Shown: one piece after another, positions 1 through 16,993 of the stretch | Layout of the letters: every line of letters begins with the position of its first letter | Position numbering within the stretch: the first letter of the stretch is position 1 | Source of the DNA: an uncultured archaeon | GTDB taxonomy: Archaea > Asgardarchaeota > Lokiarchaeia > Sigyniarchaeales > SOKP01 | DNA length: 16,993 bases | Direction of reading: 5' to 3' | NCBI GenBank assembly: GCA_964493715.1 | Contig: CAZBPC010000073.1 | Location: 1-16,993 of the forward strand | The notes under the pieces: generated by a model | What the model was told of the DNA's origin: nothing | The model's input: only the letters and a program-made list of their open reading frames with translations | Databases searched by the model: none | Position numbers and translations under genes: made by a program

Positions 1-2
1 TA

Positions 3-746
3 TATTCCATCTTAAAAAAGCTCATAGAAAAAGGATGTGTAAAAAAAGGCCCCTCATCGAAGGATGCTCGTAAACCCAAGAAATTTATTGCTATTGAGCC
101 GAAACAGTATTTTGAATTAATAATGGATAAGACGCAATCAAAACTTGATGAATTAGACGAATTTAAAGAAACTATCTTAATAAATTTAAATAATATATTT
201 GAAAATGCAAACGAAATAAGCAGAGATAATCTAGAACCTTTCATTATACCATATTTTACGCAATTAATTAAACAAGGGTGGAAAGTGGTTGATCAAAACA
301 TAAAAAAGGGACTAAATCTTCTTGGAGGAGAAATCATGTACGAATATCATCTCACTCCTCCCTTAGAATATCAAAATTTTTTAAAATTAATGGGATTGAT
401 TGCATGTGTATATGACACGAAGGTTGACCTTGAACCCGGCGTTATTAAATTCGTTGTCGGACAAATTAAAAATATAATTAAAGATACGCACTCTCCAGAT
501 TTTGATAAGCTCACAATTACGGAAATGACTTCAAATTTAGAGGGAATTGAAGTTTTCTCGTTAAATATCATCGGTCAAGAAAAAAAATTCAAAAAAACAA
601 TTAAGTTCGGGGAAACCTTAATAATTCCAATTAATAATAAGATTTTTTTTATTTGGGAAGAAATAAATCACGAAACAGGAACAATCCAACGAGAAGAGCT
701 TGGAAAAGCGCTCAATGAATTCAGCAGACCGTTTATCGAAGTTTAA
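3..746 (+). CDS. TrmB-family (winged HTH) transcriptional regulator, 5'-truncated by the window edge
   Basis: The frame of the 123..746 ORF is open back to position 3. It reads YSILKKLIEKGCVKKGPSSKDARKPKKFIAIEPKQYFELI, matching the TrmB wHTH end (Y..L..L..KG.V.....P..F.A..P), and is followed by a coiled-coil-like helix (MDKTQSKLDELDEFKE). The ATG at 123 is therefore internal. Confidence 0.8.
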   Translation, partial: YSILKKLIEKGCVKKGPSSKDARKPKKFIAIEPKQYFELIMDKTQSKLDELDEFKETILINLNNIFENANEISRDNLEPFIIPYFTQLIKQGWKVVDQNIKKGLNLLGGEIMYEYHLTPPLEYQNFLKLMGLIACVYDTKVDLEPGVIKFVVGQIKNIIKDTHSPDFDKLTITEMTSNLEGIEVFSLNIIGQEKKFKKTIKFGETLIIPINNKIFFIWEEINHETGTIQREELGKALNEFSRPFIEV

Positions 747-803
747 AAAACTCTTTAATTTTCTACAAACTTTTAATTTTTTAAAAAATTAGGTTAGAAT
801 TAT

Positions 804-1637
804 ATGATAAATCCCTATAAATACATATTGATAACAGGTGCAAGTTCTGGAATTGGAAGGGCTTGTACTGAATATTTAGCACTTAACGGATTTAAAATTT
901 ATGCTGGTGCGAGGAAAAAAGTAGATATCGAAGCTCTAAATAGGATCCCAAATGTAATAGGTTTAAATATTGATGTCACTAATGAACAATCCATTCAAGA
1001 TGCATTTAATTTCGTTAAAAATGAAAATTCGGGCTTATTTGCAATTATTAATAACGCTGGAATTGTATCAGCTGGACCATTAATGGATATAAATACCAAC
1101 GATTTAATCAATCAATTTAATGTAAATTTATTTGGTGTCCATAGAATCACCTCAACTTTTTTTCCTCTTATTCTGGAATCAAAAGGACGAATAGTAATGA
1201 TAAGCAGTAATTCAGGATTTTTTGCTGCTCCTTTTTTTGGTCCATATAGTGCGAGTAAATTTGCCATTGAGGGATATTCCGATTCCCTTCGACGAGAACT
1301 TTTATTGTATGACGTGAAAGTAATTATCATCCAACCGGGAAGGATTAACACAGCAATTTGGAGTAAGGGGGAGGAATTATTGAACAAATTTAAAGGGTCT
1401 ATATTTGAGAAGGAGGCTGTTGTAATAGGCAAACATGAAATTGAAAAAGGTAAAACCGATTCTTTAGATCCGATAGAAGTTGCAAAAATTATTTTTAAAG
1501 CATTAAAAGCTAAAAAACCAAAGAATAGGTACTTGATCGTACCTAACACGTTTAAAAACAAGATGTTAAAACTCCTGCCTTCTAAAAGAGTAGATAATAT
1601 TTTGAAAAAAGAATTATTGAAAATTAAGAATTTATGA
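804..1637 (+). CDS. Classical short-chain dehydrogenase/reductase (17beta-HSD/RDH-like), probably NADP(H)-preferring
   Basis: TGASSGIG Rossmann motif, NNAG, catalytic Ser (ISS), YSASK catalytic YxxxK, IQPG, and basic residues after beta2 (GARKK). Confidence 0.93.
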   Translation: MINPYKYILITGASSGIGRACTEYLALNGFKIYAGARKKVDIEALNRIPNVIGLNIDVTNEQSIQDAFNFVKNENSGLFAIINNAGIVSAGPLMDINTNDLINQFNVNLFGVHRITSTFFPLILESKGRIVMISSNSGFFAAPFFGPYSASKFAIEGYSDSLRRELLLYDVKVIIIQPGRINTAIWSKGEELLNKFKGSIFEKEAVVIGKHEIEKGKTDSLDPIEVAKIIFKALKAKKPKNRYLIVPNTFKNKMLKLLPSKRVDNILKKELLKIKNL

Positions 1638-1685
1638 CTTTCCTTAGGATTTTTATACAAACTGATTTCGTTAGCGCGAAATAAT

Positions 1686-1703
1686 AAAAAAAAAAATCTT
1701 TTT
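1686..1703. terminator. Putative bidirectional oligo(T) terminator between the convergent SDR and membrane hydrolase genes
   Basis: An A11 run (T11 on the minus strand) followed by TCTTTTT in the 97-bp gap between convergent stops; no GC hairpin. Confidence 0.45.
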
Positions 1704-1734
1704 CTGTGTTATGCTATAGTTATATCAACTACTT

Positions 1735-2241
1735 TTACTTTTTAATCTTTATAACGTAATGTAGATAAATCGCGAGTCCAACGATAAATACTCCCAATTC
1801 CATTGTGAATGCCCCAAACCAGGTACTATACACCCCAAGTCCTATTGTCACTGTATCGTCGAAGAGAAGTGGAACTCCAGTAGCAGTAGGGTTTATGGCG
1901 CTCATTGGCCATCCGATGATATCTAAAATCCAGTGGCTGAAAACAAGTATTCCGATAATGATGCTTACGTTGAGAATTTCCATACCCCATAATGTTAATT
2001 TCATCTCTTGACCTTGTTCCTTCTTAAAGTTTAGAATTATTGGTATGAGAACAATAATCAACATTGCACTCATAGTCCAGACCACTGACATGAAAAGACC
2101 ATGACTAGGCCATAATGCGATTATAAAAATAAAAGACAAGATATCAATCAACATTGTACTTACTAATAGAGCCCAAAGTGGTATTTTGGGAAAAAAGTAC
2201 TTTGCTGCTAATCCTATTCCAAAATGAGCTAATGCAGGCAT
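1735..2241 (-). CDS. Membrane-bound metal-dependent hydrolase-like protein (YdjM/YbcI/DUF457-like)
   Basis: Several hydrophobic helices carrying the family motif series: N-terminal His (MPALAHFGIG), MLIDIL, SHGL, SHWILD. Start reassigned from the track's TTG at 2286 to the ATG at 2241 (168 aa) because the first His normally lies near the N-terminus. Confidence 0.75.
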   Translation of the reverse strand: MPALAHFGIGLAAKYFFPKIPLWALLVSTMLIDILSFIFIIALWPSHGLFMSVVWTMSAMLIIVLIPIILNFKKEQGQEMKLTLWGMEILNVSIIIGILVFSHWILDIIGWPMSAINPTATGVPLLFDDTVTIGLGVYSTWFGAFTMELGVFIVGLAIYLHYVIKIKK

Positions 2242-2400
2242 GTTATTTGAATAGGGAAAATGATATTTAAAAAATAAATAGTCCAAATTTTCTCATAGAA
2301 AAAAAAGATCTAATTTCTAGATTTAAGATACATCAACATTAGATTCGTCAATATAATTCAATTTTCCTCTCTGCTCCAATTTCCAGATAAACCATTTCAA

Positions 2401-2434
2401 TATAAATAAAATAAAATAAAAATAAATTAAAAAA
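2401..2434 (-). terminator. T-rich terminator downstream of the GPH transporter gene
   Basis: Almost pure A/T tract (aaataaaataaaataaaaataaattaaaaaa on the + strand) immediately after the stop at 2438. Confidence 0.45.
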
Positions 2435-2437
2435 TAC

Positions 2438-3901
2438 TTATAATCCAAGTTCTTCTAATATTGCTTTGTTTTCTAGTACTTTCTCCTTTGTTAAAGGGAA
2501 ATATTTCCAGAAAACAAGAGTACCTGCGAGCATGACTATTGCTGGAATTATTCCAGAAAGTAAGCGAATTCCTAAAAGCACTAAATTCATGTCACCACCT
2601 GCAGCTGTAACTGCAACTAACATATCCGCATAAGTTTCTTGACCAGGTATAAACCCCGTAAGATTGTGAACGAGAGCAATAAGACCTTCATCGATTGTGG
2701 TGAAAAGTGTAGTAATAAATCCTATAACACCAATGACAATTGCTTTTTGACTTGTTTTCATTTTAACTCCATAATCATCAAATACAATGGCTTGTATTGT
2801 TGTGTATATTAAAGCCCAATAACTTCCCATAACTATCCCAAGAACAAACATCATTATAATTAAAGCTATAAAAGAAAATGCAAAGGTAAACGGGACGAGA
2901 GCTGCAACCAGTAAAAAACCGCCAAGAGAGAGGGTCCATTTATTCCCTTTATTTTTAAGAAATCTTAGCCAGAATGGAATGGATATTACTACAGCAATTA
3001 TTAAAACAGCTAACAAAATCATGTAATCATCTGAGCTACCTTGTAAAATAAATGTGTTAATGTATAGCGAATTCTCTAACAATAAATTGTATGTAATAAT
3101 CCAAGCTGCCAAAAGAAGTAAATAAATTAATACGCTTTTAGTTTTTATAACATTTATTACACTCGTAAAAAAATTTACGTGCTCTTCCTTTTCGGGTATT
3201 TGAAAATATCTCTCTTTAATTATTTTATCCTCCCAATTACCTGGGAGAGATAAAACAGATGTTATAAGTGCAGTTATACCAAATGTTAGAGCCATAAAGG
3301 CAAATCCGGCTTTTGTATCGCCAGTACCAATTAGATAAGGCCCACCTATCATAGCAATTATCGTTGACACAATATCCATTCCTGTCCACCACGGTACTAA
3401 TTTTCGTCGCTCTTCTTCGGTACGAAACAAATCTGGTCGGATTGCACCAACATTAATACCAAAAAATACAAAAAAGGTGTCCTGTAAACTCAATAGTATT
3501 ATTAAATACCAAAAAAGGGGCCAAGGGTTCGTAGTACCGTCAATATCTGGAGCAGCAAAAATAAAATAGAAGCACACGATCCAAGGAAGGAATCCTATAA
3601 GCATCCAAGGGAAGCGTCTACCCAGTTTTTTAGTGAATCTGGTATTTCTATCCATCAAATAGGATAAGAGAGGGTCATTAATTGCATTGTATATCATGAA
3701 TATACTCATGGCTATAAAAATAAATCCCCCATTTAACCCTAAAACTACCTCATAATAATAATACAAAAAGATAGACATTGGAGTGCCTATAACATTAAAA
3801 GCAAATTGAGACGAGCTATTGGAAGCATAACGCCACCAAGGATGTCTTGCTTTTGGAGCTATATATTCTAAATTCGTATTTAAATTTTCTTTTTCATTCA
3901 T
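2438..3901 (-). CDS. MFS transporter, GPH/MelB (glycoside-pentoside-hexuronide:cation symporter) family
   Basis: About 12 hydrophobic segments; NAINDPLLSYLMDR; LGRRFPW; EEERRK after TM4; C-terminal YFPLT. Confidence 0.92.
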   Translation of the reverse strand: MNEKENLNTNLEYIAPKARHPWWRYASNSSSQFAFNVIGTPMSIFLYYYYEVVLGLNGGFIFIAMSIFMIYNAINDPLLSYLMDRNTRFTKKLGRRFPWMLIGFLPWIVCFYFIFAAPDIDGTTNPWPLFWYLIILLSLQDTFFVFFGINVGAIRPDLFRTEEERRKLVPWWTGMDIVSTIIAMIGGPYLIGTGDTKAGFAFMALTFGITALITSVLSLPGNWEDKIIKERYFQIPEKEEHVNFFTSVINVIKTKSVLIYLLLLAAWIITYNLLLENSLYINTFILQGSSDDYMILLAVLIIAVVISIPFWLRFLKNKGNKWTLSLGGFLLVAALVPFTFAFSFIALIIMMFVLGIVMGSYWALIYTTIQAIVFDDYGVKMKTSQKAIVIGVIGFITTLFTTIDEGLIALVHNLTGFIPGQETYADMLVAVTAAGGDMNLVLLGIRLLSGIIPAIVMLAGTLVFWKYFPLTKEKVLENKAILEELGL

Positions 3902-3940
3902 TAGAAATCATCTAATAAAGTTTTTATTACTAAATTTAAC

Positions 3941-3957
3941 TTTGACAAATAATCATA
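3941..3957 (-). promoter_or_regulatory. Putative operator TATGATTATTTGTCAAA (TGAY-N5-RTCA) upstream of transporter 2438..3901
   Basis: Imperfect palindrome lying between a TATA-like TTTATAAA (3980-3987) and the ATG; 13/17 identical to the site at 7928-7944. Confidence 0.45.
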
Positions 3958-4071
3958 GTCCATTCTTTTTGAATCTTTTTTTATAAAGAAGATTTTTACA
4001 TTTTCGTGCAGTTATTAATTTTATATCTAATTAATCTCTTGTAAATCCCTATCAATTATTAATGAAAAATT

Positions 4072-4845
4072 TTAATGATACATGAAGCTCCTGTGAGAAA
4101 TCGATCCATGTTGAAATCCTTCATACACAAATTCAAGTGAATCGTTCAAGTCTTTCATGCCTAAAATATAAAGCATAGGAAGATAGTGTTCATTTGTTTG
4201 GAAACCTTTAGCACTGAGAGGCCAGTTTTCATAATGGATCAAGTTATCAATATCATAGTCACTTATAGCTTGTTTCTGAAGTGTATCGAGTTCTTCAGCC
4301 CATGATAGTGGAGGACCAAATTGATTATTCATGTTGATGTTGCGAAAAGTGTGGACGAGGTTTCCACTTCCAATAAACATTATTCCTTTTTCCCGAAGAG
4401 ATTTTATCTTTTTTCCCAATTCAAAATGATATTCTGGAGGTTTTATATAATCCAGACTAAATTCTATTACAGGGACATTTGCCTCGGGGAAAAGATGTTC
4501 TAGAACGATAGTTGCAGCGTGATCAATCCCCCATTCTATGGATGGTTTTAATATTAGCGGAAGAAAATCGATAATCTCAGTGGCAATCAGTTCACTTCCC
4601 TTTGCAGGATAGACATATTCATAGAATTTAGGAGGAAATCCATAATAATCGTAAATCATCTTAGGATTGTCATCAATTGTTATCTTAGTTCCTGAAGTTA
4701 ACCAATGTGCAGATATTAGGACAATTGCTCGAGGTTTAGGAAGATTTGAACCAAGATTTCGTAAAGAGGTTGTAAACTTATTTTGTTGAAATATGTTAAA
4801 AGGACTTCCATGACCTATGAATAATACGGGCATTTTATCTGACAT
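4072..4845 (-). CDS. ygiD: DODA-type (4,5-DOPA dioxygenase / YgiD, LigB superfamily) extradiol dioxygenase
   Basis: MPVLFIGHGSP, ISAHW, IYDYYGFP, WGIDH, FPEANVPV, GSGNLVH, EHYLP and GSIS motifs; 257 aa. Confidence 0.9.
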   Translation of the reverse strand: MSDKMPVLFIGHGSPFNIFQQNKFTTSLRNLGSNLPKPRAIVLISAHWLTSGTKITIDDNPKMIYDYYGFPPKFYEYVYPAKGSELIATEIIDFLPLILKPSIEWGIDHAATIVLEHLFPEANVPVIEFSLDYIKPPEYHFELGKKIKSLREKGIMFIGSGNLVHTFRNINMNNQFGPPLSWAEELDTLQKQAISDYDIDNLIHYENWPLSAKGFQTNEHYLPMLYILGMKDLNDSLEFVYEGFQHGSISHRSFMYH

Positions 4846-4954
4846 GTATTAGAAACAAATGATCCAAGTAAAAAATTTAAGTTTTATAAATTATAACGTC
4901 ATTTGATTATTTCTTTTCTTCAAATAATGAAAATTTTAGATAACATCTACCAGC

Positions 4955-4978
4955 TTAGAACTAAAGATTTAGTTCTAA
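4955..4978. repeat. Perfect 11-bp inverted repeat TTAGAACTAAA-GA-TTTAGTTCTAA, candidate regulator binding site
   Basis: Read directly from the sequence; lies about 110 bp upstream of the dioxygenase start. Confidence 0.6.
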
Positions 4979-5020
4979 AAGTAATTTCTCCTTCTCATGA
5001 TTCTCACGTTCTTAAATGAT

Positions 5021-5037
5021 AAAAAAAAAATAAAAAA
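5021..5037 (-). terminator. Oligo(T) terminator of transporter 5051..6415
   Basis: A10-T-A6 on the + strand, 14-30 bp past the minus-strand stop. Confidence 0.5.
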
Positions 5038-5050
5038 TGATTGTGTTTAT

Positions 5051-6415
5051 TCACTTCAATTTTCTCATTCGTTCTTCATGAAGTATTTTTAGCTTGGCTT
5101 GTTGTTCAGTGAAGTTTTTATAATTAAGGGGATAGAATTTAAAAATTATTAGTCCAATTAAAAGTCCAATGGCAGGAACTAATGAAATTGAAAGTCTCAA
5201 ACCAAGCAAGGCTTCTGATGTCTGAGTTTCTAATTCCGGGTCAAATCCACTGATTAACTGAACAAGTATTAGAGCTATGGCAGAAAGAATCATTGATAAT
5301 CGCGCAATAAAGGCTCCAATTCCACCATATGTTGCCTCCCGTCTTTTTCCTGTTTTTATTTCATCATAATCTATTGCAGCAGAAATTACTGGCTCTGTCA
5401 TTAATACTCCACCAATTCCAATTCCGGGTAAAAGTCCAATAATTGTTAAACTAATAAAATCACTTGATAGAAAAAGAGGGATCATCCCAATACAAAATAT
5501 GCTCATTGAGAGAGATAATCCAAACTTTGGCCCTTTTTTTCCATAAATTTTCCACCATATTGGTATACCACCCAGAATACCTAGCGCCACTCCAATCATT
5601 GCAAACCCTGCCATTCCTTCATCCATATTTAGAATAAATTTTGCGTAAAGAGGTAAAATCATTAAAGTAAATCCAAAACAAAAATCAAGAAATGCATATG
5701 TTATAGATCCAATAACGAATGGTTTGTTGGAAAGTGATTCTTTAAATGCCTGAAATATAGGTAAGGGTTCATCTATTTGATACTCTTTCTTCTCTTTTGT
5801 TCCTAGAAGGGAGAGATACATTGTAATTGGAATGGTGAGGCCCATTATAACTCCTGCGATTGCCCAACTACCTAATGCAGCAGCGATCATCGAAGGAATC
5901 ATTACCCCGATCATAGACGATAAAAATGCAATCGTATCTTTAATTGCTACGACTGTAGCTCTTTCGCTCTCTTCTTCATACATTTCGGTATATAAAGCGT
6001 TCCAGGCGGTTATTACTATTGTAAATCCCGTGTCGAATAAAAACAGCATTATAAAGCCGTAAAGAAAGACCAAACCTTTATCACTAAATGGAACCATCCA
6101 TAATGCAATAAAACCTATCGTCATTGGTATTGTTCCATAGATTATCCACGGCACACGTCGCCCTTTCTTTGGTTTCAATTTATCCATAAAATATCCAATT
6201 AATGGGTCATTGATGGCATTCCATATTCCATAAAGCATGAATAGAAGTCCGAATTCAATTAGGGAAAGTCCAGCATAAAGCGTATAAAAAGTTAAAAGCC
6301 AAGTACCAATCATGTTGTACGGAAGAGCAGAAGGTACTGCGCCTAGTGAATACAGAAAGTGTCCTAATCGTGAATGGATCCCTTGGATTTTAAATTTCTT
6401 ATTAGATTCCGTCAT
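5051..6415 (-). CDS. MFS transporter, GPH/MelB family
   Basis: WNAINDPLIGYFMDK, GRRVPWI, EESERA, IDYDEIKTGKRREATYGG (classic GPH loop 10-11) and FYPL. Confidence 0.93.
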   Translation of the reverse strand: MTESNKKFKIQGIHSRLGHFLYSLGAVPSALPYNMIGTWLLTFYTLYAGLSLIEFGLLFMLYGIWNAINDPLIGYFMDKLKPKKGRRVPWIIYGTIPMTIGFIALWMVPFSDKGLVFLYGFIMLFLFDTGFTIVITAWNALYTEMYEEESERATVVAIKDTIAFLSSMIGVMIPSMIAAALGSWAIAGVIMGLTIPITMYLSLLGTKEKKEYQIDEPLPIFQAFKESLSNKPFVIGSITYAFLDFCFGFTLMILPLYAKFILNMDEGMAGFAMIGVALGILGGIPIWWKIYGKKGPKFGLSLSMSIFCIGMIPLFLSSDFISLTIIGLLPGIGIGGVLMTEPVISAAIDYDEIKTGKRREATYGGIGAFIARLSMILSAIALILVQLISGFDPELETQTSEALLGLRLSISLVPAIGLLIGLIIFKFYPLNYKNFTEQQAKLKILHEERMRKLK

Positions 6416-6500
6416 AATTTATTACTTTTTTAATTGTGCTAGTTATTACTTGCATCAATAAACCTAATAAATATCATTCATTTTCAAAAAAAAAAGGAAT

Positions 6501-6506
6501 TAGGAG
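6501..6506 (+). promoter_or_regulatory. Shine-Dalgarno-like TAGGAG
   Basis: 6 nt upstream of the ATG at 6513. Confidence 0.5.
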
Positions 6507-6512
6507 TAAAAC

Positions 6513-7673
6513 ATGCTATTATCTAAACGTGAACGAGTATTCAAGGCTCTCGAGCTTGATGGTGAACCGGATAAAGTGCCCATAAATTCGTTCGGTATGG
6601 AACAAACGGGAACTTCGTTCCAAGCGTTTCAAAATTCCGAAGAAATTAAGAAATATTCGAGTTGGGTGCAACCAAAATCATCCCGAAAAAAATATTTTAT
6701 CACTGAACAGCGGTTTTGGAACGTGGATGTCTATTTTATGGATCCTTTTGGCGAAAGAAAAATGAAAGTGAAACGGATTCCAGCACCTGCTGAATATCCC
6801 GATTGTTATCTTACCCCATTAGATGGTGCGATATATAAAATGGTAAAACAAGTTGAAACAGGATTACCATATAGTTGGTATGTTGGGGGATATTATACTT
6901 CCCCTGAAATATTATACACTTACTGGGATCGATATGGAAAACCATCCGAGTTAGTAAACGATAAAGTCAATTATTCTCCTCAAGTATGGCAGAATTTTGT
7001 TGAAGCTATCGAACCATATTTTTATCCAATGGTGAGAATGATGATAAATCCTACTGAATGTCTTCTCAACGGTATCTCCCTTCTACGTGTATCATATTAC
7101 ATGCGAAAAAATCCAAAATTTATTCATGATGTGATGAATGAGTATACTAAGGCAAATATCGAAATTATTAAGAGATGTGCTGAAGCTGGAGTTGATATCA
7201 TCTTCCTTGGCGATGATTTTGGATATAAAGATAATCCTATTTTTTCACCAAAACAATTCCGAGAATTTCTTCTCCCGTATCATAAAAAAATGTATGATAT
7301 GTGCAAGAAAAATGGAATGCTCACGGTACTTCATTCTTGTGGAAAAGTAGACTCTGTTCTCCCGGATCTAGCTGATGCAGGTCTCAATTGCATTCAATCT
7401 TTAGAAGCTTCCGCAGGAGTTGATTTGGCAGGATTAAAGAACACCTTAGGTGATCGATTATGCTTTATGGGTGGTTTAGATTCCACGGGCACGCATATTT
7501 TTGGAAGGCCTCAAGATGTCGAAATAAATGTGAAAAAATGCTTGAAAGATGCTGGTTATGGTGGTGGGTATATAATTGGACCAAGTCATGACATTCTTAA
7601 TATGCCTTGGGAGAACATCTTAGCGATGAGAACCGCAATTGAAAAATATAGAAAATATCCTTTGAAATTTTAG
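6513..7673 (+). CDS. UroD/MtaA-CmuA superfamily (URO-D-like TIM barrel) protein, not HemE
   Basis: N-terminal SKRERVFKAL....PDKVP; LGDDFG; FSPKQFREFLLPY; LHSCG; GGLD; GGGYIIGPSH; PWENILAM. The HemE RQAGR motif is absent. Confidence 0.9.
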   Translation: MLLSKRERVFKALELDGEPDKVPINSFGMEQTGTSFQAFQNSEEIKKYSSWVQPKSSRKKYFITEQRFWNVDVYFMDPFGERKMKVKRIPAPAEYPDCYLTPLDGAIYKMVKQVETGLPYSWYVGGYYTSPEILYTYWDRYGKPSELVNDKVNYSPQVWQNFVEAIEPYFYPMVRMMINPTECLLNGISLLRVSYYMRKNPKFIHDVMNEYTKANIEIIKRCAEAGVDIIFLGDDFGYKDNPIFSPKQFREFLLPYHKKMYDMCKKNGMLTVLHSCGKVDSVLPDLADAGLNCIQSLEASAGVDLAGLKNTLGDRLCFMGGLDSTGTHIFGRPQDVEINVKKCLKDAGYGGGYIIGPSHDILNMPWENILAMRTAIEKYRKYPLKF

Positions 7674-7850
7674 CAAGACTACCAATTAGAATAAGATAGA
7701 GATACTTTTTTTATGTCAAAGACTAAATCATAATATATCAAATCTAAGTGTGAAAAATTGTGGAAAAAATCTCAGATCTTTTAGAAATTAACTTTATCCA
7801 ATTATTGAACTGTTGATTTCCTTAAATAATGAAAAAAAATTTTTTCATTT

Positions 7851-7876
7851 TTTTATTACAAATATTTGTGATAAAA
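7851..7876. repeat. 26-bp near-perfect palindrome TTTTATTACAAATATTTGTGATAAAA upstream of the transporter promoter
   Basis: One mismatched pair only; adjacent to a second inverted repeat at 7828-7849. Confidence 0.5.
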
Positions 7877-7903
7877 TGGACAAATTTATCCTTAAGAAGA
7901 TAA

Positions 7904-7915
7904 CTTATATATAAG
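7904..7915 (+). promoter_or_regulatory. Putative archaeal TATA box (CTTATATATAAG) with purine-rich upstream BRE-like sequence
   Basis: TTATATA preceded by AAGAAGATAAC, about 60-70 bp upstream of the ATG at 7975. Confidence 0.5.
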
Positions 7916-7927
7916 AAAATAATAAAA

Positions 7928-7944
7928 TATGACTAATTATCATA
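7928..7944 (+). promoter_or_regulatory. Putative operator TATGACTAATTATCATA (TGAY-N5-RTCA) over the expected transcription start
   Basis: Imperfect palindrome starting about 23 bp after the start of the TATA-like box; matches the 3941-3957 site. Confidence 0.45.
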
Positions 7945-7974
7945 AAAAGTTATGAAAAATATAGGTATTTATAC

Positions 7975-9408
7975 ATGAGTGAAACAGATTTAGATGTTGG
8001 ATCAAAACATCCTTGGTGGCGTTATGCTTCAAATGGTACGTTCCAAATAACCACGACGGTAATTGGTGCTACTCAAGCCATTTATTTATATTACTACTAC
8101 TTTAACGTGCTTGGGTTAGAACCGGGGCTTATTGTCCTTGCTTTGACAATATTTACGATTTATGATGCAATCAACGATCCTATTATCGGATTTCTCGTTG
8201 ATCGAAATACTCGGTTGACGAAACGATGGGGTCGGCGCTTCCCTTGGATAGTAATTGGAATTGTACCTTGGACTCTCTCCCTCTTTCTAATATTTACCGC
8301 GCCGACCGTAAATCCTGCAAATCCCTGGCCTGTATTTTTTTGGTTATTCGGATCATTGGTTTTAATGGATACGTTTGGATCATTAGTAGGGATCAATGTA
8401 AGTGCCCTCCGTCCAGATTTATTCCGTACTGAAGAAGAAAGGCAAAAGTTAACTTGGTGGTGGACTCCATTAGATATGGTTGCTCAAGCTCTTGGATTCA
8501 TACTTCCTCCATTATTCATTAATCCATATGCTTTAAAGGCAAGTTATGGTTTTATGGGAACCATGATGTCTATGATTTGTCTTATTAGTGCCATTCTTTT
8601 TTTACCCGGCACGACAGAAACCAAGGTCGTGAAAGAAAGATATTTTACGGGACAATACGAATCTTTTAAGTTCTTTTCTGGAATGAAAGAAGTGTTAAAA
8701 TCAAAAAGTTTTATTGTATTTTTCGTAGCGCTTACAACATTCAATATGACGATAAACTTGTTGATGGGTAATGCCCCTTTTGTTACTACTTATCTTCTTA
8801 GGTATGCTGCTGGTGATGAAGTTTTTATATTTATTATATTTATGAGTGGCGCTTTTGTCGCATTTCCTTTCTGGATACTTTATCTTAAAAAAGTTAAAGA
8901 TAATAAGAAAGTGCTCGCTATAGGTGGATTAGCATTTGGAATCGCCTTATTTCCATTAACCTTTTTCCAGACAGAGATAGATCTATATATAATGTTATTT
9001 ATCCTGGGAGTTGCAGTGGGGAGTATGTGGGCATTCTTTTATACTATTATTCAAGCAAGCGTAATTGATGATTTTGTAGCTTCAACAAGAAAAAATCAGA
9101 AAGGAATTCTTCTTGGAGTTTCAACGTTGCTAGGACGGTTAGTTGCCACTCTTGATGAAGGGGTTATGGCTCTGGTACATACTACCACTGGTTTTCCAGC
9201 TGGATCAGTAGATTATGCAGGTTTAGTCACCGCAGTCACGGCTGCTGGAGGAGATATTAATATGGTACTTCTAGGAATAAGACTTCTTTTTGGGATTATT
9301 CCATCCGTCATCATAATTGCAGGTACATTAGTATTTTGGAAGTATTTCCCTCTTACTCAGGATAAAGTATTAGAAAACAAGAGAATATTAGAAGAACTTG
9401 GGTTTTAA
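7975..9408 (+). CDS. MFS transporter, GPH/MelB family; close paralogue of 2438..3901
   Basis: YDAINDPIIGFLVDR and WGRRFPW. Shares HPWWRYASN, RPDLFRTEEER, VTAAGGD.N.VLLGIRLL and AGTLVFWKYFPLT..KVLENK.ILEELG with the 2438..3901 product. Confidence 0.93.
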   Translation: MSETDLDVGSKHPWWRYASNGTFQITTTVIGATQAIYLYYYYFNVLGLEPGLIVLALTIFTIYDAINDPIIGFLVDRNTRLTKRWGRRFPWIVIGIVPWTLSLFLIFTAPTVNPANPWPVFFWLFGSLVLMDTFGSLVGINVSALRPDLFRTEEERQKLTWWWTPLDMVAQALGFILPPLFINPYALKASYGFMGTMMSMICLISAILFLPGTTETKVVKERYFTGQYESFKFFSGMKEVLKSKSFIVFFVALTTFNMTINLLMGNAPFVTTYLLRYAAGDEVFIFIIFMSGAFVAFPFWILYLKKVKDNKKVLAIGGLAFGIALFPLTFFQTEIDLYIMLFILGVAVGSMWAFFYTIIQASVIDDFVASTRKNQKGILLGVSTLLGRLVATLDEGVMALVHTTTGFPAGSVDYAGLVTAVTAAGGDINMVLLGIRLLFGIIPSVIIIAGTLVFWKYFPLTQDKVLENKRILEELGF

Positions 9409-9412
9409 AAAC

Positions 9413-9432
9413 TCTTTTTTTTTTAATTTTTT
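9413..9432 (+). terminator. Oligo(T) terminator
   Basis: T10 (9415-9424) plus T6 directly after the stop at 9408. Confidence 0.5.
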
Positions 9433-9483
9433 ACTAAATTTTAAGAGATTTCTGGAATTTTTAAGATTAATTGAGGAATAAAA

Positions 9484-12231
9484 ATGATTGAAGAATTAGA
9501 AAATATTTATGATCATCGTTCAATAGAAAAAGAATTGTACGAATGGTGGGAGAAAGAAAGTTTCTTTCGACCTGAAAAATCTCATGAATTAGGTATTACT
9601 GATGAGAATTCTGAAAGATTTTGCATAACAATTCCATTACCAAACGTAACAGGTCAACTCCATTCAGGTCATGGGCTTGTGATTTCCCTTGAAGATTTTA
9701 TGACTCGATATGAACGCATGCGACAAAAAGAAACTCTTTATATTCCGGGTACAGATCATGCCGGAATTGCTACTCAAAGTGTCGTTGTTAGGGAACTATT
9801 AAAACAAGGTATAAATCATAAAGATTTAGGACGTGAAAAATTCGTCGAAAAAGTGTGGGCATGGAAGCATAAATTTCACGCACGAATTACTGAACAATCA
9901 AAAAGAATGGGTATTAGCTGCGATTGGAGCCGGGAATGTTTCACTTTAGACCAAAATTTATCACGAGCCGTCCGGGAGGCTTTCTATAGATTATATCATA
10001 AAGGATTAATATATCGAGGAGAATACATGGTTAATTGGTGCCCAGGAAGGTGTGTTACCGCAATATCTGACTTAGAGACTGAGGATATTGATGAACATGG
10101 GCACCTATGGTATATCAAGTATCCAATTATTAATAAAGCTTGGAAAGGACCCCAATCTCCTTGGGGGAGTGGAAAATGGGCTGAAGGCGCCATAGATTTT
10201 ATTATTGTTGCTACCACAAGACCCGAAACGCTATTAGGTGACACCGCGGTGGCTACAATAAAATCCCATCCCAAATATGCTAAATATATCGGTAAGCGAG
10301 CAATAATTCCGGCTGTTGGTCGTTCTGTTCCAATAATTACCGATCCATTTGTGGATCCCGAATTTGGTACTGGCGCTTTAAAAATAACTCCTGCTCACGA
10401 TCCTAATGATTTTGAAATTGGGAAAAAACATGATTTAGAATTTATCAATATATTTAATGAAAACGCTCAGATTCTCCCTGGCTTTGTTGAAGCTTATACA
10501 GGGTTAGATCGTTTTGAATGTCGGAAAGCAATCTTAAAAGATCTTGAGAAGGAAGGATTATTAACTAATATCGAAACTTATGATCATCCTGAACCACACT
10601 GTCAACGATGTCATGCAATCATAGAACCCCGAGTGTCTATTCAGTGGTTCGTAAAGACAAAACCACTTGCTGGACCAGCAATGGATGCCGTTCGGAATGG
10701 TGAAATAACTATAATTCCTGAAAGAGAACAACGGCGTTTTTTCCTATGGATGGAAAATATCCACGATTGGTGCATATCCCGCCAGCTTTGGTGGGGTCAC
10801 AGAATTCCAGTTTGGTATTGTGATGAATGTGGTGAAGAAATCTGTCCCGAACCAGATGTGGAATCGGTCTCAACTTGTCCTAAATGCAAAAGTTCTAGTG
10901 TTCATCAAGATGAGGACGTGTTAGATACTTGGTTCTCGAGTGGGTTATGGACTTTTTCAACTTTGGGGTGGCCAAATATTGATCACCCTGATTATAAACG
11001 CTTCTATCCAACCGATACAAGAGAAACGGGTTATGATATTCTCTTTTTTTGGGTTGCAAGAGAAATTATGATGGGAATTGAGCTAACAGGAAAATCTCCA
11101 TATCACACTGTTTATTTACATGGTATGATTCGAGACGAAAAAGGGGGAAAGATAAGTAAATCAATGGAAAATATAGACCAATATGATCCACTTATAATTA
11201 TAAAGGATTTTGGAGCAGATTCTCTCCGGTATGTATATATATCAACTAGTATTCCGGGATTAGATATGAATTTAGACCCCAAAAATATCGAGGTTGCTCA
11301 CAAATTCTGTAATAAGATATGGCAAGCATCTCGTTATGTTTTAACTAACATTGAACCTGATGAAAAAGTATATCGAATTGATGAAATTGATCTGAAAAAG
11401 CTAAATTTCCCTGATAGATGGATACTCTCCCGGTTAAACTCCCTGATTCGAGATGTAAAAATTCACATGGATAACTATGAATACTTACAAATGACGAGAA
11501 TAATTAAATTATTTTTCTGGAGCGAATTTTGTGATTGGTACATTGAAATGAGCAAAAATTTTCTCTATGATGATAATTATTCTGAAAAATATATACAAAA
11601 AACGATACTATTACATGTATTAGACACATTCTATAGATTATTACATCCTATCATGCCATTTATCACTGAAAAATTATGGCAAGCTCTCCCAAGTGCTCTT
11701 AAAGAAGTGCCTACGATAATGTATGCTCAATGGCCTAAAGTTAACGAGTCATTCATTGAATCAAAGTTAGAAGAAAGTTTTCTGTTAATGACCGATTTTG
11801 TCCGAGAAGTGAGACGCATTAAACATGATTTCGGAATCCCTTTAAAAAAGCTAGTTCCACTGCAAATTGAGACAAGCAATAAAGAATTATTTGAAATCTG
11901 CAAAAATGAACTGGTGAAGATGGCATTTATAGATGAGGAAAAATTCATAATTGATGACAAAATCGTTCCACCTCCTCAATCAGCACGAATCGTACTCAGT
12001 GGAATACCTGCATTTATTCCACTTTCAGGAATGATTGATATTGAAAAGGAAAAAGTGAGAATCCAAACTTCTCTTGAAAAATCTAAACTCGAGATATCCA
12101 AAATAGAGAAAAAATTACAGGGTCAATTTTCAGAGCGAGCTCCAGAAGAGTTGGTGAAAAGAGAAAGAGAGAAACTTGAAGAATTGAAAATTAAAATCAA
12201 TCAGTTCGAAGACCAATTAAATATTTTGTAA
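9484..12231 (+). CDS. valS: Valyl-tRNA synthetase, bacterial-type architecture with atypical signature motifs
   Basis: PNVTG.LHSGH (HIGH), PGTDHAGIATQ, ATTRPETLLGDTAVA and GTGALKITPAHDPNDF (editing domain), DWCISRQLWWGHRIP, DVLDTWFSS, GYDILFFWVAR, KISKS (KMSKS), FCDWYIE, LLHPIMPFITE, and a C-terminal coiled coil (KKLQGQFSERAPEELV). GAGGA RBS upstream. Confidence 0.96.
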   Translation: MIEELENIYDHRSIEKELYEWWEKESFFRPEKSHELGITDENSERFCITIPLPNVTGQLHSGHGLVISLEDFMTRYERMRQKETLYIPGTDHAGIATQSVVVRELLKQGINHKDLGREKFVEKVWAWKHKFHARITEQSKRMGISCDWSRECFTLDQNLSRAVREAFYRLYHKGLIYRGEYMVNWCPGRCVTAISDLETEDIDEHGHLWYIKYPIINKAWKGPQSPWGSGKWAEGAIDFIIVATTRPETLLGDTAVATIKSHPKYAKYIGKRAIIPAVGRSVPIITDPFVDPEFGTGALKITPAHDPNDFEIGKKHDLEFINIFNENAQILPGFVEAYTGLDRFECRKAILKDLEKEGLLTNIETYDHPEPHCQRCHAIIEPRVSIQWFVKTKPLAGPAMDAVRNGEITIIPEREQRRFFLWMENIHDWCISRQLWWGHRIPVWYCDECGEEICPEPDVESVSTCPKCKSSSVHQDEDVLDTWFSSGLWTFSTLGWPNIDHPDYKRFYPTDTRETGYDILFFWVAREIMMGIELTGKSPYHTVYLHGMIRDEKGGKISKSMENIDQYDPLIIIKDFGADSLRYVYISTSIPGLDMNLDPKNIEVAHKFCNKIWQASRYVLTNIEPDEKVYRIDEIDLKKLNFPDRWILSRLNSLIRDVKIHMDNYEYLQMTRIIKLFFWSEFCDWYIEMSKNFLYDDNYSEKYIQKTILLHVLDTFYRLLHPIMPFITEKLWQALPSALKEVPTIMYAQWPKVNESFIESKLEESFLLMTDFVREVRRIKHDFGIPLKKLVPLQIETSNKELFEICKNELVKMAFIDEEKFIIDDKIVPPPQSARIVLSGIPAFIPLSGMIDIEKEKVRIQTSLEKSKLEISKIEKKLQGQFSERAPEELVKREREKLEELKIKINQFEDQLNIL

Positions 12232-12258
12232 TTTCTTCTTTTATTTCTTTTAAAAGAA
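12232..12258. terminator. Pyrimidine tract plus 14-bp palindrome TTCTTTTAAAAGAA after valS, possibly a bidirectional terminator
   Basis: tttcttcttttatttctttt follows the valS stop; perfect palindrome at 12245-12258. Confidence 0.45.
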
Positions 12259-12506
12259 GGGTAGATCCTTAATATTTAGTAGATCTATTTGGGGAGAAAA
12301 TTTTTTAATATACTCTATCGATTTTAATGCTTCACAATTCTGATGGAAAGTTCTTGCCCGTACCTAGAGTAGCGTGATCAATTAGTCCTTCTTTAGAATA
12401 GTCTTGTAAGTGAATTTCACCTGCAATATCTAAATTTTTTTCCGTAATATTAACCAAATCACATTCTCTTTAAAGAATGCAATTTAAAAGTATCTACAAT
12501 ATCCAT
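12250..12506 (-). pseudogene. Possible frameshifted gene remnant (unidentified)
   Basis: Three overlapping short minus-strand frames: MDIVDTFKLHSLKRM*, RECDLVNITEKNLDIAGEIHLQDYSKEGLIDHATLGTGKNFPSEL* (12469-12332) and VRARTFHQNCEALKSIEYIKKFSPQIDLLNIKDLPFF* (12363-12250). Base composition looks more coding-like than other spacers. Confidence 0.25.
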
Positions 12507-12539
12507 TAAATCTAAATTAAGAATTATTAGTTAAATTGC

Positions 12540-14681
12540 CTATTTTTTAAGAATTGCAATTATTGGTGCTAATGAAGGGATTTCTACCTCAAATCGACAG
12601 ATGTTGTCTGAATCATGATTTACTTTCAAAGTAGATATCTTCTGATTTATACCGTTATAAATTTCAATATCTTTAACTTCTAAGCCATATTTCATAGAAT
12701 TAAATTGAATTACTGTTTTTTGGGAGCGACTACTTAAATTATAGGCTGTAATAACACCTAACTTATCAATTTCATCCACATGAAGGTGAATTTCTTGAGT
12801 TATGCCATAAAATATTCCCTGCGTTAAGTAATGTTTAATCTTTTTATAAAGAATCATCGCTTCTTTTAATGCTTTATATTTTACACTATCTCTATTGCTC
12901 AATCCACCAATACCCAAATGTCTCGCAAGAGAGGCATACCACCAGAATTGTAACATATTGTCATTATCGCTATTTTCATTTATATGTAAATATAGAGGAA
13001 TAGAGTAAGCTAAATTATATTCAAAAAGTTGAATAGCTCTTCTCGATATTAAATCCTGCATTGGGTTCCACATGCATTCAAACCCCCAATTCTCGTCGAA
13101 ACTATGAGGGAGATTATGTTGAAAATACAATGGATGTCTTGGTTTAACACCTCTATCATGAGCTTCTATTAGAATATTAGGATACTCTTTTTTTACATTT
13201 TGAATTACTTTTAAAATGTTTTCCGCGTGGGTCTGTCTTCTCATTGGAACTTCATGACTATGATCCTTACTAAAACAACCGAGATCCTCTGCCATAAAAT
13301 TTGAAAGCTCGGTGAAATCAAACATAAAAAAATCTATTCCCTCCTTGGCTAATTCTAATATTCTCCGAGTTTTTTCCTTTACCCAATGGTCATTGGCACA
13401 AACGCAATAAAGATTAATATAAGGGTCAGCTACAACCTTTACTCCCTTTTTAGATCTCAGATAAAATTCGTCAGATTCATTTACTCCTTCAAAATTCATC
13501 ATTAGATGCAATGCTAATTTCAATCCATATTTCTCATGAATATTATGCGAAAATACCTTTAAGGGACCGAATCTTTCTGCATTCCAAATTTCAGATCCTA
13601 GTGCGGTATTCCAACCTGGATCCAGATATAAGCATTCGGCGCCAATATCTTTAGCTAATTTAGCTTCTTCGAATAATTGTTCTAATGTATAGACCTCGAA
13701 CTCCGTACTATCGACAAAGAAACCAGTCTTTTCTGCAACCCATCCTAAATTATACAATTCATTCCAATGAACTGGTGGCTCATAGTCTTTCTTGAATTTA
13801 TGACCTTGTTCCTCAAGATGGCTTCTATAGAGGTAATAACCTTCTTTGTAGTCCCCAGTGTAGATAGAATATTTAGTAACTCCAAAAGAGTAACTTTGAT
13901 TCGGCTCTAAAGTGGTAGCAGTTTCAGGATTTCCTTCATAAAGATATACTCCTCCAAAAAGAATATTGACGTCTTCAGCACCTCTTCCTAGTAAAATACT
14001 TGCTATCCGCTGAAACCGGGAATATTCCATTTGAGTTTGATTATACTTGCAAACAAGTAATCCTCCTTCCTTATTGCCCCATAACCAACCTTCAGCACAA
14101 TATCCGGGCATTTCTGTCTCTTTAGCAACCCATGCTCCAAAAACTATATCATTTGCAGTGTAATTTTCTTTCCTCTTATCATCTCCATATCCCATATATC
14201 TTCGGTAAGGTATGGAAGTTAAGCAATATTCATCTGAATGATTATTCCACCCAGTATATTGCTTAAAAAGAGTGTTTTTAAAACCAAGATTTATCATTCC
14301 GAACCTGATTTTTTTATCACCAACATTAGTTAATGTTATACGTTCCTCTAACCACTTGCTATCCTTTGCTAGCTTAAACTCTTGTGTCATACTTATATCA
14401 GTTTCATCGAATTTACCTTTTACAATTAACTTATCAGATCTTTTTTCATAAATCTCTCTGGAAGATAGCTTTTTAGCTTTTAAATCTGAATCTAAATGCA
14501 ACAAATAGACAAATCGAGATCCTTTCTTCTTAGATGTCAAAATTCTATAATGATAATCTTGATCTGCATAAATCACATTATTGATTTTACTATGCATCTT
14601 ATAAATAAATCCGGCATTCTCATCATTTTGAATCTCGAATGTCCACCAATCATTTGTTAGAATATAATCTTTCTGAGTCAT
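12540..14681 (-). CDS. Divergent glycoside hydrolase clan GH-D (GH36/alpha-galactosidase-like) protein
   Basis: Beta-rich N-terminal domain, then PPVHWNELY, LFEEAKLAKDIGAECLYLDPGW, WNAERFG, GLKLALH, GIDFFMFDF, KKEYPNILIE and a C-terminal beta domain. This order matches GH36 (P..WN.W, LDDGW, RFP.G, G.DY.K.D). ATG at 14681 preferred over TTG at 14690. Confidence 0.65.
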   Translation of the reverse strand: MTQKDYILTNDWWTFEIQNDENAGFIYKMHSKINNVIYADQDYHYRILTSKKKGSRFVYLLHLDSDLKAKKLSSREIYEKRSDKLIVKGKFDETDISMTQEFKLAKDSKWLEERITLTNVGDKKIRFGMINLGFKNTLFKQYTGWNNHSDEYCLTSIPYRRYMGYGDDKRKENYTANDIVFGAWVAKETEMPGYCAEGWLWGNKEGGLLVCKYNQTQMEYSRFQRIASILLGRGAEDVNILFGGVYLYEGNPETATTLEPNQSYSFGVTKYSIYTGDYKEGYYLYRSHLEEQGHKFKKDYEPPVHWNELYNLGWVAEKTGFFVDSTEFEVYTLEQLFEEAKLAKDIGAECLYLDPGWNTALGSEIWNAERFGPLKVFSHNIHEKYGLKLALHLMMNFEGVNESDEFYLRSKKGVKVVADPYINLYCVCANDHWVKEKTRRILELAKEGIDFFMFDFTELSNFMAEDLGCFSKDHSHEVPMRRQTHAENILKVIQNVKKEYPNILIEAHDRGVKPRHPLYFQHNLPHSFDENWGFECMWNPMQDLISRRAIQLFEYNLAYSIPLYLHINENSDNDNMLQFWWYASLARHLGIGGLSNRDSVKYKALKEAMILYKKIKHYLTQGIFYGITQEIHLHVDEIDKLGVITAYNLSSRSQKTVIQFNSMKYGLEVKDIEIYNGINQKISTLKVNHDSDNICRFEVEIPSLAPIIAILKK

Positions 14682-14709
14682 TTTAATCAACTTCTAAATA
14701 GAGTAGGTT

Positions 14710-15843
14710 TTAACTAATTGGGTACTGCCCATATTTTTTTGTTGTGGAAATCATTGTTAGAACGTTCTCAACTTTGCATGAATTTGTAATGTCAGTACAA
14801 GCACTTAAAATGTAGCCTCCTCCTCTACCCGCATCAAGAATGCACTCTTTCACCATATTTATCACGTCATCCTTTGTGCCATAAGGTAATAATTGAGAAA
14901 CATCAATATTGCCTATTAGACATAATCTATCTCCATAAACTTCCTTTAAATGTTTTAAATTCATGCCTGACATAGGTTCTAATGATTCTACACCGCTGAA
15001 TCCAGCTTCTATTAATCCTTCAAAATAAGGTTCAGTAAATCCATCTGAGTGGAAACAGACATATTTTCCGGCTTTTTTTAATATTTTGATAGCTTCCTTA
15101 TAAGCGGGAATAATAAGTTCTTTATGATATATTGGATTTATCATAGTTGTACCCTTCAAAGCTGTATCATCACATATAAAAAAGATCTCAAAATCCGTTT
15201 CAGCACTCAATTTAGCTGCATCTACCAATTTCTTTTTTCTAAGATCAATATATCGCTTAATTTTAGCTTTATTTTTTCTTATTAACTTTATTAGTAATCC
15301 TAGACCCATTCCCATCCACATGGATTCTAAAATAGGATCGAGATGAGTACAAGGTACAAATTCATCAGTAGGAAATTTCCTCAGCTTTTTGTTCACTTTT
15401 GTAGCAAAATCAGGGGCTTCATCCCATTCAATAGAGAAGTAAGTATCATAAAAGTAGTCAGCCATTTCTTCGTTAGTTATGTAATTTCCATAATAATAAC
15501 CAACATCATTCGGATCAGTAGAAGTGTGCTTTAGATAGATTCTACCATTATAATCGATATATTTATTATCATCATCCAATTTCGGTAAGGGGTGGTATTG
15601 CATGTACTTCTGTGGAATATAAACTGGAAACGCATTAAATCCCCATGCAGCATCAAATCCTAACTTGTACTCTACATTAAAATCTCGATTTAAAAGCTTA
15701 TATTTTCTGTCCCAATTATAAGAATCTCCCCAATAAGCTTCCAATCGCTCTTGGAATTTAGACATTACCACTTGGCAAAAAAGCGGGATTCTATCGGGTT
15801 CTTCGTGATTTAAGGTTTTGATAAGTCTTTCTCTTGTATTCAC
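14710..15843 (-). CDS. UroD/MtaA-CmuA superfamily protein, not HemE
   Basis: NTRERLIKTLNHEEPDRIP, ICDDTA, INP..HKELIIPAY, FHSDG, IGNID, GGGYILSAC and ENVLTM. Start is probably the GTG at 15843 (TTG at 15852 is the alternative). The 28-bp gap to the GH-like gene suggests an operon. Confidence 0.9.
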   Translation of the reverse strand: MNTRERLIKTLNHEEPDRIPLFCQVVMSKFQERLEAYWGDSYNWDRKYKLLNRDFNVEYKLGFDAAWGFNAFPVYIPQKYMQYHPLPKLDDDNKYIDYNGRIYLKHTSTDPNDVGYYYGNYITNEEMADYFYDTYFSIEWDEAPDFATKVNKKLRKFPTDEFVPCTHLDPILESMWMGMGLGLLIKLIRKNKAKIKRYIDLRKKKLVDAAKLSAETDFEIFFICDDTALKGTTMINPIYHKELIIPAYKEAIKILKKAGKYVCFHSDGFTEPYFEGLIEAGFSGVESLEPMSGMNLKHLKEVYGDRLCLIGNIDVSQLLPYGTKDDVINMVKECILDAGRGGGYILSACTDITNSCKVENVLTMISTTKKYGQYPIS

Positions 15844-15996
15844 ATAAATCAAACTCTATTATCCCTTAATTAATATTAATGAATATTGAGTGTTATTTAA
15901 ATTCATTTTGAAATCGGGATTATAAGATCTTTATTAATATTTTAAAATCATCGTCTTTTTAAACCATTCCTTCAATTTCTTACTAACCTTATATAT

Positions 15997-16719
15997 ATGG
16001 GTTTGACTATGAAAAATAAAGGAAAAATTATTGCTCTCCTTATATTAATTGGAATTGCTTCGGTTTTTGGAGTGATTTTTCTTCCTATTTTAGTTGATTC
16101 TCTTGGTCCAAGTCCTAAATTCGTTTCTCATGATTGGATTGAATTAGAAAAAATAGGAAATATCAGTAAATATCATTCTACGATTGGACATGGTTATCCT
16201 GGTGATGATAATCCTACCTCAGACAAACACTATTTCTATCAATACGACTGTTTTACTAATACTACATTGAATATGAAGACTTTTGCTCCTGTGGATGCTA
16301 TAGTAATTAGCATTATGCCTGAAACACACGTTTTATCTAACGGAGAAATCCAAGGTAAACAAATCCATCTGAAATCCATTGAGCATCCTTCCATCGTTTT
16401 TAGAATTTTTCATCAAAACATTGAAACAACAGGATTACAATTATGGCAGATACTTAACGCAGGAGATCAAGTTGGATATTGTGACTTAAGAGAATGCGTT
16501 AATATTGATATCGCGGTATTTCGAGGTTTTAGTACAATTTCTTGGTTTGAGGTGTTGAATCCTGCTGTTATGGCAACATATGAAAGCCGCGGAATTACAT
16601 TAGACAATATTATCAAAACGACTGAGCAAATCGCTCAATCCCAAGCAGATGGATATAACTTCTCAAATTATGATCCCTCAGATATTATCAATCTTTTCGG
16701 AACAAGTCCTTGCCCGTAA
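15997..16719 (+). CDS. Membrane-anchored/secreted hypothetical protein with M23/LytM-like (duplicated hybrid) features
   Basis: Basic N-terminus plus one TM helix (KNKGKIIALLILIGIASVFGVIFLPILV); TFAPVDAIVISI, GKQIHLK, FRIFH and LNAGDQVG resemble the M23 scaffold. Start could be the ATG at 16009. Confidence 0.6.
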   Translation: MGLTMKNKGKIIALLILIGIASVFGVIFLPILVDSLGPSPKFVSHDWIELEKIGNISKYHSTIGHGYPGDDNPTSDKHYFYQYDCFTNTTLNMKTFAPVDAIVISIMPETHVLSNGEIQGKQIHLKSIEHPSIVFRIFHQNIETTGLQLWQILNAGDQVGYCDLRECVNIDIAVFRGFSTISWFEVLNPAVMATYESRGITLDNIIKTTEQIAQSQADGYNFSNYDPSDIINLFGTSPCP

Positions 16720-16767
16720 ATTTCTTTTTTTTATATATTTATTTATTCTGAGTACCTACTTTATCAC

Positions 16768-16993
16768 ATGTCAATTAAAATTGAAAAAAATTATCCCGTT
16801 TGTACTATCATCATTGATAATCCAGAAGTAAAAAATGCAGTGGATGGTCCTACATCAGTTCAGCTTGCTAACGCTTTTCGTGATTTTGAACGAGATGAAG
16901 AAGCGTTAGTCGCAGTATTATGGGGGACTCACGGAATTTTCTGTTCAGGTGCTAACCTTAAGGAAATAGCTACTGGAAAAAGAAATAGAATAG
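16768..16993 (+). CDS. Enoyl-CoA hydratase/crotonase family protein, 3'-truncated by the window edge (not in the ORF track)
   Basis: Translates as MSIKIEKNYPVCTIIIDNPEVKNAVDGPTSVQLANAFRDFERDEEALVAVLWGTHGIFCSGANLKEIATGKRNRI, containing the crotonase N-terminus (P...NA) and the first oxyanion-hole motif (FCSGANL). Confidence 0.9.
   Translation, partial: MSIKIEKNYPVCTIIIDNPEVKNAVDGPTSVQLANAFRDFERDEEALVAVLWGTHGIFCSGANLKEIATGKRNRI

Follow-up and report, generated by a model that had tools for sequence, protein, structure and literature searches.

A bacterial-type valyl-tRNA synthetase with leucine in the middle of the proline triplet, shared by a clade of Asgard archaea

An Asgard archaeon encodes a bacterial-type valyl-tRNA synthetase (ValRS) in which the near-invariant PPP triplet before the NVTG motif is replaced by PLP, and the replacement is common to a well-supported clade of Asgard enzymes. 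The gene lies in a stretch of 16,993 nucleotides (contig CAZBPC010000073.1; hereafter the window), and its product of 915 residues reads PLPNVTGQLHSGH. Judging from the sequences compared, we put at roughly 0.8 the probability that this is the working housekeeping ValRS of the organism, carrying a tolerated one-step substitution that has been inherited under purifying selection. Among indispensable polyproline motifs, the proline triplet of ValRS is the textbook case, and arguments about the origin of EF-P/IF5A have drawn on it.

Translation, profile scores and alignment to a solved relative all agree with the initial annotation that the gene encodes a ValRS with PLP in place of PPP. The protein scores 1050.4 bits against the bacterial-type NCBIfam equivalog model NF004349 (cut-off 704), covering positions 2–859 of its 860, and 982.9 bits against TIGR00422 (cut-off 612.1); with the archaeal-type model NF009687 it reaches 552 bits, below the cut-off of 738. 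PPP before NVTG is a near-invariant feature of ValRS that is not a criterion of the curated models, and the window's enzyme departs from it. The best solved relative is the Thermus thermophilus ValRS (1GAX, E 5.6e-195), with which it shares its architecture from end to end, the C-terminal part included; 1WKA and 1WK9, solved fragments of the editing domain, align to it as well. Both class I signatures are present, as HSGH and KISKS, with both His and the Gly of HIGH retained, and so are the CP1 editing-domain motifs TTRPET and GTGALKITPAHD, which are conserved across the clade (Table 1).

Residues 51–63 (nt 9634–9672) are P-L-P-N-V-T-G-Q-L-H-S-G-H, encoded by CCA TTA CCA AAC GTA ACA GGT CAA CTC CAT TCA GGT CAT. 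In the work of Fukai et al. from 2000, the ValRS pocket is said to be made up of Pro41, Pro42, Trp456, Ile491, Trp495, Asp81 and Asn44. The window's enzyme keeps the 1GAX residues Pro41, which we take to be the one that excludes isoleucine, Pro43, Asn44, Asp81, which presumably binds the amino group, Trp456, Asp490, Ile491 and Trp495; it differs in having Leu for Pro42, Ser for Met51 in the HIGH signature and His for Pro9 in the N-terminal YDP.

Table 1. Position of valS and of its principal motifs in the window (1GAX, T. thermophilus ValRS)
Feature	Position (nt)	Strand	Remarks
valS, bacterial-type valine--tRNA ligase, 915 aa	9484..12231, stop codon included	+	NCBIfam equivalog scores, 1GAX alignment
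His11 (YDP>YDH)	9514..9516	+	Pro in PPP-bearing relatives and most bacteria
PLP replacing the PPP triplet, aa 51–53	9634..9642	+	Leu52 = TTA at 9637–9639, opposite Pro42 of 1GAX Pro41-Pro43
NVTG after the triplet; Asn54 = Asn44 of 1GAX	9643..9654	+	conserved in all four groups compared
HIGH signature as HSGH, aa 60–63	9661..9672	+	S61 opposite Met51 of 1GAX HMGH
PGTDHAG motif, contains Asp81 of 1GAX, conserved	9745..9765	+	
TTRPET motif, CP1 editing domain, conserved	10213..10230	+	
GTGALKITPAHD motif, editing domain, conserved	10366..10401	+	
DTWFSS, Trp = Trp456 of 1GAX, invariant	10924..10941	+	
TGYDILFFWVAR with Asp490, Ile491, Trp495 of 1GAX, conserved	11026..11061	+	
KMSKS signature as KISKS, aa 556–560	11149..11163	+	
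C-terminal PPP (IVPPPQ), aa 829–831, gained inside the PLP clade	11968..11976	+	

The motif was readable in 111 Asgard sequences from a set of 120 homologues plus the query, and these divide into 63 with PLP and 48 with PPP; every readable homologue at least 60% identical to the query is among the 63. A pattern scan of 398 Asgard genomes gave 43 matches, from which six non-ValRS matches were removed (in G017, G359, G026, G018, G152 and G016); the remaining 37, confirmed by sequence context or by position inside a called gene, place a PLP ValRS in 37 of the 398 genomes. Across the relatives, the leucine at this site is encoded by all six of its codons (TTA, TTG, CTA, CTC, CTG and CTT). When a FastTree phylogeny of 231 ValRS was computed with the motif columns dropped, all 119 Asgard sequences formed a clade (support 100) in which the PPP lineages diverge first and all 64 PLP sequences group together (support 99), with Leu in each of the 64 rows of the tree alignment. 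A quick IQ-TREE analysis of 58 sequences returned the same topology, with supports of 100 and 99. The nearest relatives of the Asgard ValRS clade are bacterial sequences, some of them labelled Chloroflexota, and one eukaryote sequence.

Comparison of the window's gene with its four closest relatives yielded dN/dS values of 0.095–0.104 (dS 0.55–1.09). In a comparison of four groups, the PLP clade preserves its catalytic, pocket and editing motifs just as well as the PPP clades do, and the near-fixed differences between the two Asgard clades amount to P11H, P52L, A199T and a short insertion. None of P11H, A199T and the insertion is repeated in bacterial PLP clades, and a search for compensating second-site changes shared among independent PLP clades found none, its top columns reflecting bacterial versus Asgard composition. 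Because the differences are so few and do not recur in bacterial PLP clades, no compensation appears to have been needed.

The HSGH signature, which had also been flagged as unusual, proved to be so: it occurs in 9 of the 111 readable Asgard sequences and in none of the bacterial sequences examined. In the tree, its eight rows all fall inside a single subclade of nine tips (support 100). Position 2 of HIGH is elsewhere occupied by L, M, I, F, Q, V, N or A, and a single transition separates the Ser codon TCA from the Leu codon TTA. The alignments indicate that HSGH is recent, sits at a position that varies and is limited to one subclade within the PLP clade, where it would have arisen separately from PLP, and later, by a single Leu-to-Ser transition.

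Across the family as a whole, PPP is as close to invariant as first supposed; 149 representatives at 50% identity comprised 140 with PPP, 2 with PLP, 1 with CPP and 6 that were unreadable (partly read by eye). A genome collection scanned for P-[not P/S/T/A]-P-NVTGxLH yielded at least 120 stretches, and PLP was found in 80 of the 80 loci read among the matches listed. A much larger metagenome collection held 38 stretches with PSP, PAP or PTP, many of them with a broken upstream frame; these counts come from different collections and are only roughly comparable. The replacement residue would on this evidence almost always be leucine, variants with Ser, Thr or Ala being far rarer. The sampled trees require a minimum of nine (FastTree) or seven (IQ-TREE) changes of motif state. 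Planctomycetota loci are among the scan matches listed, and the Asgard and Planctomycetota PLP clades are separate on both trees. PLP is here shown to recur in predicted ValRS from archaea and several bacterial groups.

In Planctomycetota, PLP has been published as a natural variant of ValS, with the consensus MIPLP (Brewer and Wagner 2024, Mol Biol Evol, PMC11388002), and the variant is also covered in a 2026 review (PMC13602936). Apart from Planctomycetota, the only exception named in the available portions of these two sources is the genome of a cyanobacterium in the 2024 data set. The proviso that PLP might turn out to be an already characterised variant with normal kinetics therefore stands in part: the variant is published, and the same portions give no kinetic characterisation. 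In a literature search, these were the only two papers found to treat ValS PLP, polyproline and EF-P together, and none was found that links the ValRS proline triplet with Asgard archaea. As far as the 2024 paper is available, Planctomycetota and Asgard resemble each other in the middle Pro-to-Leu change in a bacterial-type ValRS and in its clade-wide retention without any hint in the genomes that the enzyme malfunctions (PMC11388002). They differ in that the Asgard host is an archaeon using aIF5A rather than EF-P, that the Asgard PLP has an independent origin, nested in Asgard PPP sequences and far from the clade containing Planctomycetota, and that it comes without loss of the IleRS PP motif, the elongation factor or proteome polyproline.

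The closest competitor to inheritance of a tolerated substitution is an archaeal version of Brewer and Wagner's proposal for Planctomycetota that had their EF-P replaced, namely that PLP was fixed by selection because it relieved PPP stalling in valS during a time of weak or replaced aIF5A function. We consider this unlikely, even though the identical substitution at the same site has been tied in print to EF-P disruption (in the available portions of PMC11388002 and PMC13602936), the 7–9 separate occurrences of PLP on the trees suggest a common pressure, and a second conserved proline, P11, has also been lost in the Asgard PLP clade. The window's genome encodes an aIF5A with an intact SKSGKHGHAK loop, together with two homologues of deoxyhypusine synthase (DHS). 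Of 19 genomes with a match, 18 have this same loop and one (G017) has SKAGKHGHAK, and the loop does not track whether a genome has a PLP, a PPP or only an archaeal-type ValRS. Unlike in Planctomycetota, the GPP motif of IleRS is retained in the PLP lineages G020, G008, G012 and G158. Nor is PPP depleted from the proteome, where 64 instances are observed against 48 expected (2680 ORFs of at least 150 aa), and a new PPP has been gained beyond residue 700 in 21 of 62 PLP-clade ValRS, as opposed to 0 of 51 in the Asgard PPP clade. The last two results bear out the earlier remark that simple polyproline avoidance is not at work. A link of PLP to loss of aIF5A, DHS or polyproline was thus supported by none of loop, DHS homologues, IleRS GPP and PPP content. 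A past disruption of aIF5A may since have been repaired.

Less probable still, and in our judgement very much so, is that the PLP/HSGH enzyme has altered specificity or fidelity, is inhibitor-resistant or serves as a specialised second ValRS. It would fit with the position of Leu52 in a triplet described, in the available part of PMC12856214, as shaping Val/Thr discrimination, with the presence of two ValRS types in some relatives and with the rarity of HSGH. Against it stand the low dN/dS of about 0.10, the conservation of the remaining pocket and editing motifs, the retention of Pro41, and the restriction of HSGH to one young subclade at a position that varies widely in any case. Searches of the window's genome with TIGR00422 and NF009687 found no second valS above the cut-off and no archaeal-type copy, the other matches being two LeuRS and weaker ORF matches; as this genome is in 160 contigs and IleRS was not found in it either, the absence carries little weight there. 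The firm cases are two single-contig relatives, G020 and G158, in which the PLP gene is the sole ValRS and is accompanied by an IleRS. The neighbours of valS are genes for MFS transporters, URO-D-like proteins, an SDR and a LigB-like protein, and no biosynthetic or resistance context was found among them. The suggestions made at the outset of a remodelled pocket with altered specificity, of a second, non-housekeeping copy next to a canonical valS, and of an inhibitor-resistance copy are hence not upheld.

Two ValRS types do occur in the genus. Of its 41 genomes, 14 have the PLP gene only, 14 have an archaeal-type ValRS instead of the bacterial type, and three (G007, G012 and G272) have an archaeal-type-like ValRS alongside the PLP gene, as do the single-contig genomes G153, G085 and G087; in these six, either type may be the main working copy. 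The archaeal-type ValRS of the sister species (NF009687) presumably has the same function as the window's enzyme and belongs to a different lineage, with about 866 aa and the motif PPPFVSGxLHMGH.

A sequencing or assembly artefact at 9637–9639, in favour of which no point was found, can hardly be entertained, as four other public runs (X2, X3, X4 and X6; compared over 9624–9650 as assembled contigs rather than raw reads, with the possible source run X1 set aside) all have TTA and none CCN, in a strain contig from X4 the unchanged TTA is flanked by synonymous differences at 9636 and 9651, and the presence of PLP in dozens of related genes with differing Leu codons excludes the base-call error that had been thought improbable from the start.

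Inheritance of a tolerated substitution would have proceeded as follows. The middle proline (Pro42 in T. thermophilus numbering) would have changed to leucine once within the Asgard clade, by a single C-to-T transition at the second codon position; TTA is reached by CCN to CTN followed by a synonymous CTA-to-TTA change. Leu52 would have been retained under purifying selection since then. Leucine is the only large hydrophobic one-step neighbour of proline, so the wall of the valine pocket would be preserved, and the enzyme should therefore still activate valine, charge tRNA-Val and clear threonine by editing. That valine is activated and tRNA-Val charged we infer from the sole-copy status of the gene and from purifying selection. 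As a side effect, the valS mRNA would have lost its strongest ribosome-stalling tripeptide. Escherichia coli ValS mutants of the triplet show non-productive ATP hydrolysis and threonine mischarging, according to the portions available of PMC11388002 and PMC12856214; since these mutants are impaired, a fidelity cost of Leu42 is possible by analogy.

More tentatively, and with odds that we place well on the doubtful side, Leu42 might represent a second solution for the ValRS valine pocket, evolved by bacteria at least 7–9 times and by Asgard archaea once, lying one transition from PPP and freeing synthesis of this essential enzyme from EF-P/aIF5A. PLP enzymes might also depend more heavily on post-transfer editing against threonine. 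If PLP enzymes are kinetically normal, the universality of EF-P/IF5A cannot be put down to a constraint from the triplet, and clades in which PLP occurs naturally would be ready-made material for testing this. What is new is that the exception extends to Archaea, to the lineage nearest to the eukaryotes, where it is the sole ValRS of the single-contig genomes G020 and G158, along with its repeated origin (at least 7–9 motif-state changes on the sampled trees) and the near-exclusive use of leucine. A known exception is thereby widened rather than a new kind founded, and it supplies natural enzymes with which to test how far the triplet is required.

Judging from profile scores, the window's valS product is a valine–tRNA ligase (ValRS) of the bacterial type: it reaches 1050 bits against the NCBIfam model NF004349 (cut-off 704) and 552 bits, below the cut-off of 738, against NF009687, which we take to be the archaeal-type valS model. 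The nearest solved structure is that of the T. thermophilus enzyme (1GAX; E 5.6e-195). Counted along the printed 1GAX alignment, Leu52 aligns with Pro42 of Pro41–Pro43, a numbering likewise used in a 2026 review (PMC12856214), and Ser61 with Met51 of HMGH. Re-reading of the window DNA and its translation gave, for residues 51–63, exactly the sequence of the initial annotation, PLPNVTGQLHSGH, in which Pro-Leu-Pro (PLP) replaces the near-invariant Pro-Pro-Pro (PPP) triplet; a PPP is present at residues 829–831. A sequencing error at 9637–9639, which had been considered unlikely for this Leu codon, is ruled out by assembled contigs (not raw reads) from four other public runs, the possible source run being excluded from the comparison: all carry the same TTA, and in one strain variant synonymous changes at 9636 and 9651 flank it unchanged.

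Features of the window in and around valS
Feature	Position (nt)	Strand	Size
valS ORF	9484-12231	+	915 residues
PLP and HSGH motif region	9634-9672	+	residues 51-63
Three MFS_2 transporter and two URO-D-like genes	2438-9408 and 14710-15852		
ORF downstream of valS	12540-14690	-	716 aa
Smaller ORF	123-746	+	
Smaller ORF	1735-2286	-	
Smaller ORF	15997-16719	+	

The valS neighbours comprise MFS transporters, URO-D-like proteins, an SDR, and a LigB-like protein, and they give no sign of the resistance or biosynthetic setting that would suit inhibitor resistance, one of the readings first offered for the motif. The MFS_2 and URO-D-like genes, clustered around valS, could form a set with substrate-uptake and methyltransferase-like roles. 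Neither the ORF directly downstream of valS nor the three smaller ORFs match a Pfam family at E 1e-5.

The best 120 homologues of the window ValRS are all Asgard proteins, labelled Promethearchaeota, Lokiarchaeota, Heimdallarchaeota, Hodarchaeales, and others. With the query added, the motif is readable in 111 of 121 sequences (PLP 63, PPP 48), and every readable match at least 60% identical to the query carries PLP. When 398 genomes of the phylum were scanned with the motif pattern, there were 43 matches; six of these proved to be other proteins, leaving a PLP ValRS in 37 genomes. The window's genus contributes 17 (of 41 genomes), another family of the same order 8 (of 14), and one family from a different class 12 (of 22); the remaining 321 genomes have none. 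Across the matches, Leu at the PLP site is encoded by TTA, TTG, CTA, CTC, CTG, and CTT.

PPP prevails among 149 representatives at 50% identity (140, against two PLP, one CPP, and six unreadable). Scanning one genome per species for P-[not P/S/T/A]-P-NVTGxLH returned at least 120 stretches; all 80 loci among the matches listed are PLP, and all 11 that were profile-scanned are valS above the cut-off. Genome labels point to PLP also in Chloroflexota, Actinomycetota, Acidobacteriota, and Patescibacteria, among others. A complementary search for PSP, PTP, or PAP in a metagenome collection, which is much the larger of the two, yielded just 38 stretches; in many of them stops or unrelated sequence lie immediately upstream, and about nine resemble ValRS by eye. 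Many scan-locus ValRS of about 1080–1134 aa have RYVIMMPLPNVTGALHMGHAMD in common (loci L035, L042-L044, L052, L057, L070, L079, and others). The labels of their assemblies span many phyla (Planctomycetota, Aminicenantes, Binatia, Spirochaetia, Rickettsiales, and Enterobacteriaceae bins), a spread that suggests either transfer or mislabelled bins.

A FastTree phylogeny was inferred from 231 ValRS after removal of the three motif columns. It comprises 114 of the 121 Asgard sequences (those below 850 aa or with an unreadable motif being left out), 64 of the 68 representatives P0122-P0189 (800–1150 aa), 48 of 78 bacterial PLP loci (those whose ORF reaches at least 800 aa), and five genes from relatives. 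Asgard ValRS form a single clade (119/119, support 100), as do the Asgard PLP ValRS within it (64/64, support 99); the sister group of the PLP clade is a PPP clade of 50 members, and three more PPP lineages diverge earlier. Bacterial PLP sequences are scattered over eight other positions, and the tree requires at least nine changes of state. A quick IQ-TREE run (LG+G4) on 58 of these rows gave a matching picture, with supports of 100 and 99 and seven changes. On this placement in both trees, PLP has a single origin within an Asgard clade that was PPP, independent of the bacterial cases. One bacterial PLP clade on the FastTree tree has 34 members. The closest outgroups of the Asgard bacterial-type clade include a eukaryotic PPP ValRS from Klebsormidium nitens (P0126, 1018 aa), beside unnamed and Chloroflexota-labelled sequences (supports 73–97 in FastTree, 92–95 in IQ-TREE).

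PLP in ValS has already been described for Planctomycetota in a 2024 paper (PMC11388002), which links it to EF-P replacement and loss of other polyproline motifs and whose data set also contains one cyanobacterial genome lacking the motif; a 2026 review (PMC13602936) still names Planctomycetota as the place of exceptions. In the literature searched, only these two treat ValS, PLP, polyproline, and EF-P together, and none was found linking 'proline triplet' with 'Asgard'. The Asgard PLP clade, which shares its state with Planctomycetota but has a separate origin, thus appears to be the first archaeal one in that literature. A past disruption of the Planctomycetota kind, with PLP selected to ease ribosome stalling at PPP when aIF5A/EF-P was weak or replaced, is an unlikely account of the Asgard case. 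The window genome has an aIF5A with an intact hypusine-site loop, and two deoxyhypusine synthase homologues were found. Of the 19 genomes with a match, 18 have the loop as SKSGKHGHAK and one (G017) as SKAGKHGHAK, so it does not track ValRS type. Moreover, the IleRS of PLP lineages retains GPP, the proteome holds 64 PPP against 48 expected, and in a third of the PLP-clade ValRS a PPP has arisen at another site of the protein. Unlike that of Planctomycetota, the Asgard PLP comes without the elongation-factor signature reported there.

The initial annotation had also raised a second, non-housekeeping copy. In the window genome (160 contigs; estimated completeness 100%), no valS other than this gene scores over the cut-off, which favours a sole copy, but this absence is weak evidence because IleRS is undetected in the same assembly. 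Of 21 genomes searched, this one and 20 relatives, 12 have an IleRS over the cut-off; the enzyme is likewise undetected in genus members G001, G002, G004, G007, and G011, and only partial in G009. Striking as it is for an essential gene, the missing IleRS here probably reflects incomplete assembly or binning. The single-contig relatives G020 and G158 carry the PLP gene as sole ValRS, plus an IleRS, and single-contig G153, G085, and G087 have a second, archaeal-type-like ValRS beside it. Such second copies can be non-canonical, with PPD for PPP in G153 (L169) and G016 (L032), and HLGF or HVGA for HIGH in G085 (L170) and G018 (L017). Within the 41 genomes of the genus, this one included, 14 have the PLP gene only, five a PPP bacterial-type gene only (bacterial type only, 19/41), 14 an archaeal-type gene only (PPPFVSG, about 866 aa), three both types, and five neither; both types occur on large contigs. 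Such a mosaic suggests a displacement still under way, or that two ValRS lineages were lost differentially. The window genome also has two LeuRS genes (L002, L005, L004): an archaeal-type one of 962 aa (contig C19) and a bacterial-type one split by a contig break (C44:25793-26342 and C45:1-2313), with an in-frame TAA and a gap of ~96 nt past residue 97. Stops occur in the same N-terminal region in relatives (G006:C171, G005:C152, G009:C316).

HSGH had been read as part of a remodelled pocket, a view that finds no support: position 2 of HIGH is L, M, I, F, Q, V, N, or A in other sequences examined, and Ser is limited to a 9-tip subclade around the query (support 100), one member of which is HLGH. 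Among the 111 readable Asgard sequences, HSGH occurs only in the nine closest, query included. The Ser61 codon, TCA, is one transition from TTA, and we see no reason to give HSGH a function. In several otherwise intact Asgard ValRS, Gln takes the place of the final His, giving HLGQ or HIGQ (G252, G262, G268, and G270, loci L155-L158; proteins P0059, P0066, P0113, and P0121; the archaeal-type copy of G010, L031).

The window valS and its four closest genes give dN/dS values of 0.095–0.104 at dS 0.55–1.09, remoter pairs being saturated. HIGH, KMSKS, PGTDHAG, TTRPET, GTG..HD, DTWFSS, and GYDILFFW are equally conserved in the PLP and PPP clades. The only near-fixed differences between the two Asgard clades are P11H, P52L, A199T, and a short insertion, and none of these companions of P52L recurs in the bacterial PLP clades compared. 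Leu is one transition from Pro, at the second codon position, and is the sole large hydrophobic residue among the one-step neighbours of Pro. The list of pocket residues used here is reportedly that of Fukai et al. from 2000. Leu at the Pro42 position would leave the valine pocket with its hydrophobic wall and would need no partner change elsewhere in ValRS, and editing would stay available for clearing threonine.
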